From contig VBFY01000014.1 in NCBI GenBank assembly GCA_005889405.1, positions 2,542 to 66,541 of the forward strand: a stretch of 64,000 nucleotides of DNA, given 5' to 3'. A program made the translations under genes and the position numbers. Origin of the DNA: Chloroflexota bacterium. Its GTDB lineage: Bacteria; Chloroflexota; Limnocylindria; P2-11E. The notes under the pieces are model-generated. The model searched no databases. It was given only the letters and a program-made list of their open reading frames with translations, and was not told the origin of the DNA. Numbering within the stretch: position 1 is the first letter of the stretch; every line of letters begins with the position of its first letter. Positions 1-64,000 of the stretch are shown one piece after another.

Positions 1-1287
1 GAGGCGGCCGCGTCACTCCCGACGCGTCACGGCGACCTCGAGATCCACGTCTTCCGTCTCGGCGACGAGACCGAGGTCGTCGCTCTCGTTCACGGCGAGA
101 TCGCCGGTGACGAGCCCGTGCTCGTGCGGCTCCATTCCGAATGTCTGACCGGCGAGGCGCTTGGCTCACTGCGCTGTGACTGCGGCGAGCAGTTGGAGTC
201 CGGCCTCGAGCAGGTGGGGCGCGCCGACCGTGGGGTGCTCCTCTACCTCCGCCACGAGGGACGCGGCATCGGACTCTTCGACAAGATCCGCGCATACGCG
301 CTCCAGGACGGCGGACTCGATACGGTCGACGCGAACGTCGCGCTCGGGCTGCCCATCGACGGACGTGACTACACCGCGGCCGCCGCGGTGCTTCGCAGGC
401 TCGGCGTCCGACGCGCGCGCGTCATGACCAACAACCCCACGAAGCTGCAGGCGCTCGCGGACCACGGGATCGAGGTCGTCGAGCGCGTTCCGATCGAGGC
501 CATGCCCAACCGCGTCAACGGGAGCTACCTGCGTACGAAAGCACGACGAATGGGACATCTCTTGGACAGCGAACCGTCCATGTCATCGGCACCGGCGCGC
601 AACGGACACCACGCGCGTCCCGCTGTGACCGTCCACTACGCGCAGACGATCGATGGACGCATCGCGGCGCGCACCGGTGACGCGCGCTGGGTGAGCGGCG
701 AGTCGTCAATGCAGCTTGCACATGAGCTTCGTGCCTCGCACGACGCGGTGATGGTCGGCATCGGCACCGTGCTTGCCGACGATCCGCACCTTACCGTCCG
801 CCTTGTCGAGGGACGCTCGCCGATCCGCGTGATCGTTGACAGCACGCTCCGTCTCCCTATCGCGGCCAACGTGCTCGCGGATCGCACGGCACGCACGATC
901 ATCGTGACGACACCGTCAGCAACACAGGAACGGGCCCGCGCGATCCGCTCGGCCGGTGGCGAGATCCTGCGCGCGCATGCGGACGACAGCGGTGCGGTCG
1001 AGATGAAGGATCTTCTGCGACGCCTCCGCGGCATCGGCATCGGCTCGCTGCTGATCGAGGGCGGTCGCGGGATCATCACGTCGGCGCTGCGCGACCACGT
1101 GGTCGACCGCCTCACCGTCTGCATCGCACCGAAGGTGATCGGCGAAGGCGTCGCCGCCGTCGGCGACCTCCACATCGACTACCTGCGTCAGGCGCTGACG
1201 TTCTCGAGCGCGCGTTTCGTGACGTGCGGCGAAGACCTTATCTTCTACGGCGAACCGAAATGGGAGGATCTGCCGCAGACCGCGTGA
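1..1287 (+). CDS. ribA: GTP cyclohydrolase II fused to a RibD C-terminal (pyrimidine reductase) domain; 5' end lies upstream of the window
   Basis: Frame open from base 1 (EAAASLPTRHG...). RibA motifs RLHSECLTG, SLRCDC, EGRGIG, TNNPTK, then RibD_C motifs AQTIDGRIA, VGIGTVLADDPHL, IEGG. Confidence 0.9.
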   Translation, partial: EAAASLPTRHGDLEIHVFRLGDETEVVALVHGEIAGDEPVLVRLHSECLTGEALGSLRCDCGEQLESGLEQVGRADRGVLLYLRHEGRGIGLFDKIRAYALQDGGLDTVDANVALGLPIDGRDYTAAAAVLRRLGVRRARVMTNNPTKLQALADHGIEVVERVPIEAMPNRVNGSYLRTKARRMGHLLDSEPSMSSAPARNGHHARPAVTVHYAQTIDGRIAARTGDARWVSGESSMQLAHELRASHDAVMVGIGTVLADDPHLTVRLVEGRSPIRVIVDSTLRLPIAANVLADRTARTIIVTTPSATQERARAIRSAGGEILRAHADDSGAVEMKDLLRRLRGIGIGSLLIEGGRGIITSALRDHVVDRLTVCIAPKVIGEGVAAVGDLHIDYLRQALTFSSARFVTCGEDLIFYGEPKWEDLPQTA

Positions 1288-2285
1288 TGTTCGGGAGTGT
1301 CTGGTTCCCGCGCGCGCGCGAGGTCGAGATCCGCACCGAAGCGATCGGCGCGCCGGGCGTCGGAGAGGTCCGCATCCGCAGCCTCGCCTCGGGGCTTTCG
1401 CACGGCACCGAGATGCTCGTGTTCCGCGGGCAGGTCCCGACGAATCTCGCGCTCGACCTGCCGACGCTCGCGGGCAGCTACGGCTTTCCGATCAAGTTCG
1501 GGTACGCGAGCGTGGGCCAGGTGATCGCGGTGGGCGGCGGCGTCGCGGACCTCGCGCCAGGCGACCGGGTGTTCGTACATCACCCGCATCAACAGGAGTA
1601 CCTCGCGAGCGCGGCCGCGGCCGTGCGTCTGCCGGAGCGACTGCCGCCGGAGCTCGGCGTCTTCCTCGCGAACTGCGAGACCGCGGTCAATGTCGTCCTC
1701 GACGCGCACCCGCGCCTGGGCGAGGAGGTCGCCGTCATCGGCCAGGGCGTGGTCGGATTGCTGTTGACGCAGCTCCTCAATCTCGCCGGCGCACGCGTGA
1801 CCTCGGTCGAGCCGATCGCCATCCGACGCGAGCTTTCGCTGCGCTGTGGCGCCGACGAAGCGGTCACGCCCGACGAGGCCCTGGCACGGATCGCGAAGCG
1901 CACGAATGGCCGAGGCGCGGACGTGGTCATCGAGGCGAGTGGGAACGCAAGCGCGCTGCAGCTCGCGATCGACGCGGCCGCGTTCCAAGGCTCCGTCATC
2001 GTGTGCTCCTGGTACGGCACCAAGCCCGTGAGCCTTGACCTCGGCTCGCGCTTCCATCGCGGTCGGCTTCGTCTCGTGAGCTCGCAGGTCTCCGAGCTCG
2101 ATCCCGCGCTCGCGCCGCGCTGGGACCGTCAGCGGCGGCTCGACGTCGCGCTCTCGCTGCTCGGCGAGCTCCTTCTCGGCCCGCTGATCACCCATCGCAT
2201 CCCGTTCGCGCGGGCGGCCGAGGCGTATGAGCTCGTGGACCAGCGTCCGGAGGAGACCGTGCAGGTGATCCTCACCTACGACTGA
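1287..2285 (+). CDS. Zinc-binding (MDR family) dehydrogenase
   Basis: SGLSHGTE, GYASVG, Rossmann GQGVVG, VIEASG; ATG overlaps the upstream TGA. Confidence 0.85.
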   Translation: MFGSVWFPRAREVEIRTEAIGAPGVGEVRIRSLASGLSHGTEMLVFRGQVPTNLALDLPTLAGSYGFPIKFGYASVGQVIAVGGGVADLAPGDRVFVHHPHQQEYLASAAAAVRLPERLPPELGVFLANCETAVNVVLDAHPRLGEEVAVIGQGVVGLLLTQLLNLAGARVTSVEPIAIRRELSLRCGADEAVTPDEALARIAKRTNGRGADVVIEASGNASALQLAIDAAAFQGSVIVCSWYGTKPVSLDLGSRFHRGRLRLVSSQVSELDPALAPRWDRQRRLDVALSLLGELLLGPLITHRIPFARAAEAYELVDQRPEETVQVILTYD

Positions 2286-2292
2286 GCCGTCG

Positions 2293-3270
2293 GTGCTGCT
2301 TGTCAGCGGTGATTTCGCGCGCCGAACGGGCGGCAACCTCTATGACCGGCATATGGAGCACGCCTGCCGGAGCGCGGGCGTGCCGCTGAGGATCATCTCG
2401 GCCCGCTCGACAGCGCATGCGCGGTCGGAGCTGGCGCGTCTTCGTCCACGGGTCATCGTCATCGACAGCATCGCGATCCCGGTCGCCGCGCCGCTCGCGC
2501 ATTGGGCACAGACGGAGCTGGGCGCGCGCGTGATCGTGATCATGCACATGCCGACGAACGCGCGCGGGACGCGAGCGCTCCTGCGAGCGGCCGACAAGGT
2601 CGTTGCGGTCAGTCTCAGCCTGGCGCGCACGCTCGGCGTGCCGCGTTCGCGTCTCACGACGATCCCGCCTGGCCGCGACGGCGTCCCGCGCGCCGCGCGG
2701 AGAGCGCGCGGGCGGCGCGACGACGCCGTGCTACGCGTGCTGTCGGTCGCGAACTGGTCGTCGTCGAAGGGCACCGCGACGCTCGTCGCGGCCGCCGCGC
2801 GGGTGCCGGAGGTACGCCTGGATCTCGTTGGCGACAGCGGCGCGGGCGCGTACCGCGCCGAAGTCCTCGCGCGGATCAGCGGGATCGGCGCTCGCGTGGT
2901 CATCCACGGGGCGCTCGGCGCAGCCGCGCTCTCGCGACGTTATGCCGAGGCGGACGTCTTCGCACTGCCGACGGAACGGGAGGGATACGGGACGGTCTTC
3001 GCTGAAGCGCTCGAGCACGGCCTACCGGTCATCGGGTCGAACATCGCGCCGGTCCGCGCCATCGTCGGCGATGCGGGTCTCTTCGTCCCGCCGCGACGCC
3101 TTCGTCCTCTCGTCATTGCGCTCAGATTGATGAGCGACACGTGGCTGCGACGCAGGCTCGCGCGGAACGCGCGGAATCGGGCGCGCGCGTTACCGAGCTG
3201 GGCGGGCAGTCAACGCGTGTTCGTCGCTCTCGTCACGCACGAGATGCGTGCGGCCATTGCCAGCCGGTGA
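2293..3270 (+). CDS. Glycosyltransferase family 4 (GT-B)
   Basis: TGGNLYD N-terminus and EGYGTVFAEA (EX7E) motif. Confidence 0.85.
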   Translation: MLLVSGDFARRTGGNLYDRHMEHACRSAGVPLRIISARSTAHARSELARLRPRVIVIDSIAIPVAAPLAHWAQTELGARVIVIMHMPTNARGTRALLRAADKVVAVSLSLARTLGVPRSRLTTIPPGRDGVPRAARRARGRRDDAVLRVLSVANWSSSKGTATLVAAAARVPEVRLDLVGDSGAGAYRAEVLARISGIGARVVIHGALGAAALSRRYAEADVFALPTEREGYGTVFAEALEHGLPVIGSNIAPVRAIVGDAGLFVPPRRLRPLVIALRLMSDTWLRRRLARNARNRARALPSWAGSQRVFVALVTHEMRAAIASR

Positions 3271-3429
3271 CCGAAGGGTCTCGACGGCGGTCGGATCGAT
3301 GCGCGTCCACTGATGACCTTCGTTGCCACCTGCAGCGCAGTACGCCCACGATCGCTGCTCGAGCGTGATCGATGGATCGCCGTGACGTTCGTGTGTCGCA
3401 ATGCAGACGAACTCGATCAGGGCAGCCAT
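3190..3429 (-). CDS. Small hypothetical protein (79 aa) with Cys/His motif
   Basis: GGGAGG RBS before ATG 3429; MAALIEFVCIATH...WAYCAAGGNEGHQW; 3' end overlaps the convergent GT gene. Confidence 0.6.
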   Translation of the reverse strand: MAALIEFVCIATHERHGDPSITLEQRSWAYCAAGGNEGHQWTRIDPTAVETLRSPAGNGRTHLVRDESDEHALTARPAR

Positions 3430-3487
3430 CCCGAAACCTCCCACTGAACCCCTGTTCGCCATGCTCGACCCGCGACAGCGAAGATGC

Positions 3488-3583
3488 TTTACGGCGCGTA
3501 ACCCTTCCGACGGCCGAGATGTTCGCAAAACCATCAGCGAACGCACAAGTGATTAAGGGTTGGCGAAAATTTACGATGCGTAA
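3488..3583. promoter_or_regulatory. Pair of palindromic operator-like sites TTACG-N3-CGTAA
   Basis: tttacggcgcgtaa at 3488-3501 and tttacgatgcgtaa at 3570-3583 in an AT-richer intergenic region. Confidence 0.45.
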
Positions 3584-3603
3584 TCCCGCGGGCGACGCGG
3601 GCC

Positions 3604-4983
3604 TCAGCGCGCGCGACGCCGCTGGTGCGCAACGAATTCGAGCAGATCTGCCTTGGTGATGATCGAGACTGGCCGATCGTCGGAGGCGGCGAGCAGCGCC
3701 GGCACGCCCGAGGAGAGCTCCGCGTAAAGGCGCTCGACGTCCTCGCTCGCCTGTACGACCGGAAAAGGCGCCTCCATCACGCGCTCGACGCGCTCGTCGA
3801 CCAGCGCGGGCTCGCGGAAGACCCGATCGAGCATGGTCGTTTCCTGGACGCTGCCGACGATGTCCGTGACAAGTGTGGCCTCGCCGTCCGCGACGACCGG
3901 GATCTGCGAGATGCCGTAGCGCTGCATCGTGTCGATGGCCGACCGAACGCTCTGCCCCTTCGAGACGACGATCAGACCGGGCGTGCCCATGCGGTCGCGC
4001 ACGACATCGAGCACCGTTGCCTGTACGGGATAGCGCTCCAGGTATCCGTTCTGCCGCATCCATTCGTCGTTGTAGATCTTCGAGAGGTACGAGCGGCCCG
4101 AGTCGGCGAAGAGCACGAGGACGAACGCGCTCTCGTCCAGCTCCTTGGCGATCTCGAGCGCCGCCCACATCGCGGTACCCGACGAGCCGCCGACGAGGAT
4201 GCCCTCCTCCCGTGTCAGCCGGCGCGCGGTGAGGAACGAGTCGCGGTCGGACACGCGGATCCAGCGATCGACGAGCTTCGGATCGAACGTGCCCGGATAG
4301 AAGTCCTCGCCGATGCCCTCGACCTTGTACGGATGGATGCCGCCGGTGTAGAGAGAGCCCTGGGGGTCGGCGCCGACGATCTGGACCTTCGGGTCGCGCT
4401 CCTTCAGGTAGCGACCCGCGCCGGTCACCGTGCCACCGGTGCCGATGCCGAGGACGAGGTGCGTCACTTTGCCGTCGGTCTGTTTCCAGATCTCCGGCCC
4501 GGTCGTGTTGTAATGCGCCTCCGGGTTCATCGGGTTGTAGTACTGATTCGGAAGGAAACCGCCGGGGGTCTCCTTCGCGAGGCGCTCGGCCACCTTGTAA
4601 TAGGACTCGGGCGATTCTGGCGGCACGGCCGTCGGGCACACGACGACCTCGGCGCCGAACGCGCGCAGCAGGTCACGCTTCTCCTGGCTCTGCTTGTCGG
4701 CCATCGTGCAGATGACGCGGTAGCCCTTGATCGCCGCGGCCATCGCGAGACCGACCCCAGTGTTGCCACTCGTCGGCTCGACGATCGTGCCGCCGGGCTT
4801 CAGCAGCCCGCGTCGTTCGGCGTCTTCGATCATGCGTAACCCGATGCGGTCCTTGATCGAGCCGCCCGGGTTGAGGTGCTCGAGCTTGCCGACGAGCGTG
4901 GGCTTTAGACCTCGTCCGATGCGCGAGAGTCGGACCAGCGGCGTGTTGCCGACGACCGCGAGGATGTCAGAAGCGAGCTCCAC
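3604..4983 (-). CDS. Cystathionine beta-synthase with C-terminal CBS domains
   Basis: GNTPLV, NPGGSIKDR, EPTSGNTG, GTGGT, C-terminal CBS pair; GTG start at 4983. Confidence 0.9.
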   Translation of the reverse strand: MELASDILAVVGNTPLVRLSRIGRGLKPTLVGKLEHLNPGGSIKDRIGLRMIEDAERRGLLKPGGTIVEPTSGNTGVGLAMAAAIKGYRVICTMADKQSQEKRDLLRAFGAEVVVCPTAVPPESPESYYKVAERLAKETPGGFLPNQYYNPMNPEAHYNTTGPEIWKQTDGKVTHLVLGIGTGGTVTGAGRYLKERDPKVQIVGADPQGSLYTGGIHPYKVEGIGEDFYPGTFDPKLVDRWIRVSDRDSFLTARRLTREEGILVGGSSGTAMWAALEIAKELDESAFVLVLFADSGRSYLSKIYNDEWMRQNGYLERYPVQATVLDVVRDRMGTPGLIVVSKGQSVRSAIDTMQRYGISQIPVVADGEATLVTDIVGSVQETTMLDRVFREPALVDERVERVMEAPFPVVQASEDVERLYAELSSGVPALLAASDDRPVSIITKADLLEFVAHQRRRAR

Positions 4984-5459
4984 TACCGCTCCACGAGCAT
5001 ATACACGCCCACCGCGATGAGGACGATCGGCACGAAGAACGGCTGCGTCGCATCCGGCAGATGCAGACCGATGACGTCCGCCGTCGCGACGAGAGCGAGG
5101 AGTACCGCGGGGACAAGGAGACCTCGGTGGTCGCGGTAGCACAGGTACACGATCGCGATCGCGACGGCCAGCGAGCCGAGAAAGATCGGCGCCGCCGCGT
5201 CCGCGACCGCGGGCACCCAGGTCGGAATGAGCAGCCCCAGGCCGAAGCCGATGAGCACCGCGGCCGGGACCATATAGACGTACTGCCGCGTGCCGACATA
5301 CCACGCAGCGAGGAAAGCGGCGCCAAGCGCGACGAAGAGATACGCAGGCGCATTCGCGGCGCCAAGCGCTTGAAGAAGGAACGGCGCGCCGACCGCGATG
5401 AGGATCGCGCCGCCGAGGATGCCGCGGCGGAGGCCCATCGGTCGCGACGTCGCGCGCAT
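4983..5459 (-). CDS. Hypothetical integral membrane protein
   Basis: About six hydrophobic segments; GGGAGG RBS; sits between thrC and the CBS gene. Confidence 0.75.
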   Translation of the reverse strand: MRATSRPMGLRRGILGGAILIAVGAPFLLQALGAANAPAYLFVALGAAFLAAWYVGTRQYVYMVPAAVLIGFGLGLLIPTWVPAVADAAAPIFLGSLAVAIAIVYLCYRDHRGLLVPAVLLALVATADVIGLHLPDATQPFFVPIVLIAVGVYMLVER

Positions 5460-5471
5460 CAGGTCCTCCCT

Positions 5472-6710
5472 TTAGGCATCGGGCAGCGCACCGGCATCCA
5501 ATCGCCGCGCGGCCTCACCCTGCAACGACTCCGCGTACTTTAGCCCGCTGCCCGTGTTGAAAACGACGACGCTCTCGTCGTCGCGGATCCAACCGTCGCG
5601 ACGCAGCTTCGCGGCCGCGGCGAGCGCAGCCGCTCCTTCGGGACAGACCAACATCCCCTCCATCGTGCCGACAAGACGCATCATGTCGCGGATCTCGTCG
5701 TCGGTGACGGCGAGCGCGATGCCCGAGGTCTCTCGGAGCGCGCGGAGGACGAGAAAGTCGCCGAGCGCCTTTGGCACGCGGATGCCCGCGGCAAACGTCT
5801 TCGGATCCGGCCACGGCTCCGACTCGTTCGCGCCGGCCTCGAAGGCACGCACGATCGGCGCGCAGCCCGTGGCCTGCGCCGCGACGAACCGCGGCATGTC
5901 GTCCGGAGCGATCCAACCGATGTCGCGCAGCTCCGCGAATCCCTTCCACATCCCGATGAGGCCCACACCGCCGCCGGTCGGGTACACGATGACGTCGGGC
6001 AGCTTCCACTCGAGCTGCTCGGCGAGCTCGAACCCCATCGTCTTCTTGCCTTCGATGCGGTACGGCTCCTTCAGCGTCGACGCGTCGTACCACCCGCGCT
6101 CCGCGCAGGTGTGCTTCACGACCGCGCCCGCGTTGGCGATCGAACCCGGCACGAGATAGACCTCGGCGCCGTACGAGGCGGTCTCGCGCACGATCGTCTG
6201 CGGCGTCGTGTCGGGCATAACGACCACGACGCGGATACCCGCGCGGGCTCCGTACGCCGCCCAGGCCGCGCCGGCGTTGCCGGCGGTCGGGAGCGCGATC
6301 GTGCTCACGCCGAGCTCGAGGGCGCGCGTGACGCCGACGGCGGCGCCGCGGGCCTTGAATGTCCCGGTGGGGAGCAGCCCCTCGTCTTTCACGCGTAAGC
6401 CGGAGAGGTCGAGCTCGTCCCCGATCCGGCGCGCATCCAGGAGTGGTGTCAGCGGCTCGCCGAGCGTCACGACGCGCTCGGGATCCTCGATCGGGAGCAG
6501 CTCTCTATAGCGCCAGAGGGTCGGCGGACGCCGCGCGAGCACTTCGCGCTGCATGGCCTCGTGGACCCGCTCGAGGTCGTACCGGACGAGGAGCGGGCCG
6601 CCGTCGATGATGCAGGTCTGCTGCAGCGTGTCGATCTGGAAGTCCTCGCCGCCGCGCGAGCACTCGAGGTGCGTCGCGAAACTCGCGCTTCGCCCGCTAA
6701 ACGGGGGCAC
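5472..6710 (-). CDS. thrC: Threonine synthase (PLP fold II)
   Basis: LWRYRELLP, PTGTFKARG, TAGNAG, EGKKTMG, PTGGG, FNTGSGLKY; GTG start at 6710 after a G-rich RBS. Confidence 0.88.
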   Translation of the reverse strand: MPPFSGRSASFATHLECSRGGEDFQIDTLQQTCIIDGGPLLVRYDLERVHEAMQREVLARRPPTLWRYRELLPIEDPERVVTLGEPLTPLLDARRIGDELDLSGLRVKDEGLLPTGTFKARGAAVGVTRALELGVSTIALPTAGNAGAAWAAYGARAGIRVVVVMPDTTPQTIVRETASYGAEVYLVPGSIANAGAVVKHTCAERGWYDASTLKEPYRIEGKKTMGFELAEQLEWKLPDVIVYPTGGGVGLIGMWKGFAELRDIGWIAPDDMPRFVAAQATGCAPIVRAFEAGANESEPWPDPKTFAAGIRVPKALGDFLVLRALRETSGIALAVTDDEIRDMMRLVGTMEGMLVCPEGAAALAAAAKLRRDGWIRDDESVVVFNTGSGLKYAESLQGEAARRLDAGALPDA

Positions 6711-6721
6711 CTCCCCCCGAG

Positions 6722-8005
6722 TCACGCCGCGCGTTCGATCTTCGCGCCAAGAGCCCGAAGACGAGTGTCGAGATCCTCGAAACCGCGGTCGATCTGCTCG
6801 ACATTGCTGATGACGCTCTTCCCAGTCGCGCACAGCGTCGCCGCAAGCAGGGCCATGCCCGCGCGGATGTCGGGACTGCGCAGCTCCGCGGCGCGCAGCT
6901 TCGACGGACCCATCACCACGGCACGATGCGGATCGGCGAGCACGATGTGCGCGCCCATCTCCCTCGTGAGGGTATCCACGAAGAAGAGCCTGCCCTCGAA
7001 CATCCACTCATGGATGAGCACGACGCCATCCGCCTGCGTCGCGAACGCGGTCGCGATGCTCGTGAGGTCGGTCGGGAAGCCGGGCCACACCTGGGGCTTC
7101 AGCGTCGGGATCGCGTCGCCGAGGTCGGGCTCGACCACGTAGCGCTCTCTTGCCGGCACGAAGATGTCGTCGCCACGCACTTCTGTGTCGATGCCGAGAC
7201 GCTTGAATACGAGAAGCGTCATGCGCAGGTGCTGGGGCACGGCGTCGCGGATCGTCACCTCACCGTGCGTCATAGCGGTCGTCGCGATGAGCGAGCCGAC
7301 TTCCATGTGATCGTTGAGCAGCGTGTGGTCGATCCCCTTGAGGCGGTCGACGCCGTCGATGACGATCTTGTTCGTCCCGACGCCGAGGATGCGCGCTCCC
7401 ATCTTCATGAGCGCCATGCCGAGCTGCTGGACATGAGGCTCGCTCGCGGCGTTGTAGATCGTCGTCCGCCCCTTCGCGAGCACGGCCGCCATGAGCGCGT
7501 TCTCGGTCGCGGTCACCGACGCCTCGTCGAGCATGACGTCGGCGCCCACGAGACCGTCGGTCTTCAGGTCGTACGCGCCGGCGGAGGTGTCGAGCTCCGC
7601 ACCGAACGCGCTGAGAGCGAGGAAGTGCGTGTCGTTGCGCCGCCGTCCGATGACATCGCCGCCCGGCGGCCCGAGCCGCGCATGTTTCAGCCTCGCGACG
7701 AGAGGCGCGGCGAAAAGGAGCGATGCGCGTATCTCGCGGCTGAGGGTCGCCGGGATCTGCTGGCTCTTCAGCCCCGCGGCCGTGATGCGGACCGTCTTTG
7801 GATCGAGCTCTTCCACAATCGCGCCGAGCGCGCTCGCGATCTCGAGCATCCCACGCACGTCGCGGATGCGCGGAACGTTGTGGAGGGTCACGGGCTCGTC
7901 GGTGAGGAGCGCGGCCGCGATGAGCGGCAACGCTTCGTTCTTGTTGCCCGCCGGGCGGATCTCTCCGCGCAGCGGCGTGCCGCCCTCGACGATGAACCGT
8001 GCCAT
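6722..8005 (-). CDS. murA: UDP-N-acetylglucosamine 1-carboxyvinyltransferase (Asp-type active-site loop)
   Basis: GNKNEALP, PGGDVIGRR (Asp in place of Cys115), ASVTATEN, PGFPTD, DIRAG. Confidence 0.93.
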   Translation of the reverse strand: MARFIVEGGTPLRGEIRPAGNKNEALPLIAAALLTDEPVTLHNVPRIRDVRGMLEIASALGAIVEELDPKTVRITAAGLKSQQIPATLSREIRASLLFAAPLVARLKHARLGPPGGDVIGRRRNDTHFLALSAFGAELDTSAGAYDLKTDGLVGADVMLDEASVTATENALMAAVLAKGRTTIYNAASEPHVQQLGMALMKMGARILGVGTNKIVIDGVDRLKGIDHTLLNDHMEVGSLIATTAMTHGEVTIRDAVPQHLRMTLLVFKRLGIDTEVRGDDIFVPARERYVVEPDLGDAIPTLKPQVWPGFPTDLTSIATAFATQADGVVLIHEWMFEGRLFFVDTLTREMGAHIVLADPHRAVVMGPSKLRAAELRSPDIRAGMALLAATLCATGKSVISNVEQIDRGFEDLDTRLRALGAKIERAA

Positions 8006-8013
8006 CCGGCCGC

Positions 8014-9564
8014 CTAGCCTAGCCCGATGGCGACCGCAGGCTTCAGCTGATCGACGCCGCCGCGGAGCTCTCCGGTCTTGTGATCGATGAGGATCGCGTT
8101 CGGGCGCGCGAACCACGCTGACATCAGAGTCTCTTCCTTAACTTCGACGTCGTGTCCGAGCGCGGCGAGACCTTCGCGAACGTCCTCGGGGATGCGCGAA
8201 TCCACCAGCAGTCCCTCGCCCTCGTCGTGCACGCGCGGGCGATTCACCGCGTCCTGCGGTCCATCGCCGAAGTCGACGATGTTCACGATCGCCTGCGTCA
8301 CCGCGCTCATGATCTTGCGACCGCCGGGCGCTCCGACCGCGAGCAGCGGCGCATCGCCACGCACGATCAGCGTCGGCGCTCCCGCCCAAAGGACGCCCTT
8401 GCGAGGAGCGATCGAGTTCGGATGTCCCGGCACTGGATCGAACCAGGTCATGCCGTCGACCAGGACGATCCCGGTCCCCTTCGGTACGAATCCCGATCCG
8501 AATCCCTGTCCGAGGGTCTGCGTCAGCGAGACCATCGTGTGCTCTTTATCGATCGCGTTGAGGTGTGTCGTGTGATCCGCGAGCTGTGAAAAGCGATAGA
8601 GGAAGGCGGCGCGCAGCGCCTCGGCGACCAGATGAAGGTGATCGACGCCGCCCTGCTCCTTCGCCCCGACCGGGAACGCATCGAGCACCGTGAGCGCACG
8701 CGCCACCGTCGGCCCACCGGTGAGACCGTCGAGCGTGATGATGCGATGACCGCGGTACATCGTCTGGAGCGGCTTGCTTTGGGTGGCCTCGTACGTCGCG
8801 AGATCCGCCGCACTGAGCACGCCGCCGTTCGCACGAACGTCGGCCACGATCGCCTCGGCGATCTCGCCGCGATAGAGCACCTTCGGGCCGTCGCGTGCGA
8901 TGCACTCGAGCGTGTGCGCGAGATCGGTCTGGACGACGCGGTCCGAAGGCTCGGTACCGATCGGCGGCCGGAGCGGCGCACCGCTCGGCCGGAAGAAGAC
9001 GCGGCGCGCGTCGCCCGCCTTCCAGAGGCGCTCGGCATACATCGCGAACGAGAGTGCGACGTACCAGTCGATCTCGAAGCCCCCGCGTGCGAGCCGGATC
9101 GCCGGCTCCATCACGCGACGGCGCGGGAGCGATCCGTAGCGCTCGAGCGCGAGGCAGAGCGCGGCGGCCTGACCCGGGACGCTCACCGACGTCGCGCCGT
9201 CGATGTTCGCGCCGTCCTTGACCGCGGGCCAGAGGTACATACCCGCCCGAGCGTCGCCGCCGACCAGCTCGAACATGTCGGCGCGAGCGCCGAGCGGAGC
9301 ACGCGTGCTGCCCTCTATCGACGCGACGGTGCCGTCAGCGCGGCGCATGACGAGACCGGCGATGCCGCCGATGCCGCTCGTAAATGGCTCGACGACGCCC
9401 ATCACGAACGCGGCCGCGACCGCCGCGTCGACGGCATTCCCGCCGTCGTGCAGCATCTCGACGCCCGCCTCCGCGGCGAGGTGATGCTCTGCCGTGACCA
9501 TGCCGCCACGCGCGACGGGTTCGGTCTTGGAGTGGTGCCACTGGCTGCGGATGTCGGTGATCAA
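8014..9564 (-). CDS. ggt: Gamma-glutamyltransferase family Ntn-hydrolase (compact form)
   Basis: GGNAVDAAVA, EPFTSGIGG, HTTHLNAID nucleophile site, GAPGG. Confidence 0.85.
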   Translation of the reverse strand: MITDIRSQWHHSKTEPVARGGMVTAEHHLAAEAGVEMLHDGGNAVDAAVAAAFVMGVVEPFTSGIGGIAGLVMRRADGTVASIEGSTRAPLGARADMFELVGGDARAGMYLWPAVKDGANIDGATSVSVPGQAAALCLALERYGSLPRRRVMEPAIRLARGGFEIDWYVALSFAMYAERLWKAGDARRVFFRPSGAPLRPPIGTEPSDRVVQTDLAHTLECIARDGPKVLYRGEIAEAIVADVRANGGVLSAADLATYEATQSKPLQTMYRGHRIITLDGLTGGPTVARALTVLDAFPVGAKEQGGVDHLHLVAEALRAAFLYRFSQLADHTTHLNAIDKEHTMVSLTQTLGQGFGSGFVPKGTGIVLVDGMTWFDPVPGHPNSIAPRKGVLWAGAPTLIVRGDAPLLAVGAPGGRKIMSAVTQAIVNIVDFGDGPQDAVNRPRVHDEGEGLLVDSRIPEDVREGLAALGHDVEVKEETLMSAWFARPNAILIDHKTGELRGGVDQLKPAVAIGLG

Positions 9565-9587
9565 GGGACGCGCCGATACTAAGCGTG

Positions 9588-10196
9588 ATGCGTTACGAGG
9601 CCATCGGGTTCGATCTCCTCACCGCGCTGCTCGACTCCTGGTCGCTGTTCGCGGACATCGCCGGCGGACGCGAGCGCGGTATGCGTTGGCACGCGGCGTC
9701 GCAGTCGTTGCTCCGCGGGAAGCCGTACCGCCCGTTCGACGACGTGATCCGCGATGGCGCGGGCGTCGTCGGCATCGACCGAACGAAGGCGGACGAGCTG
9801 CTGGCTCGCTGGGGCGAGTCCGCGCCCTGGCCCGATGTGCCGGGTGTCCTCGCGCATCTAAATTCCTACACGCGTTTCATCGTCACGAACTGCTCCGAGC
9901 ACCTCGGCGCGCTCGCTGCCGCGCGCGCCGGGACGTTCGACCTGGTGATGACTGCGGAACGCGCCGGCGCCTACAAGCCAGACCCGCGCCCCTACCGCGC
10001 GGCGCTCGATGCGCTCACGCTGCACCGCAAGCGCGTGCTGTTCGTCGCGGGGTCGGCGCACGACGTCGGCGGTGCGTCGCGCGCGGGCATGGACGTGTAC
10101 TGGGCGAACCGCGGACGCGTGCCGCCGCCGACCGACGCGAAGGCGATCCGCGAGGAAGAGGACCTCCGCGGACTTCTCGACGTGCTGGAGGCGTAG
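9588..10196 (+). CDS. HAD-superfamily hydrolase (haloacid dehalogenase-like)
   Basis: FDLLTALLDS motif I, TNC, YKPDPRPY, AGSAHDV. Confidence 0.85.
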   Translation: MRYEAIGFDLLTALLDSWSLFADIAGGRERGMRWHAASQSLLRGKPYRPFDDVIRDGAGVVGIDRTKADELLARWGESAPWPDVPGVLAHLNSYTRFIVTNCSEHLGALAAARAGTFDLVMTAERAGAYKPDPRPYRAALDALTLHRKRVLFVAGSAHDVGGASRAGMDVYWANRGRVPPPTDAKAIREEEDLRGLLDVLEA

Positions 10197-10222
10197 CTAT
10201 TCCGATCGGTCGCGACGCCATC

Positions 10223-12031
10223 GTGCTGCGCGACGACGGTCTGCCGTGCGATCCGCGGACCGATCTCGACTGGCTCGACTGGGTCGCCGCGGGAGAGACG
10301 CGCAACTGGTGCCGGAACGACCTGCTGCTCGACTGGCTCGACGAATATCCGACCATTCATGGCTTCGCGCCGGACGATCAGCTTCCCGGCTACGACGAGA
10401 CCTTCGACCTCGGACGTTTCCTCATGCGGCAGGGTCGCGCGTTCGAGAAGGCCGTGCTCGCCGACCTCGCGCAGCGCTGGCAGCTCGTCCGCATCACGCA
10501 CCGACCCGATGAGGCGCGCGCTCTTCCCGCCGCGATCGCGACGCACGAGGCGATGGAGGCCGGCGTGCCGATCATCGCCGGCGGTGTCCTCCGCGATCCG
10601 CAGCTGCGGATGTTCGGCGTCGTCGACCTGCTCGTGCGCTCGGACGTGCTCGGCCAGCTCTGTCCCGCCGCGTTCGTCGGCGATCCGCTCGAGCTCGCGG
10701 CGATCGGGCTCTCGCACGGGCGGCACTACCGCGTCGTCGACGTGAAGTTCAAGACCCTCGACCTCCTGAAGCTTGGCGGGCTCTCCACATCGCCGAGCGA
10801 TCTCGACACGCTCGCGCAGGCCTGGGTCTACAACGAGGCGCTCGGGCGAATGCAGGGCTACACGCCGCCCGCGTCATACGTCGCCGGCCGCGCATGGAAG
10901 CAGGGCGACGAGCGCGGCGATCGCTGTTGGGAGCGCCTGGCGCGTGTGCCGCACGACACGGTCGTGCGCGGCCGCGACGCCGATCTCCGAGACGTCGTGC
11001 AGCAGGCCGCGGCGTGGATCCGTCGCGTGCGGACCGAGGGCGCCGAGTGGCGCGTGCTTCCGCTGCCATCGGTCCCGGAGCTGTGGCCGAACATGAAAGC
11101 GAATGGGGCTGGTCCATGGCACGACGCGAAGGCGAAGATCGCGGCCGCGCTCGCCGACCTCACGCTCCTCCCGCGTGTGAACACCGTGCACCGCGCCCGC
11201 GCACACGATGCGGGCGTGACGCGCTGGGACGACCCTCGCACGTCATCGCAGTTGCTCGGAGTGAGCAACGAACGTGAGGCGGCCATCGTCGACGCCGTGC
11301 TGGCCGTGAACCGGCCAGGCGGCGAGACGGTGCGGCCGGAGCGGATGGTCATGGCTACACAGGCGTGGCGGGATCGAGCGCCGGTCGAATTCTTCGTCGA
11401 CTTCGAGTTCCTGCCGGACCTGAACGACGACTTCGCGGCCTTCCCGCGCAAGGGCGGTCAGTCGCTGATCTTCCAGATCGGCTCCGGAACGTACCAGGGC
11501 GCGCAGTGGCGATTCGAGCAGTTCACCGCCCGCGACCTGTCCCTCGCCGCCGAGGCGCGGATGATCGACGCGTGGCTCGCGCACCTCGGCTTGGCCGCGG
11601 GGGAGGCCGGCCACGGTCTCGGTGACGCACGCCTGGTTCATTGGTCGCCGGCCGAGACGAGCAACTTCGAGCGCGCGTACGACAACGCCCGCGCGCGTCA
11701 TCCCGATCGCGACTGGCCGGCGCTGGTGTGGTTCGACCTACTGCACGAGGTCGTGCAGGCCGAGCCACTCGTGGTGCGCGGCGCGTTCTCGTTCTCGCTC
11801 AAGCCGATCGCGCGGTCGCTCCACGCGCTCGGACACATCCAGACGCACTGGGGCGAGGGTCTGGCGGATGGAGCCGGTGCGATGGCCGGTGCCTGGAACG
11901 CGGAGGTCGAGGCGAAGCGGAAAGGCGTCGCGCTTGCCGCGACCGAGGTCATGGGCGAGATCGCCCGCTACAACGAGGTCGACTGCCGCGTGATGGCGGA
12001 GATCCTCGACTACCTCCGGCGCGAGCGCTAG
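10223..12031 (+). CDS. TM0106-type RecB-like (PD-(D/E)XK) nuclease with C-terminal RNase H-like domain; start uncertain
   Basis: GVVDLLVRSD...VVDVKF nuclease motif; C-terminal FVDFE, HWSPAE, WFDLL, FSLK, YNEVDC. Confidence 0.75.
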   Translation: MLRDDGLPCDPRTDLDWLDWVAAGETRNWCRNDLLLDWLDEYPTIHGFAPDDQLPGYDETFDLGRFLMRQGRAFEKAVLADLAQRWQLVRITHRPDEARALPAAIATHEAMEAGVPIIAGGVLRDPQLRMFGVVDLLVRSDVLGQLCPAAFVGDPLELAAIGLSHGRHYRVVDVKFKTLDLLKLGGLSTSPSDLDTLAQAWVYNEALGRMQGYTPPASYVAGRAWKQGDERGDRCWERLARVPHDTVVRGRDADLRDVVQQAAAWIRRVRTEGAEWRVLPLPSVPELWPNMKANGAGPWHDAKAKIAAALADLTLLPRVNTVHRARAHDAGVTRWDDPRTSSQLLGVSNEREAAIVDAVLAVNRPGGETVRPERMVMATQAWRDRAPVEFFVDFEFLPDLNDDFAAFPRKGGQSLIFQIGSGTYQGAQWRFEQFTARDLSLAAEARMIDAWLAHLGLAAGEAGHGLGDARLVHWSPAETSNFERAYDNARARHPDRDWPALVWFDLLHEVVQAEPLVVRGAFSFSLKPIARSLHALGHIQTHWGEGLADGAGAMAGAWNAEVEAKRKGVALAATEVMGEIARYNEVDCRVMAEILDYLRRER

Positions 12032-12894
12032 GCCTCGTAGCGCTCGACGAACGATCCGCATTTCGCGACGAGTTCGGACGGGTCATCGTCACGCCAACTT
12101 TCGCCGAACACGAGGTAATGGAGCATCCGCCCGACCAGGCACACGCGGAGCCCGGCCGGCCCGACGAGTGCCAGGCAGGCGTCTTCGAGACGCCGCGGGT
12201 CGACCGTCGGATCCGCCCAACCATCTTCGACCGTGGTCTCGAGCAGGAGACAGGCGAGATCGTACGCGCGGGTTCCCCTGCCGAGGTGAGCCGCGTCGAT
12301 GATGCGCAGCGACCCACCGCTCTCGAGCATGTTGCGAAGAACGAAGTCGCCGTGAACGAGATCGGTGATCGGAAGGCGTAACGAGCGAGCGCCCGCCGTC
12401 AGGCGCTCGAGGCGACCGAGCAACGCCGCGGTCGGCGGGCGTGCACGCATTCGCGCCAGGAGATCCGCATCCCCATTGAATACGACGCCCTGTATGTAGG
12501 CGGACCAGTCCCGGTCAGTCTCAGGTCGCACGTCCGCCTGAAGTCCGTTGGCTCGGAGCAGCTGATCCAAGCCGTCACCGTCGATCTGAGTCGGGACCAC
12601 GCCGTCGACGAACTCTTCCACGATGTAGGTGGCTCCGTCGGGCAAGACCCCGTAGACGAGCCACTGTGATGTCGGCCAGCCACGACGTCTGAGCTTTTCA
12701 ATGGAGCGCGCGGCGGCGAAGAGCTGCGCTGCCGACAGCTCGCGGGCATGCCACTTGAGCACGCCACGTTCGCCACGTGGACCACGCAACTCGTGCGCGC
12801 CTTGCAGGTAGCCGCCCGGGAGACGACCGACAAGCGACCAACTCGTGGCATGGCGTTTGTTGATCAAGTGGATGACGTCGGACATATCGGTCAT
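12028..12894 (-). CDS. Aminoglycoside phosphotransferase (APH)-like kinase
   Basis: VLK, HGDFVLRN, IID, DLA motifs. Confidence 0.75.
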   Translation of the reverse strand: MTDMSDVIHLINKRHATSWSLVGRLPGGYLQGAHELRGPRGERGVLKWHARELSAAQLFAAARSIEKLRRRGWPTSQWLVYGVLPDGATYIVEEFVDGVVPTQIDGDGLDQLLRANGLQADVRPETDRDWSAYIQGVVFNGDADLLARMRARPPTAALLGRLERLTAGARSLRLPITDLVHGDFVLRNMLESGGSLRIIDAAHLGRGTRAYDLACLLLETTVEDGWADPTVDPRRLEDACLALVGPAGLRVCLVGRMLHYLVFGESWRDDDPSELVAKCGSFVERYEA

Positions 12895-12934
12895 ACGACG
12901 AACACGGGTCTACGCGCCTGCAGGAGCAGGCAAG

Positions 12935-14134
12935 CTAGACCTTTGCCAGCGCTCCATCGAGGTCAGCAACGATGTCGTCTGGATCTTCGATGCCGACCGA
13001 GAAACGCAGCGTGCCCTCGTTGATCCCGAGGCGCGCCCGTTCCTCCGGCGCCACGCGCCGGTGCGAGGAGATCGCGGGGTAGAGCACCTCGCTGAAGAGA
13101 TCGCCGAGCGTGGTCGCAGACGCCGCGAGCTGCAGCGCGTCGAGGAATCGGAAGGCGGCCGCCTTCGTCGCGTCTTTGAGATCGAACGTGACGACCCCCC
13201 CGAAGAGGCCGCCGAACTGCCGCTTGGCGAGCTCGTGCTGCGGGTGGTCAGGGAGACCCGGATAGCGGACGCGAGCGATCTTGGGATGCGACGCGAGGTG
13301 TCGAGCGACACGCTGCGCGGTCTCGCATTGGCGGCGAACTCGCAGCTCGAGCGTGCGCATGCCGCGGATGCAGAGCCACGCCTCGTGCGGTGGCAGATAC
13401 GCACCGTCGAGGATGGTCCGGTCGCGCATCGCCTTCGCGACCTCGGCGCTGCCGGCGACGCTGCCCGCCATCACGTCGCCATGCCCGTTGACATACTTCG
13501 TCAGCGAGTGGATCACGACGTCGGCACCGAGTGTCGCGGGCCGCAGCAGCACCGGGGACGCGAACGTCGCGTCGACGGCGAGCGTCGCGCCGCTCGTGTG
13601 CGCGAGCTTCGCGAGCGCGGCGACGTCGGTGATGCGCAGCAGCGGGTTGGCCATCGCCTCGATGTACAGGAGCGTCGTCGGCGCCTCGCGCAGCGCTGCC
13701 TCGACCTTCCTTGGGTCGGTCGCGTCGACGAAGATGATCTTCGCCCCGCGTTCACGGATCCAGCGCTCGAACAGCGCGCGTACCTGACCGTAGATGTCCT
13801 CCTGCGCGACGATGCGGCCACCGCCGGCGACCGCGCAGGCGTCGACGAACGCCGCAATCGCGGCCATGCCCGAAACAAAGCACGTCGCAGCCGCGGTCCC
13901 CTCGAGCTCGGCGAGCGCAATCTCGAGCGCGGCGGTCGTCGGCGTGCCGTAGCGCCCGTAGACGTAGCCCGCGCGGTCGTTGCCGAAAACTTCGTCCTGC
14001 GCGGCCGCGGAGCGGTAATCGAAGGCGACGCTCTGCACGAGAGGGGGCGCGACCGGGATGCCGTCACCTGACGGAAGCGCGCGCGCAGACCGCACGACGC
14101 GCGTGCCGATTCGTATCCCCTTCTCGATCCCCAT
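12935..14134 (-). CDS. Cys/Met metabolism PLP enzyme (cystathionine gamma-synthase/lyase family)
   Basis: YGRYGTPT, SGMAAI, DATFASP, HSLTKYVNGHGD, RFSVGIED. Confidence 0.9.
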   Translation of the reverse strand: MGIEKGIRIGTRVVRSARALPSGDGIPVAPPLVQSVAFDYRSAAAQDEVFGNDRAGYVYGRYGTPTTAALEIALAELEGTAAATCFVSGMAAIAAFVDACAVAGGGRIVAQEDIYGQVRALFERWIRERGAKIIFVDATDPRKVEAALREAPTTLLYIEAMANPLLRITDVAALAKLAHTSGATLAVDATFASPVLLRPATLGADVVIHSLTKYVNGHGDVMAGSVAGSAEVAKAMRDRTILDGAYLPPHEAWLCIRGMRTLELRVRRQCETAQRVARHLASHPKIARVRYPGLPDHPQHELAKRQFGGLFGGVVTFDLKDATKAAAFRFLDALQLAASATTLGDLFSEVLYPAISSHRRVAPEERARLGINEGTLRFSVGIEDPDDIVADLDGALAKV

Positions 14135-14158
14135 CGCTCGCGAGTCTAGGTGCGCGGA

Positions 14159-14506
14159 CTAGTGGCCGGCCTCTTCCTCGATGCGCTCTTCGACGACCTC
14201 TTTGGCGACGGGGCGAGGATGCTCGGTCTCCATTGACTTCGCGCGCTCGATGAGATCCGCGACCTTCTGACCGCCTTTACGGCCGATCCGCTCGAAGTGA
14301 CCGGGGCCGTACTTCGCGGTCACGGCCTTGCCGCCCTTCTTGCCGATGCGGCCGAAGAACTCGGGGCCGTACTTGTTCGCGGTGCTGGAGCCGCCCTTCT
14401 TGCCGATCTTCTCGTAGAACTCAGGCCCGTACTTTTCGCTGACCAAGCGACCGCCCATGCGGCCCGCCTCGGCCACCGTCATTCCACCACCGGATCTGCG
14501 CGCCAT
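14159..14506 (-). CDS. KGG-repeat general stress protein (GsiB/Em-like)
   Basis: Three to four KYGPEFY.KIGKKGG repeats; AAAGGAG RBS. Confidence 0.85.
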   Translation of the reverse strand: MARRSGGGMTVAEAGRMGGRLVSEKYGPEFYEKIGKKGGSSTANKYGPEFFGRIGKKGGKAVTAKYGPGHFERIGRKGGQKVADLIERAKSMETEHPRPVAKEVVEERIEEEAGH

Positions 14507-14684
14507 GGCCTGCTCCTTTCAGTAGCGGCCAAGATGACGGGCAGGGTGCGTGCCGCACGCCTGTCGGCCACCCCGACAACCGGTAACAAGTGCGCAACGA
14601 TTGCGTCAGACAGGGGCCATTTCGAGGCCGATGGGCTCCGCGCAGACAAAACGCGACGATCAGCGAGGACGCGGTCGCGAGCGG

Positions 14685-16049
14685 TCAGCCCAGCGAACGG
14701 CCCGCGAAGGCGTGCAGGAACCTGCCGAACGCGCGGATGTGATCCACGTAGTCGTCGATCGCGATGTTCTCGTTGGGCGCGTGGTTCGCGGACGATGCGT
14801 TGCCCGACCCGAAGCCGACGACCGGGATTCCCAGCTGATCGCAGACCTGCGCCATCGGTCCGCTGCCGACCATCAGCGGATAGACCACCGGATCCGTCCC
14901 GTACGTGGCGCTGCACGCCGCAACGGCGGCGCGCGCGGGCGCTGAATCCGCGGGCCAACGCGACGGACGTTCGCCGTGCATCAGGGCGACCTCGATGTCA
15001 CCGAAGCCGCGCCGCTCGAGGTGCGCGCGCAGCAGGCGTTCGACGAGCTCCGGCGTGAGATCCGGCACGAGACGGAAGTCGAGCTTCGCGCTCGCGACCG
15101 CGGGCAGCACCGTCTTTGAGCCGGGGCCGGAGTACCCCGACGTCAGACCGCAGATCGTGCAGGTCGGCTCGAAGAAGTGCTTGAGCTTGAGCGGCGTGCC
15201 GGTGAGGCCGCGGATGAAGCGCGGCACGTCATGAATGCGCTTCGTCGCCTCCTCGTCGTACGGCAGCGCCTCGAGCCTGCGGGTCTCATCCGGCGTCGGC
15301 TTGCGCACCGCATCCATGAGGCCGTCGAGGACGATCTCGTCTCGGTCGTTCTTCAGCGTCGCGAGCGCCCACACCAGGCGCCATGCGGCGTTCGGAATGA
15401 TCGTCGCCTGCGATGAGTGCGCGTCCTGCTTCGCGCCGCGCACGCGCAGCTCGAAGTACGCGATGCCCTTGAGACCCAGCGAGACCGTCGGCCGGCCCGC
15501 CGCGTCCTTGTACCCTGCTTCCCAGATGCACCCGTCCGCCCGGAGTCGATCCGCGTTCCGTTCGACGAACTCGGCCAGATGCTCGGAGCCGATCTCCTCC
15601 TCGCCCTCGTAGAGGACGCGCACGCGGAGCGGCAGCTCGCCGAACGTCGCGCGGTAGGCCTCGATCGCCTGAAGGCGCGCCATGAGGTTGCCTTTGTTGT
15701 CGGATACGCCGCGTGCGAACAGATGACCATCGCGTTCGGTCGGCTCGAACGGCGGCGTCTTCCACTCGTCGAGGGGATCGGGAGGCTGTACGTCGTAGTG
15801 GTCGTAGACGAGGAGCGTCCTTTCACCGCGGCCCGTCTCGCCGACGATCGTGGGCGGTCCGCCATCGACGCGCAGGCTCTCCGCCGCAACGCCCGCGCGC
15901 CGCGTGCGCTCGAGCACCGCGCGCGCGGTCTCGTCGATCGCGCTTTTCTGCGCCGAGACGGTGGGAAGGCGCACCAGACTCTTCAGCTCTTCGATGTACT
16001 CGCGCTCGTGGGCGCGCACATAGGCATCGAACGCGTCGAAGGAGGTCAC
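14685..16049 (-). CDS. M20/M25/M40 family metallopeptidase
   Basis: HYDVQP, RGVSDNKG, EGEEEIGS, HAPNEN. Confidence 0.9.
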   Translation of the reverse strand: MTSFDAFDAYVRAHEREYIEELKSLVRLPTVSAQKSAIDETARAVLERTRRAGVAAESLRVDGGPPTIVGETGRGERTLLVYDHYDVQPPDPLDEWKTPPFEPTERDGHLFARGVSDNKGNLMARLQAIEAYRATFGELPLRVRVLYEGEEEIGSEHLAEFVERNADRLRADGCIWEAGYKDAAGRPTVSLGLKGIAYFELRVRGAKQDAHSSQATIIPNAAWRLVWALATLKNDRDEIVLDGLMDAVRKPTPDETRRLEALPYDEEATKRIHDVPRFIRGLTGTPLKLKHFFEPTCTICGLTSGYSGPGSKTVLPAVASAKLDFRLVPDLTPELVERLLRAHLERRGFGDIEVALMHGERPSRWPADSAPARAAVAACSATYGTDPVVYPLMVGSGPMAQVCDQLGIPVVGFGSGNASSANHAPNENIAIDDYVDHIRAFGRFLHAFAGRSLG

Positions 16050-16058
16050 ACCGCTAGG

Positions 16059-16364
16059 CTAGTCCGACGTGACCGGAGACGCTGTCCGTGTCTTGCTGCG
16101 TCCGAGCTCGCAGCGTGGCGAGTACGGCGTGATCTCGATCCACCGCTTCTCGCAGAGATAGTGGATGAGGCCGTCGGCGTCCTCGATCGTCTCTTGCCGG
16201 TAGACCTTTGCGCGCGGGATCATGAACACGCAGTCGCCGCAGTTGAGCGGCAGCGCCGGACGCGGCCGGCTGGCGCTGCGCGCTACGACGAGCGCGAAGC
16301 CCAGCGCCGCCAGTGAGACGACAATGACCACCGCGAAGATGGCGAAGATGGCCAGCGGACCCAT
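16059..16364 (-). CDS. Small membrane-anchored protein with four Cys (CxxC...C...C)
   Basis: N-terminal TM helix, then NCGDC, YLCE, PRCE; GGAGG upstream. Confidence 0.6.
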   Translation of the reverse strand: MGPLAIFAIFAVVIVVSLAALGFALVVARSASRPRPALPLNCGDCVFMIPRAKVYRQETIEDADGLIHYLCEKRWIEITPYSPRCELGRSKTRTASPVTSD

Positions 16365-16413
16365 ATCCGTTCGGGCCTCCTCCCCGTATCAACGGTATCA
16401 GGAGGTGAGCGCG

Positions 16414-16590
16414 ATGCGAGGAATGCTCTTGTCCATGGCCGCGGCCTTGCTGCTGGCCACCAGCGCGTGCGCGGCGGCCGGGTCGGGCGGGAGCGGCACT
16501 CCCAAAGCCTCTCCGGCGAACGCCACGACCGCACCGTCGTACATGCCCACACCGACCGGCGGCATGCCGGCTGACCCGTACGGGTATTAG
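16414..16590 (+). CDS. Small Pro/Thr-rich putative lipoprotein (58 aa)
   Basis: AGGAGGT RBS; signal peptide ending in lipobox-like TSAC. Confidence 0.65.
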   Translation: MRGMLLSMAAALLLATSACAAAGSGGSGTPKASPANATTAPSYMPTPTGGMPADPYGY

Positions 16591-16599
16591 TCTCGCCAT

Positions 16600-17529
16600 A
16601 TCAGGTTCGGCATCCATGTCGGCCACCTCGGCGGACCGCTCGACGAGCTGCGCAGGCTGTGGCGCTTCGCCGACGAGCGCGGTTTCGACTGGTTCTCCGT
16701 CTCCGATCACTTCCAGGAGACGCCGCATCAGGGCGGTGCTGGTGACTGCTTCGAATCCATCGCGACGCTGACCGCCGCCGCCGCGGAAACAACACGCGTG
16801 CGCGTCGGCTGCCTCGTCTTCAGCATCGCGTTTCGCAACCCCGGTCTACTCGCGAAGTCCGTGACCGCCATCGACCATCTGTCGGACGGTCGCGTCGAGT
16901 GCGGGATCGGCGCGGGCTGGAACGAGCCGGAGTACCTGGCTTTCGGTTACGACTTCCCCGACATCCGGACGCGCGAGGATCAGCTCGAGGAGTACGCCGA
17001 GGTGCTGCGGCTTCTGTTCGATGAGCCGTTCGCGGATTTCTCAGGTACGTACTTCAGGCTGAAGCACGCTCCGAACAACCCGAGGCCCGTGCAGCGACGC
17101 CTCCCGCTCTGGATCGGCGGCGCCGGCGAGAAGCGGACGCTCCGGACCGCGGCACGCTTCGCCGACGGCTGGAACGCGCCGTATCTCGCTCCCGCTCAGT
17201 GGAAACGCAAGAACGAGGTGCTCGACCGCTGGTGCGCCGAATTCGGTCGCGACGGCCGTTCGATCGCGCGCACCATCAACGTCGGCTTCTACATGGGCGC
17301 CGACGCGAAGGGCGCGGCGCGGGGCGAAGAACGTTACCAGCACGAATGGGGCGCCGACACCCGCGGCTTCACCGGATTTCTGCGTGGAACTCCGTCCCGT
17401 GCCGCGGAGGTCGTTGGAGCGTTCCGCGATGCGGGCGTCGAGCGGCTCAACATCGCAGTGCGCAGCGGCCCGTACGACTGGGACGCCCTTGCCGCGTTCG
17501 CCGAGCAGGTCGTCCCGACCGTCGGATGA
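16600..17529 (+). CDS. LLM-class (luciferase-like, possibly F420-dependent) oxidoreductase; no canonical start codon
   Basis: LLM N-terminus (I)RFGIH...GFDWFSVSDHF is in frame 66 codons upstream of the track start; RNPGLLAK, GIGAGW, WIGGAGE, ADGWN. Confidence 0.85.
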   Translation: MRFGIHVGHLGGPLDELRRLWRFADERGFDWFSVSDHFQETPHQGGAGDCFESIATLTAAAAETTRVRVGCLVFSIAFRNPGLLAKSVTAIDHLSDGRVECGIGAGWNEPEYLAFGYDFPDIRTREDQLEEYAEVLRLLFDEPFADFSGTYFRLKHAPNNPRPVQRRLPLWIGGAGEKRTLRTAARFADGWNAPYLAPAQWKRKNEVLDRWCAEFGRDGRSIARTINVGFYMGADAKGAARGEERYQHEWGADTRGFTGFLRGTPSRAAEVVGAFRDAGVERLNIAVRSGPYDWDALAAFAEQVVPTVG

Positions 17530-18071
17530 GCCTCGAGATCATTCGCCTCGACGGCCCGACCTTCGACGCCGCGATCCCCGATCTCGCTGTGATTCTCGCC
17601 GACGCGGTGGCGGGCGGCGCGTCGGTCGGATTCCTGCTGCCGTTCAGTCCAGAGGACGCTGCAACGTGGTGGCAGAGCATCGAACGCGACGTCGTACGTG
17701 GCGACGTGATCGTCGTCGCGGCGCGTCTCGAGCGGCGCGTCGTCGGCACCGCGCAACTGCGCCTCGCGCCGCTGCCGAACGCGCGGCATCGCGCGGAGGT
17801 CGCGAAAGTGCTGGTGCACCGCTCGGCGCGGCGACGCGGGATCGCGACCGCCCTGATGCGCGAGATCGAGCGCCTCGCGTTGTCGCAGGGTCGGACCCTG
17901 CTCGTGCTCGACACGATCGCCGGCAGCGAGGCTGAGCCGCTGTACGTGAAGCTCGGCTGGACGCGGGCCGCGGAGATCCCGAGATACGCCGGCCTCCCCG
18001 ACGGGGAGCTGCGCCCGACGGTGATCTTCTACCGCGACCTGGGCGGGGCGGCGCCGCGCACCTCGCGATGA
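17526..18071 (+). CDS. GNAT family N-acetyltransferase
   Basis: GGASVGF, HRAEVAKVLV, RRRGIA, LLVLDT; ATGA overlap. Confidence 0.9.
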   Translation: MSLEIIRLDGPTFDAAIPDLAVILADAVAGGASVGFLLPFSPEDAATWWQSIERDVVRGDVIVVAARLERRVVGTAQLRLAPLPNARHRAEVAKVLVHRSARRRGIATALMREIERLALSQGRTLLVLDTIAGSEAEPLYVKLGWTRAAEIPRYAGLPDGELRPTVIFYRDLGGAAPRTSR

Positions 18072-18457
18072 ACGCGCCGCAGCTGGACATCGAGCCGCTC
18101 GGGGTCGCAAAACGGGACGGTGACGGCTGGCGCACCACCTGGCGCGTCGCGAACGCGGAACCGGAGGCCGTGCGAATCGTCGGTGCTGTCGCGCCCCACT
18201 CGCAGTTCCGCGGCGAGATCTCGGTCGATCGCGAGTTGCGCGGCAAAGCCTCCACGCAGGTTTCCCTCGTCGTGCGCATCGAGGGAAACGCGGGCGGCGA
18301 GATCGAAAATGCGTTCGTCATTCTTCTGATCGAGCAGGGCGCGGACCGCTGGCGGGTCCTCGCCCGGCTGCGCGTGCCGCTCGATCAGGATGCGCGGCCG
18401 CGACCGCGCGTCGAGGCCATCACGACGCAGCGCGTCGGCTTCTCGGGCGAGCTTTAG
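18068..18457 (+). CDS. Hypothetical beta-strand-rich protein (129 aa)
   Basis: ATGA overlap with GNAT; alternating hydrophobic beta pattern; PHSQF, ENAFVI, TTQRVGFS. Confidence 0.7.
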   Translation: MNAPQLDIEPLGVAKRDGDGWRTTWRVANAEPEAVRIVGAVAPHSQFRGEISVDRELRGKASTQVSLVVRIEGNAGGEIENAFVILLIEQGADRWRVLARLRVPLDQDARPRPRVEAITTQRVGFSGEL

Positions 18458-18466
18458 AGTTCGGCG

Positions 18467-18688
18467 ATGGCAATGACGCAGAAGGACCGCTACCTGATGC
18501 AGCGAATGAAGGGCTGACGAGGCAACTGAAGCCTCGGCTTCGAGGAGACCACGGGTATGGTCTCAAACGTGTTGGGCATGGACCAAGCTGAGCTCACGAA
18601 GCAGCTCAAGTCCTTCAAGACGAAGTACGTCGGCGATCCCGAATGGATCGAGATCCGTGCGGGCTTTCCGAAGTCGTGGCCGATCTAG
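18467..18688 (+). CDS. Putative small selenoprotein with two Sec (UxxxU), 73 aa
   Basis: MAMTQKDRYLMQRMKG-U-RGN-U-SLGFEETTGMVSNVLGMDQAELTKQLKSFKTKYVGDPEWIEIRAGFPKSWPI*; TGA at 18515 and 18527; fills the gap between operon genes; SECIS-like hairpins follow. Confidence 0.75.
18532..18564 (+). promoter_or_regulatory. Two tandem SECIS-like hairpins
   Basis: CCTCG-GCTT-CGAGG (18532-18545) and GAGACCA-CGGGTA-TGGTCTC (18545-18564). Confidence 0.6.
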
Positions 18689-18689
18689 C

Positions 18690-19124
18690 GTGACTAAGCA
18701 GAGCGCGGCGAAGGGGCGGCTGCTGAAATACGCACTCGCGAAGCCGGACGCGACCCTCGCGCATCCGTGGGGCGAGAACGTGGCCAAGGTCCGCGGCAAA
18801 GTCTTCGTGTTCTTCGGCCTAGACGACGGCAAGAGCGACTACGTCATGGGGGTGAAGCTCACGAGGGCGCTGCTGTATGCGAAGAGCCTGCCGTATGTCG
18901 AGGCGATGGGGTACGGCCTCGGAAGGTCCGGTTGGGTCAGCGTGAAGAGACCCAAGGGTGCGCTACCCAACAAGATGTTCGAAGAGTGGATCGACGAGAG
19001 TTTCGACAACGTCGCGCCGATGCGGAAGACCGCGGTCAGCAGCGCGGCTCCGAAAGCCCCAGGCCGACGCGCAGCGCGTCGCGCACTCGCACGTCGGACG
19101 TCATCACGAAGTAGCGGTCGCTGA
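18690..19124 (+). CDS. MmcQ/YjbR family DNA-binding protein
   Basis: HPWGENVAKVRGKVFVF, YGLGRSGWV, EWIDESF; GTG start 1 nt after the selenoprotein stop. Confidence 0.85.
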   Translation: MTKQSAAKGRLLKYALAKPDATLAHPWGENVAKVRGKVFVFFGLDDGKSDYVMGVKLTRALLYAKSLPYVEAMGYGLGRSGWVSVKRPKGALPNKMFEEWIDESFDNVAPMRKTAVSSAAPKAPGRRAARRALARRTSSRSSGR

Positions 19125-19566
19125 CCGCGAAGTTCATCGACTGCGAGCCTTCGCCGGTCGAGCCCGGCTGCCCGTTCACGGTGACGGTGAACTTCGTGAA
19201 ACCCGAGGCTGACCCGGCGGCTGTGCATACACGAACGTCGCCCGGTGGCGCATCGAGGAAGAGCACGTCGGCACCGACGCGGCTGCCGGCCAGCGTTCCG
19301 ATGAAAACGCGCGCGCGTCGTGCAACGCCAAGCAGCGTGTCGAACTTCGAACCACCTACGAGCTCGACGCGCATCCCGCTCGCGGTCAGCACGTCGAGCA
19401 CCGCTTGTTCCTCGGGATAACCTGGCAGCGCCGCGGGCTCACGCGAGGGCATAACCGCGGTCGACGGCGACACACTTGGCGAAGGCGCCCTACCCGTACC
19501 GGCCGCGTCGCAGCCGAACAAGATGATCGTGAGCAGGACTGCGCCGATGAACCCTGGTCTCATCAA
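19036..19566 (-). CDS. Hypothetical lipoprotein
   Basis: Lipobox LFGC, Ser/Pro linker, globular C-terminus. Confidence 0.7.
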   Translation of the reverse strand: MMRPGFIGAVLLTIILFGCDAAGTGRAPSPSVSPSTAVMPSREPAALPGYPEEQAVLDVLTASGMRVELVGGSKFDTLLGVARRARVFIGTLAGSRVGADVLFLDAPPGDVRVCTAAGSASGFTKFTVTVNGQPGSTGEGSQSMNFAVSDRYFVMTSDVRVRDALRVGLGLSEPRC

Positions 19567-19604
19567 AGACCATTACAGCGTCGGACGGCGCTGGTTCCCT
19601 CGGG

Positions 19605-20375
19605 TCAGTCCCTAGGCAGCCGCACCTCGGGGTGGCGTAGCACCAGCGGCGTCTTCCCCGACCAGTACACGTCGCGTTGGCCGGTCATCGCCTGGACGTG
19701 TCCGTCCCACTCGAAATTGAAGGCCTCGCAGCCGAGGCGCACCGCGCGCCGGACTTTGTCCTGCGTGGCCTCGTCGCGCGCGAGCTTGTGGATCATCGCG
19801 ATCTGTCGATCGCCGTGGCCCGTGTCCTGCTCCGCGTGGAGCTCGTAGGTCGCGGCGGCGCGCTTGCTGAATCCGTAGTGACCCACCAGTTCCTTGAACA
19901 CGCGAGCGGCCGCGCCGTCCGGTCCGCCGTGCATCGCTTCGACGTACGCGAGGAGCGCGACGCCTTCGAGCGCTGTGCGGTTCTGGCACCCCGAGCGGAT
20001 CATCTCGATCGCCGCGAGCGTGCCCGGCGCGGGATCGGCGCGGTCCGCTTGCTCGCGCGTGATGCCGGCCTCCTCGAGGAACTGCAGCATGATGTCGACG
20101 TGCGTCCGCTCGCCGCCGAGCTCCTCCATGAAGTTCTCCATCACCACGTCCATCAGGTCGTAGTTCCGTTCGCTCGCGACGTTGGTGACGATGTAGCCGA
20201 AGAAGATCGGGTTGGTGCGGACACGCAGGTAATGCTGGATCTCGCCGAGGATGATCTGCTCGCGGGTCCACCGATGATCGACGATGCCTTTAAACCAGGG
20301 ATGGTCCGGCATCCACAGTCCGCGGGCGACCTGCCACAGCTCCGCGACGAACGCGTCGGGCGGGGTCACAGCCAC
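19605..20375 (-). CDS. Heme-oxygenase-like diiron redox enzyme (TenA/PqqC/CADD superfamily)
   Basis: DHPWF, EELGGERTH, YVEAMH, HAEQDTGH metal-ligand pattern. Confidence 0.75.
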   Translation of the reverse strand: MAVTPPDAFVAELWQVARGLWMPDHPWFKGIVDHRWTREQIILGEIQHYLRVRTNPIFFGYIVTNVASERNYDLMDVVMENFMEELGGERTHVDIMLQFLEEAGITREQADRADPAPGTLAAIEMIRSGCQNRTALEGVALLAYVEAMHGGPDGAAARVFKELVGHYGFSKRAAATYELHAEQDTGHGDRQIAMIHKLARDEATQDKVRRAVRLGCEAFNFEWDGHVQAMTGQRDVYWSGKTPLVLRHPEVRLPRD

Positions 20376-20448
20376 GATCTAACTCTAGATGCGGCCGTCT
20401 GCCTCGGCCGATACACACCGATCTTGCGTGGTCAGCCGGCTCGGACGA

Positions 20449-20568
20449 TCAGCGCTTGTCGGCGATGCGGCGAAGGTAGCGAACGGCGAACACGCCGAGC
20501 ACGATGTAGGTGATCGTCGCGATCGCAGCGACCGCCGCGGCCAGGATCGCGATATCTGAGAACTCCAT
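20449..20568 (-). CDS. 39-aa single-TM small protein
   Basis: MEFSDIAILAAAVAAIATITYIVLGVFAVRYLRRIADKR; TAGACT-N7-ATG promoter pattern. Confidence 0.6.
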   Translation of the reverse strand: MEFSDIAILAAAVAAIATITYIVLGVFAVRYLRRIADKR

Positions 20569-20619
20569 GGCCGCAAGTCTACAAACCAGCGGGCAGGCAG
20601 ACGTGCCCCGCAAGCACAG

Positions 20620-20693
20620 CGGGCCGTGCGGGAATCGGACCCGCGACTTTCCGCTTAGAAGGCGGATGCTCTGATCCACTGAGCTAACGGCCC
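20620..20693 (-). tRNA. tRNA-Arg(TCT), CCA not encoded, atypical T-loop TCCGATT
   Basis: Cloverleaf GGGCCGT...ACGGCCC; anticodon arm TCCGC-CTTCTAA-GCGGA. Confidence 0.9.
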
Positions 20694-20718
20694 GCGTCAA
20701 TTATCGCGGGGAGGAGCG

Positions 20719-22116
20719 TTACCGGGCGGTGTGGATCGGTCTCCCCCGCGCGACGAGCGCGGCCTCGCGGAAGGTCTCGGCGAGGGTCGGGTGGGCGTGG
20801 ATCGTGGCGATCACGTCGTCGGTGGTCGCCTCGAGCCGCATCGCGAGCGTCGCCTCGGCGATCAGCTCGCTCGCCTGCGGCCCGACGATGTGCACGCCGA
20901 CGATCCGCTGGTCCTTCCCCGCCGCGACGATCTTCGTCACGCCTTCGCTCTCACCGAGAGCGCGCGCGCGACCGGACGCCTTGAATGAGAAGCGCGCGAC
21001 CTTTACGTCGTCGCCGTACTTCTCCTTCGCCTGCGCCTCGGTGAGCCCAACCTGAGCGATCTCGGGATGCGTGTAGACGACGTTCGGCACGGCGTCGTAG
21101 TCCATCGCGGCATCTTCGCCGAGGATCGTGTCGACCGCCACCTCGCCCTGCGTCGACGCGACATGCGCGAGCTTCGGAGCGCGCGGGTCCCCGATGCAGT
21201 CGCCGATCGCCCACACGCCCTTGACGCTGGTGCGCATGTGCTCGTCCACCGTGATGCCCAGCCGGTTGGTCGCGAAGCCCGCCTGCTCGACGCCCGAGTA
21301 GTTCGCGACGCGGCCGGCGCCCAGCAGGACCTCGTCGCCTGCGAACGTCTTCGACGACCCGCCGACATCGGCCGTCACCTTCACGCTGCCGTTGGAGCGC
21401 AAGACTTCGGTCACTTTCGCCTCGGTGACCACCGTGATGCCGCGAGACTGCAGCGCCCGCACGAGGAGGCGCACGAGCTCGGGGTCCGCGTAGGCGATCG
21501 GCTGCGCGAGCATCTCGACTACGGTGACCTCGGAGCCGAGCTCAGCGAAGAAGGTGCCGAGCTCGAGTCCGATCGCGCCGCCGCCGATGACGATGAGCCG
21601 CTTCGGCGGGGTCGTCAGCGAGAGCGCGGCGACGTTGTCGAGCGGCTTGGACTCGGCGAGGCCCTTGATCGGCGGTACGCCCACTTTCGATCCGGTTGCG
21701 ACGATGACATTCTTCGCATCGATCGCCTGCTCGCCGTTCGCCGTGCGTAGCTTGAGCTGCGTCGGCGACACGAGCGTGCCGTCGGCCTTGATCAGATCGA
21801 CCTTGCGCGCCTTGAGGAGCTGCTCGACGCCCGCGACGTTCTGCGCGACGACCGCGTCCTTGCGCGCCACGGCCTTCGCGAGATCGAAGCGCGCGCCCTG
21901 GACGATGATCCCGTGCTCTTCGCCATGCGTCGTGACCCAGTACGCGTGGCTCGAATCGAGGAGCGCCTTCGACGGGATGCAGCCCACCGTCACGCAGATG
22001 CCGCCGACGCGGTCGCGTTCGATGAGCGCGACTCGCGCCCCCTTGATGCCCGCGTGAAGCGCCGCGACGTAGCCACCGGGACCGCCGCCGAGGATGGCGA
22101 TGTCGTACGGCGTCAC
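20719..22116 (-). CDS. lpdA: Dihydrolipoyl dehydrogenase
   Basis: GGGPGGY, GGICVTVGCIPSK, GGGAIG, HAHPTLAE. Confidence 0.95.
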   Translation of the reverse strand: MTPYDIAILGGGPGGYVAALHAGIKGARVALIERDRVGGICVTVGCIPSKALLDSSHAYWVTTHGEEHGIIVQGARFDLAKAVARKDAVVAQNVAGVEQLLKARKVDLIKADGTLVSPTQLKLRTANGEQAIDAKNVIVATGSKVGVPPIKGLAESKPLDNVAALSLTTPPKRLIVIGGGAIGLELGTFFAELGSEVTVVEMLAQPIAYADPELVRLLVRALQSRGITVVTEAKVTEVLRSNGSVKVTADVGGSSKTFAGDEVLLGAGRVANYSGVEQAGFATNRLGITVDEHMRTSVKGVWAIGDCIGDPRAPKLAHVASTQGEVAVDTILGEDAAMDYDAVPNVVYTHPEIAQVGLTEAQAKEKYGDDVKVARFSFKASGRARALGESEGVTKIVAAGKDQRIVGVHIVGPQASELIAEATLAMRLEATTDDVIATIHAHPTLAETFREAALVARGRPIHTAR

Positions 22117-22471
22117 GTGAAAAGCGTAGCCACTTCAGATGCGTCGCGCTCCAATGGATGTGCCGCGTATCCATGTTTCGCGTACAGCCGCAGGTACAGC
22201 GGGAGGAAGGCGAGCCCGATGCGCTCGTATTGCCTCACATGTCGGAGCTCGTGTCGCCAGAGCGCGTCGGTCGGTTCGCGCGCGAAGATCACCACACGAC
22301 CGAACGTGATCGCGGAATAACCTCGACGCGTGAGCACGAGATGCGCCAGACCTCGGTCGCTCACGTAGAGAAAGCAGCCGTCGCGGAACCGCGGACGCGC
22401 GAACGACAGCCAGCCGAGAACGTGTCCGATCGGATCGGCGTGATGAGCGACTAGCTCGCGCGCCGGCTCAT
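22113..22471 (-). pseudogene. HExxH (DUF4157-like) small protein with apparent 2-nt frameshift near the start
   Basis: AITFGRVV...RHELRHVRQY. Frame extends upstream (ELVAHHADPIGH...) without a start; ATG 22471 is 2 nt out of frame across a (GC)n run. Confidence 0.55.
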
Positions 22472-22785
22472 TGCTCGATGCTATCGACGACCGCCTGAAC
22501 CGCCGCGGTCACCCGCGCTGCGTTCGTGACGCGCGGATCGAAGCGTAGCGTGAGCTTCCGGTCCAGCGCCACCATGCTCACGCTCACCACTCCCTCGATC
22601 TTCCTGCAATCCGTCACGACCTGTGACGCACAGGAGCTTCACATCAGGGCCGATATCTCGAGCGAGACCTCTTCGACATCCGCGGCGTCAGCCGTCGCAG
22701 GCGCGCGCTGCGCGCCGCCCGGGGTCAACACCGGCGAGCCGCATGCGACGACCGCCGCCAGCAAAAGGAAGGGCGCCAAACGCAC
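22468..22785 (-). CDS. Putative selenoprotein: lipoprotein with HMA (MerP/CopZ-like) domain, UxxC site, 105 aa
   Basis: MRLAPFLLLAAVVAC... then VSLEISALM-U-SSCASQVVTDCRKIEGVVSVSM...LTLRFDPRVT...IEQ*; TGA at 22641-22639 occupies the first Cys of the HMA CxxC. Confidence 0.85.
22603..22634 (-). promoter_or_regulatory. Bacterial SECIS element
   Basis: Upper stem CGUCAC-AGGUC-GUGACG with lower stem CCUGUG/UGCAGG; loop 16 nt after UGA. Confidence 0.8.
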
Positions 22786-22832
22786 CGTGTGATTGTGCGC
22801 TTGGCGCCCAAGGTCGCGGTGATCCTGAGGTA

Positions 22833-23051
22833 CTAGCGGTCGACGTCGTCGACCGGACGGTCCTCCTTGAGCTCGCCGATGCCCTGCTTCACCTTGCCCT
22901 TGGCTTGGTCGAGCTTGCCGCCGATCTCGGTCGAGCGATCGCCGCCGAGCTTGCCGGCCTCTTCCTTGACCTTGCCCTTGACCTCGTCGAGCTTGCCCTC
23001 CATCTCGAGCTCTTCGCCTGTCTTGTCCTTCATGTGTGTCTTGTCCTTCAT
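22833..23051 (-). CDS. csbD: CsbD family stress protein
   Basis: EGKLDEVKGKVKEEAGKLGGD...GKLDQAKGKVKQ; GGAGGG RBS. Confidence 0.88.
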   Translation of the reverse strand: MKDKTHMKDKTGEELEMEGKLDEVKGKVKEEAGKLGGDRSTEIGGKLDQAKGKVKQGIGELKEDRPVDDVDR

Positions 23052-23054
23052 GTG
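23019..23054. repeat. Perfect 18-bp tandem duplication at the csbD start (MKDKTH-MKDKT)
   Basis: tgtcttgtccttcatgtg x2. Confidence 0.9.
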
Positions 23055-23211
23055 TGCCCTCCACGCGATCTGCGATGCAAACAGATCGCCGCAAGAGCGG
23101 TGCCGCGACCCTCTTGGCTCGCTAGAGCGTTAGGAGGATGAACGGGACGTTGTTCGCTAGGTCGATGGAACCCACGGCAAGACGCACGACGTCGATGCTA
23201 CGGTGAGCGTC

Positions 23212-24219
23212 ATGGCGGTCACCGATGTCCTGGCTCTTGGCGCAAGCCTCCCCGCGGGCTACCGCGCGCGCGAATTCGCAGACACCGACCGCGACCAGTT
23301 CGTCCCGGCGCGCAACCGCGAGCAGCACTGGATGGAACAAGGAAGCGCCGCGGAGTGGCGCTACTGGGAGAACCTCATGAAGGACCCAAAGCTGCTCCGC
23401 GTCACCGTCGAAGCGCCGGATGGCAGCGTCGCCGCGATCGGCGACATCGGCGTCGGGTTCACTGCGCGACCTGACGGCTCTCAATTCATTGGGATGACGG
23501 TGCTCGCGGCGCATCGCCGGAAGGGCATCGGCGCCGCGCTGCTCGAGGCATTCGAGGAGGAGGGCCGACGCCGCGAGGCGCCGAAGCTCCTTGGAGGAGC
23601 GAACGAGGGCGAGAAGTTCGCGCTCGACTGGGCCCTCGCTCACGGCTACCACCAGATCGGTCGCCGCATCGCGTCGTATGTAGAGCTCGCGAAGTTCGAG
23701 CCCGGGCGGTTCTCCGCGGCCCTCGACCGCGCACACGCCGCGGGCATCACGATCACCAGCTTCGCCGAGACGCTGAGCGGCCGCGACGCCGCGGGCCAGG
23801 AGCAGTGGTGGCGCGCGCTGTACGCGGCGGAGGCGCCGATGTGGGAAGACATCCCGTTCGCGACGCCGACGCCGCACTGGCCGTGGGATCGCTTCTATGA
23901 GGCATCGACGAGCGAACGGATGCTGAGCGACCTGTCGCTCGTCGCGTACGCAGGCGATCAGATCGCGGGATTCACCACGACAGGCAAGAGCAAGGAGAGC
24001 GACGGCTGGACCTGGATGACCGGGACCGCGCGCGAGTACCGAGGCCGTGGCATCGCGCGCGCGCTGAAGGTCGAGGCACTCACGCGCGCGAAACGGATGG
24101 GCCTACGCGCGATGGGCACGACGAACGATGAGCCGAACAAGTCGATGCGTGAGATCAACGCGAAGCTGGGATATCAGATGCTCCCGGCGCACGTGGAGCT
24201 GGAGAAGGCGCTGGCCTGA
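23212..24219 (+). CDS. Tandem-domain GNAT N-acetyltransferase
   Basis: Two motif-A copies (HRRKGIG, YRGRGIARALK) and TTNDEPNKSMREINAKLGY. Confidence 0.88.
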   Translation: MAVTDVLALGASLPAGYRAREFADTDRDQFVPARNREQHWMEQGSAAEWRYWENLMKDPKLLRVTVEAPDGSVAAIGDIGVGFTARPDGSQFIGMTVLAAHRRKGIGAALLEAFEEEGRRREAPKLLGGANEGEKFALDWALAHGYHQIGRRIASYVELAKFEPGRFSAALDRAHAAGITITSFAETLSGRDAAGQEQWWRALYAAEAPMWEDIPFATPTPHWPWDRFYEASTSERMLSDLSLVAYAGDQIAGFTTTGKSKESDGWTWMTGTAREYRGRGIARALKVEALTRAKRMGLRAMGTTNDEPNKSMREINAKLGYQMLPAHVELEKALA

Positions 24220-25378
24220 TCTCCGCGGGAAGCAGCAGCAGGACGAGGCCGGCGGACAGGGCCGCGGTCGACGAGAGGAGCAGTCCCCCGCCCACGTCGG
24301 TCAGCTGCCAGATCGCGGTCGCGCCCAGCGCTCCGATGACCGTGCCGGCCTGGGCGACAGCGCTGACCACCCCGAACACGCGCCCGCGCCGCGCGGCGGG
24401 CACAGCGTTGGTGAGGAGCGCGAACCACGACGCGTTGTACGCGGTGAGCGCGGCGCCGGTGACGAAGCTGATCGCGTAGAAGAATGGTTTTGGAAGACCG
24501 AAGAACACGATGAAGCCGAACAGGAAGATCGGGATCGACGCGAGCACGGCCATGCGTCGACGTCCGGTGCGGTCGGCGAGATGGCCGAGCCAGGGACCGA
24601 GCGTGATGTCGCCGAGCCCGAAGATCGTGAAGATGATCCCGACGTCGAACGTCGACCACCCAAGGCGCGTGGTCACGAACGGCGCGTAGCTCGTGATCCA
24701 GCCGCCGAAGCCGATGAGCAGGAGGAGATTCCCTGCCAGCAGGACGAAGACCGTCCGATTCCAAACGCGGCCGCTCGCGGTGATGACCGCGCCGACGTCG
24801 TGCGGTCGCCCCGTCGGACGCGGCAGGAAGAGCGCGGCGACGAACGCCATCGCGCTCGTGGCAGCGACGATGAAGAACGGAGCACGAAGGTCGCCGGCCA
24901 CTGCAATGAGGCCGCCGAAGCCCGGTCCGAGGACGCTCCCGGCCGAGTTCGCCGCTGAGATGATGCTGTTGAAGAACGCGAGGCTCGCCTGCTCCGCGGT
25001 CTGCGAGATGTAGAGGCGCGTCGCGACCATATTGATGCCGCCGCCGAAGCCTGCGACCACGCGGTAGCCGATGAGCGCGACCGCGGTGGGCGCGGTCGCG
25101 ATGAGCAGATTCGCCGCCGCATACGTACCGATCCCGATCACGACGAAACGCCGCGCCCCATATCGGTCCATCAGGAAGCCCGAGACGAACTGAGCGAGGC
25201 CGTTCGAGACGGCGAAGCCGCTCGTCATGAGCCCGAGCTGAAGCGGTGACGCGCCAAGCGAGAGCGCGTAGAGCGGGAGCAGCGGCAGCATGATCGAGAT
25301 GCCGAGGCTCGAAACGAATGAGATCGTCGCGAGCACGGCGAGGGCCGGGCTGCCGCTGGCGCGCAGTCGCTGGAGCAC
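24155..25378 (-). CDS. MFS transporter
   Basis: 12 TM; GFLMDRYGAR and GHLADRTGRR motifs; start at GTG 25378 or ATG 25402. Confidence 0.88.
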   Translation of the reverse strand: MLQRLRASGSPALAVLATISFVSSLGISIMLPLLPLYALSLGASPLQLGLMTSGFAVSNGLAQFVSGFLMDRYGARRFVVIGIGTYAAANLLIATAPTAVALIGYRVVAGFGGGINMVATRLYISQTAEQASLAFFNSIISAANSAGSVLGPGFGGLIAVAGDLRAPFFIVAATSAMAFVAALFLPRPTGRPHDVGAVITASGRVWNRTVFVLLAGNLLLLIGFGGWITSYAPFVTTRLGWSTFDVGIIFTIFGLGDITLGPWLGHLADRTGRRRMAVLASIPIFLFGFIVFFGLPKPFFYAISFVTGAALTAYNASWFALLTNAVPAARRGRVFGVVSAVAQAGTVIGALGATAIWQLTDVGGGLLLSSTAALSAGLVLLLLPAEIRPAPSPAPRAPGASDIPASR

Positions 25379-25400
25379 GTGCGCGTACGCTAGCGAACGC

Positions 25401-25577
25401 ATGGGCGATCCTGTCGGAGGGTTCCTGTTGCTCGGCTCCGCACTGTGCGCGATCGGCGCGAGCCTCGTCGTCTGTTACGTGATCTGGCTCAACACCTGGG
25501 AAGGCTGGGAATCCTGGAACGCGCGCACCGGCCTCGATGCGGAGCGCGCGGACGAGGAGCGTCTTCTCGGCAAATAG
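25401..25577 (+). CDS. Small membrane protein (58 aa)
   Basis: One TM helix and Trp-rich tail, followed by a strong terminator. Confidence 0.55.
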   Translation: MGDPVGGFLLLGSALCAIGASLVVCYVIWLNTWEGWESWNARTGLDAERADEERLLGK

Positions 25578-25608
25578 AAGGAGGGAGGCGATCCGCCTCC
25601 CTCCTTCT
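25576..25608. terminator. Bidirectional terminator hairpin between convergent genes
   Basis: agaaggagggaggcg-atc-cgcctccctccttct, 15-bp perfect stem. Confidence 0.8.
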
Positions 25609-25623
25609 TCGTTGCGAGCGAGC

Positions 25624-27132
25624 CTATTCGGCCGGTGTCGCCTCGGTCATCATGCCGGGCTCTTCGCCACCGACCTCGGACCAGATCTTGACGTTCTTGG
25701 GCTCCCGCAGGAACAGCGTGCCGAGGACCACCGTCATGAGCGCGACGGTGATCACGTACGCGAGACCGAGATAGATGTTGCCGTTCGGGTCGGGCGGCGT
25801 CGACGTGTTGAACTGCCGCAGGTCGAAGATACCCAGCCACGGAACGTAGGAGGTCGCGATCGGGATCGTCGCTCCGACGAGACCGGTGAAGGTCAGCGGC
25901 AGCAGGCCACCGAACCAGCCGTTCCCGAAGTGGTACGGGATCGACAGCGAGGTGTAACGGACCTTCGCGCGGAAGTACTCCACCAGGAACGCCGCGATCG
26001 GTCCGTAGACCATCGTCACGTAGATCACCTGGATCCACACGAGACCCACGAGCACGAGCGTGTCGGGATTCGCCTTCGTGATGAGACCGGTGGGTCCGTA
26101 CTCGACGTGCGCAGCGTCATACATCGCGTGATAGATCGGGATGTAGGTGACCGCCGCGATGAGACAGCCCGCCAGGATGATGACTTTGCGTCCGATCTTG
26201 TCGGACAGCCAGCCGAAGAACAGGAAGAACGGCGTGCCGAGGGCGACCGCCCACAGCATGACGGTGTACGACTGCGTGAAGCTGAGCTTCAGGTACGTCG
26301 TCATGAAGAAGTTCGCCTGGAATTGACCCTGGTACCAGACGACTCCCTGGCCGGCGGTGAGGCCGAGAAGCACCAGCAGGATCGTGCCGACCTTGCGGCC
26401 GCTGAAGCTCTCCTTCGCCCAGTTGCCCGCGCCGGTGACGGCCTGCTTCTGCTCCTTGAGACGCGCGAACAGCGGCGTCTCGCGGAGGCGGATGCGAATG
26501 TAGAGCGCGACGGCGAGAAGTATCGCGCCGAGGATGAACGGGTACCGCCAGCCGACACTCGCGAAGTCGGCCGCGGCCATGGTGGTGCGGAAGTACAGGA
26601 TGATCGCGAGCGCGAAGAAGAAGCCGAGCGTCGCGGTCGTCTGGATCCACGAGGTGTACAGACCGCGCTTGTTGTCGGGCGCGTGCTCGGCCACGTAGAT
26701 CGCCGCTCCGCCGTACTCGCCACCAAGCGCGAGCCCCTGGACCAGCCGCAGGATCACCAGTCCGATCGGCGCGAGGATGCCGATGTCCTTGTATGTGGGT
26801 AGCAGACCCATGAAGACGGTCGATAGACCCATCGCCGTGATCGTCACGAGGAAGGTGTACTTGCGTCCGATGATGTCTCCGAGTGCCCCGAAGATCACGG
26901 CTCCGAACGGCCGCACCAGGAAACCCGCCGCGTATGCGGCGAACCCCGAGAGCTGCACCGCGGTCGGGTTGTCACCCGGGAAGAAGAGCGGTGAGAGGAA
27001 CGGGGTCAGGGTCGCGTAGAGATAAAAGTCGTACCACTCCACGATCGTGCCGGCGGACGCCGCGGTGATTACGAAGGGCAGCCCGTAGGCTCGCCTGGTC
27101 ATCGTCGCCGCGCCCGCGCTAGTCGTTGCCAA
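25624..27132 (-). CDS. MFS transporter, metabolite:H+ symporter (MHS) family; possible carboxylate permease downstream of acs
   Basis: EWYDFYLY, RPFGAVIFG, QGLALGGEYGGA, YTSLSIPYH. Confidence 0.9.
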   Translation of the reverse strand: MATTSAGAATMTRRAYGLPFVITAASAGTIVEWYDFYLYATLTPFLSPLFFPGDNPTAVQLSGFAAYAAGFLVRPFGAVIFGALGDIIGRKYTFLVTITAMGLSTVFMGLLPTYKDIGILAPIGLVILRLVQGLALGGEYGGAAIYVAEHAPDNKRGLYTSWIQTTATLGFFFALAIILYFRTTMAAADFASVGWRYPFILGAILLAVALYIRIRLRETPLFARLKEQKQAVTGAGNWAKESFSGRKVGTILLVLLGLTAGQGVVWYQGQFQANFFMTTYLKLSFTQSYTVMLWAVALGTPFFLFFGWLSDKIGRKVIILAGCLIAAVTYIPIYHAMYDAAHVEYGPTGLITKANPDTLVLVGLVWIQVIYVTMVYGPIAAFLVEYFRAKVRYTSLSIPYHFGNGWFGGLLPLTFTGLVGATIPIATSYVPWLGIFDLRQFNTSTPPDPNGNIYLGLAYVITVALMTVVLGTLFLREPKNVKIWSEVGGEEPGMMTEATPAE

Positions 27133-27239
27133 GATCCACCCCCTCCGCCTATTCGCTGAAGCGGTATTTCTGGGACACGCGCGCCCTCACGTCAACTCGG
27201 CCGTTCAACAGGCGAAAGTCGTTCTGCTCGCTTGGTCGA

Positions 27240-29204
27240 CTATTCCTCCTTGCCGGAGGCCGACGCGGTGCGGATCGAGTCGACGACGGTCGCGTCCGCC
27301 AGCGTCGTGGTGTCACCGAGCGGCGTGCCGTTGGCGATGTCGCGGAGCAGCCGCCGCATGATCTTTCCCGAGCGGGTCTTGGGCAGCTCGGGTGTGAACA
27401 TGATCGTCTTGGGGCGGGCGATCGAGCCGATCTTGCTGACGACGTGCTCGCGGAGCTCCTTCGAGAGCCCCTCGCCTGCCTGCTTTCCGCCACGGAGCGT
27501 CACGAACGCGAAGATCGCCTGGGTCGTCACCGGGTCCTCGCGGCCGATGACGGCGGCCTCGGCCACCGCCGGATGCGAGACGAGCGCCGACTCGACCTCC
27601 GTGGTCGAGATGCGGTGGCCGGAGATCTTCATGACGTCGTCGACGCGGCCCATCAGCCAGAAGTAGCCCTCCTTGTCGCGCCGCGCCCCGTCGCCGGCGA
27701 AATACCGGCCGGGGTACCGGCTCCAGTACGTCTCGCGGTAGCGCTTGTCGTCCTTGTAGATACCGCGCAGCATCGCGGGCCAGGGCTTCGTGATGACGAG
27801 GTAGCCCGCACCGCCGAGCGGCACCGTCTTTCCGTCCTCGTCGACGACATCCGCCCCCACGCCGGGGAACGGGAACGTCGCGCTGCCGGGCTTCGTTGTC
27901 GTGATACCCGGGAGCGGTGTGATGAGGATCATGCCCGTCTCCGTCATCCACCAGGTATCGACGATCGGACAGCGAGCGCCGCCGATGTTCTCGTGATACC
28001 AGAGCCACGCTTCAGGGTTGATCGGCTCCCCCACCGATCCGAGAAGTCGCAGGGACTTCATGTCGTGCTTATTCGGATACTCGGCCCCCCACTTCATGAA
28101 CGTCCGGATCGCGGTCGGCGCGCAGTAGAGGATCGAGACCTGGTACTTCTCGATGATCGACCACCAGCGATCCTTGTCGGGGAAGTCAGGTGTGCCCTCG
28201 TACATGACCCCGGTCGACCCATTCGCGAGCGGACCGAACACGATGTAGCTGTGGCCGGTGACCCAGCCGATGTCGGCTGCGCACCAATACACATCCTCGT
28301 GCTTTACGTCGAAGATGAGCTTGTGCGTCGTCGCGACGCCGGCGAGATAGCCGGCCGTCGTATGTACGATGCCCTTCGGCTTCGCCGTAGTGCCCGAGGT
28401 GTAGAGCAGGTAGAGCATGTGCTCGCTCTCGAGCGACTCCGCCGGGCACTCGGGCTTCTGCTTATCGACGAGGTCGTGCCACCAGATATCGCGGCCGATC
28501 GTCCACGGCACGTCCTGCTTCGTGCGTCGCACGACGAGCACCTTCTCGATCGTCTTCGCCTGCGCGACGGCATCGTCCGCGTTCTTCTTGAGCGCGACCG
28601 CGCTTCCCTTCCGGTAGCCGCCGTCGGCGGTGACGAGGACCTTCGCCTCCGAGTCGTTGATGCGGCCGGACAGGGCCTCCGCTGAGAAACCGCCGAAGAC
28701 GACCGTGAACGGCGCGCCGATTCGCGCGCAGGCGAGCATCGCGGCGGGGAGCTCGGGGATCATCGGCATGTAGATCGCGACGCGGTCGCCTTTACGGACA
28801 CCGAGCTCCTTCAGCGCGTTGGCGCAGCGGCAGGTCATCTCGAGCAGGTCGCGGTAGGTGATCGTCCGCGTGTCGCCGGGCTCGCCCTCCCAGTGGTACG
28901 CGACCTTGGTCCCCCGGCCGGCCTTCACGTGACGGTCGAGGCAGTTCTCGGAGATGTTGAGCTCGCCGCCAAGGAACCACTTGGCGTATGGCGCCTCCCA
29001 CTCGAGCACCTTGTCGAACGGCTTCCGCCAGAGGAGCTCCTTCGCCTGCTCCGCCCAGAAGCCTTCGAGGTCGCGCTCCGCGCGCTGGTAGATGCCGGGG
29101 TCGCTGGCGTTCGCCTTGGCGGCGAAGCCTGGTGGCGGCGGGAACCGACGGTCCTCTTGGGCGAAGGTCTCGAGCGCCGTGGTGCTCTTGGTGTCGCTCG
29201 CCAT
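27240..29204 (-). CDS. acs: Acetyl-CoA synthetase
   Basis: YTSGTTAKPKG, DIGWVTGHSY, VGEPINPEAW, PKTRSGKIMRR. Confidence 0.96.
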   Translation of the reverse strand: MASDTKSTTALETFAQEDRRFPPPPGFAAKANASDPGIYQRAERDLEGFWAEQAKELLWRKPFDKVLEWEAPYAKWFLGGELNISENCLDRHVKAGRGTKVAYHWEGEPGDTRTITYRDLLEMTCRCANALKELGVRKGDRVAIYMPMIPELPAAMLACARIGAPFTVVFGGFSAEALSGRINDSEAKVLVTADGGYRKGSAVALKKNADDAVAQAKTIEKVLVVRRTKQDVPWTIGRDIWWHDLVDKQKPECPAESLESEHMLYLLYTSGTTAKPKGIVHTTAGYLAGVATTHKLIFDVKHEDVYWCAADIGWVTGHSYIVFGPLANGSTGVMYEGTPDFPDKDRWWSIIEKYQVSILYCAPTAIRTFMKWGAEYPNKHDMKSLRLLGSVGEPINPEAWLWYHENIGGARCPIVDTWWMTETGMILITPLPGITTTKPGSATFPFPGVGADVVDEDGKTVPLGGAGYLVITKPWPAMLRGIYKDDKRYRETYWSRYPGRYFAGDGARRDKEGYFWLMGRVDDVMKISGHRISTTEVESALVSHPAVAEAAVIGREDPVTTQAIFAFVTLRGGKQAGEGLSKELREHVVSKIGSIARPKTIMFTPELPKTRSGKIMRRLLRDIANGTPLGDTTTLADATVVDSIRTASASGKEE

Positions 29205-29248
29205 CGCTCACACCCCCCGGTCTCTGTCTTGGGTGAGCGAGTATGCGA

Positions 29249-29746
29249 CTAGATCGCCGTGACCGTCCCTCCCTCGAGCGCCCGCAGGTGGGCGTCGTAA
29301 TGGTTCGGCAGCGTCAGCAGCCAGCCGAAGCAATTAAGCTCACCGTAGTAGGGGTGCCGGGCCGTCGCGCCGGTATCCGGCTCCGCCGGGAACTCGGCTC
29401 GCAGCCGGCGCAGGGCTGCGGCGGCCTTGTCGGCGAGCGTGGAGATGCCCGGCCGGGTCACGGCCGACGCAGCCGGTCGTGGCTGGCCCGTCGAGCCCCC
29501 TTCTTGTCCCTGGGCGAGACGAAGGGCGATGAGTGTGACGCCGCGCTCCACGATCAGGAGGTGGACGGCGACCTGGCCGATGCCCCAGTCGTCGTCCGAC
29601 CCCGAGGCGAGGTCCGCGTCGCTCGCATGTTCGACTCGCGCCAGGAGTCGCGCGCGCCATTCGTCCGTCCCCCTCGCGACGAGCCGGATGGTCTCGCTGA
29701 CCCAGCCAGGACGGTCCGGAGGGTCTTCCGTTACGGTGAGCGTCAC
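29249..29746 (-). CDS. DinB family protein; start uncertain
   Basis: WGIGQVAVHL...HPYYGELN...HYDAHL His triad. Confidence 0.75.
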   Translation of the reverse strand: MTLTVTEDPPDRPGWVSETIRLVARGTDEWRARLLARVEHASDADLASGSDDDWGIGQVAVHLLIVERGVTLIALRLAQGQEGGSTGQPRPAASAVTRPGISTLADKAAAALRRLRAEFPAEPDTGATARHPYYGELNCFGWLLTLPNHYDAHLRALEGGTVTAI

Positions 29747-29887
29747 AGCAGCGCATATTGCGCCGTTCGTGTGTACGTGCCGTACTCCACTCGCGCGCAC
29801 GTCTGAGCCGGCAAGCCGGCTCCCCCGTGCTCGCTCATGTGTGAGAATGCGGCGCGACTTGGCCGAAAGGCCGCACAGGAGGACGAA

Positions 29888-30178
29888 GTGGCGGGGATCT
29901 CAAAGTCGGAAACTCTGAATCGGCTCTCGGAGAAGACGCAACTGACAAAGAAGCAAGTGGGTACCGTTCTCGAGGAGCTCGCGGCCCTGGCCTACAAGGA
30001 AGCCCGGAACGGCTTCACGTTCCCAGGCGTCGGCAAGCTCGTGATCGTGGACCGCAAGGCCCGTCTGGGCCGCAACCCGGCGACCGGTGAGACGATCCAG
30101 ATCCCGGCGAAGCGCGTACTCAAGTTCCGCATCGCCAAGCAGGCGAAGGACTCGACTCTCGCGAAGCGCGGCAAGTAG
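29888..30178 (+). CDS. hup: HU family DNA-binding protein
   Basis: FPGVGKL, RKARLGRNPATGETIQIPAK; AGGAGG RBS before GTG. Confidence 0.92.
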   Translation: MAGISKSETLNRLSEKTQLTKKQVGTVLEELAALAYKEARNGFTFPGVGKLVIVDRKARLGRNPATGETIQIPAKRVLKFRIAKQAKDSTLAKRGK

Positions 30179-30305
30179 CCGCACCGCACTTATCTTCGCG
30201 AGGTCCTTCATCGCGCGCGGTGGAGGACCTCGCGCTGCCTCACACGCTTTTTGGCGATAGGGCGGCCCCACTGAGGTGGCCGCTGCCGTTCTTGGCATCT
30301 GCTAC

Positions 30306-30332
30306 GTTCTGAACGTTCAGTTGAAACAGAAC
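30306..30332. promoter_or_regulatory. Palindromic operator upstream of the MarR/GbsR regulator
   Basis: CTGAACGTTCAG perfect palindrome (30309-30320) inside a GTTCTG...CAGAAC inverted repeat. Confidence 0.55.
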
Positions 30333-30341
30333 AAAGCCAAG

Positions 30342-30791
30342 ATGACGGCCGCGCAGCACGACTTCGTCGATCACATGGGCCAGCAGATGGTCGGCTGGAA
30401 CCTTGCGCGCACGACGGGACGCGTGTGGGCGTACCTCCTGATACGCGGGGAGCCCGCGGTGCTGGACGAGATCGCGCGCGACCTCGAGGTCGCCAAGAGC
30501 GGCGCGAGCGTCGGCGCACGGCAGTTGGTCGCATTCGGTCTCGCGCGCAGCACCGGCGAACGTGGCAGCCGCCGCGTGCTCTTCAGCGCGATCGACAACA
30601 TGGAGGCGATGTTCGCGGCTCGTAGCGAGAGCGCGCGCTCACTACAGCGGCTCCTGCTCGAAGGCGCGCGCGCCGCTTCGACGTCGGGAACGCGCGCGAC
30701 GCTGACCGACATGGCATCGGGCATCGATGAGATCCTCGAGCGAGAGGGCGTGGCAATCACCGCGCGGAGCCGGAAAGGGAAGCGGTCATGA
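30342..30791 (+). CDS. GbsR/MarR family transcriptional regulator
   Basis: RTTGRVWAYLL, LDEIARDLEVAKSGASVGARQL winged HTH. Confidence 0.85.
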   Translation: MTAAQHDFVDHMGQQMVGWNLARTTGRVWAYLLIRGEPAVLDEIARDLEVAKSGASVGARQLVAFGLARSTGERGSRRVLFSAIDNMEAMFAARSESARSLQRLLLEGARAASTSGTRATLTDMASGIDEILEREGVAITARSRKGKRS

Positions 30792-31669
30792 CAGAGGCCA
30801 TCGAGACGAAGGGACTCACGAAGGACTACGGCAACGGCCGAGGGATCTTCGACCTCGACCTCGGCATCGCCGAGGGTGAGGTCTTCGGATTCCTGGGACC
30901 GAACGGCGCCGGAAAGACGACGACCATCCGTCTGCTCATGGGGCTCATCCACGCGACGCGTGGGAGCGCGCGCATCTTCGGACTCGACTGTGATCACGAC
31001 GCCGTCGCCGTGAAGCGCAAGGTGGGGTATTGCCCGGGTGAGCTTCCGCAGTTCGGCGGATGGCGCGGATCGGAGGTCGTCGCGTACGTCGCAGGGCTGC
31101 GTGGCGATGTGAAGGATGCGACGATCACCGCACTGGCGGAGCGGCTCGATCTTGACCTCGGACGGAAGTACCGCGAGTACTCGCACGGGAACAAGCAGAA
31201 GCTCGCGCTGATCCTCGCGTTCATGCACCAGCCCGCGCTCGTGATCCTGGACGAGCCGACGACCGGACTCGATCCGTTGGTGCAGCAGGAGTTCTACGGC
31301 ATCGTTCGCGACGCCCGGACGCGGGGCGCGACGATGTTCATCTCCTCACACGTGCTGTCCGAGGTCGAGCATGTGTGCGACCGCGTCGGCATCGTGCGCG
31401 AGGGACACCTCGCGACGGTGAGCCCGCTCGAAGACCTCGTCGGCATGCGCGCATTCCGCGTGGAGATCGATTTCGCCGACGATGTGCCGGTCGACCGCCT
31501 GAAGCGGGTGGAAGAGCTGGACCAGCTCGTCGTAACCGATCATCGAGCCACCGGCCTGCTCCGCGGCACGTTCGAACCGCTCATGGCAGCGGTCGCCGGC
31601 ACACGGGTCATAGGCTTTACGAGCCGCGAGCCCAGCCTCGAGGAGATCTTCCTCACGTACTACCGGTGA
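30788..31669 (+). CDS. ABC transporter ATP-binding protein
   Basis: GPNGAGKTT, YSHGNKQK, ILDEPT, SSH. Confidence 0.93.
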   Translation: MTEAIETKGLTKDYGNGRGIFDLDLGIAEGEVFGFLGPNGAGKTTTIRLLMGLIHATRGSARIFGLDCDHDAVAVKRKVGYCPGELPQFGGWRGSEVVAYVAGLRGDVKDATITALAERLDLDLGRKYREYSHGNKQKLALILAFMHQPALVILDEPTTGLDPLVQQEFYGIVRDARTRGATMFISSHVLSEVEHVCDRVGIVREGHLATVSPLEDLVGMRAFRVEIDFADDVPVDRLKRVEELDQLVVTDHRATGLLRGTFEPLMAAVAGTRVIGFTSREPSLEEIFLTYYR

Positions 31670-33285
31670 TGCTCATCCGTATCGCGTTGAAGCAGCAGAC
31701 CGTCGGCGTCATCGCCTTGGCGCTCGTCGTGGCTATCGGCGGTGTACTCAACACCCTCGCCTTCGTCCAGATCGCCGGCACGACACCGGCCGAGCGCGCT
31801 GCGTTCGCGCAGCAGATGACGCTGCTCGGTGCGCAGCTCTCCTACATGCTCCCAGTCCCGGTGCGGATCGACACGCTCGCCGGCTACCTCGAGTGGCGCT
31901 GGTTCGGCACGCTCGTGGTCGTCTTCGGGATCTGGGCCGCGATCTCGGCGAGCGGAAGCGGCCGCGGGGATGAGGAGCGCGGCCTTGTCGAGCAATGGCT
32001 CGCCGCCGGCGTCGGGCGCGCACGCTATCTCATCACCCGCGTCGCCGTGTTCGCGGCGATCGCGACGGTCGTGATCGGCGCGATGCAGTTGTCGATCCTC
32101 CTCTCCGCGGACGGCGAACCGCTTGCGCGTGGGGACCTGTTTGCGATGGGTGTCAATCTCCTCGCGACGACTCTGTGTTGCTACGGCATCGCCTTGGTGA
32201 TCGCGCAACTGGTCACGACCCGGCGCGCGGCAGGCGGGATCGCTGCTGGGCTTTTCATAGCGCTCTTTCTGATCAATGGAGCGGGTCGTACCGCCAACAT
32301 CGGTGCCGCTCGCTGGCTCTCGCCTTTCTATCTCTTCGAGCGCAGTAGACCGCTCACTGAGGGCGGCGCGCTCGACCCGGTCGGCATCGGAGCGCTGCTC
32401 GGCGCCGGAGCCGTGCTCCTGGCTATCGGCGTCGTCACGTTCGCGAGACGCGATCTCGGAGGTACCGCGCTCCCGGGCACCAGACGCGAGAGCCGTGGGA
32501 CGCGATCGCCCTCGCGCGACCCGCTCCTACGTCTGCCTGTGCTCGGCCCCCTGCGACAACAGCGCATCTGGGTGGCAGCGTGGCTCGTGGGGTTCGTCGC
32601 GCTCTCGGCATCACTCATCTCGATCACGCGCACGATCGTCGACTCGCTCACGTCCTCGGAGGTGCCATTCATGCGGGCGTACTTCGAACGAGCTGGACTC
32701 AGCGTGTACGACTCCTTCGTGGGCGTCATCTGGCTCTCGACCGCGACGCTGTTGCTCTCCGTCTACGCGATCATCCAGGTGGCCAGCTGGTCCGCCGACG
32801 ACGGCGAGGGCAGGCTGGCGACCATCCTCTCCGCGCCGGTGTCGCACACCAGAGTCATCCTCGAGCGACTCGCGACGCTGCTGGTCGCCGTCGGGCTGAT
32901 CGCCGCGGCATCGTCGGTCGCGGTGTACATGGTCGCCGCCGGCCAGGGCATCACGCTCGACGGTGGGCGCGTCGCGCTCGCCGCTACCCTGCTGCTCACG
33001 ATCCCCTTCGCGTTCGGCTCCATCGGCCAGTTCGTGTCGGCGTCGCGCCCCCGCATCGCGGTCGTGGCACTCTCCACGGTGGCCGTGTTCAGCTACTTCG
33101 TCCAGCAGTTCGTTCCGCTGTTCGGTTGGCCCGACTGGGTCGCGAACCTGTCGCTCTACACGCTCTATGGCACGCCGATGTCCGGAGACGTCAAGTGGGC
33201 CGGCGTCGCGGGTCTCGTTGGGATCGGTATCGTTGCGACGGCCGCATCCCTGGTCGCCCTGCGGCGGCGTGATGTCGGTGCCTAA
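31669..33285 (+). CDS. ABC-2 type exporter permease (duplicated)
   Basis: Two halves with GDEERG and DDGEGRL motifs, about 12 TM. Confidence 0.88.
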   Translation: MLIRIALKQQTVGVIALALVVAIGGVLNTLAFVQIAGTTPAERAAFAQQMTLLGAQLSYMLPVPVRIDTLAGYLEWRWFGTLVVVFGIWAAISASGSGRGDEERGLVEQWLAAGVGRARYLITRVAVFAAIATVVIGAMQLSILLSADGEPLARGDLFAMGVNLLATTLCCYGIALVIAQLVTTRRAAGGIAAGLFIALFLINGAGRTANIGAARWLSPFYLFERSRPLTEGGALDPVGIGALLGAGAVLLAIGVVTFARRDLGGTALPGTRRESRGTRSPSRDPLLRLPVLGPLRQQRIWVAAWLVGFVALSASLISITRTIVDSLTSSEVPFMRAYFERAGLSVYDSFVGVIWLSTATLLLSVYAIIQVASWSADDGEGRLATILSAPVSHTRVILERLATLLVAVGLIAAASSVAVYMVAAGQGITLDGGRVALAATLLLTIPFAFGSIGQFVSASRPRIAVVALSTVAVFSYFVQQFVPLFGWPDWVANLSLYTLYGTPMSGDVKWAGVAGLVGIGIVATAASLVALRRRDVGA

Positions 33286-34318
33286 CGCACCCGGGCCGAA
33301 CGTCCCGTTCCCGCCGCAGGAGGCGGAGCTGGTCGAGGAGATCCCGACCGGGCCGAAGTGGCAGTACGAGCCGAAGTGGGACGGCTTCCGCGGCGTGCTC
33401 GAGAACGACAACGGCGAGCTCGCGCTGTGGAGCCGCAATGGCCGGCCGCTGCTGCGCTACTTCCCCGAACTGCGCCCACTCGGCGATCTCCTCCCACCCA
33501 ACTCCGCGCTTGACGGTGAGATCGTCATCGAACGCGAGGGATCGCTCGACTTCGACGCGATGCAGATGCGCCTCCATCCGGCGGAGTCGCGCATCCGCAG
33601 GCTCGCGGCGGAGACACCGGCGACGTACATCGCGTTCGACGTCCTGCTCTGGAATGGGGAGCCCGTGCACGAGAAACCTCTCGCGGAGCGCCGGAAGACA
33701 CTTCTCGATGTCGCGAAGGGCTTCACGCTTTCCGTCACGACGACCGACCTGACGACGGCGAAGCACTGGCTGGAACGGCTGGAGGTCATCGGCCTCGACG
33801 GGATCATCGCGAAGCGCATCGATGCCGTGTACAAGCCGGGGTCGCGCGAGGTCGTGAAGAAGGTCAAGTACCACAAGACGTGCGACTGCGTGATCGTCGG
33901 CTACCGCACGAACGGCGAGAAGATCGCGAGCCTGTTGCTGGGCCTTTATCGCGAAGACGGCACGCTCGACTTCGTCGGGCACACGTCCGGGATCGCCGGG
34001 CCGCTTCAGAAACAGCTGCAACAGATGTTGCCGCCGCTCAAGGAGGAGGGCGCGCTCGGCTTCGACCCGAGCGAATGGGGTCGCACGCCCGACGCCGGGT
34101 CCCGTTGGTCGCAAGGAAAAGATCTGCCGTGGCATGAGATCCGGCCCGAGCTGGTGTGCGAGATCCGCTACGACAAGATGGAGGATGAGCGCATCCGGCA
34201 TGGCACGCGCTTCCTACGCTTCCGCCCTGATAAGGATCCGAAGCAGTGCACCTGGGACCAGGTCCGCCCGCGACCGAAGAGCGGCGACCCGGTGCTCGCG
34301 GAGCTGCTGAACACCTAG
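33272..34318 (+). CDS. ATP-dependent DNA ligase (LigC-like)
   Basis: YEPKWDGFR, LDGEIV, FDVL, DGIIAK, RFRPDKDP. Confidence 0.92.
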   Translation: MSVPNAPGPNVPFPPQEAELVEEIPTGPKWQYEPKWDGFRGVLENDNGELALWSRNGRPLLRYFPELRPLGDLLPPNSALDGEIVIEREGSLDFDAMQMRLHPAESRIRRLAAETPATYIAFDVLLWNGEPVHEKPLAERRKTLLDVAKGFTLSVTTTDLTTAKHWLERLEVIGLDGIIAKRIDAVYKPGSREVVKKVKYHKTCDCVIVGYRTNGEKIASLLLGLYREDGTLDFVGHTSGIAGPLQKQLQQMLPPLKEEGALGFDPSEWGRTPDAGSRWSQGKDLPWHEIRPELVCEIRYDKMEDERIRHGTRFLRFRPDKDPKQCTWDQVRPRPKSGDPVLAELLNT

Positions 34319-35796
34319 CGGAGCAGCTCGTCGCGCGCGCGAACCAGCGCCGCACGCTCGTGCTCGCGCTCGAGGTTCCAGCCCTGCCAGTCGGGCGCCC
34401 GGTCTTCGTCGACGCGTGAGAGCGCGATGCGCAGGAGGATGTCGGCGTAGAGCCGCTGGCTGAGCGGAAGGCGCGGGAACGCGTCGACCAGCTCGACGAT
34501 CGCGCCGCCGCCGAGACCGACCAGCGTGTCCGCGTCGAAGTTCCGCGACGCGTCGGCGGGCAGCCCGGACGGATCGAGGACGCGCGCGATGTTCGCGCGG
34601 GCAACGAACGCCGCCGGGCCGATCGCGTTCGCCGTCAGCGCGACGAGCACGACGGCGAGCGCGAGTGGCTGAAGCGCAAACGACATGCGACCGCGCGCGA
34701 CGCCCCAGCCGAAGAGCGCGAGCGCGAGCGCCAGGAACGCGATCGCCGTCATCGCGTAGAAGCGCAGCTCTGTCCAGCCATAGGCCTGTTGATAGAGATC
34801 GAGGCGGTACCACGCGGAGGCGAGGACGACCGCGGTAAGCGCGAGCAGCGTCAGGGCGGCGCCCAGATATGCGCGCCCGCGAACCTGCACCGTGAGCTCC
34901 AGCCCGAACAGCAACACGGCGACCAGCGCGACCGCCGCGATGAGCTCGAAGAAGCCACGGCGAGCGTAGGCGCTGTAGGTGATCGCGGCCGCGTCGAGCG
35001 TGTCGCGGCCGCCGAAGAGATACGCGAGCTGCAAGCTGACGAACGCCGCGAAGAGGGCCGCGATGAGAGCGAGCGCCACCGTCGCGCTCTCGCCTGCGAG
35101 TCGCGCGCGCGACGGCGATGTGAGGTAGTCGCGCGGCACGCGCCAGAGCGCGGCCAGCGCGCCGGCGGCCGGCCAGGCGAACGCGAGCGCGATGAACAGG
35201 CGGCCCGGCGTCTCGCTGAGCGCATCGGCAATCCGCTTCAGGTCGAAGATGTTCTCGAGCGACCGCGCGAAGACGGCGTCGGCGGACGAGAACAGCAGCG
35301 CGAAGACGATCACGAAGGGCGCCGCCAGTCCGATGCCACCGATGTAGCGCGAGACGCGGCCCAAGCGTCGGTGCGCGACGCGCAGGCGCGGCCACGCTGG
35401 AATGACCACGTCAGCAGCGCCGAGGATCACGCGCTCGCAAAGCGACCAGCCTTCGGCGACGACGCTCGCCACAGGGAGCGCGCTGACCGGCGCGCCGCTC
35501 CATGCCGCGACGGTCGCCGCGGTTAGACCGAACGTTGCCAACACATCGAATGCGAGCAGCGGCCCATCCGCGCGGACCACGCAGCATGCCGCGAACGCCA
35601 GCGCGCTCGCCGGCAGCCAGGCGTCACGAGCCTGCAATGGCGCGGCGCGGTCGCGCTGCGTCCAGGCGGCGGCGAGGAACAGTCCGGTGACCAGAAGCGC
35701 GTTCAGCCCGAGCGGCTCGCGGAAGAAGAGGAGCTGCGCGGCGAGGCCGAGCAGCGAAGCGAGCGTGACCGCGGCAACGGCCCGTCGTTCGAGCAC
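34315..35796 (-). CDS. DUF4153/DUF4173-like membrane protein
   Basis: LFSSADAVF, YARRGFFEL, RLDLYQQAYGWTELR. Confidence 0.8.
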   Translation of the reverse strand: MLERRAVAAVTLASLLGLAAQLLFFREPLGLNALLVTGLFLAAAWTQRDRAAPLQARDAWLPASALAFAACCVVRADGPLLAFDVLATFGLTAATVAAWSGAPVSALPVASVVAEGWSLCERVILGAADVVIPAWPRLRVAHRRLGRVSRYIGGIGLAAPFVIVFALLFSSADAVFARSLENIFDLKRIADALSETPGRLFIALAFAWPAAGALAALWRVPRDYLTSPSRARLAGESATVALALIAALFAAFVSLQLAYLFGGRDTLDAAAITYSAYARRGFFELIAAVALVAVLLFGLELTVQVRGRAYLGAALTLLALTAVVLASAWYRLDLYQQAYGWTELRFYAMTAIAFLALALALFGWGVARGRMSFALQPLALAVVLVALTANAIGPAAFVARANIARVLDPSGLPADASRNFDADTLVGLGGGAIVELVDAFPRLPLSQRLYADILLRIALSRVDEDRAPDWQGWNLEREHERAALVRARDELLR

Positions 35797-35954
35797 GAGG
35801 GCAGCGTGCGGGCCGCGCGTGTTGGCGTCATCGCGCGCGAGAGATACATACCTCCGCCTCCGGCTTTCTGGAGCGGCTGCGCCGCTCCATCAATAAGAGT
35901 TAGCCGTCCCACAAGTGAGACGACGGCGACACGTGTGGCGGGTACTCTCGGGCC

Positions 35955-36365
35955 GTGCGGATCCAGAACGCCCAGCGCGTCTCCGAGGCGATCCAGACGC
36001 TCAGCGCGGGCACATCGCTCGACACGCTCGTCGATCGCCTGTACGACCTCACCGACGGCACGCTCGCGCTGGATCGCGCGACCTTGCACCGCATCGCGCG
36101 CGGCAAGACGCAGGTCGCGCGCGCGATCGATTCACCCCAGGAATGCATCCGCCTCTACTTCGCGCTCATGATCCTGGGCTGCGAGCGAGAGCTTTCGGTC
36201 ACGTCGATCGTCGATGAGGGTCATGCCGTGCTCGCGGGATTCGTCGGTGAACCGCTCGCGTCGCTCATCTTTCGCGACCTCGCCGCGACGCTGCCCAAGC
36301 TCACCGATCGGTACACGCTCCGGGAATACCTCGAGGAGGGTCTGCGCATATGGCTACCGAAGTGA
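35955..36365 (+). CDS. Hypothetical protein with possible XRE-like HTH
   Basis: LDRATLHRIARGKT resembles an HTH recognition helix; TACTCT-N6-GTG promoter pattern. Confidence 0.6.
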   Translation: MRIQNAQRVSEAIQTLSAGTSLDTLVDRLYDLTDGTLALDRATLHRIARGKTQVARAIDSPQECIRLYFALMILGCERELSVTSIVDEGHAVLAGFVGEPLASLIFRDLAATLPKLTDRYTLREYLEEGLRIWLPK

Positions 36366-36958
36366 TCAACGGGCGGCCACGCGCCGAGAGCCACACCCTC
36401 CGCGCCGAGGAGGAGCGGCTCCGCGCGCACCTCGAGCAGAAGCTGCGCGTCCGAACGCGGTTCGCTCCCCTCGCCGATGTCCGCGCGCTTCTCGTGAGTC
36501 CGAGCCGCGATGACCAGCCGAAGAGCCTCGTCGTCAGCTCACAGGCGAGCATCGCGGAGCGCATCTATCTCTACGTGCATGTCGCCGCGCACATCGCGCT
36601 CGGCCATCATTTGCCGATCGTCACGATCGTCGAGGGCGCGCCCGGTGTGACGCGGTTCTCCGATGCATCACGTCACCGCGAGGCCGAGGATCTCGCGCGC
36701 GCGATCTGGTGGGGACAGACCGACAAAGGCGGACTCCTCGGCGCGCCCGCGCTGGTGCAGCAATCCGCGATGCTGAGGCGACTGCTCGCCGTCGGTGTCA
36801 CCCGCGCGGCGCTGCGCTCGGTGCTCATCGGCATGCGGCACGCGTACTACGACCTGCACATCGAGCGCGCTCTCGCGCGCAGCCGCATCGCTGCATGGCT
36901 GCGTCAGGCGCTCTGCCTGACCGCGGTCGTCTGCGTCGCGCCGCAGCTCTCCGACTAG
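36350..36958 (+). CDS. ImmA/IrrE (M78)-like protein with degenerate HExxH
   Basis: ERIYLYVHVAAHIALGH ... RHREAEDLARAIW; GAGGAGG RBS. Confidence 0.6.
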   Translation: MATEVINGRPRAESHTLRAEEERLRAHLEQKLRVRTRFAPLADVRALLVSPSRDDQPKSLVVSSQASIAERIYLYVHVAAHIALGHHLPIVTIVEGAPGVTRFSDASRHREAEDLARAIWWGQTDKGGLLGAPALVQQSAMLRRLLAVGVTRAALRSVLIGMRHAYYDLHIERALARSRIAAWLRQALCLTAVVCVAPQLSD

Positions 36959-37037
36959 GACGGCTCGCGCCTCGGGGCAGAGACCGAAGACGGCCGCCGT
37001 TTCGGCCTCCACCCTCCGGAGCGATCTCTAGCCCGCG

Positions 37038-37298
37038 CTACCTCGAGACCTGACGGCATGCGACGTCGTACTGACTGACCGAGTGCGAGTTGTTCGAGTT
37101 CTGTGGCTGCTCGCCCGCGTAGACCGTTCCCGCCTTTCCGTCTGGGTTGAAGGCGGAGCCCGGGGCACTCGCGGACTGGCCCGGCGTACTCGAAAAATCG
37201 GCGCAGTCGGCGCTGGGCTGACCGGCAAGAGCGACCGAGCCGATGCCGGCCATAAGCGACACCGTGAGCATCAAGGTGACTGTGATCCGGTAGCGCAT
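37038..37298 (-). CDS. Small secreted protein with two Cys
   Basis: AGGAGGT RBS, signal peptide, APGSAFN..G.AG.VYAG...SQYDVAC. Confidence 0.7.
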   Translation of the reverse strand: MRYRITVTLMLTVSLMAGIGSVALAGQPSADCADFSSTPGQSASAPGSAFNPDGKAGTVYAGEQPQNSNNSHSVSQYDVACRQVSR

Positions 37299-37468
37299 GT
37301 CGCACCTCCTATTGCCTTGCGGGCGAAGCACGTGCGGGGCCAGACATCGCTGCATTGGACCGGCTGCCCGGATTTTCTTCGCGACTCGCGCCTCGTTGCG
37401 TAGTCGTGCCGCAATCAGAGCCTCGACAAGTGATCCGATCGGGCGCGTCGTCCGTACTCGACGACCGA

Positions 37469-38533
37469 TCAGTCGTCCTTCTCGGCCGGACCAAGGTCGT
37501 TGCGCTCCTCCGCCTTCGGCGGTCGGCGAGACGTCCCGCGATTCCAGCCACTGCCACCGCCACGTGGACGTTCGCGCCATGCCCGTTGCTCCTCTTCGGT
37601 CCACGGCCGGCTCGGCCGCACGAGCACGCGGTCATCGACGACGGGATCCTTCAGCTTCAGCGTCTTGAACAGCGGCTTCAGGTCGGCGCGGTGCTGCCAG
37701 ATGTCCGCGGTGAGATCGCCGACCTTCGCGACACGCTCGCGCATCGTCTCGAGCGTGAACGCCTCGGGTCGTACGTCCGGGACCTCGTCCCAGCGCAGCG
37801 GCGCCGAGGCGCGTGCGTCGGCCATCGGGCGGATCGAGTACGCCGAGGCGATGGTGCGGTCGAAGGCATTCTGACCGTAATCGACGAAGACGCCGGTGCG
37901 GTCCTTCACGACCCACGTCGTCGTCGCGATCTTCGGCACGCGACCGCTGACCTCAACCGCAACCGCCTTCGCGAAGCGGCGGACCTCGGGAAAGGGCAGC
38001 TCGATGACGATCGGGGTGAGGATGTGCATGCCGGAGACGCCAGAGGTCTTCGCATAGCTCGGCAGCTTCAACTCGTCGAGGACATCTTTCACGACCATCG
38101 CGATCTCGCGCACGTGCTCCCACGGGTTGCCCTCGCTCGGGTCGAGGTCTATGAGCATGTAGTCGGGCTTCGCGACGTCGGGGACGCGCGAGTGCCAGGT
38201 GTGCATCTCGATGCAGCCAAGGTTCGCGATCCAGACCAGCCCGGCCGCGTCCGTCACGACCGGGAAGTCCGCTTCATTGCCACTCGGGTAGCTGATGTGG
38301 ACCGTCTCGAGCCAGTCGGGGTGTGGGTTCGGCACACGCTTCTGATAGAAGAAGTCGCCCTCGACGCCGTTCGGGTGCCGCTTCATCTGCATCGGACGGC
38401 GCTCGACGTGATTCAGCGCGTATGGCGCGAGGTCGGCGTAGTAGTGGATGAGGTCGCCCTTTGTCAGCCCCCGCGCCGGAAAGAAGACCTTCTCGAGGTT
38501 GGTGACCGCGACCTCACGCTCTCCAACACGCAT
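37469..38533 (-). CDS. Stand-alone LigD/PrimC-type AEP primase-polymerase domain
   Basis: TKGDLIHYY, FFYQK, IDLDP, KTSGVSGMH, ASAYSIR. Confidence 0.9.
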   Translation of the reverse strand: MRVGEREVAVTNLEKVFFPARGLTKGDLIHYYADLAPYALNHVERRPMQMKRHPNGVEGDFFYQKRVPNPHPDWLETVHISYPSGNEADFPVVTDAAGLVWIANLGCIEMHTWHSRVPDVAKPDYMLIDLDPSEGNPWEHVREIAMVVKDVLDELKLPSYAKTSGVSGMHILTPIVIELPFPEVRRFAKAVAVEVSGRVPKIATTTWVVKDRTGVFVDYGQNAFDRTIASAYSIRPMADARASAPLRWDEVPDVRPEAFTLETMRERVAKVGDLTADIWQHRADLKPLFKTLKLKDPVVDDRVLVRPSRPWTEEEQRAWRERPRGGGSGWNRGTSRRPPKAEERNDLGPAEKDD

Positions 38534-38537
38534 GCGA

Positions 38538-38984
38538 TCATTGTGCGCGGAGCGCGGTCACCACCTTCGCGATGCGCGCGCTCCGCGTCTCCGGCCGTTT
38601 TGCGCCGGTGACCGCCTCGACGTGCTCCCTCCGGCGCGTGAACGAAAGCGCATCGAATGCGGGGCGCAGCTTCGCGGACGCGAGCGCTCGCCCGAGATCG
38701 CTCGGGACTGCCACGGTGCGCGCGGCCGTGTCGGCTTCGAGCGTTACGTGCGCACGTTCTCCCGCCGCGAGCTTCGCCGCCTCGCGGATCTCCCTGCGCG
38801 CCGGGAGGTAGAACCTCCCGCCGTACACCGCGATCGTCGAGCGGTAGCTCACTCCGTTGAGCGTGACGGTCACCGGGACTCGCTTCTTCTGACCGAGCGC
38901 CGCGACCACGCCCGCCGGCACTTCGACGAGGAGCACACCGTCCGGGTTGGGCCGCGCGACGGTGGTGAACGAGACGGCCGTCAC
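38538..38984 (-). CDS. DUF1905 + YdeI/OmpD-associated protein
   Basis: RVPVTVTLNG.YRSTI and FDALSFTRRREHV...AKRPETR. Confidence 0.85.
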   Translation of the reverse strand: MTAVSFTTVARPNPDGVLLVEVPAGVVAALGQKKRVPVTVTLNGVSYRSTIAVYGGRFYLPARREIREAAKLAAGERAHVTLEADTAARTVAVPSDLGRALASAKLRPAFDALSFTRRREHVEAVTGAKRPETRSARIAKVVTALRAQ

Positions 38985-39063
38985 GCCGCGAGATTACTGC
39001 GGCGTGGGCGAAGCCCACACGCCAAGCTGATGAGCGCGGCGGAGCTGCGCGATTACGCCAGGA

Positions 39064-39969
39064 TCAGCGGACCGTGATCGACCAGTAGATGCCGGGATCC
39101 TCGAGCCAAGTGGTGCCGTCGATCACGCCGCGCGCGCGCAGCACGTACGAGCCGGGACTCGAGGGCGCGCGCACCTGGAACTGGAACCAACCGACCTGAC
39201 CGGGTCCGACGTAGGCGGTCGTCGTCGTCCCGATCCGCGAGGCGGATGGCCATCCGGAGTCAAGGTCCCAGCGCTGCGCGTCGAGCGGGTCAGCGGTGCC
39301 GAGGTTGGCCTGCTGTCCGGGGTTGCCCCGGTACCAGCCGCGGTAGCCGGTGTTGCGCAGCGCGACGACAAGCGTCGCGGTCTCGCCCGGAGAGAGCGTC
39401 ACGTCGGGGCTCTGTCCAGACCACGCGCCGTGATAGCCGAGGTCGAACGAGGGAACGGCCGTCGCGGCGTCGACGATCCCGCCGACATCCATGACCCAAT
39501 ACGCGTGGTAGGTCGACGCGTCGGTGTAGGCGCGCCCGACGCCGATCGCGCGGTAGTTGGGATTCGTGAGCACCGCGTAGTGCGCCGGGCTGTTGATCCA
39601 CCCGTTCAGCACCTCGGCCGCGCTCGCGTACCCAGCCGCAATGTTCTCGCCGGTGTAGGTCTGCGGGCCTGGGTAGCCTGCGTCGGTCATACGCTGGACC
39701 GGCGCGCGTCCATCGCGCGAGGTGTGCGAGAAGTAGTCGTAGACCGCCATGTCGGTCGCCATCCACTTCGAGGCGAACGTGAGTGTGTCGGAGATCGCCA
39801 GACGAGCGAGCCCTCGTGCGGCGCGGAAAGAGTTCACAGCTGCCACGAGATCGGATTCGTTCCCATCCAGAGTCGCGGCCGCGCTCGGGACCGACCCTGG
39901 CCACGCGATGAGCACGCAGGCAAGCGCGGCCGAGACGACGATGCGCGGCGCGGCAAGCCTGAACGACAA
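39064..39969 (-). CDS. Secreted CAP (SCP) domain protein with C-terminal Ig-like domain
   Basis: Signal peptide, YFSHTS, GENIAAG, WINSPAH; C-terminal RNTG...VGPGQVGWFQF..RAP..PG.Y. Confidence 0.85.
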   Translation of the reverse strand: MSFRLAAPRIVVSAALACVLIAWPGSVPSAAATLDGNESDLVAAVNSFRAARGLARLAISDTLTFASKWMATDMAVYDYFSHTSRDGRAPVQRMTDAGYPGPQTYTGENIAAGYASAAEVLNGWINSPAHYAVLTNPNYRAIGVGRAYTDASTYHAYWVMDVGGIVDAATAVPSFDLGYHGAWSGQSPDVTLSPGETATLVVALRNTGYRGWYRGNPGQQANLGTADPLDAQRWDLDSGWPSASRIGTTTTAYVGPGQVGWFQFQVRAPSSPGSYVLRARGVIDGTTWLEDPGIYWSITVR

Positions 39970-40099
39970 CCCTTCCCCTCCTCGCGTCCGGCCTCACTCC
40001 GAACACGCGGATTAACTGGGGCTGTGCAGATATGGCACGGTCCTGGCCAGATTTCGTCCGAATGACGCACGGTCAGGAGGACCGGCGCTCGGTCGATCG

Positions 40100-40564
40100 C
40101 TAACGACCCTGCGCGGACGCGATCCACTCGCGCGCGGTGGCGTGCAGCGGCGCATACGCGTCCCAGGTGGCCCGCGCCCAGCGCCGAAGCACCTCGCCGT
40201 AGCGAACGGGATCCTCCGCGTCGACGAGGTCGCGGATCGTGATCGCGCCGTAGGTTGGCGGCAGCGTGGGCTTCTGGATCGGCGACGGCCCGCTGAGCCA
40301 GCGCTGCACCGCGGCGTTGACGGACTGCGCCGTCGACTCGTTCTCAAGCCATGCGCATAACCCGGTGAGGTGCGCAGCGAACGACTTGGCGGAGCGTCCG
40401 TAGCGATCCGGGTGCTGCATCGCGTACACGTCCACGGCGATCCGGTGATAACGCGCGAAGCGCATGTCCTCGTATTCGCGCAGACCGATCGACTCGAAGA
40501 GGCGCTGGCATCCGGCCGTGCTGCCTGCGACCGCGAGCCCGCAGCTCGCGCAGGCTTCGGTCAC
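40100..40564 (-). CDS. DUF5946-like protein
   Basis: CASCG, VDVYAMQHP, SFAAHL, RWARATW; GTGA overlap. Confidence 0.7.
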   Translation of the reverse strand: MTEACASCGLAVAGSTAGCQRLFESIGLREYEDMRFARYHRIAVDVYAMQHPDRYGRSAKSFAAHLTGLCAWLENESTAQSVNAAVQRWLSGPSPIQKPTLPPTYGAITIRDLVDAEDPVRYGEVLRRWARATWDAYAPLHATAREWIASAQGR

Positions 40565-41286
40565 CGTGGCGCCGTCCCGCGCTCGCGCGCGAGACGTACG
40601 GCCTCCTGGAGACCGCGATCCCACGCGTCGCCGTGGCCCGCGAGGACCAGTCGCGCATCAACGCCTTCGAACCGCGCGAGCGAGGCGTAGGCCTGCTCGT
40701 TGTCGGAGTTGAAGTTCGGAAAGAGCTGCGGCCCGGTGGTGCCCGTCATGACGTTGAGCGTCACGAAGGCATCGCCGACGCAGATGGTGTCGCGCCGTGC
40801 GAAATGCAGCGCGGCGCTGCCCGCGGTGTGCCCGGGGACATGGATGACGCGCGGCGTGCCGGGAACATCGAGCGTCGCGCCGTCGCCGAACGTGGACACC
40901 TCGAGGATCGGCAGGGGTCGGAGCAGGCCGTTGCGCAGACCGAAGAGCAGGAACCCAAGGAGCGGCACGAGCTTGAACCGGCCGAGACCGGCTGGGCCCG
41001 GCACCTGGCCTTTCGCACGAAGCTCGTCCAGCTCGTGCACTCGGATCGGCACGCCGCGCTCGGCCCGGATGCGCTCAGCGAAACCGATGTGATCGGTGTG
41101 CGCGTGCGTGAGCACGACGGCGCGCACGTCTTCGAGCGAACGTCCCATCGCGGCGAGCTCGACCGGGAGCGCGCGCCAGTAGCCGGGCACGCCCGCGTCG
41201 ACGATCGTGACCGCGCCGGCTTCCTCGAAGAGGTAGACGTTCGCGAGACCCGAGCCGATCCGGCGGATGCCCGGACTGATCTCCAC
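40561..41286 (-). CDS. MBL-fold metallo-hydrolase
   Basis: THAHTDH, PGHTAG, GDA, AGHG. Confidence 0.9.
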   Translation of the reverse strand: MEISPGIRRIGSGLANVYLFEEAGAVTIVDAGVPGYWRALPVELAAMGRSLEDVRAVVLTHAHTDHIGFAERIRAERGVPIRVHELDELRAKGQVPGPAGLGRFKLVPLLGFLLFGLRNGLLRPLPILEVSTFGDGATLDVPGTPRVIHVPGHTAGSAALHFARRDTICVGDAFVTLNVMTGTTGPQLFPNFNSDNEQAYASLARFEGVDARLVLAGHGDAWDRGLQEAVRLARERGTAPR

Positions 41287-41303
41287 GCCGGTAGTCTGAC
41301 CGC
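41287..41303. promoter_or_regulatory. 17-bp bidirectional leaderless promoter
   Basis: TAGTCT-N6-GTG on + and CAGACT-N6-GTG on -, with overlapping hexamers. Confidence 0.6.
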
Positions 41304-41831
41304 GTGCCAGTGCAGGATGTGCGCAAGCCGATCTCGGCGGCGCGCCTGCGGTCGATCGCGAGGCGACTGCTGAACGCAACGGCACTGTGTGCGATATCCA
41401 CCGTCTCGTCCGACGGGCGCGCGCACATCAACACCGCGTACTTCGCGTCCAGCGCGGCATTCGAGATCGTCTGGCTGTCGGCGCCCGAGGCTCGGCATTC
41501 GCGGAACGTCCGACGCCAGCCGTCCGTCGCGTTGGCGGTGTACGACTCGACACAGAAGTGGGGCGGCTTCGATCGGGGTATCCAGCTGTTCGGCGCCGCG
41601 CGTGAGCTGTCCGGACGCGTGGCACGCGACGCGGCACGTCTGTACGGCAAAAGGTTCCAGGCGTACTCGCGCGACGAGATGGGTGCATACCGTTTCTATC
41701 GGTTCCGCCCACGAACGCTGAAGCTGTTCCACGAACGCGAGCTAGGCGGCGCGACGTTCGTGACCGCAAGGGTGTTGCGCGATGGCCGGCTGAGCTGGGA
41801 GCGCACCGAGAGATATGTGAGCTCGGCCTGA
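41304..41831 (+). CDS. Pyridoxamine 5'-phosphate oxidase-like (split barrel) protein
   Basis: LCAISTV, ARHSRNV, VALAVYDS, GIQLFG. Confidence 0.8.
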   Translation: MPVQDVRKPISAARLRSIARRLLNATALCAISTVSSDGRAHINTAYFASSAAFEIVWLSAPEARHSRNVRRQPSVALAVYDSTQKWGGFDRGIQLFGAARELSGRVARDAARLYGKRFQAYSRDEMGAYRFYRFRPRTLKLFHERELGGATFVTARVLRDGRLSWERTERYVSSA

Positions 41832-43456
41832 TGCCACGGGCGCCACGTTTCATGCGGGTCTTCGGCGCGACCCTCCGCGATCCTGATATGCGCCGCATCG
41901 AGCTCGCGTACGTCGCCTTCAATACCGCCGAGTGGGCGACGTGGATCGCGATGCTCGTATATGCGTACGGACAGGGCGGCGTCGTCGCAAGCGGCATCGT
42001 GGCGGTGGCGCAGCTCGTCCCCGCCGCGCTCTTCGCGCCGCTCGGCGCGATCCTCGCCGACCGCTACCCGCGCGGGCGCGTGCTCGTTCTCGCGTATGTC
42101 GTCCAGGCCATCGCTATGGCGGCGACCGCGGCGGCACTCGCTCTCGACGCACCGCCAGTTCTCGTCTACGTCCTGGCCGCGATCGCGGCGACCGCGATCA
42201 CGCTGACGCGTCCCGCGCAGAACGGACTCCTGCCGGTGCTCGCCCCCACACCCGCTGCGCTCACCGCGGCGAACGCTGCGCTGGGGATGATCGAGAACGC
42301 GAGCATCCTCGTCGCGCCGGCCGTCGCCGCCCTATTGCTGACGTTCACCGGGCCGGGTCTGGTCTACGCCACGATGGCCGCGGCTCTCGCTACGAGTGCT
42401 TTCGTCATCGCTGGCATACGAACGCCGAGCCCGATCGACGTCAAGCCACCGGAGCGCGAAAAGGCGCCCGGTCCACAGCAATCGTTCCGCGTGCTGGCGT
42501 CCGACCGCCGCGCACTCGCGCTCGTCGTGGTGCTGGCGTGTCAGGCGATCCAGGTCGGCGCGCTCGACGTCCTGTTCGTGGCTCTCGCGCTGAGCGTGCT
42601 GGACATCGGCGATGCCGGCGTCGGAGTGCTGAACTCTGCGCTTGGGCTCGGAGGTGTCGTCGGGGCGTTCTTCGCGGCCGCGCTTGCCGGCCGTACGACG
42701 CTTCCCCGTTGGGTCGTCTTGGGCATCCTGCTGTGGGGCGGCGGTCTCGCCTCCATCGCACTGCTACCGCCGACGGCGATGGTGTTGGCACTCATCGCCG
42801 GCGCGGGCGCCGGCCGCAGCTTGATGGACGTTTCCGGTCGCACGCTCCTGCAGCGCGTAGCGCCGGCCGCCGTGCTCTCAGGCGTGTTCGGTGTGCTCGA
42901 GGGCGGCACGATGGCCGCGCTCGCGCTGGGCGCCGCGCTCGCTCCCTTCCTCGTCGATCGCTTCGGCGTACCGGCTGCGTTCGTCGTGATCGGCGCGCTG
43001 CTTCCGATCGTGCTCGCGCTGACTGCCCGCACGCTCTTACGCCTTGAGTCGCTGGCACCGGTGTCCGCGCGAGCACTCGCCCTTCTTCGGGCCGTGCCGA
43101 TCTTCGCGCCGCTGCCTGGCGCGACGCTCGAGCGCGTTGCGGCCGAGCTCGAGCGTGTCGTGGTCCTGACCGGCGACGTGATCGTCCGCGAGGGTGACGT
43201 GGGTGACCGGTTCTACCTCATCGATCAGGGCAGCGTCGCTGTCTCGATCGCGGCGCAGCCGGTACGACGTCTCGGTCCGGGCGAGTTCTTCGGCGAGATC
43301 GCGCTCGTGCGCGGCGTGGCCCGCACCGCGACGGTGATCGCGGACGGCGATGTGCGGCTCTACGCGCTGCGTCGCGCCGAGTTCCTCGCCGCCACGAGGT
43401 CACGTCCCGCGAGCGCTCGCGCCGCCGAGGCCATCGCGCGATCTCGCGAGCCCTAG
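41831..43456 (+). CDS. MFS transporter with C-terminal cyclic nucleotide-binding domain
   Basis: 12 TM then REGDVGDRFYLI, FFGEIAL, RTATV. Confidence 0.88.
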   Translation: MPRAPRFMRVFGATLRDPDMRRIELAYVAFNTAEWATWIAMLVYAYGQGGVVASGIVAVAQLVPAALFAPLGAILADRYPRGRVLVLAYVVQAIAMAATAAALALDAPPVLVYVLAAIAATAITLTRPAQNGLLPVLAPTPAALTAANAALGMIENASILVAPAVAALLLTFTGPGLVYATMAAALATSAFVIAGIRTPSPIDVKPPEREKAPGPQQSFRVLASDRRALALVVVLACQAIQVGALDVLFVALALSVLDIGDAGVGVLNSALGLGGVVGAFFAAALAGRTTLPRWVVLGILLWGGGLASIALLPPTAMVLALIAGAGAGRSLMDVSGRTLLQRVAPAAVLSGVFGVLEGGTMAALALGAALAPFLVDRFGVPAAFVVIGALLPIVLALTARTLLRLESLAPVSARALALLRAVPIFAPLPGATLERVAAELERVVVLTGDVIVREGDVGDRFYLIDQGSVAVSIAAQPVRRLGPGEFFGEIALVRGVARTATVIADGDVRLYALRRAEFLAATRSRPASARAAEAIARSREP

Positions 43457-43457
43457 C

Positions 43458-45356
43458 TCACATCCGGGGAAGACGCGTGCGGACCGCTCCACGGATCGTC
43501 GCGCCCACGCTCGGCGCATCGCGAACGAGCTCGTTGAAGAACTGGCCCGGCAGGACGAGCGCACGAACATCGGACGTCGCGAGCACCGTGGCGAGACGCG
43601 GATAGGAGAAGCTCGCGCCCCACTCGAGCGCCGCGAGCTCACCGAAGAAGTGCCCCGGGCCCATGTCGTCGATCGGGTTACCGTCCTTAAAGACACGGGC
43701 CGTGCCGTCGACGATCACGTAGAACTCGCGACCGACGTCCCACTGCTCGACGATCGCGGCGCCGGCCGGTATGCGAACCTCGCGCGCCATGCGTGCCACC
43801 CGTTCGAGGTCGCGCGCACCGAGAGCCGCGAACAACGCGAGACGCTTGATCGCGGCCGGATCCACACGTGGCGCTCCGAGCCAGCCCTCGTCCAGGCGCG
43901 GATCGCGGTCGTGCTGGATCACGGACGCCGACGCCGCCGCGTCGTCCACCGCCGCGGTCTCGAAATGCTGAAGCACCGCCTCGATGTCTTCCCAGCGCGT
44001 CGTGTGGTTGAAGACGCACAACCGGATCGCGAAACGGCCGCGCAGTTTCGTCGAGGAGACGAAGCCGATCGAGCTACGCGCGAGAAGGCGAACCAGCTGG
44101 GAATTCAGCCGCTCGCTGCGGTCCTCGTCGTCGTCGCCGAAGCGTCTGCGGAAGCAGAGCACGCCGAGCGACGCGGGACTCATGAGCTCGAGCGTCGCGC
44201 TGCGCTGGATGCGCTCATGCGCCCGCAGTGCGAGATCGAGGCAGCGGTCGATCGCGACGCGGAACGCCGCCAGACCGAAATACTGGATCGACAGCCAGAC
44301 CTTGATCGCGTGCGATGCCCGCGAGAGCTGCATCCCGTAGTCGGCGAAGTTCACCTCTCGCGGCACCGCGCTCTTCGTGTCTCGCAGGTAGTCCGGATGG
44401 ATCTCGAACGAGTCGAGGAGCTGCCGTCCCTTGCGGACGAGGAGACAGCCGCATTCGAAGGGTTGGTAGAGCCACTTGTGCGGATCGAGCGTGACCGAGT
44501 CGGCGAGCTCGATGCCCGCGAGAGTGGCGCGGCCGCGCTCGGTGATCGCGGCGAACCCGCCATACGCGCCGTCGACGTGGAACCACGCGCCACGCTCGCG
44601 GCAGATCGCGGCGATCTGGGGCAACGGATCGACGGAACCGGTGCTGGTGGTTCCGGCGGCCGCGGCGACGAAGAGTGGTTCGCGGCCGGCGCGCGCGTCC
44701 GCGTCCATCGCGGCGCTCAATGCTTCGGGACGAAGCCGGTAGCGATCGTCGACCGGCAGCACGCGTACCTGGTCCGGCCGGAATCCCAGGATGCGCGCGG
44801 CGCGCGCGAGGGAAGAGTGTGCCTGGTCCGCGCAGTAGACAACGAGCCGATCCGACATCGCGCCGACGAGCGACTCGCGCGCGCACGCGAGCGCTGTCAT
44901 GTTCGCCGCGGAGCCGCCGCTGGTGAGCACTCCGCCCGCGTCGGCCGGATAACCGATCCAGTCTTTGAACCAGTCGAGGACGACCAGCTCGAGCTGGCTC
45001 GGGCCGGCCGACAGTCCCCACGAGCCGACGTCGATGTTGAGTCCGCTCGCGATCAGATCGCCGAGCGCGGATAGCCAGGTCCCGCAGCCAGGGATGTAGG
45101 CGAAGTAGCCAGGGTGCTCGTTGCGCGCCATGAACGGAAGGACGTCTGCCTCGAGACGTGCGAGGAGCTGATCGAACGGACGCGGCTCCTCGGGAGCCCG
45201 CTCGTGCAAACGCGCCGACAGCTCCTCCGGCGAGAGCGAGGTGACCACCGGCGTCGCGTCCCACGGGCGAGTCAGGCGGTCTGCGACCAGGTCGACGGTG
45301 TCCCGCCCAAGCTTGAGCATCGTCTCGGCGTCGAGCCAGAGGGGACCGCTATCCAT
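43458..45356 (-). CDS. Group II PLP-dependent (aromatic amino acid-type) decarboxylase fused to a cNMP-binding domain
   Basis: SGGSAAN, AHSS, HVDGAYG, DPHKWL; C-terminal FYVIVDG, FFGELAA, RLATV. Confidence 0.88.
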   Translation of the reverse strand: MDSGPLWLDAETMLKLGRDTVDLVADRLTRPWDATPVVTSLSPEELSARLHERAPEEPRPFDQLLARLEADVLPFMARNEHPGYFAYIPGCGTWLSALGDLIASGLNIDVGSWGLSAGPSQLELVVLDWFKDWIGYPADAGGVLTSGGSAANMTALACARESLVGAMSDRLVVYCADQAHSSLARAARILGFRPDQVRVLPVDDRYRLRPEALSAAMDADARAGREPLFVAAAAGTTSTGSVDPLPQIAAICRERGAWFHVDGAYGGFAAITERGRATLAGIELADSVTLDPHKWLYQPFECGCLLVRKGRQLLDSFEIHPDYLRDTKSAVPREVNFADYGMQLSRASHAIKVWLSIQYFGLAAFRVAIDRCLDLALRAHERIQRSATLELMSPASLGVLCFRRRFGDDDEDRSERLNSQLVRLLARSSIGFVSSTKLRGRFAIRLCVFNHTTRWEDIEAVLQHFETAAVDDAAASASVIQHDRDPRLDEGWLGAPRVDPAAIKRLALFAALGARDLERVARMAREVRIPAGAAIVEQWDVGREFYVIVDGTARVFKDGNPIDDMGPGHFFGELAALEWGASFSYPRLATVLATSDVRALVLPGQFFNELVRDAPSVGATIRGAVRTRLPRM

Positions 45357-45357
45357 G

Positions 45358-46932
45358 TCAGCGCGCCGCGGTGGCGGCCTTCTCCTTCTCGGCCAGCTCG
45401 CGCCGCAGGATCTTGCCCGACGCGGTGCGCGGCACCTTGTCGATGAACTCGATCTCGCGCACGCGCTTGTAGTCGGCGATGCGCTCCTTCACGAAGTCCA
45501 TGAGCTCGTCGGCCGTGACCGTCGCGCCCGCACGGAGCTGCACGAACGCCTTCGGGATCTCGCCCGCAGCTTCATCCGGCTTGCCGATCACTCCTGCGTC
45601 GGCGACGGCTGGGTGCTCGCAGAGCACCGCTTCGACCTCCGCCGGCCCCACGCCGAATCCTTTGTACTTGATGAACTCCTTCTTGCGGTCGACGATGAAG
45701 ACGTAGCCCTTCTCGTCGACCTTGCCGACGTCACCGGTGAAGAACCAACCGTCGCGAAGTACCGCGGCCGTGTCGTCCGGCTTTCGCCAGTAGCCGCGCA
45801 TGACCTGTGGTCCGCGGACCGCGATCTCACCGACCTCACCTGGCGCGAGATCGCGTGTTCCGGTCTCGAGGTCGACGATCCGGTGCTCGGTCCCCGGTAC
45901 CGTCCGGCCGATCGAGTCGATGATCGCCGCATCTATCGGGTTCGCGTGCGTCACGGGCGATGTCTCGGTAAGTCCGTAGCCCTGGATGATCGGAATGTGC
46001 GTCCGCTCGACGAGCCTGCGCGCTGGCTCGGGCGCGAGCGGCGCGGCGCCGCTGAAGAAGAAGCGCACCGACGAAAGGTCGTGGCGGTCCACCTCGGGAT
46101 GGGCGGCCAGCCCCAGAACGATCGGCGGCACGATGAAGCAGACCGTCGCTTTGTGCCGCTCGACGAGCGTGAGGTACTCGACCATGTCGAAGCGAGACAT
46201 GACGACCTGCGTCGCGCCGAGGCTGACCGCGCCGGCCATCAGCAGGTTGAGCGCATAGATGTGGAAGTACGGCAACACGTTGACAAAGACGTCCTCGCGG
46301 CGCACCGGCGCCGCCGCGAAGAACTGCTGCTGGTTCGCGGTGAGGTTGCGGTGCGTCAGCATCACGCCCTTGGGGAAGCCCGTGGTCCCGCTGGTGTACG
46401 GAAGAGCCGCGAGCTCGTCGAGGTCCGCGCGGAGCGCGGGCGCCGCTCCACTCTCCGAAACGAGGTCGTCGAAGCGCGTGACGTCGACGCCCGGCGCATT
46501 TCCTGTCCGCGACAGCAGGCGGTCTTCGCCGAGCTCCACCCGGATCGGCTCGACGACCTGCCAGAGCGCCTCGTGCACGAGGACCGCCTTCGCTCCGGAA
46601 TCCTCGACCTGGAAGCGCACCTCGCGCTCCTTCGACTGCGCGTTGATCGGGTTCACGACCCCGCCGGCTTTCAGGGTCGCGTAGAACGCGATGACGAACT
46701 CGATCGAGTTCGGCATGAAGAGCGTCACCCGGTCGCCTCGGGCGATGCCGCGTCGTGCGAGGGCACCCGCGAGGCGGTCGCTCGCGGCGTCGAGCTCGGC
46801 GTAGGTGACGACGCGATCGCCGTGGATCAGCGCGGGCTTCATCGCCACCTCCCGGGCGACCTCGCGAAGTCGGTCGTGCAGCGCGACCTCGCGGTACGTG
46901 AAGGCCGTCGAATTCCGTGTCTTGAGCGTCAT
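45358..46932 (-). CDS. Acyl/aryl-CoA ligase (4-coumarate-CoA ligase-like)
   Basis: YTSGTTGFPKG, QGYGLTE, TGD, DRKKE, GKILRR; GGAGG RBS. Confidence 0.92.
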   Translation of the reverse strand: MTLKTRNSTAFTYREVALHDRLREVAREVAMKPALIHGDRVVTYAELDAASDRLAGALARRGIARGDRVTLFMPNSIEFVIAFYATLKAGGVVNPINAQSKEREVRFQVEDSGAKAVLVHEALWQVVEPIRVELGEDRLLSRTGNAPGVDVTRFDDLVSESGAAPALRADLDELAALPYTSGTTGFPKGVMLTHRNLTANQQQFFAAAPVRREDVFVNVLPYFHIYALNLLMAGAVSLGATQVVMSRFDMVEYLTLVERHKATVCFIVPPIVLGLAAHPEVDRHDLSSVRFFFSGAAPLAPEPARRLVERTHIPIIQGYGLTETSPVTHANPIDAAIIDSIGRTVPGTEHRIVDLETGTRDLAPGEVGEIAVRGPQVMRGYWRKPDDTAAVLRDGWFFTGDVGKVDEKGYVFIVDRKKEFIKYKGFGVGPAEVEAVLCEHPAVADAGVIGKPDEAAGEIPKAFVQLRAGATVTADELMDFVKERIADYKRVREIEFIDKVPRTASGKILRRELAEKEKAATAAR

Positions 46933-47210
46933 GCGGGCTCCTCCCCTGGCGCGCGCCGTGCGCCGGCGTGATTGTGACCAAACCACGCCGTGCTGTGTAA
47001 GCCGCCGGGAGGTGGCGATCAGGGCATTTCAGGATTGCGTCTGGTCAGCTCTGATCCTTACAGCGACGGAGACCCCACGTGGGGTCCTTATTAGTTCGGC
47101 CAGCGCACGTTTCTCGACCTTCCACTGAGCCGAAAAGGCTTCGACCGCGAAGCTGAAACCAACTTTCGTAGCACCAGCGCTGACGCAGGTCGACGCGCTG
47201 GTTCGATGCG

Positions 47211-47286
47211 GGTAGCCCGTACCGGATTCGAACCGGTGATCTCAGCCTTGAGAGGGCTGCATCCTAGGCCGCTAGACGAACGGGCC
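47211..47286 (-). tRNA. tRNA-Glu(CTC)
   Basis: GGCCCGT...ACGGGCT acceptor stem; CAGCC-CTCTCAA-GGCTG; GGTTCGAATCC; TACAAT upstream. Confidence 0.95.
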
Positions 47287-47334
47287 GTGGGCTTCCATTG
47301 TACCGAGCATGACCTCTCGCGGTCCTCTCGCCCG

Positions 47335-48336
47335 CTGAGCGATCTCGTCGCGCCGGGCATCCGGCGCATCGCCATTCCTCTCCCGATCCGCGGTCTCTCG
47401 ATCGTCAATGCATATCTCGTCGAGGGCGCACACGGCTGGAGCCTCATCGACGCCGGCATGCACACCGCGGAGGCCGAGCAAGCGCTTCGCGCCGGACTGG
47501 CCGACGCGGGGATCGGCCTCGAGGACGTGACACGAGTCTTTGTCACGCATCTTCATCCCGATCACATGGGCATGGCCGGGACGCTCGAGCGCGCCGGCGC
47601 CGACGTTCTCATGCATACGCCCGAGATCGCCGCCGCGAGACGGGTGTGGTCGAAAGGACACGAAATGATCGACGCGAGCTACGAGTGGTTCGTGCGCCAC
47701 GGAATGCCGCGCGACATCGACGAGGGCATGAGACAGGCGTGGATCGCGATGGGCGCACGCGTCGACGACCTCGACCATGTGAGCGGTGTTGACGACGGCG
47801 AGAGCGTCGATCTCGGCGGTCGCGCGACGCGCCTTCGCTGGACGCCGGGCCACACGGACTACCACGCGGTCCTGATCGACGAGCGCGATGGGGTGCTCTT
47901 CTCGGGCGATCACGTGCTTCCTCGCATCACGTCGAACATCGGGCTCTACCCATCCTCGCGCGACGATCCGCTCGGCGACTTCCTCGGCGCCCTCGCCCGG
48001 CTACGTGACCTGCCTGTGAAACGGGTGCTGCCCGCGCACGGCGATCCGTTCGATGACCTCGCCGGACGCATCGACGAGCTCCTGGCCCATCACGCCGCGC
48101 GCCTTGATGCGACGATCGCCGCGGTCGGTGAATCCGAACGCGACGCGTACACGATCGCCCGAATGCTCTTTCCTGTACTGCGCTCCCCGCACGAGGAGCG
48201 CTTCGCGCTCGCCGAGACACTTGCGCATCTCCGACATCTCGAGCGAAAGGGCCGCGTGCGCGAGATCGACGGATCGCCCGCGCAGTGGAGCGTCACGCAC
48301 GCGGCTCAGGGCAGCGTCATCGCCCCGGCGCCGTAG
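47335..48336 (+). CDS. MBL-fold metallo-hydrolase with C-terminal winged helix; start uncertain
   Basis: VNAYLV, THLHPDH, TPGHT, SGDHVL, PAHG, ETLAHL. Confidence 0.88.
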   Translation: MSDLVAPGIRRIAIPLPIRGLSIVNAYLVEGAHGWSLIDAGMHTAEAEQALRAGLADAGIGLEDVTRVFVTHLHPDHMGMAGTLERAGADVLMHTPEIAAARRVWSKGHEMIDASYEWFVRHGMPRDIDEGMRQAWIAMGARVDDLDHVSGVDDGESVDLGGRATRLRWTPGHTDYHAVLIDERDGVLFSGDHVLPRITSNIGLYPSSRDDPLGDFLGALARLRDLPVKRVLPAHGDPFDDLAGRIDELLAHHAARLDATIAAVGESERDAYTIARMLFPVLRSPHEERFALAETLAHLRHLERKGRVREIDGSPAQWSVTHAAQGSVIAPAP

Positions 48337-50060
48337 TACGCGGATGCGCGCTCGCGGAAGTAGCCGCCGTCGTCGTCGGCAGTGAGCGACGCGCGCGTAT
48401 TCGCCCCGATCGGCGCCGGATTCGTCACGCCGTCGCCGGCCGCGTCACAGGCGCAGGTCGTGCCATCGCCGCCGCGCCCGAACAGGAAGGCGATGACGCC
48501 GGCGCGCGCGTACGCGCTGAGATTGGCGCGACCAGGATCGTCGAAGAACCACTCGACCTTGTTGTCCTGGAAGTGGTCCCAGGTGTCGTTCATCGCCCGC
48601 ATCTTCGTATTGCCGAGCGGGATCTGCCACATCACGATCCTCTTCTGTGTTAGCGCGGAGAACCTTCCGATGAATCGCACGTTCCTCGCGAAGTCCTCGG
48701 GATACCACCAGGAGGCCCCGCCGTCACCGAGCTGGACGCGCTTGTACGCGGCGTCGGCATCGCTGAACTCGGCGAACACGAGATCGAAGCCGGTTCCAAG
48801 CGCGTTGAAGAAGGTCGCGGCGCGCGTCGCCCAGGTGTCGAGGGTCGCGTCCGCGGGTTTCTCGTAGAGGGGGTCGTGATTCGTCCCGAAGACCGAGAGC
48901 TGGTACGCGAGCAACACGTTCGGCGCGTAGGTATCGCGCAGCTTCACGATGGCACGCGCGAGCCCGACCGCATCATCGGGTAGACCGGCGAGATCGGGCG
49001 CACCGCTCGCGCCGACCAGGACCGGAGCGCGCGTCGGATCGTCGCCGTACCGCTGCTGGATGTATCCCCAGAGATCCGGCTCGACGTGCAGCAGGACCGT
49101 CGTCGCGCTCTGCGCGCCAGCCTTCTGGAAGAGGAGCTTGAGGTCGGCGTAGAACGCGGCCATGGTCGAGGCGTTCGCGAGATTGGCGAAGTCGCCCGCA
49201 GGCTCACCCATGGCGTTGCCCGGCGCGGATTGCCGGAGCTGGTAGTAGCTGAAGACCGGCATCATGCCGTACCGCGCGGACTCCTGGATGTACGTCGTCG
49301 GGAACTGCGCGTTGCTGTCCCAGGTCGTCCAGCCCTTTCCGGTGTTCACGCCACCCGAGAGGTATTGGTAACGAAAGGCAAATGGCGCGCTCGCGCGCAT
49401 CGCGGCCGCGCCGTTCGGCTCGTCGGTCATGCCGATCTCGAGTGAACGGCTGGGCCATCTCGACGGAAGCGGCGGCTGCGAGCCCACCGGCGCGGCACCG
49501 GGGACCGTGACGTACCAGAAGACGCCGTAGTCCTCCATCCACTGCGCACCCTCGATGAGCGGACGGATCGAGAGCCGGTAGGTGCCGGGGATCGACGGCG
49601 CGATCACAGTGAACTGGAACCACGCGACCTGACCCGGGCCGACGTACGACGCCGGTTGGACCGCGACGCGGTTGTACCGCGGCCAAGCGGTCGCCGGCGA
49701 GCCCGCGGTACCGTCGCCACCGAGCGCGCTCGCGCGATCCTGCCCTGGATCGGGCCCCCACGTGCCGAGATACGCGACCTCTCCCAATCGGCCGCTGACC
49801 CAACCACGCGATCCGGTGTTGTAGAACGCGACGACGGCGGTCGATCTGTCGCCCGGACAGAGCGTCGGGTATCCGCTCTGTCCGTACCACGCGGCGTGGA
49901 ACCCCGGAGTGCCGGAGGGGATGCTGGCTGGCGGCGGGATCCCCGGGCCGGCGCTGGAGACGCAGTCGACCGCGGCGGGCGCAGTCGCGTCGACAGCGAC
50001 GGGGAACTGAGCAAGGCCGGAGGCAACGAGAACGGCCGCGATCGCGAGACGTCTCACCAC
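48306..50060 (-). CDS. Secreted protein: Ig-like domain plus putative glycoside-hydrolase-like TIM barrel
   Basis: Signal peptide; YNTG...VGPGQVAWFQF; RYQYLSGG, HVEPDLWG, MWQIPLGN, DDDGGY. Confidence 0.75.
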   Translation of the reverse strand: MVRRLAIAAVLVASGLAQFPVAVDATAPAAVDCVSSAGPGIPPPASIPSGTPGFHAAWYGQSGYPTLCPGDRSTAVVAFYNTGSRGWVSGRLGEVAYLGTWGPDPGQDRASALGGDGTAGSPATAWPRYNRVAVQPASYVGPGQVAWFQFTVIAPSIPGTYRLSIRPLIEGAQWMEDYGVFWYVTVPGAAPVGSQPPLPSRWPSRSLEIGMTDEPNGAAAMRASAPFAFRYQYLSGGVNTGKGWTTWDSNAQFPTTYIQESARYGMMPVFSYYQLRQSAPGNAMGEPAGDFANLANASTMAAFYADLKLLFQKAGAQSATTVLLHVEPDLWGYIQQRYGDDPTRAPVLVGASGAPDLAGLPDDAVGLARAIVKLRDTYAPNVLLAYQLSVFGTNHDPLYEKPADATLDTWATRAATFFNALGTGFDLVFAEFSDADAAYKRVQLGDGGASWWYPEDFARNVRFIGRFSALTQKRIVMWQIPLGNTKMRAMNDTWDHFQDNKVEWFFDDPGRANLSAYARAGVIAFLFGRGGDGTTCACDAAGDGVTNPAPIGANTRASLTADDDGGYFRERASAYYGAGAMTLP

Positions 50061-50087
50061 CGCTGGAACGGCGACGCTCCCTTCGGG

Positions 50088-50702
50088 TTACGCGCCGGGG
50101 CTCCGATAGCGCTCGAGTGTCTTCGGGTCGTCCCAGCCGTTCGCTTTGAGGTGTCGCTCGACGACACCCAGCCCCTGCTCCGGGAAGACGTTGAGGCACA
50201 TCGGGTCGAGCATGAGGAAGAGCTGCGCGTCGCGCGTGCGCGGTACGACGAGCGCTCCCGCGAACGAATGCGCTTCGACCACGTGTGCGAGCGGTTCGGG
50301 TCCGCCGAGCTCGCGCACGATCCGCGCTGCTTCGATCGCGTGGTTGTATCCGGGGATCGCGGCGACCACGCCATCCTTCTCGACGAACTCGATGACCTTC
50401 GCGGCGTCGTGCACGTAGGACGCCGCGCGAAAGGTGTCGAGATCGAGATCTTGTTTCCAAAGCTCGCGGTAGATCGGGACGAGCGCTTCGCTGATCCGCA
50501 CCATCGCGACGACGTGCTTCACAAGGTTGCCATGTATCGCGATCGGCATCGTGGGATGAGGCGGTATGGCTTCGATGTCGGTCCATGCGGGATTCCGCTC
50601 CGAGACACTGCGCCACACATCGATCGAGAGCTTGCGCAGTCGCGCATCGGCGATGTCTTTGATCCCGGGAAACGCGCGGAGGACGTCGCTATCTGTCAGC
50701 AC
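50088..50702 (-). CDS. HD-domain protein
   Basis: LVKHV, YVHDAAK, NH, EAHS, D pattern. Confidence 0.8.
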   Translation of the reverse strand: MLTDSDVLRAFPGIKDIADARLRKLSIDVWRSVSERNPAWTDIEAIPPHPTMPIAIHGNLVKHVVAMVRISEALVPIYRELWKQDLDLDTFRAASYVHDAAKVIEFVEKDGVVAAIPGYNHAIEAARIVRELGGPEPLAHVVEAHSFAGALVVPRTRDAQLFLMLDPMCLNVFPEQGLGVVERHLKANGWDDPKTLERYRSPGA

Positions 50703-50757
50703 CACGCGCAGAATAGAATCTGATCGCGCTGGCTGTTTGTCGCTCGATCTCGAGCAT

Positions 50758-50828
50758 GCGGGTGTGGCGTAGTGGAAGCGTGCGACCCCTCCAAGGTTGA
50801 GGTGCGGGTTCGATTCCCGCCACCCGCT
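50758..50828 (+). tRNA. tRNA-Gly(TCC) with C in place of invariant U33
   Basis: GCGGGTG...CACCCGC-T; CGACC-CCTCCAA-GGTTG; GCGGG-TTCGATT-CCCGC. Confidence 0.88.
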
Positions 50829-51022
50829 CTGACTGTTTGATGGGAGTACAGCCAAAGAGCTCGCTCTGCCCAGGCCGAGGGTCAGTTCGTCAGCCACTCG
50901 CATCGGATCCTCGTGGAAGCGCAGAGCAAGGAACGAACGCCACACGGCTAAGCGAGCGCTCGCGAAATTGCGTCCGCGAACGCGCACCTCCACCATCCGC
51001 GCACTGCCACCGGAGGTACGTG

Positions 51023-52699
51023 ATGCGTCGTGCTTTCGCGTTCCTGCTCATCCTCGCCGTTCTCCTTCAACCCGGTGCGCCGCAGGCGCGCGCGGCGCAG
51101 AGCGAGTTCCGCGCCTTCTGGGTGGACGCGTTCGGCGAAGGCATCTTCAACGAGGTGGAGATTACGAAGCTCGTCGCGGCCACGAAGGCCGCGAACCTCA
51201 ACGCACTCGTCGTGCAGGTCGGACGCCGCGGCGACTGCTTCTGCAACCGCGCAATGATGCCGCGCACGCAGGCCGGCATCGCACCACTCCCATACGACCC
51301 GCTCGACTCGCTCATCGCCAAGGCGCACGCCGAGGGCATCAAGGTGCACGCCTGGATCATCACCACCGCCATCTGGAACAGCGTCACGCCGCCGCTCAAC
51401 GCGAACCACGTCTTCAACATGCACGGGCCGTCGAAGACGGGCGCGGACAACTGGATCTCGCGCCGTTACGACGGGGCCAATCGCGCCGGAGCCGACTACC
51501 TTCTCGATCCCGGCCATCCCGATGCCGCGGACTACATGGTGCGCATGTACACCAGCGTCGCATCGAATTACGACATCGACGGATTGAACTTCGACCGCGT
51601 GCGTCTGCCCGATCAGAATCTCGCGACATTCCCCGGCGTCTCGGCGTGGGGCTATAACCCTGTCGCCGTCGCGCGCTTCCAGCAGCTCACTGGCCGCGTC
51701 GATAACCCGCGCCCAGACGACGCCCAGTGGCTCGCCTGGCGTCGCGATCAGATCACGAACATCGTGCGCAAGGTCTACGTCGAGACCTATGCGATCAAGC
51801 CGCAGCTCGCGATCAGCGCTGACACGATCACGTACGGCTACGGTCCGGCGACCCAGGGCGGCTGGGAGATGACGCGCACCTACCGCGAGGTGCTGCAGGA
51901 CTGGCGTGGGTGGATGCAGGAGGGGATCCTCGATCTCAACATCCCGATGAACTACAAGCGCGAGCACTTCACGACCGAGCCGAACAACCAGCGGCGCATG
52001 TACCTGGAGTGGAACGAGTTCGCCCGCGACCATCAGTACGCGCGCCAGGTGGCCATCGGGTCCGCGATCTATCTGAATTTCGTCGCGAACAGCGTGATCC
52101 AGGTGCGCAAAGCGCTCACGCCGAACGCGAATGGGAACAGCGCGGTCGGCTGGGTGGGTTACTCGTACCGCACTCCGGACTGCTACACCAACAGCTCGGC
52201 CGAATGCCAGCCGCCGCGCTCCGGCGATCTGAGCCGCGCCGAGCTCACACGGGCGCTGACACAGCCGTCTGAGTACGACACTTTATTGCCGCCAGTGTTC
52301 TCGACGCCGGCGACGGTGCCGACGATGCCATGGAAGACGGCGCCGACGCGCGGCCATCTCGCCGGGACGGCGAAGACGAACACAGGGATCCCGCTCGATC
52401 AGATCCTCGTCGAGGTTCGCGATCCCGAGACCGATGCGCTAGTGATGGCACGATTCACCGACGGGCTCGGCTACGCCGCGTTCGTCGATCTTGCGCCAGG
52501 CCGCTACAAAGTCTTCATCCCAGATGACGCACGCGTCACCGGCAAGCGGGTCGAGCTTGTTGACGTCTCAGCCGGCGCGGTCGCGCGCTTCGCGATCACG
52601 CCGTTCGCCAAGGGCAATGAAGGTCGCAGGCCGCCGAAGGGGACGACGCCAGGGTTCGACCCGATGGAGGAGCAGGACCTATCGAACGGCGAGCGCTGA
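51023..52699 (+). CDS. Secreted glycosyl hydrolase-like 10 (DUF187/YddW-type) protein with C-terminal beta domain
   Basis: Signal peptide, EFRAFWVD, QVGRRGD, VHAW, LDPGHP, YDIDGLNFDRVR, QDW, PMNY. Confidence 0.88.
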   Translation: MRRAFAFLLILAVLLQPGAPQARAAQSEFRAFWVDAFGEGIFNEVEITKLVAATKAANLNALVVQVGRRGDCFCNRAMMPRTQAGIAPLPYDPLDSLIAKAHAEGIKVHAWIITTAIWNSVTPPLNANHVFNMHGPSKTGADNWISRRYDGANRAGADYLLDPGHPDAADYMVRMYTSVASNYDIDGLNFDRVRLPDQNLATFPGVSAWGYNPVAVARFQQLTGRVDNPRPDDAQWLAWRRDQITNIVRKVYVETYAIKPQLAISADTITYGYGPATQGGWEMTRTYREVLQDWRGWMQEGILDLNIPMNYKREHFTTEPNNQRRMYLEWNEFARDHQYARQVAIGSAIYLNFVANSVIQVRKALTPNANGNSAVGWVGYSYRTPDCYTNSSAECQPPRSGDLSRAELTRALTQPSEYDTLLPPVFSTPATVPTMPWKTAPTRGHLAGTAKTNTGIPLDQILVEVRDPETDALVMARFTDGLGYAAFVDLAPGRYKVFIPDDARVTGKRVELVDVSAGAVARFAITPFAKGNEGRRPPKGTTPGFDPMEEQDLSNGER

Positions 52700-52716
52700 T
52701 CAGCTTCGCCCTGGGT

Positions 52717-53859
52717 CTACGCCGGGACGGAGACCCTCTGGGCCGGGACGGAGACCCTCGAGCCGACGCCAAGCCGTTCCTGCCTGAACGGCACTTTCGC
52801 GCGGCGCCGCAGATCCTCGAAAGCGGCGCGCTGCGTCTCGTTCACGAACGTGAACGCGACGCCCCGCCGTCCGGCGCGGCCGGTACGCCCGGTGCGGTGG
52901 ACGAACGTCTCGGCGTCCTCGGGGAAATCGAAGTTCACGACGTGACCGATGTCGTCGACGTGGATGCCACGCGCGGCGAGGTTGGTCGCGACGAGCGTGG
53001 GAATGCGGCCGCTGCGGAATCCCTCGAGCACGCGCTCGCGTTCGTGCTGTCCAACGTTGCCGTGCAGCGCGCGCGCCGGGCTGCCGAGGCGCTCGAGCGC
53101 TTTCACCAGCTTGTCCGCGCCGTGCTTCGTTCGCCGGAAGACAAGCGTCCGCACGACGTCCTCGCGACGCAGGATCTCGTGCAGCGCGGCGACCTTGTCG
53201 GATTCGCGTACCTGGATCCAGGCCTGGTCGATCGCCGCGATGGTCGGCTCTTCGGGTTTGATCGTCACGCTGACCGGATCCCTGGTGTAGCGCCGGGCGA
53301 CGGCACGAACGTCGTTCGTGAGCGTCGCAGAGAACAGCGCGGTCTGCCGCGGTCCCTTGAGGAGCGCGACGATGCGCGCGATGTCGGGAGCGAAACCAAG
53401 GTCGAGCAGCCGGTCCGCCTCATCGAGCACGAGGATGCGGATCTGCGAAAGGTTGAGCGTGCGACGCGAGGCGAGATCGAGGAGACGGCCCGGCGTGCCG
53501 ACGACGACGTGCGCGCCGCGACGAAGCGCGTCTTCCTGCGCGCGGTAGCCGACACCACCGTATACGGCGACGACGCGCGCGTTCCGGTAGCGACCGAGTG
53601 TTTCGAACTCTTTGGCGACCTGCTGGCCAAGCTCGCGCGTCGGTACGACGACCAGGGTGAACGGCGGGCCGGCGCGTCCGACGACGCGCTCGAGGATCGG
53701 CAGCGCGAAGGCGCCGGTCTTGCCGGTGCCGGTCTGCGCCTGGGCAAAGAGGTCGCGGCCTGCGCGGAGCGGCGGTATCGCGAGCTCCTGAACAGGCGTG
53801 AAGATGGTCCAGCCGAGCTGCTTCACAGCACGGTCGAGATCGGGGGTAAGCGAGATCAA
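52717..53859 (-). CDS. DEAD-box RNA helicase (minimal core)
   Basis: AQTGTGKT, PTREL, TPGR, DEAD, SAT, HRTGRTGR; AAGGA RBS before TTG. Confidence 0.95.
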   Translation of the reverse strand: MISLTPDLDRAVKQLGWTIFTPVQELAIPPLRAGRDLFAQAQTGTGKTGAFALPILERVVGRAGPPFTLVVVPTRELGQQVAKEFETLGRYRNARVVAVYGGVGYRAQEDALRRGAHVVVGTPGRLLDLASRRTLNLSQIRILVLDEADRLLDLGFAPDIARIVALLKGPRQTALFSATLTNDVRAVARRYTRDPVSVTIKPEEPTIAAIDQAWIQVRESDKVAALHEILRREDVVRTLVFRRTKHGADKLVKALERLGSPARALHGNVGQHERERVLEGFRSGRIPTLVATNLAARGIHVDDIGHVVNFDFPEDAETFVHRTGRTGRAGRRGVAFTFVNETQRAAFEDLRRRAKVPFRQERLGVGSRVSVPAQRVSVPA

Positions 53860-53879
53860 CTGATTTCCTTTGCGGGCAC

Positions 53880-53911
53880 AAAAAAGCGAGCCGAAATGTG
53901 ACTCGGCTCGC
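53880..53911 (-). terminator. Intrinsic terminator immediately upstream of the helicase RBS
   Basis: GCGAGCCGAG-TCACAT-TTCGGCTCGC-T6 on the minus strand. Confidence 0.8.
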
Positions 53912-53959
53912 CTGCTTCTTGATGGACCCGAGTGATTTTCTTACATCAGACTAACACAC

Positions 53960-54124
53960 CTACTTCGACGACTTCTTCGTCTCGCCCTTCTCAGCGCGAG
54001 TCTTGTTCACCGTCGCCGCGGCGATGCGCTCGGCGGTCCCTTCCGGGCGACCCCGCTCCTCCTCGCTTTCCTTGATGTGCTCGTACTGACGCTCGCGCTT
54101 CGCGGTCCAAGCTTTCTGCGGCAC
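53960..54124 (-). CDS. Small basic stress-type protein (54 aa)
   Basis: KRERQYEHIKES...RIAAATVNK; AGGAGGT RBS. Confidence 0.8.
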   Translation of the reverse strand: MPQKAWTAKRERQYEHIKESEEERGRPEGTAERIAAATVNKTRAEKGETKKSSK

Positions 54125-54241
54125 CACACACCTCCTGATCGCGTCCACTGCATGACGCGTGCTCGTCGCTCCCTTACTGATGGAGCGGGCGGAGCCGCTC
54201 CAGAAAGCCGGGGCCGAAGGCGGAGGTTACAGTCGTCCGAG

Positions 54242-55366
54242 ATGCACGTCGCCCGCTCCGACCTGCGCGCCATCACGCTCCTCCTCGTCACCACTCTCGT
54301 CGCCGCCGCCTGCGGCGGTCCAAAGACGATCGAGTTCTCGCCGTCCCCGACAGCGCCGGTGACAAAGGCGAGCCCGACGCCAAGAGCGACGCTTGCTCCG
54401 GATGCGCCGTGCGAGGAGTGTTGGCCGCTGAGCGGCCTACCGGCCTCGAACGGCGCGCCGACGAACCGCAAGCCGCTGCTGATCAAGATCGACAACGCAC
54501 CGGCCGCCCGCCCGCATTACGGCATCACGCAGGCGGACATGGTTTTCGAGATCATCGTCGAGGGCGGCGTGACGAGGCTCGCGGCGGTGTTCCAGGCGCA
54601 GGACCCCGCGACGATCGGCAGCGTACGCTCGGCGCGGCTCGTCGATCGCTCGCTGACACCGATGGTCCGCGGTGCGCTGGTGTACTCCGGCACGTCCGCG
54701 TATGCGTGGTCGCTCATCAGCAAGGACGCCGACCAGGGCAGGTACGTCGAGCTTTCCGCCGACCACGAGCAGGGCTACTACCGCGTGAGCTTCCGCGCCG
54801 CCCCATACAACCTCTTCACCACCGCCGCGAACCAGCGCGACAACCTGAAGAAGCTGGGGGCCGAGACCGCGAACGACATCCCGAAGTGGGCCTTCCTCGT
54901 CTCGCAGGACCATCCAGCCACGCTCGCTGGGATGAGCGGCGGAGTGCCGGCGACAGAGATCGCGATCCCCTATCGCGCCGACACATCGGCGGTGAGCTAC
55001 CAGTACGACGCGGCCACGAAGACGTACGCGCGCTTCCAGAACTCAGCCGGCCGGGCGGTCCGCGACGTGGACGCGGTCACGAACAAGCCGGTTGCGGCGA
55101 CGGACGTCGTGATCATCCAGACCGAGATCTGGGACGTGCCGGACATCGTCGATGCCGCAGGCGCGTTGTCGAACGACATGCGCATGACGGGCACCGGGCC
55201 GGCGACCATATTCCGCGACGGCCTACGCCAGGAGGGCACCTGGTCGCGCAAGGACGACAACGCGCCGTTCACGTTCAAGAACGCCGCCGGCGAACCGATC
55301 CTCCTTTCACCCGGGCAGCCGTGGGTCCACGTGATCCCGAACGAGATGAAGGTCACCTCGCAGTAA
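54242..55366 (+). CDS. DUF3048 domain lipoprotein
   Basis: Lipobox AAAC, KIDNAPAARP, EGGVTR, GSVRSAR, APYNL. Confidence 0.88.
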   Translation: MHVARSDLRAITLLLVTTLVAAACGGPKTIEFSPSPTAPVTKASPTPRATLAPDAPCEECWPLSGLPASNGAPTNRKPLLIKIDNAPAARPHYGITQADMVFEIIVEGGVTRLAAVFQAQDPATIGSVRSARLVDRSLTPMVRGALVYSGTSAYAWSLISKDADQGRYVELSADHEQGYYRVSFRAAPYNLFTTAANQRDNLKKLGAETANDIPKWAFLVSQDHPATLAGMSGGVPATEIAIPYRADTSAVSYQYDAATKTYARFQNSAGRAVRDVDAVTNKPVAATDVVIIQTEIWDVPDIVDAAGALSNDMRMTGTGPATIFRDGLRQEGTWSRKDDNAPFTFKNAAGEPILLSPGQPWVHVIPNEMKVTSQ

Positions 55367-55386
55367 CGACGCGCTAACCTCGCTAG

Positions 55387-57252
55387 GTGATCTTCTTCAA
55401 GGGCACCGGTCCCATCGAGCCGCCCGCCGAGCGGCGCCAGCTTCGCCGCGTTCCGCGCGTGCTCGCGTCGTCATTCCGGCTCGTGTGGGAAGCCGCGCCG
55501 CGGCGTTTCATGGTGAGCCTCGCACCGCAGGCGGTGAGCGCGGTCATCGTCGGCGCGCAGCTCGTCATCACGCGCGATCTGATCGCCGCGGTCCTCGCGA
55601 CGGGGAGCGGCGGCGATGTCGGTCGTGTCGGCCAGCTGCTCGTGGCGACGATCGGGCTCTCGCTGCTGGGCAGCGGCGCCAACCTCGTACAGAACCAGCA
55701 GCAGTCGCTCCTGTCGGCCATCGTGGAACGGCACACGAACTCGGTCTTGCTCGACCGCATCATCGCGATCGACCTGAAGCGGTTCGAGACGCCGGAGTTC
55801 CAGGACCTGCTCCGGCGGGCGATGAACGCGATGGGGCGGATGATGGGCGTGACCGGGGCCGCCATCGGCCTGGTCCGCGGCGTCGCGCTGATCATCGGCG
55901 TGGCCGCCGCGCTCTACGTGCTGCAACCGGTGCTGCTGCTCATCGCCGTCATCGGATTCGTCCCGATGTGGCTCGCGAGCATGGCGACGAGCCGCACCAT
56001 GTACCGCTTCTTCCGGTCGATGACGCCGAACGAGCGCATGCGCAACTACGTGTTCAACCTCTTCACGCAGCGCGAGTACGCGAAAGAGATCCGCGCCTTC
56101 GGGCTCGCCGGCTATCTACGCACGCTGTACGAGCGTCTCTCGAACGAGCGGCTCGAGGAGCTGCGCAAGAACCTTCGCAAGCGCGCGCGCTACCAGGCGC
56201 TGAGCAGCGGGGCCTCGGCCCTCGTGACCGCGCTCACGTACGGCGCGCTCGCGTACCTTGTGATCGAGCATCGCATCGGCGTGGCCGAAGCGGGCGCGGC
56301 GGTCGTCGCGAGCCAACAGCTCAACGGCCAGCTCAACGGGATCGTCCAGAACATGTCGCAGCTCTACGAGGCCAGCCTCTTCCTCGAGGACTGGGAGGAG
56401 TTCTCGGCTCTCGCGCCCGCGCGGCAGCTCGCGATGCCGGGCAGCGGGACGCCGTTCGATCGCATCGAGCTCGAGCACGTGACCTTCACCTATCCGCGGA
56501 CCAGCCCGAAGGACCCGGCGCCCGCCCGTGCTGCGCTGTCCGACGTTTCCCTCGAGATACGCAAGGGCGAGGTGATTGCACTCGTTGGCGAGAACGGCTC
56601 GGGCAAGACGACGCTCGCGAAGGTGCTCTGCGGCCTCTACCCGCCGGACGCCGGACGGATCCTGTGGGACGGCGTCGACGCGTCGACACGCGAGCCGGGC
56701 TGGATCTACGACCGTGTCGCCGTGCTCTTCCAGGATTTCGCGCGCTTCATGCTGACCGCCCGCGAGAACATCGGACTCGGACGCGTCGAGCGCGTCGGCG
56801 ACGCCGAGGCCATCATCCGCGCCGCGGAGCGCGCCGGCGCGACATCGTTCATCGACGCCTGGACCGATAAGTACGACACGATCCTCGGCCCGGTGTTCAT
56901 GGGTGGAAAGGAGATCTCGATCGGCCAGTGGCAGCGCATCGCGCTTGCGCGGGCGTTCTTCCGCGACGCGCCGTTGGTCGTTCTCGACGAGCCAACGGCG
57001 GCTCTGGACGCGCGCGCCGAGCACGACCTCTTCACGCGCATCCGCGATCTCTTCGCCGGACGGTCGGTGCTCCTGATCTCGCACCGCTTCTCGAGCGTGC
57101 GCTCGGCGGATCGCATCTACGTCCTCCACGAAGGACAGATCGTGGAGCACGGGACGCACGACGAGCTCATGCAGCTCGACGGCCGCTACGCCGAGCTCTT
57201 CACGATGCAGGCGTCGGCGTACTTCCCGGAGCTGATGAAGACGCGCGCCTAG
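55387..57252 (+). CDS. ABC transporter fused permease/ATPase
   Basis: AKEIRAF, GENGSGKTT, SIGQWQR, LDEPT, ISHR. Confidence 0.92.
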   Translation: MIFFKGTGPIEPPAERRQLRRVPRVLASSFRLVWEAAPRRFMVSLAPQAVSAVIVGAQLVITRDLIAAVLATGSGGDVGRVGQLLVATIGLSLLGSGANLVQNQQQSLLSAIVERHTNSVLLDRIIAIDLKRFETPEFQDLLRRAMNAMGRMMGVTGAAIGLVRGVALIIGVAAALYVLQPVLLLIAVIGFVPMWLASMATSRTMYRFFRSMTPNERMRNYVFNLFTQREYAKEIRAFGLAGYLRTLYERLSNERLEELRKNLRKRARYQALSSGASALVTALTYGALAYLVIEHRIGVAEAGAAVVASQQLNGQLNGIVQNMSQLYEASLFLEDWEEFSALAPARQLAMPGSGTPFDRIELEHVTFTYPRTSPKDPAPARAALSDVSLEIRKGEVIALVGENGSGKTTLAKVLCGLYPPDAGRILWDGVDASTREPGWIYDRVAVLFQDFARFMLTARENIGLGRVERVGDAEAIIRAAERAGATSFIDAWTDKYDTILGPVFMGGKEISIGQWQRIALARAFFRDAPLVVLDEPTAALDARAEHDLFTRIRDLFAGRSVLLISHRFSSVRSADRIYVLHEGQIVEHGTHDELMQLDGRYAELFTMQASAYFPELMKTRA

Positions 57253-58514
57253 GCCGTGGCTACTTCCGCGCTCCGCCACTCCGCGGCCGTCCTGACGCGC
57301 GGCAGCGGCGAGAAGATCAGGAAGAGCAGCGACGCGGCCATCCCGGCCCATCCCACGGCGATGGCACCACGGACCCCGATCTGCTCGGCGATCGCGGCCG
57401 CGGCGAGGGCGCCGATCGGATAGCCGATGCCGTGCGATACGACCTCGAGCGTCGCGTTCGCGCGACCGAGGATCCGGTCCGGGATGAGGCCCTGCACGAG
57501 CGAGATCTCGCCCACGCCCCCGATCGTCTGCATTCCGTCGCCGATGAGCTGCGGCAGGAACACCATGAGCGTCGCTAACGCGACCGGACCTTGCGCCAAC
57601 GGCGTGAGCACGCCGAGAGCGGACGACCCGAGCGCCATCCAGATGATCGCGGGACCGATGCCGAGGGCGCCGATCACACGCGAGGCGAACACCGACCCGA
57701 CCAGCGAGCCGACGCCGCCGGCCGAGATGACGATGCCGAGCAGGAAGGGATCGAGGTGCAGGTCCTGCAAGAGGTACAGCGAATAGAGGACGGCATAGAA
57801 CGATCCGGAGACGTGACCGAGGATCGATCGCAGCGCGAGCGGGAAGACGATGACATGACGCCGCACGGCCCAGAGACCCTCGATGATCTCGTGCGCGATC
57901 CGTGTGGTCGTGTCGCGCGAGGGTCGTAGCGGCTCGGGGCTGCGGATCATCGCGAGCGACACCGCCGAGGCCACGAATGAGAACGCATCGACCAGGATCG
58001 CGAACGGCGCGCCAGCGATCTGCACCAGCGTCCCCGCGAGCCCCGGCCCCCCGATCTCGGCGATCGAGGAGCTCGTCGCAAGCTTGCTGTTGGCGTCGAC
58101 GACGCGGTCAGTGCCGATGAGAGACGGCACATAGGCGGGATACGCCGAGTTGAACAGCGAGGCCAGGCAGGCTTCGATGAAGGCGACGGCATACAGCTGC
58201 TCGATGCGGAGGGCACCGATCGCGTACGCGACCGGGACCCAGAACAGCAGCGCCGCGCGGATGATGTCGGTCCAGACGAGGATGGGGCGTCGGCGCAGTC
58301 GATCGACCCAGGCGCCCGCGATGAGTCCGACCAGAAGTACTCCGATACTCGCCGAAATGACCAGATAGGCCATCTCGCGGGGGCCCGCACCGAGCACGAG
58401 GAGCGCGACGAGCGGAAGTGCTGTGCGCGTCACCACGGACCCGAGCCTGGAGATCGTCTGACCGGTCCAAAGCTTCAGGAAATCCGCATGCCGCCACAGC
58501 GACGGTCTTGACAC
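57249..58514 (-). CDS. MFS transporter (DHA3-like)
   Basis: FLKLWTGQTIS, GAWVDRLRRR, 12 TM. Confidence 0.9.
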   Translation of the reverse strand: MSRPSLWRHADFLKLWTGQTISRLGSVVTRTALPLVALLVLGAGPREMAYLVISASIGVLLVGLIAGAWVDRLRRRPILVWTDIIRAALLFWVPVAYAIGALRIEQLYAVAFIEACLASLFNSAYPAYVPSLIGTDRVVDANSKLATSSSIAEIGGPGLAGTLVQIAGAPFAILVDAFSFVASAVSLAMIRSPEPLRPSRDTTTRIAHEIIEGLWAVRRHVIVFPLALRSILGHVSGSFYAVLYSLYLLQDLHLDPFLLGIVISAGGVGSLVGSVFASRVIGALGIGPAIIWMALGSSALGVLTPLAQGPVALATLMVFLPQLIGDGMQTIGGVGEISLVQGLIPDRILGRANATLEVVSHGIGYPIGALAAAAIAEQIGVRGAIAVGWAGMAASLLFLIFSPLPRVRTAAEWRSAEVATA

Positions 58515-58566
58515 TGCGGGCCGAGCGTACCGTCGCCGGAGGGTGTTCGTTCTGGCGGCCTAGGGA

Positions 58567-60333
58567 ATGTGCGCGCACGGAAAGACGACGGCCCCCGGCG
58601 GGCCGACACGCCGCAAGGTGCTGCTGACCGCGCTCGCCACTGGTGTGGGTGTAGCGAGCGCCAGGATCCTGGGGCTGCGCAACCTCGATGCGTCGGAGTC
58701 GCTCAGCAGCCTCGTGGACACCATGAACATGTCGATGGCCACAGGCGTGGCCGAACTGCCGGATGAGTACGACGCGATGTTCGGCGTGCCGGACGACTCG
58801 TATGCCGCGCAGGACTTCCTCGATGCGTCCAACCTTCCGCGGACGAAGCCCGTCGCCCTTCCGCCGGTCGACGTCCGACCCGCGGTGGCGCTCCAATTGC
58901 CGGTCAGCGGGATCGCTTCGCCGAAGCTCGCGGGCGATGTTGATTGGGTCTCGCCGCTCCCGAAGGAGAGCGCGAAGGTCACGCACCTGCTGCGCCGCGC
59001 GACTTTCGGTGCGACGGAGGTCGAGCTCGACCGCGCACTGTCGGAAGGCTTCGCGCGCACGGTCGAGCGTCTCATCGAATCTCCGTTCGTCGAGCCACCG
59101 GTGTTCCCTGCCCCAGCGGCGCCGCGGCCCTCGGCCTCGCCGTCGATGACGCCACGCGCGAGCGCGTCAGCGCGGCCGAGCCCGAGTGCCTCCGCCAAGC
59201 CGAGCGCGAGCGCCGCGCCGAGCATGGCCGCGGGCGCGGCGAGCCCGAGCCCAAGCGCACCAGCGGTCTTGACGAACACGACCTCCATCAACATCGGCAA
59301 CCTGCAGGGCTGGTGGCTCGATTGGATGACGAAGAGCCCGACGCCGTTCGCGGAGCGCATGACGCTGTTCTGGCACGGGCATTTCACGAGCGACTACCGC
59401 AAGGTCGGAACGAACTCGCCCGCGATCTACTGGCAGAACCTCACCTGGCGCCGCATGGCGCTCGGCGATCTGAGGAGCATGCTGCTGAAGGTCACACCGG
59501 ACCTCGCGATGCTCCGCTACCTGGACCTCGCGGCGAGCACCGGCCGCGCGCCAAATGAGAACTACGCGCGCGAGCTGCTCGAGCTGTTCACGATGGGAGT
59601 CGGCAGCTACACCGAAGATGATGTGAAGGCCGCCGCGAAAGCGCTCGCGGGCTGGCGTCTGCCGATGCGCACCGAGCCGACCGCGCAGACCGGCATCTTC
59701 GACGCGCGCCGCGCGTTCACCGGCGCGGTCACGTTCCTGGGAAAGACCGGAACGTTCAACACCGAGAGCGTCGTGGACACGATCCTCGCCAACGACGCGA
59801 CGGCGCCGTTCATCGTGCGCCACCTCGTGACGTCGTTCGTGACGCCGAGCCCCTCCGATACGTACGTCGCGCGCCTCGCCGATCGCTTCCGCAGGTCGCG
59901 TTACGACACGAAGACGCTGATGCGCGACATCTTCACGAGCCCCGAGTTCGTCGCGCCCGAGACGTTCCGCTCGCTCATCAAGTCGCCGACGGACTTCATG
60001 ATCTCCGCGGCCAAGGCGCTCGGCGCGACGAACCTGAGCGGGACGATCCGGCAGTACGGCTCGACGCTCGGTCAGAACATGTTCGACCCGCCGAGCGTCG
60101 CGGGCTGGGGCGAAGGCGCGTCGTGGATCTCCTCGAACACGATGCTGCAGCGCGCGAACTTCGTCACCGCGGCGATCGGCGCGCTGCGCACGACTCCGTC
60201 CGCGGCGCGCGCGCACGAGCGGCACCTCGACAGCGTGCTCGCCCAGGGCACGGTCAACGAGCTCAACCTCGCGCGCGACGACAAGTCGCGTTGGTTCGCG
60301 GTCTTCGCATCGCCGGAGTTCCAGCTGAAATGA
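58567..60333 (+). CDS. DUF1800 family protein with Tat-like signal
   Basis: TRRKVL; HLLRRATFG, ERMTLFWHGHF, MLRYLD, PNENYARELLELFTMG, PPSVAGW, SPEFQL. Confidence 0.9.
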   Translation: MCAHGKTTAPGGPTRRKVLLTALATGVGVASARILGLRNLDASESLSSLVDTMNMSMATGVAELPDEYDAMFGVPDDSYAAQDFLDASNLPRTKPVALPPVDVRPAVALQLPVSGIASPKLAGDVDWVSPLPKESAKVTHLLRRATFGATEVELDRALSEGFARTVERLIESPFVEPPVFPAPAAPRPSASPSMTPRASASARPSPSASAKPSASAAPSMAAGAASPSPSAPAVLTNTTSINIGNLQGWWLDWMTKSPTPFAERMTLFWHGHFTSDYRKVGTNSPAIYWQNLTWRRMALGDLRSMLLKVTPDLAMLRYLDLAASTGRAPNENYARELLELFTMGVGSYTEDDVKAAAKALAGWRLPMRTEPTAQTGIFDARRAFTGAVTFLGKTGTFNTESVVDTILANDATAPFIVRHLVTSFVTPSPSDTYVARLADRFRRSRYDTKTLMRDIFTSPEFVAPETFRSLIKSPTDFMISAAKALGATNLSGTIRQYGSTLGQNMFDPPSVAGWGEGASWISSNTMLQRANFVTAAIGALRTTPSAARAHERHLDSVLAQGTVNELNLARDDKSRWFAVFASPEFQLK

Positions 60334-60343
60334 GGTACGCGTA

Positions 60344-61621
60344 ATGGGCGCCACCGATCTCTCGCGGCTGTCGCGTCGTGACTTCCTGAGGAACGGTTTC
60401 GTGTTCGGCGCCGGCGCCGCGGGTCTCGCGGCCGGATACGCCGCGGTGCCCGATGTGTTCGCGCGCGCGGTCTACGGCGGCAAGCTCGACGGCGTGATGA
60501 ACGACCGCGTCCTCGTCATGATCCAGCTGGCCGGCGGCGCGGACGGTCTCCAGACCGTGATCCCACTGCAGGACCCGAAGCTCCGCGCGCTACGGCCGCA
60601 GCTCTCGCAAGCGGCCAACTCCGCGCTCCCGCTCGACGCGAGCTTCGGCCTGAATCGATCGATGCGCGGCGTCAAGGCGCTCTGGGACCAGGGCAAGGTC
60701 GCGATCGTCCACGGCGTCGGCTATCCGCAGCCGAACTATTCGCATTTCGACTCGATCCGCATCTGGGAGACCGGCGACCCGATGCGCCGGCAGCAGGATG
60801 GCTGGCTCGGCAAGACGATCGCGGCGAACTACGACTCCGCCGGCCACCCGCTCGTCGGGTGCGCCTGCGGCTCGTCGGAGATCCCCGGCGCGCTGCGCGA
60901 CCTCGACGCGACGCTGTCCGTCATCAACGGACAGAACACGTTCAAGTTCAATGGCGCCGATGCGGACCGCGCGATGGGTGTCATCTACAACGGCACGCCC
61001 GGCATCTACGGCGCCCTCTTCGACACGTCGGTGTTCAGCGCGCGCGACACGATGGCGCGGCTGCGCCTCGCGCGCGAGAAGTACACCCCGCGCGCCGCGT
61101 ACAACGACAACGTGAATCTCGTCTACTCGTCCCGCAATCAGCTCGCCTCGGCGCTGCAGCTCGCGGCGCAGCTCATCATCAGCGGCGTCGGCGCGAAGAT
61201 CCTGCACGTCACGCTGGGTGGTTTCGACACGCACGATCAGCAGCTGGCGCGGCTCGACAGTCTCATGGGCTACGTCGACGGTGCGATCTCCGCTTTCCAC
61301 GCCGATCTTGCCGCGTACGGGATGTCCGATCGGGTGTTGATCGCGACCTGGTCCGAATTCGGACGCCGTGCGGCGGAGACCGCGAACGGCGGCACCGACC
61401 ACGGGGCGGCGGCGCCGATGTTCCTCATCGGTGACACGGTGAAAGGTGGCTTCTACGGCGAGGCGCCGAGCCTGGGCGCGCTCGACCGCGGCGGTAGCCT
61501 CAAGTACACGGTGGATTTCCGCCAGGTCTATCAGGAGATCCTCGAGTCGCACCTCAGGGTCGATTCGCAGGAGGTCCTCGGTAAGGCGTTCGAACGCATC
61601 CCGGCGGTCCGGACCGCGTAG
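60344..61621 (+). CDS. DUF1501 family protein with Tat signal
   Basis: SRRDFL; QLAGGADGL, SHFDS, GGFDTH, SEFGRR, GTDHG. Confidence 0.9.
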   Translation: MGATDLSRLSRRDFLRNGFVFGAGAAGLAAGYAAVPDVFARAVYGGKLDGVMNDRVLVMIQLAGGADGLQTVIPLQDPKLRALRPQLSQAANSALPLDASFGLNRSMRGVKALWDQGKVAIVHGVGYPQPNYSHFDSIRIWETGDPMRRQQDGWLGKTIAANYDSAGHPLVGCACGSSEIPGALRDLDATLSVINGQNTFKFNGADADRAMGVIYNGTPGIYGALFDTSVFSARDTMARLRLAREKYTPRAAYNDNVNLVYSSRNQLASALQLAAQLIISGVGAKILHVTLGGFDTHDQQLARLDSLMGYVDGAISAFHADLAAYGMSDRVLIATWSEFGRRAAETANGGTDHGAAAPMFLIGDTVKGGFYGEAPSLGALDRGGSLKYTVDFRQVYQEILESHLRVDSQEVLGKAFERIPAVRTA

Positions 61622-61992
61622 TGCCGCCCTGGGCGCTGCGCGTGCTTGCGGCTGGCATCACCGCGCTGTCGTTGCTCGGATCGACGAGCTACACGCTGGC
61701 TCACCCCAAGAACCCGAGCGCGCCGCTGCAGCCGCCGGTCGCGGAGAAGCCCGCGCCGCCACCCACGCCGTCGCCGACGCCAACGCTTCCCGTTCGGACA
61801 GCGACGCCAACGACGCCACCACCACCCACGACACCGCCGCCGACGGCCCGCGCGACCGCGACGGGATCCGCCCCCACCCCGTCACCGACGCGCGCCGCGA
61901 CCCTCCGCCCCACGCCGGTGCCGCAGATCACGCTACGCGCGGGCGTGCGCGCTACGGCGCTGCCGAAGGTCACGATCACGCACGTCTCATGA
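61621..61992 (+). CDS. Pro/Thr-rich exported or membrane-anchored protein
   Basis: Signal/TM segment, then PT-rich linker; start overlaps the DUF1501 stop. Confidence 0.7.
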   Translation: MPPWALRVLAAGITALSLLGSTSYTLAHPKNPSAPLQPPVAEKPAPPPTPSPTPTLPVRTATPTTPPPPTTPPPTARATATGSAPTPSPTRAATLRPTPVPQITLRAGVRATALPKVTITHVS

Positions 61993-62038
61993 CCGATTCC
62001 TAACAACACCCAGCCCTCGCTCATCTAGCCTTGTTCAC

Positions 62039-62578
62039 GTGAACGACCTGACCTTCTGGTTCCTCGCACGGATCACCGGCCTCACCGCATTCGCGGTCCT
62101 GTCGCTCGCGGTCCTCTCGGGCGAGGCGCTCCGCACCTCCGTTCTCGACTTCCTCGCCTCGAACCGCGCGATCCGCAGGCTTCACGACTTCACGACGCCG
62201 CTGTGGCTGCCGCTCGTGTTCGCGCACCTCATCTCGCTGCTGCTCGACAAGACGGCGCAGATCCGCCCCGTCGACGTCGTCGTGCCGTTCGTGAATCCGT
62301 ACGAGCCCTACTTCCTTCCGATCGGGCTCGGCACGATCGCGTTCGACATCATCATGGTGGTCACGGTCACGAGCTGGCTCAAACGCCGCATGAACAACAC
62401 GCTCTGGACCTGGATCCACCGCACGAGCTACATCGCGTTCGTCGCGATCTTCTTCCACGCCGCGCAGTCCGGGACTGATTTTGACGCGCCGCTCGTCTCC
62501 GCGATCGCGTGGTCGACGGCCGCGGCGCTCGCGATCATCGGCGTGACGCGCATCGTGTGGGGCCGACTCCCCGCCTGA
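62039..62578 (+). CDS. Ferric reductase-like (heme b) transmembrane protein
   Basis: W..AR..G, RLH, AH, WTWIHRTSY, FH: four His in TM helices. Confidence 0.8.
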   Translation: MNDLTFWFLARITGLTAFAVLSLAVLSGEALRTSVLDFLASNRAIRRLHDFTTPLWLPLVFAHLISLLLDKTAQIRPVDVVVPFVNPYEPYFLPIGLGTIAFDIIMVVTVTSWLKRRMNNTLWTWIHRTSYIAFVAIFFHAAQSGTDFDAPLVSAIAWSTAAALAIIGVTRIVWGRLPA

Positions 62579-62616
62579 ACTGTTCGGGTACTGTCGCGCC
62601 GTGCGGGTGTCTTTCC

Positions 62617-63402
62617 ATGGCTGACCACCACCACCGTCAGTCCATGCTCGTCCGCTACGCCGGTGATGCGCAGCGCGCGCGCGAGGAATACGAGAAGCGT
62701 CCGGGCTCGAACCTGCGCTTCCTGCTCCGCAAACGCTTCGACTGGATGCAGCGCTATCTCGGACCGGCGACGTACGCGGTCGAGGTCGGGTGCGGCGCTG
62801 GTTTCAGCGAGCTCTTTCTGCACGCGGGCAACCTCGAGCTGACCGACGCCGAGCCGCGGCCCTGGGCGCGCCGTGTCGTGGACGCGCAGGAGCTGCCGCA
62901 CGCCGACGCGAGCGTCGACGCTCTCATCGCGAACAACGTCATCCATCACCTCGCGTACCCCGATCGCTTCTTCCGCGGCGCGGCGCGCGTCCTCCGTCCG
63001 GGCGGTCACGTCCTCATACAGGAGTGCAACTGCTCGTGGACGACGCGGATCGCGCTCCGCGCGACGGGTCACGAGGGATACGACTTCTCGGCCGATCCAT
63101 TCGATCCGACGCGACCCTGCAACGACCCAAGCGATCCGTGGAGCGCGAACTGCGCGATCCCGAATCTGCTGTTCGACGACCTGGATCGCTTCGGCAAGCG
63201 TTATCCGGAGTTCGCGGTCGTGGATTCGGGCATGTCCGAGTTCTTCGTCCAGTTCAACTCGGGCGGCGTGACCGCGACCGTCCCGTACATCCCGCTCCCG
63301 TGGGCCGCGATGCGCGTCGTCGACGTCGTCGACCGCGTGCTCGTCGCCATCGCACCCGGTGTCTTCGCGAGCCAGCGCCGGCTCGTGCTACGGCGCGCGT
63401 AG
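62617..63402 (+). CDS. Class I SAM-dependent methyltransferase
   Basis: VEVGCGAG, DAQELP, VIHH, RVLRPGG. Confidence 0.85.
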   Translation: MADHHHRQSMLVRYAGDAQRAREEYEKRPGSNLRFLLRKRFDWMQRYLGPATYAVEVGCGAGFSELFLHAGNLELTDAEPRPWARRVVDAQELPHADASVDALIANNVIHHLAYPDRFFRGAARVLRPGGHVLIQECNCSWTTRIALRATGHEGYDFSADPFDPTRPCNDPSDPWSANCAIPNLLFDDLDRFGKRYPEFAVVDSGMSEFFVQFNSGGVTATVPYIPLPWAAMRVVDVVDRVLVAIAPGVFASQRRLVLRRA

Positions 63403-64000
63403 CCGCCAGAGGGGCCAGCCGGTGGCGGGCTCAGCGTCCGCGCGCTCGTAATTCGCGACGATGAAATCGACGACTCGCTCGAGCTCGGGTAGCGGCGCGT
63501 ACTGCGCCTCGGGCGAGACCCAGGTGTGCAGACCCGCGAGATCCAGCGGGGGCGTGACGAAGCTCTCACCCGACGCATCGAGGATCAGCGCCGGCCGCGC
63601 GCCTTGTAGGTCGGCGAGGAACTCCTCTACGCGAGCCGCCGTGGCATACCCACGCGTCGCGAGCGCCGCGTACTGGTACGCGTACCGGGTCGGCGACCGC
63701 CGGCCGGCGAGGAACAGCACCTCGGTGTGCGAGCCCCAGACGAGAACGGTGTCGTCGGGCCGCGTGTTCGCGGCGATGTAGGCGGCCGCCGAGCGCGCCC
63801 GGCCTTCGTCGGCCGTGAGCGCGAGGCGCGTCACCAGAAGCGCCGGGAAAACGCACATCGCGAGCACGGCGAGCGCCAGCGCCGGGAGCGCGATCCGCTG
63901 AGGCGCGATGCGCTTCACCTCGCTCACCGCGAACGCCGCGAGGACCGCCATCGACGGCAGCCACGCGATGAAGTAGTAGTGGTAGCCGCGTCCCCAGGTC
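63388..64000 (-). CDS. C-terminal part of a membrane glycosyltransferase-like (GT-C/ArnT-like) protein; 5' end outside the window
   Basis: YHYYF then TM helices, AAAYI...DTVLVWG...FLAGRRSPTRY. Confidence 0.65.
   Translation of the reverse strand, partial: TWGRGYHYYFIAWLPSMAVLAAFAVSEVKRIAPQRIALPALALAVLAMCVFPALLVTRLALTADEGRARSAAAYIAANTRPDDTVLVWGSHTEVLFLAGRRSPTRYAYQYAALATRGYATAARVEEFLADLQGARPALILDASGESFVTPPLDLAGLHTWVSPEAQYAPLPELERVVDFIVANYERADAEPATGWPLWRLRAP

What the first reader, a model, noticed from the sequence alone, without database searches (positions are those of the whole stretch)
18467..18688. Hidden 73-aa selenoprotein candidate with two Sec residues in a UxxxU motif
Seen: the 232-bp gap between the 129-aa gene (stop 18457) and the YjbR gene (start 18690) is filled almost exactly by one frame: ATG 18467, MAMTQKDRYLMQRMKG-TGA-RGN-TGA-SLGFEETTGMVSNVLGMDQAELTKQLKSFKTKYVGDPEWIEIRAGFPKSWPI, TAG 18688. 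Codons on both sides of the TGAs are mostly G/C-ending. The ATG has this genome's leaderless signature (TAGAGT-N6-ATG) and the next gene starts 1 nt after the TAG. Both interruptions are TGA, there is no Cys anywhere in the protein, and hairpins follow at SECIS distance. Established: bacterial Sec is encoded by UGA plus an immediately downstream SECIS, and typical motifs are UxxC or CxxU in thioredoxin-like folds. Inference: a small helical, non-thioredoxin protein with U-x3-U spacing could form a diselenide redox switch or a soft-metal site. I know of no characterised family like it, and gene callers would reduce it to a 43-aa fragment from the internal Met or miss it. A second, independent Sec gene 4 kb away supports Sec use in this organism.
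Basis: partly seen in the sequence, partly recalled or inferred. Interest (0 to 1): 0.93.

Follow-up and report, generated by a model that had tools for sequence, protein, structure and literature searches.

The report
New two-selenocysteine small protein family
The 232-base "gap" holds a real, conserved gene for a 73-residue helical protein with two selenocysteines four residues apart, from a previously unnamed family that sits next to an iron-dependent oxygenase gene in soil bacteria, with a cysteine version in archaea.

Summary
ORF 18467-18688 (+) has two in-frame TGAs (18515, 18527). Both are kept in all 27 of 61 related genomes that carry the gene. In 54 public genome loci, 53 have TGA/TGA and one has TGC/TGA. 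Amino-acid conservation and a coding-type substitution pattern lie on both sides of the TGAs. All 21 full-length database homologues that span the site carry CxxxC at exactly these two columns. A 7-bp hairpin 15 nt after TGA2 and 27 nt after TGA1 is base-for-base invariant in 50 of 50 distinct sequences, synonymous sites included. The genome has selA, selB, selD and tRNA-Sec. Gene callers report only the 43-aa tail. No Pfam or NCBIfam model matches, and a 2026 inventory of 119 selenoprotein families lists no UxxxU motif. The predicted fold is four helices, not thioredoxin-like. The gene sits beside a heme-oxygenase-like dimetal oxidase (HDO) gene. In 61 relatives the two genes occur in exactly the same 27 genomes. 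In the Cys clade the small gene lies directly upstream of an HDO gene. I infer a dedicated diselenol redox or metal partner of that enzyme; this step is not shown. The "leaderless" detail is not supported.

The parts
18467..18688 (+). Gene for the 73-residue selenoprotein (stop TAG 18686-18688); motif G16-U17-R-G-N-U21 followed by S-L-G-F-E-E-T-T-G-M-V-S
   Evidence: sequence and translation; orthologues; coding-type substitution pattern on both sides of the TGAs
18515..18517 (+). UGA 1, read as Sec17
   Evidence: TGA in 53 of 54 loci and TGC (Cys) in L082. Cys in 21 of 21 full-length database homologues spanning the site
18527..18529 (+). UGA 2, read as Sec21
   Evidence: TGA in 54 of 54 loci. 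Cys in 21 of 21 full-length database homologues
18545..18564 (+). SECIS candidate. The 7-bp stem pairs 18545-18551 with 18558-18564; the 6-nt loop CGGGUA is 18552-18557. It starts 15 nt after UGA2 and 27 nt after UGA1
   Evidence: All 7 pairs identical in 50 of 50 distinct sequences. The third codon positions inside the stem never vary, while those just outside the stem and in the loop do. It is in the MFE and centroid fold
18518..18542 (+). Variable spacer that can fold in two mutually exclusive ways. Either 18518-18523 pairs with 18531-18536, with UGA2 in the loop. Or 18527-18532 pairs with 18537-18542, with UGA2 in the stem
   Evidence: First form: 75.3% of cells paired and 4 of 6 pairs with changes on both sides; for the whole two-helix structure, 35 cells changed on both sides against 18.4 +/- 2.9 in shuffles. 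Second form: chosen by RNAalifold. Function unknown
18068..18457 (+). 129-aa partner gene, predicted 8-strand beta-sandwich with no family match. Its ATG overlaps the TGA stop of the GNAT gene
   Evidence: Found upstream on the same strand in 53 of 54 loci, close to the gene in 50. AF2 pLDDT 95.8. Only generic beta-sandwich matches, best Z 9.1
19605..20375 (-). Heme-oxygenase-like dimetal oxidase (HDO) of the TenA/PqqC/CADD superfamily; the conserved neighbour and inferred working partner
   Evidence: Pfam PF14518 at 5e-19 and PF03070. Closest solved structures are CT610/CADD and 4-aminobenzoate synthase, E about 1e-11. In 48 of 54 loci. Found in exactly the same 27 of 61 genomes as the Sec gene

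Best explanation
Window 18467-18688 encodes a genuine 73-residue selenoprotein. Both in-frame UGAs (codons 17 and 21) are read as selenocysteine by SelB and Sec-tRNA. A single invariant hairpin inside the coding sequence directs this; it lies 27 nt after UGA1 and 15 nt after UGA2, so it can stay folded while the ribosome decodes each UGA in turn. The product is a small four-helix protein with a U-x3-U pair at the end of helix 1. It founds the Sec clade (about 73 aa, ...[WF]-P-x tail, mainly Chloroflexota/Limnocylindria) of an unnamed family. The Cys clade (about 71 aa, CxxxC, ...F-P-x tail) carries Thermoplasmata archaeon names wherever NCBI gives one. The gene is probably co-transcribed with the 129-aa beta-sandwich gene upstream. 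Inferred, not shown: the protein works with the neighbouring heme-oxygenase-like dimetal oxidase. My preferred role is a dedicated diselenol/diselenide (dithiol in archaea) electron donor that re-reduces or activates the enzyme's dimetal centre. My odds: selenoprotein identity about 0.9; functional link to the HDO about 0.7; the redox-donor role about 0.35.
For: Recoding. Both TGAs are kept in 27 of 27 carrier genomes among 61 relatives, down to 41% identity. Of 54 public loci, 53 have TGA/TGA and 1 has TGC/TGA. Entropy by codon position is 0.82/0.42/1.02 upstream of TGA1 and 1.05/0.78/1.26 downstream. Arg-4 and Gly-1 before TGA1 are invariant but vary at synonymous sites. All 21 full-length homologues spanning the site have CxxxC in the same columns, and these two columns are among the 8 invariant columns of the joint alignment. 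In 14 of 53 orthologues with a complete 3' end the gene's own stop is TGA, and the neighbouring GNAT gene also stops at TGA. TGA is therefore not reassigned. The hairpin is invariant in 50 of 50 sequences, with frozen synonymous sites only inside the stem. In Cys homologues the same residues vary. By eye, selD and the HMA-like candidate in this genome also have 6-7 bp hairpins with apical GGU, at 26 and 10 nt from their TGAs. selA (517 bits), selB (341 bits), selD (333 bits, with its own TGA) and tRNA-Sec (74 bits) are present. selA is over its cut-off in 24 of 27 carriers and in 4 of 5 distant carriers. HDO link. The HDO lies within the flank in 48 of 54 loci. It occurs in the same 27 of 61 genomes as the Sec gene. 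Both genes are missing where the Sec gene is absent between its usual neighbours or reduced to a remnant (G011, G021, G033). In 70 of 79 Cys-clade metagenome loci an HDO gene follows on the same strand; in 50 of those 70 it starts -3 to +23 nt from the small gene's stop. Fold: AF2 pLDDT 85.1, four helices.
Against: No selenium incorporation, protein or transcript has been shown. One RNA-library contig bridges the upstream gene and the first 98 nt of this gene, but DNA carry-over is not excluded. The hairpin is invariant, so no covariation proves its pairing. Its loop CGGGUA is not the E. coli GGUC type, and bSECISearch was not run. One database protein (P0160, 59 aa) matches residues 22-54 but has neither Cys nor Sec upstream. 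The copy in G008 has a 1-nt deletion plus changes at otherwise invariant residues. The HDO link is not universal. Four loci with 1.6 kb or more of downstream flank have no HDO nearby. In three of those genomes (G064, G066, G067) no orthologue was found, and in G063 it lies elsewhere. In the Sec clade the two genes are convergent, not one operon. A 2026 mini-review states that the HDOs studied so far need no protein effector (passages). Relatives are not independent, and adjacent genes are lost together from fragmented MAGs.
Confidence: 0.85

Rival explanations
1. The small protein is a metal handler, not an electron donor. U-x3-U (or C-x3-C) would bind Fe, Mn or a soft metal, perhaps together with the invariant His44 of the 129-aa beta-sandwich protein, and would load or protect the HDO's labile dimetal site.
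For: Sec and Cys pairs are good metal ligands. The 2026 review lists two-Sec metal-binding selenoproteins (UxxU, NF041115) (Table 1 read). The 129-aa partner has one invariant His, and its weak fold matches include Cu(I) chaperones of the PCuAC type (not significant). CADD-type relatives need defined Fe:Mn loading (passages).
Against: Two ligands are too few for a site in a monomer. No metal-binding family matches. The Cys clade has no homologue of the 129-aa protein nearby (0 of 80 loci by tblastn).
Confidence: 0.2
2. The small protein is the HDO's substrate or carrier: a protein-borne residue or thiol/selenol-bound intermediate that the oxygenase modifies, as in a RiPP-like or sacrificial-substrate system.
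For: The nearest characterised relatives of the HDO (CADD, NePabS) use a protein-derived Tyr as substrate. In this HDO the aligned residue is an invariant Phe, so any protein-derived substrate would have to come from elsewhere. The tight gene pairing fits.
Against: The small protein is predicted to be a folded domain (pLDDT 85.1). Its only invariant aromatic residue is Phe. Costly Sec would be an odd choice for a consumable. The conserved aromatic residue near position 59 is Y, W or F.
Confidence: 0.1
3. It is a redox-sensing helix-turn-helix regulator that controls the neighbouring genes.
For: The weak fold matches are dominated by HTH DNA-binding domains such as GerE/LuxR, sigma-70 region 4 and the DtxR N-terminal domain. 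The best match overall (Z 6.8) is a designed protein, and the HTH rows score Z 5.9 or below.
Against: Those scores are within the noise for small helical models (note). The would-be recognition helix (residues 40-53) is the least conserved part. Cys-clade members are acidic, with net charge -6 to 0 and pI 4.5-6.6. No HTH Pfam model matches.
Confidence: 0.07
4. The UGAs are not read as Sec. Either the region is a decaying pseudogene or three short ORFs with only the 43-aa tail made, or UGA is read through as another residue (Cys, Trp or Gly) without SelB.
For: No experimental evidence of Sec exists. Two UGAs 12 nt apart should be decoded inefficiently. Gene callers annotate the 43-aa ORF.
Against: There is purifying selection on the residues before and between the UGAs. 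Both TGAs are strictly retained over at least two bacterial phyla on large contigs. Cys sits at both columns in uninterrupted homologues. The hairpin is frozen. The Sec machinery is complete. TGA is used as a true stop in the same gene in 14 of 53 orthologues.
Confidence: 0.05
5. The conserved element is a non-coding structured RNA, and the apparent ORF is incidental.
For: Nucleotide conservation at 18545-18564 is extreme.
Against: The three-base periodicity of substitutions, conservative amino-acid replacements along the whole 73 codons, and uninterrupted protein homologues at 24-41% identity to the Cys-clade reference all point to coding sequence. No Rfam family matches; the best scores are 13.9 bits at E 6-8.
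Confidence: 0.01

Closest known systems
Bacterial selenoproteins with two Sec in one short motif: UxxU metal-binding (seleno)protein NF041115, FmdB-family UxxU, TsoB UxxxxU (Table 1 of PMC13188914, read)
   Same: Two UGAs a few codons apart inside a small protein. They are presumably served by one downstream SECIS, and Cys homologues exist.
   Different: The spacing is U-x3-U, which that table does not list. The predicted fold is all-helical. No NCBIfam or Pfam model matches. The gene context differs, with an HDO and a beta-sandwich protein as neighbours.
Thioredoxin-fold redox selenoproteins (UxxC / CxxU)
   Same: A pair of redox-active chalcogen residues and Sec/Cys interchange between lineages. 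The inferred role as a small dedicated reductant resembles NrdH-redoxin serving class Ib ribonucleotide reductase (recalled, not from a call).
   Different: There is no beta-alpha-beta thioredoxin fold. Three rather than two residues lie between the pair, and both positions are Sec.
MboB, redox partner of the HDO MboA (figure legend in PMC13108848, passages read)
   Same: A separate protein needed by a heme-oxygenase-like dimetal enzyme for part of its reaction.
   Different: I saw only a figure legend about MboB. No sequence or fold comparison was made and no homology is claimed.
CADD / NePabS self-sacrificing 4-aminobenzoate synthases (PDB 1rcw, 8va9, 9pj4): closest solved relatives of the neighbouring HDO, not of the selenoprotein
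   Same: HDO fold and metal-ligand motifs, at E about 1e-11 to 1e-12.
   Different: The TIGR04305 score is 53.8 bits against a cut-off of 200. The residue aligned with the sacrificial Tyr27 is an invariant Phe. CADD is not known to need a small partner.
PDB 4lqx, a TENA/THI-4 domain-containing protein of unknown function
   Same: It is a close relative (E 1.9e-89) of the HDO that follows the Cys-clade small gene. That HDO carries a zf-C2H2_9 domain plus TENA/PqqC.
   Different: It relates to the archaeal Cys-clade partner only, and no function is known. The Sec-clade HDO lacks the zinc-finger domain.

Membership tests
Bacterial SECIS-dependent selenoprotein | In-frame UGA conserved among orthologues, with protein conservation on both sides | tested here: met
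   27 of 27 carriers. 53 of 54 loci have TGA/TGA and 1 has TGC/TGA. Codon-position entropies are 0.82/0.42/1.02 upstream and 1.05/0.78/1.26 downstream.
Bacterial SECIS-dependent selenoprotein | Homologues with Cys aligned to the UGA positions | tested here: met
   21 of 21 full-length hits spanning the site have CxxxC. L082 has Cys at position 1 and TGA at position 2. Outlier P0160 lacks both.
Bacterial SECIS-dependent selenoprotein | Stem-loop shortly downstream of the UGA with G in the apical loop. The bSECISearch criteria of 16-37 nt to the loop are recalled, not from a call | tested here: met
   A 7-bp stem with loop CGGGUA starts 15 nt after UGA2 and 27 nt after UGA1 and is invariant in 50 of 50 sequences. 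bSECISearch itself was not run, and an invariant stem allows no covariation.
Bacterial SECIS-dependent selenoprotein | Genome encodes selA, selB, selD and tRNA-Sec | tested here: met
   All four are over their cut-offs in G000.
Bacterial SECIS-dependent selenoprotein | Selenium shown in the protein | not testable with these tools
   Needs 75Se labelling or mass spectrometry.
Thioredoxin-fold UxxC/CxxU redox selenoproteins | Thioredoxin-like beta-alpha-beta fold with two residues between the redox pair | tested here: not met
   The AF2 model has four helices and no strand, at pLDDT 85.1. The spacing is three residues.
UxxU metal-binding (seleno)protein NF041115 / HMA domain | Match to the family HMM | tested here: not met
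   No NCBIfam or Pfam family at E <= 1 for the C-substituted protein, nor above noise for 10 Cys homologues.
Helix-turn-helix DNA-binding domains (GerE/LuxR, sigma-70 region 4) | Fold and sequence match to an HTH domain | tested here: inconclusive
   VIA Z is 6.8 or below and Foldseek E is 0.25 or above. No HTH Pfam hit. The Cys clade is acidic.
CADD-type self-sacrificing pABA synthase (neighbouring HDO) | TIGR04305 over its cut-off, and the sacrificial Tyr27 | tested here: not met
   53.8 bits against a cut-off of 200. The aligned residue is Phe28, invariant in 22 of 22. Y27F abolishes pABA formation in CADD.

The most novel reading that the evidence does not exclude
This would be the first selenoprotein accessory of a heme-oxygenase-like dimetal oxygenase. 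A non-thioredoxin four-helix protein would use a U-x3-U diselenide (C-x3-C in Thermoplasmata archaea) to reduce, activate or metallate the enzyme, and one frozen SECIS hairpin would decode both UGAs. That would define a two-component class of HDO enzymes that is common in soil Chloroflexota and archaea and has been invisible because gene callers truncate the partner.
Probability: 0.35. Interest if true: 0.8.

Novelty: new variant of a known kind. Interest (0 to 1): 0.7.

Why it matters
UGA recoding by SECIS is well known. This family, its U-x3-U motif, its helical fold and its enzyme context were not found in any resource I could query: Pfam-A, NCBIfam release 20 (which holds the curated selenoprotein models), Rfam 15, a 2026 inventory of 119 prokaryotic selenoprotein families, and two literature searches. 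The gene was found in 54 species-representative genome records and is abundant in soil metagenomes, yet it is annotated only as a 43-aa fragment. It therefore represents a systematic annotation gap. It offers a clean natural system for asking how one SECIS serves two closely spaced UGAs. It also shows how an RNA element freezes the protein sequence: the Sec clade has FEETTGMVS where Cys homologues vary. Its strict pairing with an uncharacterised HDO subfamily gives a concrete, testable lead to the function and possible protein partner of enzymes that are currently thought to need none.

Tried and rejected
Family and RNA searches found nothing. Pfam and NCBIfam gave no hit for the C-substituted protein or the 129-aa neighbour, and only sub-threshold noise for 10 Cys homologues. 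Rfam at E <= 10 gave only chance-level hits.

Fold searches were uninformative. For the small protein, the best Foldseek E was 0.25 and the best VIA Z was 6.8 (a designed protein), with HTH domains at Z 5-6. For the 129-aa protein, only generic beta-sandwiches matched, Z 9.1 or below.

The ESM Atlas look-up of Cys homologue P0112 gave two unnamed clusters at 0.76, below the level of a lead.

A search for fused forms (profile of the Cys clade, 'longer') found 3 proteins of 133-141 aa, which are N-terminally over-called ORFs.

The homodimer prediction for the Cys homologues (collected) scored 0.14 against a mark of 0.42. The verdict was 'no answer', so it is not used for or against binding.

The neighbour clustering by single linkage was swamped by antisense ORFs in this G+C-rich DNA. 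I replaced it with targeted BLAST.

The scan of the window for read-through ORFs was too noisy to use directly. The HMA-like candidate was picked out of it by eye and then checked.

Sequencing runs were all held as contigs. Two RNA-library runs (X18, X19) cover only the YjbR region. X20 has one 1006-nt contig over 17900-18564 at about 93% identity. This cannot show transcription, starts or ends.

The leaderless start was rejected as unsupported, not disproved.

The idea that the HDO is the organism's CADD-type pABA synthase was rejected, because Phe stands in place of Tyr27 and the TIGR04305 score is sub-threshold.

Literature. 'selenoprotein' + 'UxxxU' found 0 papers. 'Limnocylindria' + 'selenocysteine' found 0 papers. 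In PMC13188914 I read passages and Table 1, part 1 of section 7. In PMC12013277, PMC13326102, PMC9522330 and PMC13108848 I read passages only. The supplementary family lists of PMC13326102 and PMC12013277 were not visible and could hold this family.

Unpublished genomes. G022 (= L031/L057), G031 (= L046/L100) and G064 (= L080) are included in the counts, and in alignments A4 (all three) and A5 (L080). They are not in A1 or A6. Without them the locus tally would be 50 TGA/TGA plus 1 TGC/TGA out of 51. No conclusion rests on them.
Full report
THE OBSERVATION. The sequence is as described. An ATG at 18467 opens a frame of 73 sense codons that ends at TAG 18686-18688. The frame is interrupted only by TGA at 18515-18517 (codon 17) and 18527-18529 (codon 21). 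The product has no Cys, and 61 of 74 codons end in G or C. Under table 11 the only ORF listed in this frame is the 43-aa piece from Met31. The upstream 129-aa ORF stops at 18455-18457, 9 nt before the ATG. A YjbR-domain ORF can start at 18690.

THE GENE IS CONSERVED AND THE TGAS ARE KEPT. A six-frame search of 61 related genomes found the gene in 27, covering 7 of 23 genera and 2 of 5 families. Each of the 27 keeps both TGAs, down to 41% identity. A scan of one genome per GTDB species returned 54 loci. Of these, 53 have TGA at both positions, and one (L082) has TGC at the first and TGA at the second. Most records are titled Limnocylindria or Chloroflexota. Others are Dehalococcoidia (contigs of 2.3 and 3.25 Mb), a Thermodesulfobacteriota chromosome of 5.1 Mb (L094), deltaproteobacterial, Binatia and Dormiibacterota MAGs. 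A few titles (Udaeobacter, Bathyarchaeia, Nocardioidaceae) have sequences that resemble Chloroflexota ones and may be binning errors. Three genomes in these counts are flagged unpublished (G022, G031, G064), and nothing depends on them.

THE FRAME IS TRANSLATED THROUGH THE TGAS. The 16-row alignment has invariant residues on both sides of the TGAs: R13, G16, U17, R18, N20, U21, S22, F25-E-E-T28, G30-M-V-S33, D57, R64, P68, W71 and P72. Over 52 sequences the mean entropy by codon position is 0.82/0.42/1.02 in the 11 codons before TGA1 and 1.05/0.78/1.26 after the hairpin. The Arg at -4 and the Gly at -1 never change, yet their third positions vary. This is purifying selection on a protein.

TGA is not reassigned in these organisms. 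In 14 of 53 orthologues with a complete 3' end, the gene's own stop codon after the conserved C-terminus is TGA. The GNAT gene next door also ends in TGA.

CYS HOMOLOGUES EXIST. A word-based search with the single protein returned only C-terminal fragments: 58 hits, of which 56 are 43 aa. An exhaustive profile search of 1.84 billion representatives gave 118 hits, 86 of them 43 aa long. The 21 hits that span the motif all carry Cys at both columns. In a joint alignment of 16 Cys and 6 Sec forms, these two columns are among only 8 invariant ones. One Cys form (P0060) still has the ...FEETTGMVS string of the Sec clade. One short outlier (P0160) matches residues 22-54 but has no Cys or Sec pair. 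The Cys clade is large, with 603 clusters at E <= 1e-3. It has no Pfam domain and is almost always called 'hypothetical protein'. All 10 rows that carry an NCBI organism name say Thermoplasmata archaeon.

THE SECIS. From 18545 to 18564 the RNA can form a 7-bp stem with a 6-nt loop, CGGGUA. All seven pairs are identical in 50 of 50 distinct sequences. The third positions of the five codons whose third base lies in the stem (E26... strictly E, T, T, M, V) never vary. Those of the codon just before the stem, the loop Gly and the codon just after the stem do vary. In Cys homologues the same residues are variable. The constraint is therefore on the RNA, but because nothing varies there is no covariation to count.

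The hairpin begins 27 nt after UGA1 and 15 nt after UGA2. In this genome the selD TGA is followed, 26 nt later, by a 7-bp hairpin with GGUC at its tip (read by eye). The HMA-like candidate has a 6-bp hairpin with loop AGGUC 10 nt after its TGA. Both spacings used here therefore fall within the organism's own range.

The spacer between the TGAs and the hairpin can fold in two exclusive ways. One has UGA2 in a loop: 75.3% of cells are paired and 4 of 6 pairs change on both sides, and over the whole two-helix structure 35 cells change on both sides against 18.4 +/- 2.9 in shuffles. The other has UGA2 in a stem and was chosen by RNAalifold. I attach no function to either. No Rfam family matches.

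THE SEC MACHINERY. The genome (a MAG of 3.05 Mb, 96% complete) has selA, selB, selD (itself with one in-frame TGA) and tRNA-Sec, all over their cut-offs. selA is over its cut-off in 24 of 27 carriers. In G020 it is in fragments. It was not found in G025 (80% complete) or G031 (86% complete). It is present in 4 of 5 distant carriers. The three families of the class in which the gene was not found (22 genomes) have selA over the cut-off in only 3.

STRUCTURE. With Cys in place of Sec and 16 rows, AlphaFold2 gives four helices (5-20, 25-36, 40-53, 58-64) at pLDDT 85.1 and pTM 0.63. Residue 17 ends helix 1 and residue 21 lies in the turn. No solved fold matches convincingly. The protein is not thioredoxin-like.

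CONTEXT. Two neighbours are conserved across phyla. The first is the 129-aa gene, found upstream on the same strand in 53 of 54 loci (the 54th is cut by a contig end). It is close to the gene in 50 and 2.2 kb away in 3. It is a confidently predicted 8-strand beta-sandwich (pLDDT 95.8) with one invariant His and no informative match.

The second neighbour is a 256-aa heme-oxygenase-like dimetal oxidase (Pfam PF14518 and PF03070). Its closest solved relatives are CADD and 4-aminobenzoate synthase, at E about 1e-11. It lies in 48 of 54 loci, usually tail-to-tail right after the Sec gene, and is very conserved at 58-97% identity. In this window the YjbR gene and a 176-aa gene have been inserted between the two.

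Among the 61 relatives, the HDO (E <= 1e-20) occurs in exactly the same 27 genomes as the Sec gene. The 129-aa gene also persists in 6 genomes that have neither. In two of these (G011, G021) YjbR directly follows the 129-aa gene. In one (G033) only an N-terminal remnant of the Sec gene is left.

In 80 metagenome loci of the Cys clade, the small gene was located in 79. In 70 of these it is followed on the same strand by an HDO of about 300 aa that carries an N-terminal zf-C2H2_9 domain. In 50 of the 70, the HDO starts -3 to +23 nt from the small gene's stop. That HDO is close to PDB 4lqx. No other neighbour is shared.

There are exceptions. Four Sec-clade loci with 1.6 kb or more of downstream flank lack a nearby HDO. 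In three of those genomes no orthologue was found, and in one it lies elsewhere.

WHAT IT PROBABLY DOES. Shown: this is a conserved selenoprotein gene by every bioinformatic criterion in use. Its family is genetically tied to an HDO in two domains of life. Inferred: the pair of Sec or Cys residues is the business end, and it serves the HDO. I favour a dedicated electron donor (diselenol/diselenide) that re-reduces or activates the dimetal site. Sec is typically selected for redox catalysis, HDO turnover needs reducing equivalents, and at least one HDO (MboA) needs a redox partner (passages).

The rivals are a metal-loading role, a protein-borne substrate and a redox-sensing regulator. The regulator idea is weakened by the acidic Cys clade and by the poorly conserved third helix. 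The HDO itself is not a CADD-type self-sacrificing pABA synthase. It scores 53.8 bits against a cut-off of 200, and it has an invariant Phe where CADD has the sacrificial Tyr27. A co-fold of the HDO with the small protein could not be run.

START AND EXPRESSION. The first codon is ATG or GTG in the orthologues. The gap to the upstream gene is a few bases in most loci. Co-transcription with the 129-aa gene is therefore more likely than a leaderless transcript, and the TAG of 'TAGAGT' is simply that gene's stop. One contig from an RNA library spans 17900-18564 at about 93% identity, with no difference listed between 18341 and 18576 among the rows shown (47 rows were not shown). This is compatible with a bicistronic transcript of a related strain but proves nothing.

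NOVELTY. No Pfam or NCBIfam model matches the Sec or Cys forms. The 2026 review of 119 prokaryotic selenoprotein families contains no UxxxU, UxxxC or CxxxU motif; the only 'xxxU' string is the UxxxxU of TsoB (the first part of Table 1 was read). Two literature searches found nothing. Supplementary tables of the database papers could not be read. I rate this a new selenoprotein family: a new variant of a known kind, with a new motif, fold and enzyme context.

Noticed in passing
It is a lipoprotein-like ORF with an HMA/MerP-like domain whose metal-binding motif reads M-U-S-S-C. HMA scores 21.9 bits (cut-off 24.8), NF041115 27.5 bits and MerP 26.5 bits, all below their cut-offs. A 6-bp hairpin with loop AGGUC starts 10 nt after the TGA. 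Homologues were not examined.
   Followed up: partly
G000:C99:38989-39909 (L011): The genome's selD has one in-frame TGA (G-U-G-A-K-L-G). A 7-bp hairpin with GGUC at its tip lies 26 nt downstream, read by eye from the printed sequence.
   Followed up: partly
L048/L040 (G008:C178:17051-17268): One congener has a 1-nt deletion in the Phe25 codon, a changed loop base in the hairpin, and substitutions at otherwise invariant Met31 and Pro72. Its HDO is intact. This is either a decaying copy or an assembly error.
   Followed up: partly
L187 (G011), L188 (G021), L186 (G033): These are natural losses. In two congeners YjbR directly follows the 129-aa gene with no Sec gene between them. In another genus only the N-terminal part up to the first TGA remains. 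None of the three genomes has the HDO at E <= 1e-20.
   Followed up: yes
window 18516-18559: In soil DNA run X2 the summed contig depth jumps to 1128 in this bin, against roughly 10-90 in most bins on either side. Contigs of many organisms share the invariant hairpin segment, so the family appears abundant in that soil.
   Followed up: no
window 19605-20375 (- strand): The HDO neighbour has an invariant Phe28 where CADD has its sacrificial Tyr27. It also shares an invariant Cys130 with the aligned Cys of CADD. It belongs to an uncharacterised HDO subfamily.
   Followed up: partly
L100 (unpublished genome G031): In this one Sec-clade locus the HDO lies on the same strand directly downstream of the small gene, as in the archaeal Cys clade, and not tail-to-tail.
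   Followed up: no
P0160 (protein collection): A 59-aa predicted protein shares ...L-G-F-E-E-T-T-G-M-V-S... with the Sec clade. Its N-terminus is unrelated and has no Cys or Sec pair, and its tail is different and basic. Its DNA could not be inspected.
   Followed up: no
window 18068-18071: The ATG of the 129-aa gene overlaps the TGA stop of the GNAT gene (ATGA). The GNAT gene, the 129-aa gene and the Sec gene are therefore tightly packed on one strand.
   Followed up: no

Follow-up and report, generated by a model that had tools for sequence, protein, structure and literature searches.

In the accessible parts of the published lists, the HMA proteins that carry selenocysteine (Sec) comprise a MerP-type family (PMC2398784), a UxxU metal-binding protein and a UxxC P-type ATPase. 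The window analysed here, a 64,000-nt stretch of contig VBFY01000014.1 from a Chloroflexota bacterium (GCA_005889405.1), harbors a gene that is probably of this kind. The best explanation of the sequence is a single intact gene encoding a small selenoprotein that is exported, lipid-anchored and equipped with a Sec-Cys metal site. The preliminary description of this DNA correctly stated that predictions of HMA/MerP-like selenoproteins already existed, the MerP selenoprotein being an entry in the accessible part of the GOS survey table (PMC2398784). Because such proteins already appear in published lists, the gene represents a further, currently mis-annotated case rather than a new kind. Among the titles that literature searches listed, none dealt with the present family.

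Among selenoprotein models, the best match to the window protein was NCBIfam NF041115, "UxxU_metal_bind" (E 2.3e-6, 27.7 bits, cut-off 95). Both are stand-alone HMA-type domains with Sec in the metal loop; however, NF041115 proteins contain two Sec residues (UxxU), whereas the window protein has one (UxxC) and lies outside that family. MerP, represented by the Cys protein (TIGR02052, PDB 1osd and 1afi) and by the GOS selenoprotein as named in its table (PMC2398784), likewise consists of one exported HMA domain whose loop provides two ligands. In contrast to the soluble periplasmic MerP, the window protein has a predicted lipid anchor and a chromosomal housekeeping context with no adjacent mer genes, and its TIGR02052 score (26.6 bits; cut-off 92.55) places it outside the MerP family. 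The UxxC P-type ATPase, as it appears in the accessible list, shares the domain and the same UxxC swap of the first cysteine, but there the domain forms the cytosolic N-terminus of a pump, whereas the window protein is free-standing, predicted to be exported and 105 residues long. The Cys-type domains of CopZ (1cpz, 2qif), Bacillus subtilis CopA (1opz, 1p6t) and ATP7B are homologous over the whole domain, with U/C-x-x-C aligned on MTCxxC. These domains are cytosolic, lack a signal peptide and use Cys, whereas the window protein has a signal peptide and a predicted Sec. The residues preceding the metal site are [A/E]-L-[M/I/T] in the present family as opposed to G-M-T in these Cys-type domains, and two CopZ models gave the window protein 18.6 and 17.9 bits (cut-offs 91 and 95), which leaves it outside the CopZ-type cytosolic chaperones.

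Reading frame, annotation and HMA homology

The minus strand from 22785 to 22468 forms one 105-codon frame with a TGA at 22641-22639 as the sole interruption; the frame, the position of the TGA and the letters were all as the preliminary description had given them. Translation with the TGA read as U yields 105 residues including ...ISALM-U-SSC-ASQVV..., and table 11 reads the same DNA as a 5′ ORF up to 22639 plus a separate 49-aa ORF at 22468-22617. The public database contained 59 fragments of 35–53 residues, most of them labelled "hypothetical protein". A full-length Sec form was absent from it, and the single near-full-length match was a Cys form. Because public gene calls split the gene in this way, the selenoproteome counts for Chloroflexota are too low. 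The features of the locus are collected in Table 1.

Table 1 Coordinates of the HMA selenoprotein gene, its parts and its neighbours in the window
Feature	Position	Strand	Remarks
HMA selenoprotein CDS, whole	22468..22785	-	105 codons plus terminal TGA (22470-22468); start codon GTG (22785-22783); UGA49 = predicted Sec; orthologs in 65 genomes
Predicted Sec codon UGA (U49), supplying the first ligand in the U-S-S-C loop for metal	22639..22641	-	Partner Cys52, the second Cys of the loop (22632-22630); aligned, in solved HMA domains, with the first of the two MTCxxC cysteines
Predicted lipoprotein signal peptide, residues 1-15, MRLAPFLLLAAVVA then lipobox Cys15 (22743-22741)	22741..22785	-	Lipobox rule
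Variable Pro/Ala-rich linker, residues 16-38, joining lipid anchor to domain	22672..22740	-	Gapped, weakly conserved columns of alignment A2
HMA domain, residues 39-105	22471..22671	-	Pfam match = residues 42-97 (22662-22495)
SECIS hairpin (predicted)	22602..22635	-	CCUGUG-CGUCAC-AGGUC-GUGACG-GAU-UGCAGG; minimum-free-energy fold
Lower stem of hairpin	22635-22629 with 22608-22602	-	72% paired in 17 sequences
Upper stem of hairpin	22628-22623 with 22617-22612	-	6 bp
Apical loop AGGUC of hairpin	22622-22618	-	Begins 16 nt after UGA
3′ bulge of hairpin	22611-22609	-	3 nt
-10-like box CACAAT	22792..22797	-	6 nt 5′ of the GTG start; tentative
CsbD-like small stress protein, upstream neighbour	22833..23051	-	Pfam CsbD 1.7e-14; in 61/65 loci
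83-aa HExxH protein (eCIS_core/DUF4157-like), downstream neighbour	22113..22364	-	Pfam eCIS_core 22.2 bits, cut-off 22; in 64/65 loci
Dihydrolipoyl dehydrogenase (Lpd), last gene of conserved block	20719..22116	-	TIGR01350 480.7 bits, cut-off 408.8; in 62/65 loci

The match to the Pfam HMA model (PF00403) spanned the TGA, as had been proposed, with an E-value of 2.3e-4; its 21.9 bits fell short of the gathering score (24.8). At E≤0.01 the same model matched 20 of 29 family members, the best at 3.4e-8. A profile of the family searched against the PDB matched 1opz (3.4e-10), MerP 1osd (1.2e-7) and CopZ 1cpz (3.9e-7), and every one of the 43 PDB matches (43/43) was a metal-binding HMA domain or a transporter carrying one. 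An hhalign comparison with the HMA domain of the CopA protein encoded in the same genome gave a probability of 93.7%. U49 and C52 aligned with both cysteines of MTCxxC in the solved HMA domains, confirming that the TGA occupies the position of the first Cys of the CxxC motif, and the full-length alignment to these domains suggests a beta-alpha-beta-beta-alpha-beta HMA fold. No NCBIfam model came near its cut-off for the window protein; among the 29 family members, matches were obtained to the MerTP (28/29), MerP (24/29), UxxU selenoprotein (23/29) and CopZ (15/29) models, all far below the cut-offs. This homology points to a metal-related role for the protein, possibly that of a chaperone.

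The UGA codon, its hairpin and the Sec machinery

A locus search with the single read-through protein as the query returned four named loci, and the ortholog set consisted of 65 positional orthologs, all intact and all belonging to a single order of Candidatus Limnocylindria (Chloroflexota). At the U49 site the orthologs carried TGA (28), TGC (32) or TGT (5) and no other codon, while the second ligand was Cys in 65/65; both columns were invariant in alignment A2 in this sense of Sec or Cys at the first and Cys at the second. The TGA forms came from 28 genomes in six genera, with TAA or TAG at the site in none, whereas the terminal stop of the same orthologs varied between TGA (48), TAG (12) and TAA (4). 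The dN/dS ratio 3′ of the UGA was 0.29 over 91 pairs, selection was purifying on both sides of the UGA, and stops interrupted the other two frames 3′ of the UGA in 14/14 sequences. Two congeners carried broken copies, one (G004) having CGA at the site followed by loss of the frame and the other (G021) being truncated. These data bear on the reading of the TGA as a plain stop, which would make the locus either a pseudogene or two small genes (a 48-residue lipopeptide and the 49-residue ORF) with an incidental hairpin. Public gene callers do annotate the locus in this manner, but both halves are needed for the HMA domain, the selection extends across the TGA, the codon is retained in six genera without exchange for another stop, and the hairpin described below covaries and is found only with TGA, so that a plain stop appears very improbable.

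Alignment with the Cys homologs placed Cys opposite the TGA in 37/65 orthologs, and the relatives did not all encode TGC without a hairpin, since the 28 TGA forms possess one. Within the order, selA was present in 88/94 genomes, including 21/21 high-quality genomes; we therefore rejected the idea that the Cys forms are a product of Sec-trait loss. Sec and Cys have been exchanged three or more times among the orthologs, with the Sec machinery retained. Because Cys occupies the site in so many orthologs although selA is retained, Sec is dispensable for the function of the protein. With Sec and Cys forms both occurring in nature, and their gene contexts otherwise identical, the orthologs offer a ready comparison for the benefit of Sec at a metal site.

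The hairpin reported in the preliminary description was present 3′ of the UGA, and it was conserved and covarying in the TGA forms. Taken alone, its fold is thermodynamically ordinary for G+C-rich DNA: a 71-nt segment gave a z-score of -0.84, with 38/200 shuffles folding equally well, and a 47-nt segment gave -1.65, with 18/200 shuffles equal. The E. coli fdhF SECIS scored 0.10 by the same shuffle measure, no better than the window hairpin. It is because of the comparative data from the orthologs, and not because of the single-sequence fold energy, that we regard the hairpin as more than chance. The upper stem was paired 6/6 in the same register in 27/28 TGA forms and 5/6 in the remaining one, compared to 0/37 Cys forms with 6/6 pairs, and the apical loop conformed to RGGUN in 28/28 TGA forms. 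Over the 28 TGA forms 99.4% of the upper-stem cells were paired, a level reached by 0/500 shuffles, whereas the Cys forms showed 38.7% pairing at the hairpin columns, a level reached by 495/500 shuffles. Compensatory changes affected three of the six upper-stem pairs, with 16 cells altered on both sides. In a register control with the 3′ partners shifted by -3 columns, 86% of the cells were still paired but the two-sided changes fell to 0. RNAalifold independently returned the same upper stem; the lower stem was poorly conserved (Table 1).

Single bases of the loop and bulge of bacterial SECIS elements have roles in SelB binding. Comparison with the E. coli fdhF SECIS (K-12 record) showed that in both genes a hairpin within the coding sequence directly follows the UGA, and that both have an apical AGGUC pentamer located 17 nt after the UGA in fdhF and 16 nt after it here. 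In contrast, the stem sequences of the two elements are unrelated, and the present hairpin, unlike that of fdhF, has an upper stem of 6 pairs, a loop of 5 nt and, on the 3′ side, a bulge of 3 nt. Rfam yielded no match to the hairpin at the gathering thresholds, and at E≤10 the 141 nt around it gave one chance snoRNA match and no SECIS family. The "textbook SECIS" of the preliminary description thus held for the loop sequence and its distance from the UGA, both near those of fdhF, but not for recognition by Rfam.

The components required for Sec insertion, one of the points to be checked, were all found in the same genome above the curated cut-offs: selA (517 bits), a full-length selB (341 bits) adjoining selA, selD (333 bits), which contains an in-frame TGA of its own and would be Sec-containing, and tRNA-Sec (74 bits), which ARAGORN identified as tRNA-SeC with the anticodon TCA. 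An FdhA-like gene of the genome has an in-frame TGA in the motif ARV-U-HGP. We also ran a crude genome-wide scan for open frames in which a TGA precedes an RGGUN loop on a stem of 6 bp or more. It returned nine candidates, among them only the HMA selenoprotein gene being protein-like; neither selD nor the FdhA-like gene was recovered, and the scan therefore does not amount to a selenoproteome survey. Read-through of the UGA with no Sec involved, by a reassigned code or by near-cognate insertion of Trp or Cys, would likewise give a full-length protein, and nothing specific favors it. Since TGA is the commonest terminal stop of the same family, ending 48/64 genes, the code is not reassigned, and a complete Sec system together with TGA at the canonical Sec sites of selD and the FdhA-like gene also argues against such read-through, which we regard as barely credible.

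Under the preferred reading, a selenoprotein, translation would begin at the GTG at 22785, and SelB carrying Sec-tRNA(Sec) would bind the hairpin, which starts 10 nt after the UGA, leading to the incorporation of selenocysteine at UGA49 instead of termination.

Predicted export, gene neighbourhood and candidate metals

The N-terminal lipoprotein signal proposed in the preliminary description was recognized by a PROSITE-type lipobox rule applied by a script. The rule was satisfied by the window protein and 55/65 orthologs and failed in 10/65, including both members of a second family, whose N-terminus is hydrophobic but lacks the lipobox Cys. The genome contained lspA (97.9 bits, cut-off 73.95) and two lgt-like genes with scores of 114 and 98 bits, just below the cut-off of 118.9. 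With a lipobox closing its N-terminal signal peptide, the protein would be exported, lipid-modified on Cys15 and cleaved by signal peptidase II. The predicted product is a ferredoxin-like HMA domain tethered by a flexible linker of ~23 residues on the outer side of the cytoplasmic membrane. There, the Sec49 selenolate and the Cys52 thiolate could bind a soft metal ion in the same loop that carries the cysteines of CopZ, MerP and the P1B-ATPase domains.

The gene lies in a conserved block (CsbD / HMA / 83-aa HExxH gene / Lpd) kept in 61–64 of the 65 loci; the three loci without Lpd stop at a contig edge. The HExxH gene and the start of lpd overlap by 4 nt. Lpd was the only TIGR01350 match above the cut-off in the genome and is therefore most likely a cytoplasmic housekeeping E3; as it is the only E3-type enzyme above the cut-off, we judged a functional link between the HMA selenoprotein and Lpd to be unlikely. 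No metal-related gene stands beside the HMA gene, in agreement with the earlier remark that no mer or cop operon is adjacent, and CsbD, the HExxH mini-protein and Lpd are uninformative on metals.

The same neighbourhood enters into the reading of U-x-x-C as a redox couple (selenenylsulfide/selenol-thiol) in an exported selenoprotein, which would then act as an extracytoplasmic oxidoreductase or as a peroxide or oxidant sensor. In the accessible parts of the published lists, most bacterial UxxC selenoproteins are redox proteins (PMC13188914, PMC9312934), and the conserved neighbours of the present gene include CsbD, which is a stress protein, and Lpd, which is a disulfide reductase, with no metal gene adjacent. 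However, the protein is homologous to HMA domains rather than to thioredoxin-like folds, the PDB matches being without exception metal-binding HMA domains or their transporters, and a housekeeping Lpd in the cytoplasm would not be the partner of an exported protein. A redox function thus seems unlikely, and we favor a metal-binding selenoprotein. In that capacity the gene would be a strongly supported addition to the short list of selenoproteins that use Sec as a metal ligand, not as a redox residue, and a useful one for its little-studied soil lineage and its predicted extracytoplasmic location.

As to the metal, selenolates have a very high affinity for Hg(II), and the mercury models matched most family members (28/29 and 24/29, compared to 15/29 for CopZ). 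A "Mercuric transport protein MerP" also figures among the selenoproteins of the GOS survey, as far as its table is accessible (PMC2398784). These observations would fit a protein that, in a monoderm-type cell, scavenges Hg(II) in the manner of MerP and passes mercury to an uptake or reduction system. Yet the model scores are far under the cut-offs, as with the MerP score given above, and the gene resides in a housekeeping block conserved across an order and not in a mobile mer operon. Moreover, the genome, although 96% complete, gave no match to MerT and no MerA above the cut-off, the best MerA score (350 vs 454) belonging to Lpd. A mercury scavenger is on these grounds improbable.

The only other strong HMA domain in the genome belongs to a Cu P1B-1 ATPase (TIGR01511, 591 bits), which is encoded two genes from ctaD and has a Cys-type HMA domain with no in-frame stop. 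Since the genome has one Cu P-type ATPase and neither a MerT match nor a MerA above the cut-off, Cu(I) is weakly favored as the bound metal of the selenoprotein, which might take Cu(I) from this single Cu-exporting ATPase or buffer it beside the pump. A more elaborate proposal, which we rate as doubtful as the mercury scavenger, is that the protein is the outward member of an order-specific copper relay, taking the Cu(I) released by the ATPase and handing it to an aa3-type oxidase or buffering it. If this were true, Sec would have been chosen for a selenol that stays reactive where no thiol-reducing system operates, and the Sec/Cys switches would record the local selenium supply.

Promoter-like sequence and transcripts

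A consensus promoter scan found nothing for the HMA selenoprotein gene. Nearly all orthologs had the sequence GCGCA[C/G]AAT 5–7 nt ahead of the start codon, with a variable spacer, and the CACAAT box of the window might belong to a leaderless promoter. The RNA runs X16, X17 and X18 did not cover the HMA selenoprotein gene and are uninformative on its expression; the RNA support for the gene came from one run, with assembled contigs of a ~96% relative. Contigs of the RNA libraries X16 and X17 covered the upstream csbD-like gene at 100% identity.

Read-through frame and predicted HMA domain

The frame remained open past the in-frame TGA, as the preliminary description had proposed, and ran uninterrupted to a terminal TGA, giving on read-through a 105-residue product with ...ISALM-U-SSC-ASQVV... 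in mid-protein. With table 11 the region is instead split into an ORF that ends at 22639 and another, of 49 residues, at 22468-22617. Public protein collections contained 59 fragments of 35-53 residues, most of them called 'hypothetical protein', whereas a Sec form of full length was missing from them; the sole near-length database match (record P0002) had Cys at the site and shared 75% identity with the window protein. In the window's genus, which has 14 Sec forms, the 56 codons following the UGA gave a dN of 0.13 and a dS of 0.46 (ratio 0.29 over 91 pairs); variable sites at the three codon positions numbered 23, 21 and 40, and both alternative frames contained stops in 14/14 sequences.

The Pfam heavy-metal-associated (HMA) model matched residues 42-97 of the window protein, spanning the TGA as expected, with E 2.3e-4 and a score of 21.9 bits, below the gathering score of 24.8. 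The NCBIfam HMA-type matches were all sub-threshold as well (MerTP, 7e-8; the UxxU metal-binding selenoprotein NF041115, 2.3e-6; MerP, 6.5e-6). A profile of 29 orthologs (alignment A2), 20 of which matched Pfam HMA at E<=0.01, retrieved 43 chains of solved structures, all HMA domains or transporters bearing them, including the single domains 1opz (3.4e-10), MerP 1osd (1.2e-7) and CopZ 1cpz (3.9e-7), with U49 and C52 lined up with the two cysteines of MTCxxC. Comparison by hhalign with the HMA domain that the Cu ATPase of this genome carries gave 93.7% probability. Judged from these matches, the ortholog product is predicted to carry an HMA domain. Taken as a whole, the sequence evidence identifies a conserved, genuine selenoprotein gene, predicted to encode an HMA domain that bears a Sec-x-x-Cys site and is exported and probably lipid-anchored.

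This gene is currently mis-annotated, and its kind is already listed in the literature. HMA/MerP-like selenoproteins had indeed been predicted before, as the preliminary description stated: a table of the GOS survey (PMC2398784) has entries for a UxxC cation ATPase and for a selenoprotein called 'Mercuric transport protein MerP'. Later review tables name the ATPase, and with it a putative mercuric transport protein (2022; PMC9312934), and NF041115 as a UxxU metal-binding protein (2026; PMC13188914), and a preprint (10.1101/2022.07.06.499078) treats further extracellular proteins that have Sec at a metal site. A literature search joining selenoprotein, heavy metal-associated, SECIS and bacteria returned no paper, and the papers listed for Limnocylindria or MerP/lipoprotein selenoproteins included no relevant title; supplements may list family members.

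Features of the window and of its genome (G000)
Feature	Position	Strand	Remarks
HMA selenoprotein frame	window 22785-22468	minus	GTG start 22785-22783; in-frame TGA 22641-22639; terminal TGA 22470-22468
SECIS hairpin	window 22635-22602		minimum-free-energy fold
GCGCA[C/G]AAT motif	window 22792-22800; same place in loci L021-L103	minus	5-7 nt before start codon in nearly all orthologs
csbD	window 22814-22996 (region of X16 and X17 coverage)		
HExxH protein, 83 residues	window 22113-22364	minus	eCIS_core/DUF4157, 22.2 bits (cut-off 22)
selD (L010)	G000:C99:38989-39909		in-frame TGA at canonical Sec site
FdhA-like gene (L120)	G000:C18:7624-8418		in-frame TGA at canonical Sec site
Cu-type P1B ATPase (L107), the genome's only	within G000:C93:15500-24500		two genes from ctaD (cytochrome c oxidase subunit I, 709 bits)
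Two tandem lgt-like genes	G000:C12:22157-23655		114 and 98 bits, both slightly below TIGR00544 cut-off

Codon at residue 49 and covariation of the hairpin

Six-frame searches, first of 61 relatives and later of 94 genomes from the order, gave matches at E<=1e-8 in 71 genomes, every one of which was read: 65 intact orthologs (80-145 bits), two broken copies, three cases of ATPase-sized frames only and one different small HMA protein. The residue-49 codon of the intact orthologs was TGA in 28, TGC in 32 and TGT in five, so that 37/65 were Cys homologs aligned to the TGA, and no other codon or stop occurred at this site. The TGA forms were distributed over genera g1 (14), g3 (six), g6 (three), g2 (two), g7 (one) and g10, of a second family (two). 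Terminal stops across the ortholog genes were TGA in 48, TAG in 12 and TAA in four. The broken congener copies, one with CGA at the Sec codon followed by loss of the frame (L035, genome G004) and one truncated or rearranged (L039, G021), may be decayed genes or artefacts of assembly, their genomes being fragmented. These counts include unpublished genomes G022 (one Sec form), G071, G080 and G096 (Cys forms) and G031 (an excluded paralog); G097 was used in the selA search only and G321 in the phylum search only. Without the unpublished genomes, 27 Sec and 34 Cys forms remained and every conclusion was unchanged. Among 401 sampled Chloroflexota genomes, no ortholog was found outside the order, with nothing above 50 bits and the matches lying in ATPase-length frames.

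The hairpin quoted in the preliminary description was recovered. Its folding z of -0.84 (71 nt) or -1.65 (47 nt) is by itself unremarkable in G+C-rich DNA, and the E. coli fdhF SECIS (K-12 record) gave 0.10; because z was unexceptional in both, folding energy was no useful criterion and a comparative test was needed. A simple nonsense mutation would predict close relatives that all carry TGC and lack the hairpin; instead, all 28 TGA forms carried a 6-bp stem and 5-nt loop in one register, fully paired in 27 and with 5/6 pairs in the remaining one. None of the 37 Cys forms reached 6/6 pairs (counts 1 to 5).

In the 28-row Sec alignment 99.4% of 162 cells were paired, and double-sided changes occurred in three of the six pairs (16 cells; U-A to C-G, C-G to U-A and A-U to G-C), and 0/500 shuffles equalled the alignment in pairing, in double-change cells or in covariation score. 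With the partners slid, pairing fell to 20-45%; at -3 columns alone it stayed at 86%, with zero double changes. The same columns in Cys forms had 38.7% of cells paired, no better than shuffles (495/500) or slides. RNAalifold, given no structure, recovered the same stem. Several compensations came at an amino-acid cost; in one of them a silent change in a Ser codon is matched by a replacement of Val by Ala. This indicates that selection acts on the RNA.

In bacterial SECIS elements the distance between UGA and loop is about 16-37 nt, and SelB is contacted by particular bases of the loop and the bulge. The loop in the 28 Sec forms was AGGUC (13), AGGUG (11), GGGUC (two), AGGUU (one) or AGGUA (one). 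The noted resemblance to E. coli fdhF extended to position, with AGGUC starting 16 nt after the UGA in the window gene compared to 17 nt in fdhF. The lower stem was weakly conserved (72% paired in 17 sequences).

Sec machinery, gene order and evolution

The window's genome (3.05 Mb, 96% complete; close relatives are titled Candidatus Limnocylindria bacterium or Chloroflexota bacterium) contained the complete set of Sec genes searched for: selA (517 bits) adjoining full-length selB (341 bits), selD (333 bits), itself interrupted in frame by a TGA within CAG-U-GAK, and tRNA-Sec (74 bits, anticodon TCA). An FdhA-like molybdopterin oxidoreductase gene carried TGA within ARV-U-HGP. Thus, the Sec system is present and appears to be in use. 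The apex of the selD hairpin is also CAGGUCCUG, farther from its UGA.

The gene order CsbD, HMA, HExxH protein and Lpd (dihydrolipoyl dehydrogenase) was conserved, with the neighbours kept in 61, 64 and 62 of 65 loci and the missing HExxH and Lpd cases falling at contig ends, which makes the Sec and Cys forms positional orthologs. The HExxH gene adjoins lpd in 64/65 loci (57-96% identity), with a 4-nt overlap between its stop and the start of lpd in the window. On the Lpd tree (60 rows; L024, L030, L049, L080 and L093 left out, their Lpd piece being <250 residues or absent), at least three Sec/Cys changes were counted, compared to a mean of 19.5 for shuffled labels (0/500 as low). With rooting on two second-family rows the outgroup rows were Sec; the root is insecure, and the direction of change is therefore not claimed. 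Loss of the Sec trait was rejected as the source of the Cys forms, because selA was present in 88/94 genomes of the order and in 21/21 high-quality genomes.

Predicted export, possible metal and transcription

A scripted PROSITE-type lipobox rule was satisfied by the N-terminus of the window protein (M-R, a hydrophobic run, V-V-A-C), in agreement with the lipoprotein signal predicted earlier, and by 55/65 orthologs. The ten failures comprised six near-lipoboxes, one contig-end cut, one lost Cys and two second-family proteins. The latter (Sec orthologs L081 and L082, g10) lack the lipobox Cys; their N-terminus is longer and Arg-rich and leads into a hydrophobic stretch, a layout that suggests export or anchoring in a different way. 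The window's genome encodes lspA above its cut-off besides the lgt-like genes, and the HMA selenoprotein is probably lipid-anchored.

The neighbouring genes carried no metal signal, consistent with the reported absence of an adjacent mer or cop operon, and Lpd is most likely the housekeeping E3, being the sole dihydrolipoyl dehydrogenase above cut-off in the genome. Most family members matched mercury-type NCBIfam models, at scores that decide nothing. The genome had no match to MerT and none above cut-off to MerA, and its only other strong HMA domain belonged to the Cu-type P1B ATPase (TIGR01511, 591 bits); this combination weakly favours Cu(I) as the metal. The gene between this ATPase and ctaD weakly resembles streptogramin B lyase and PQQ-dehydrogenase models and probably encodes a beta-propeller protein.

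Contigs of a single RNA library (X15), derived from a relative at about 96% identity, covered the entire stretch, and one of them bridged the TGA with zero differences at those three bases. Such contigs are mute on start, strand and level and the libraries may contain DNA, so they lend weak support to transcription of the HMA gene. Soil metatranscriptome contigs (runs X16 and X17) covered csbD at 100% identity and gave no coverage of the HMA gene. A sigma-70 consensus scan returned no promoter at the GCGCA[C/G]AAT site. In sequence and in distance from the start codon the motif resembles the -10 box of a leaderless mRNA; its spacer to the start codon varies among orthologs.
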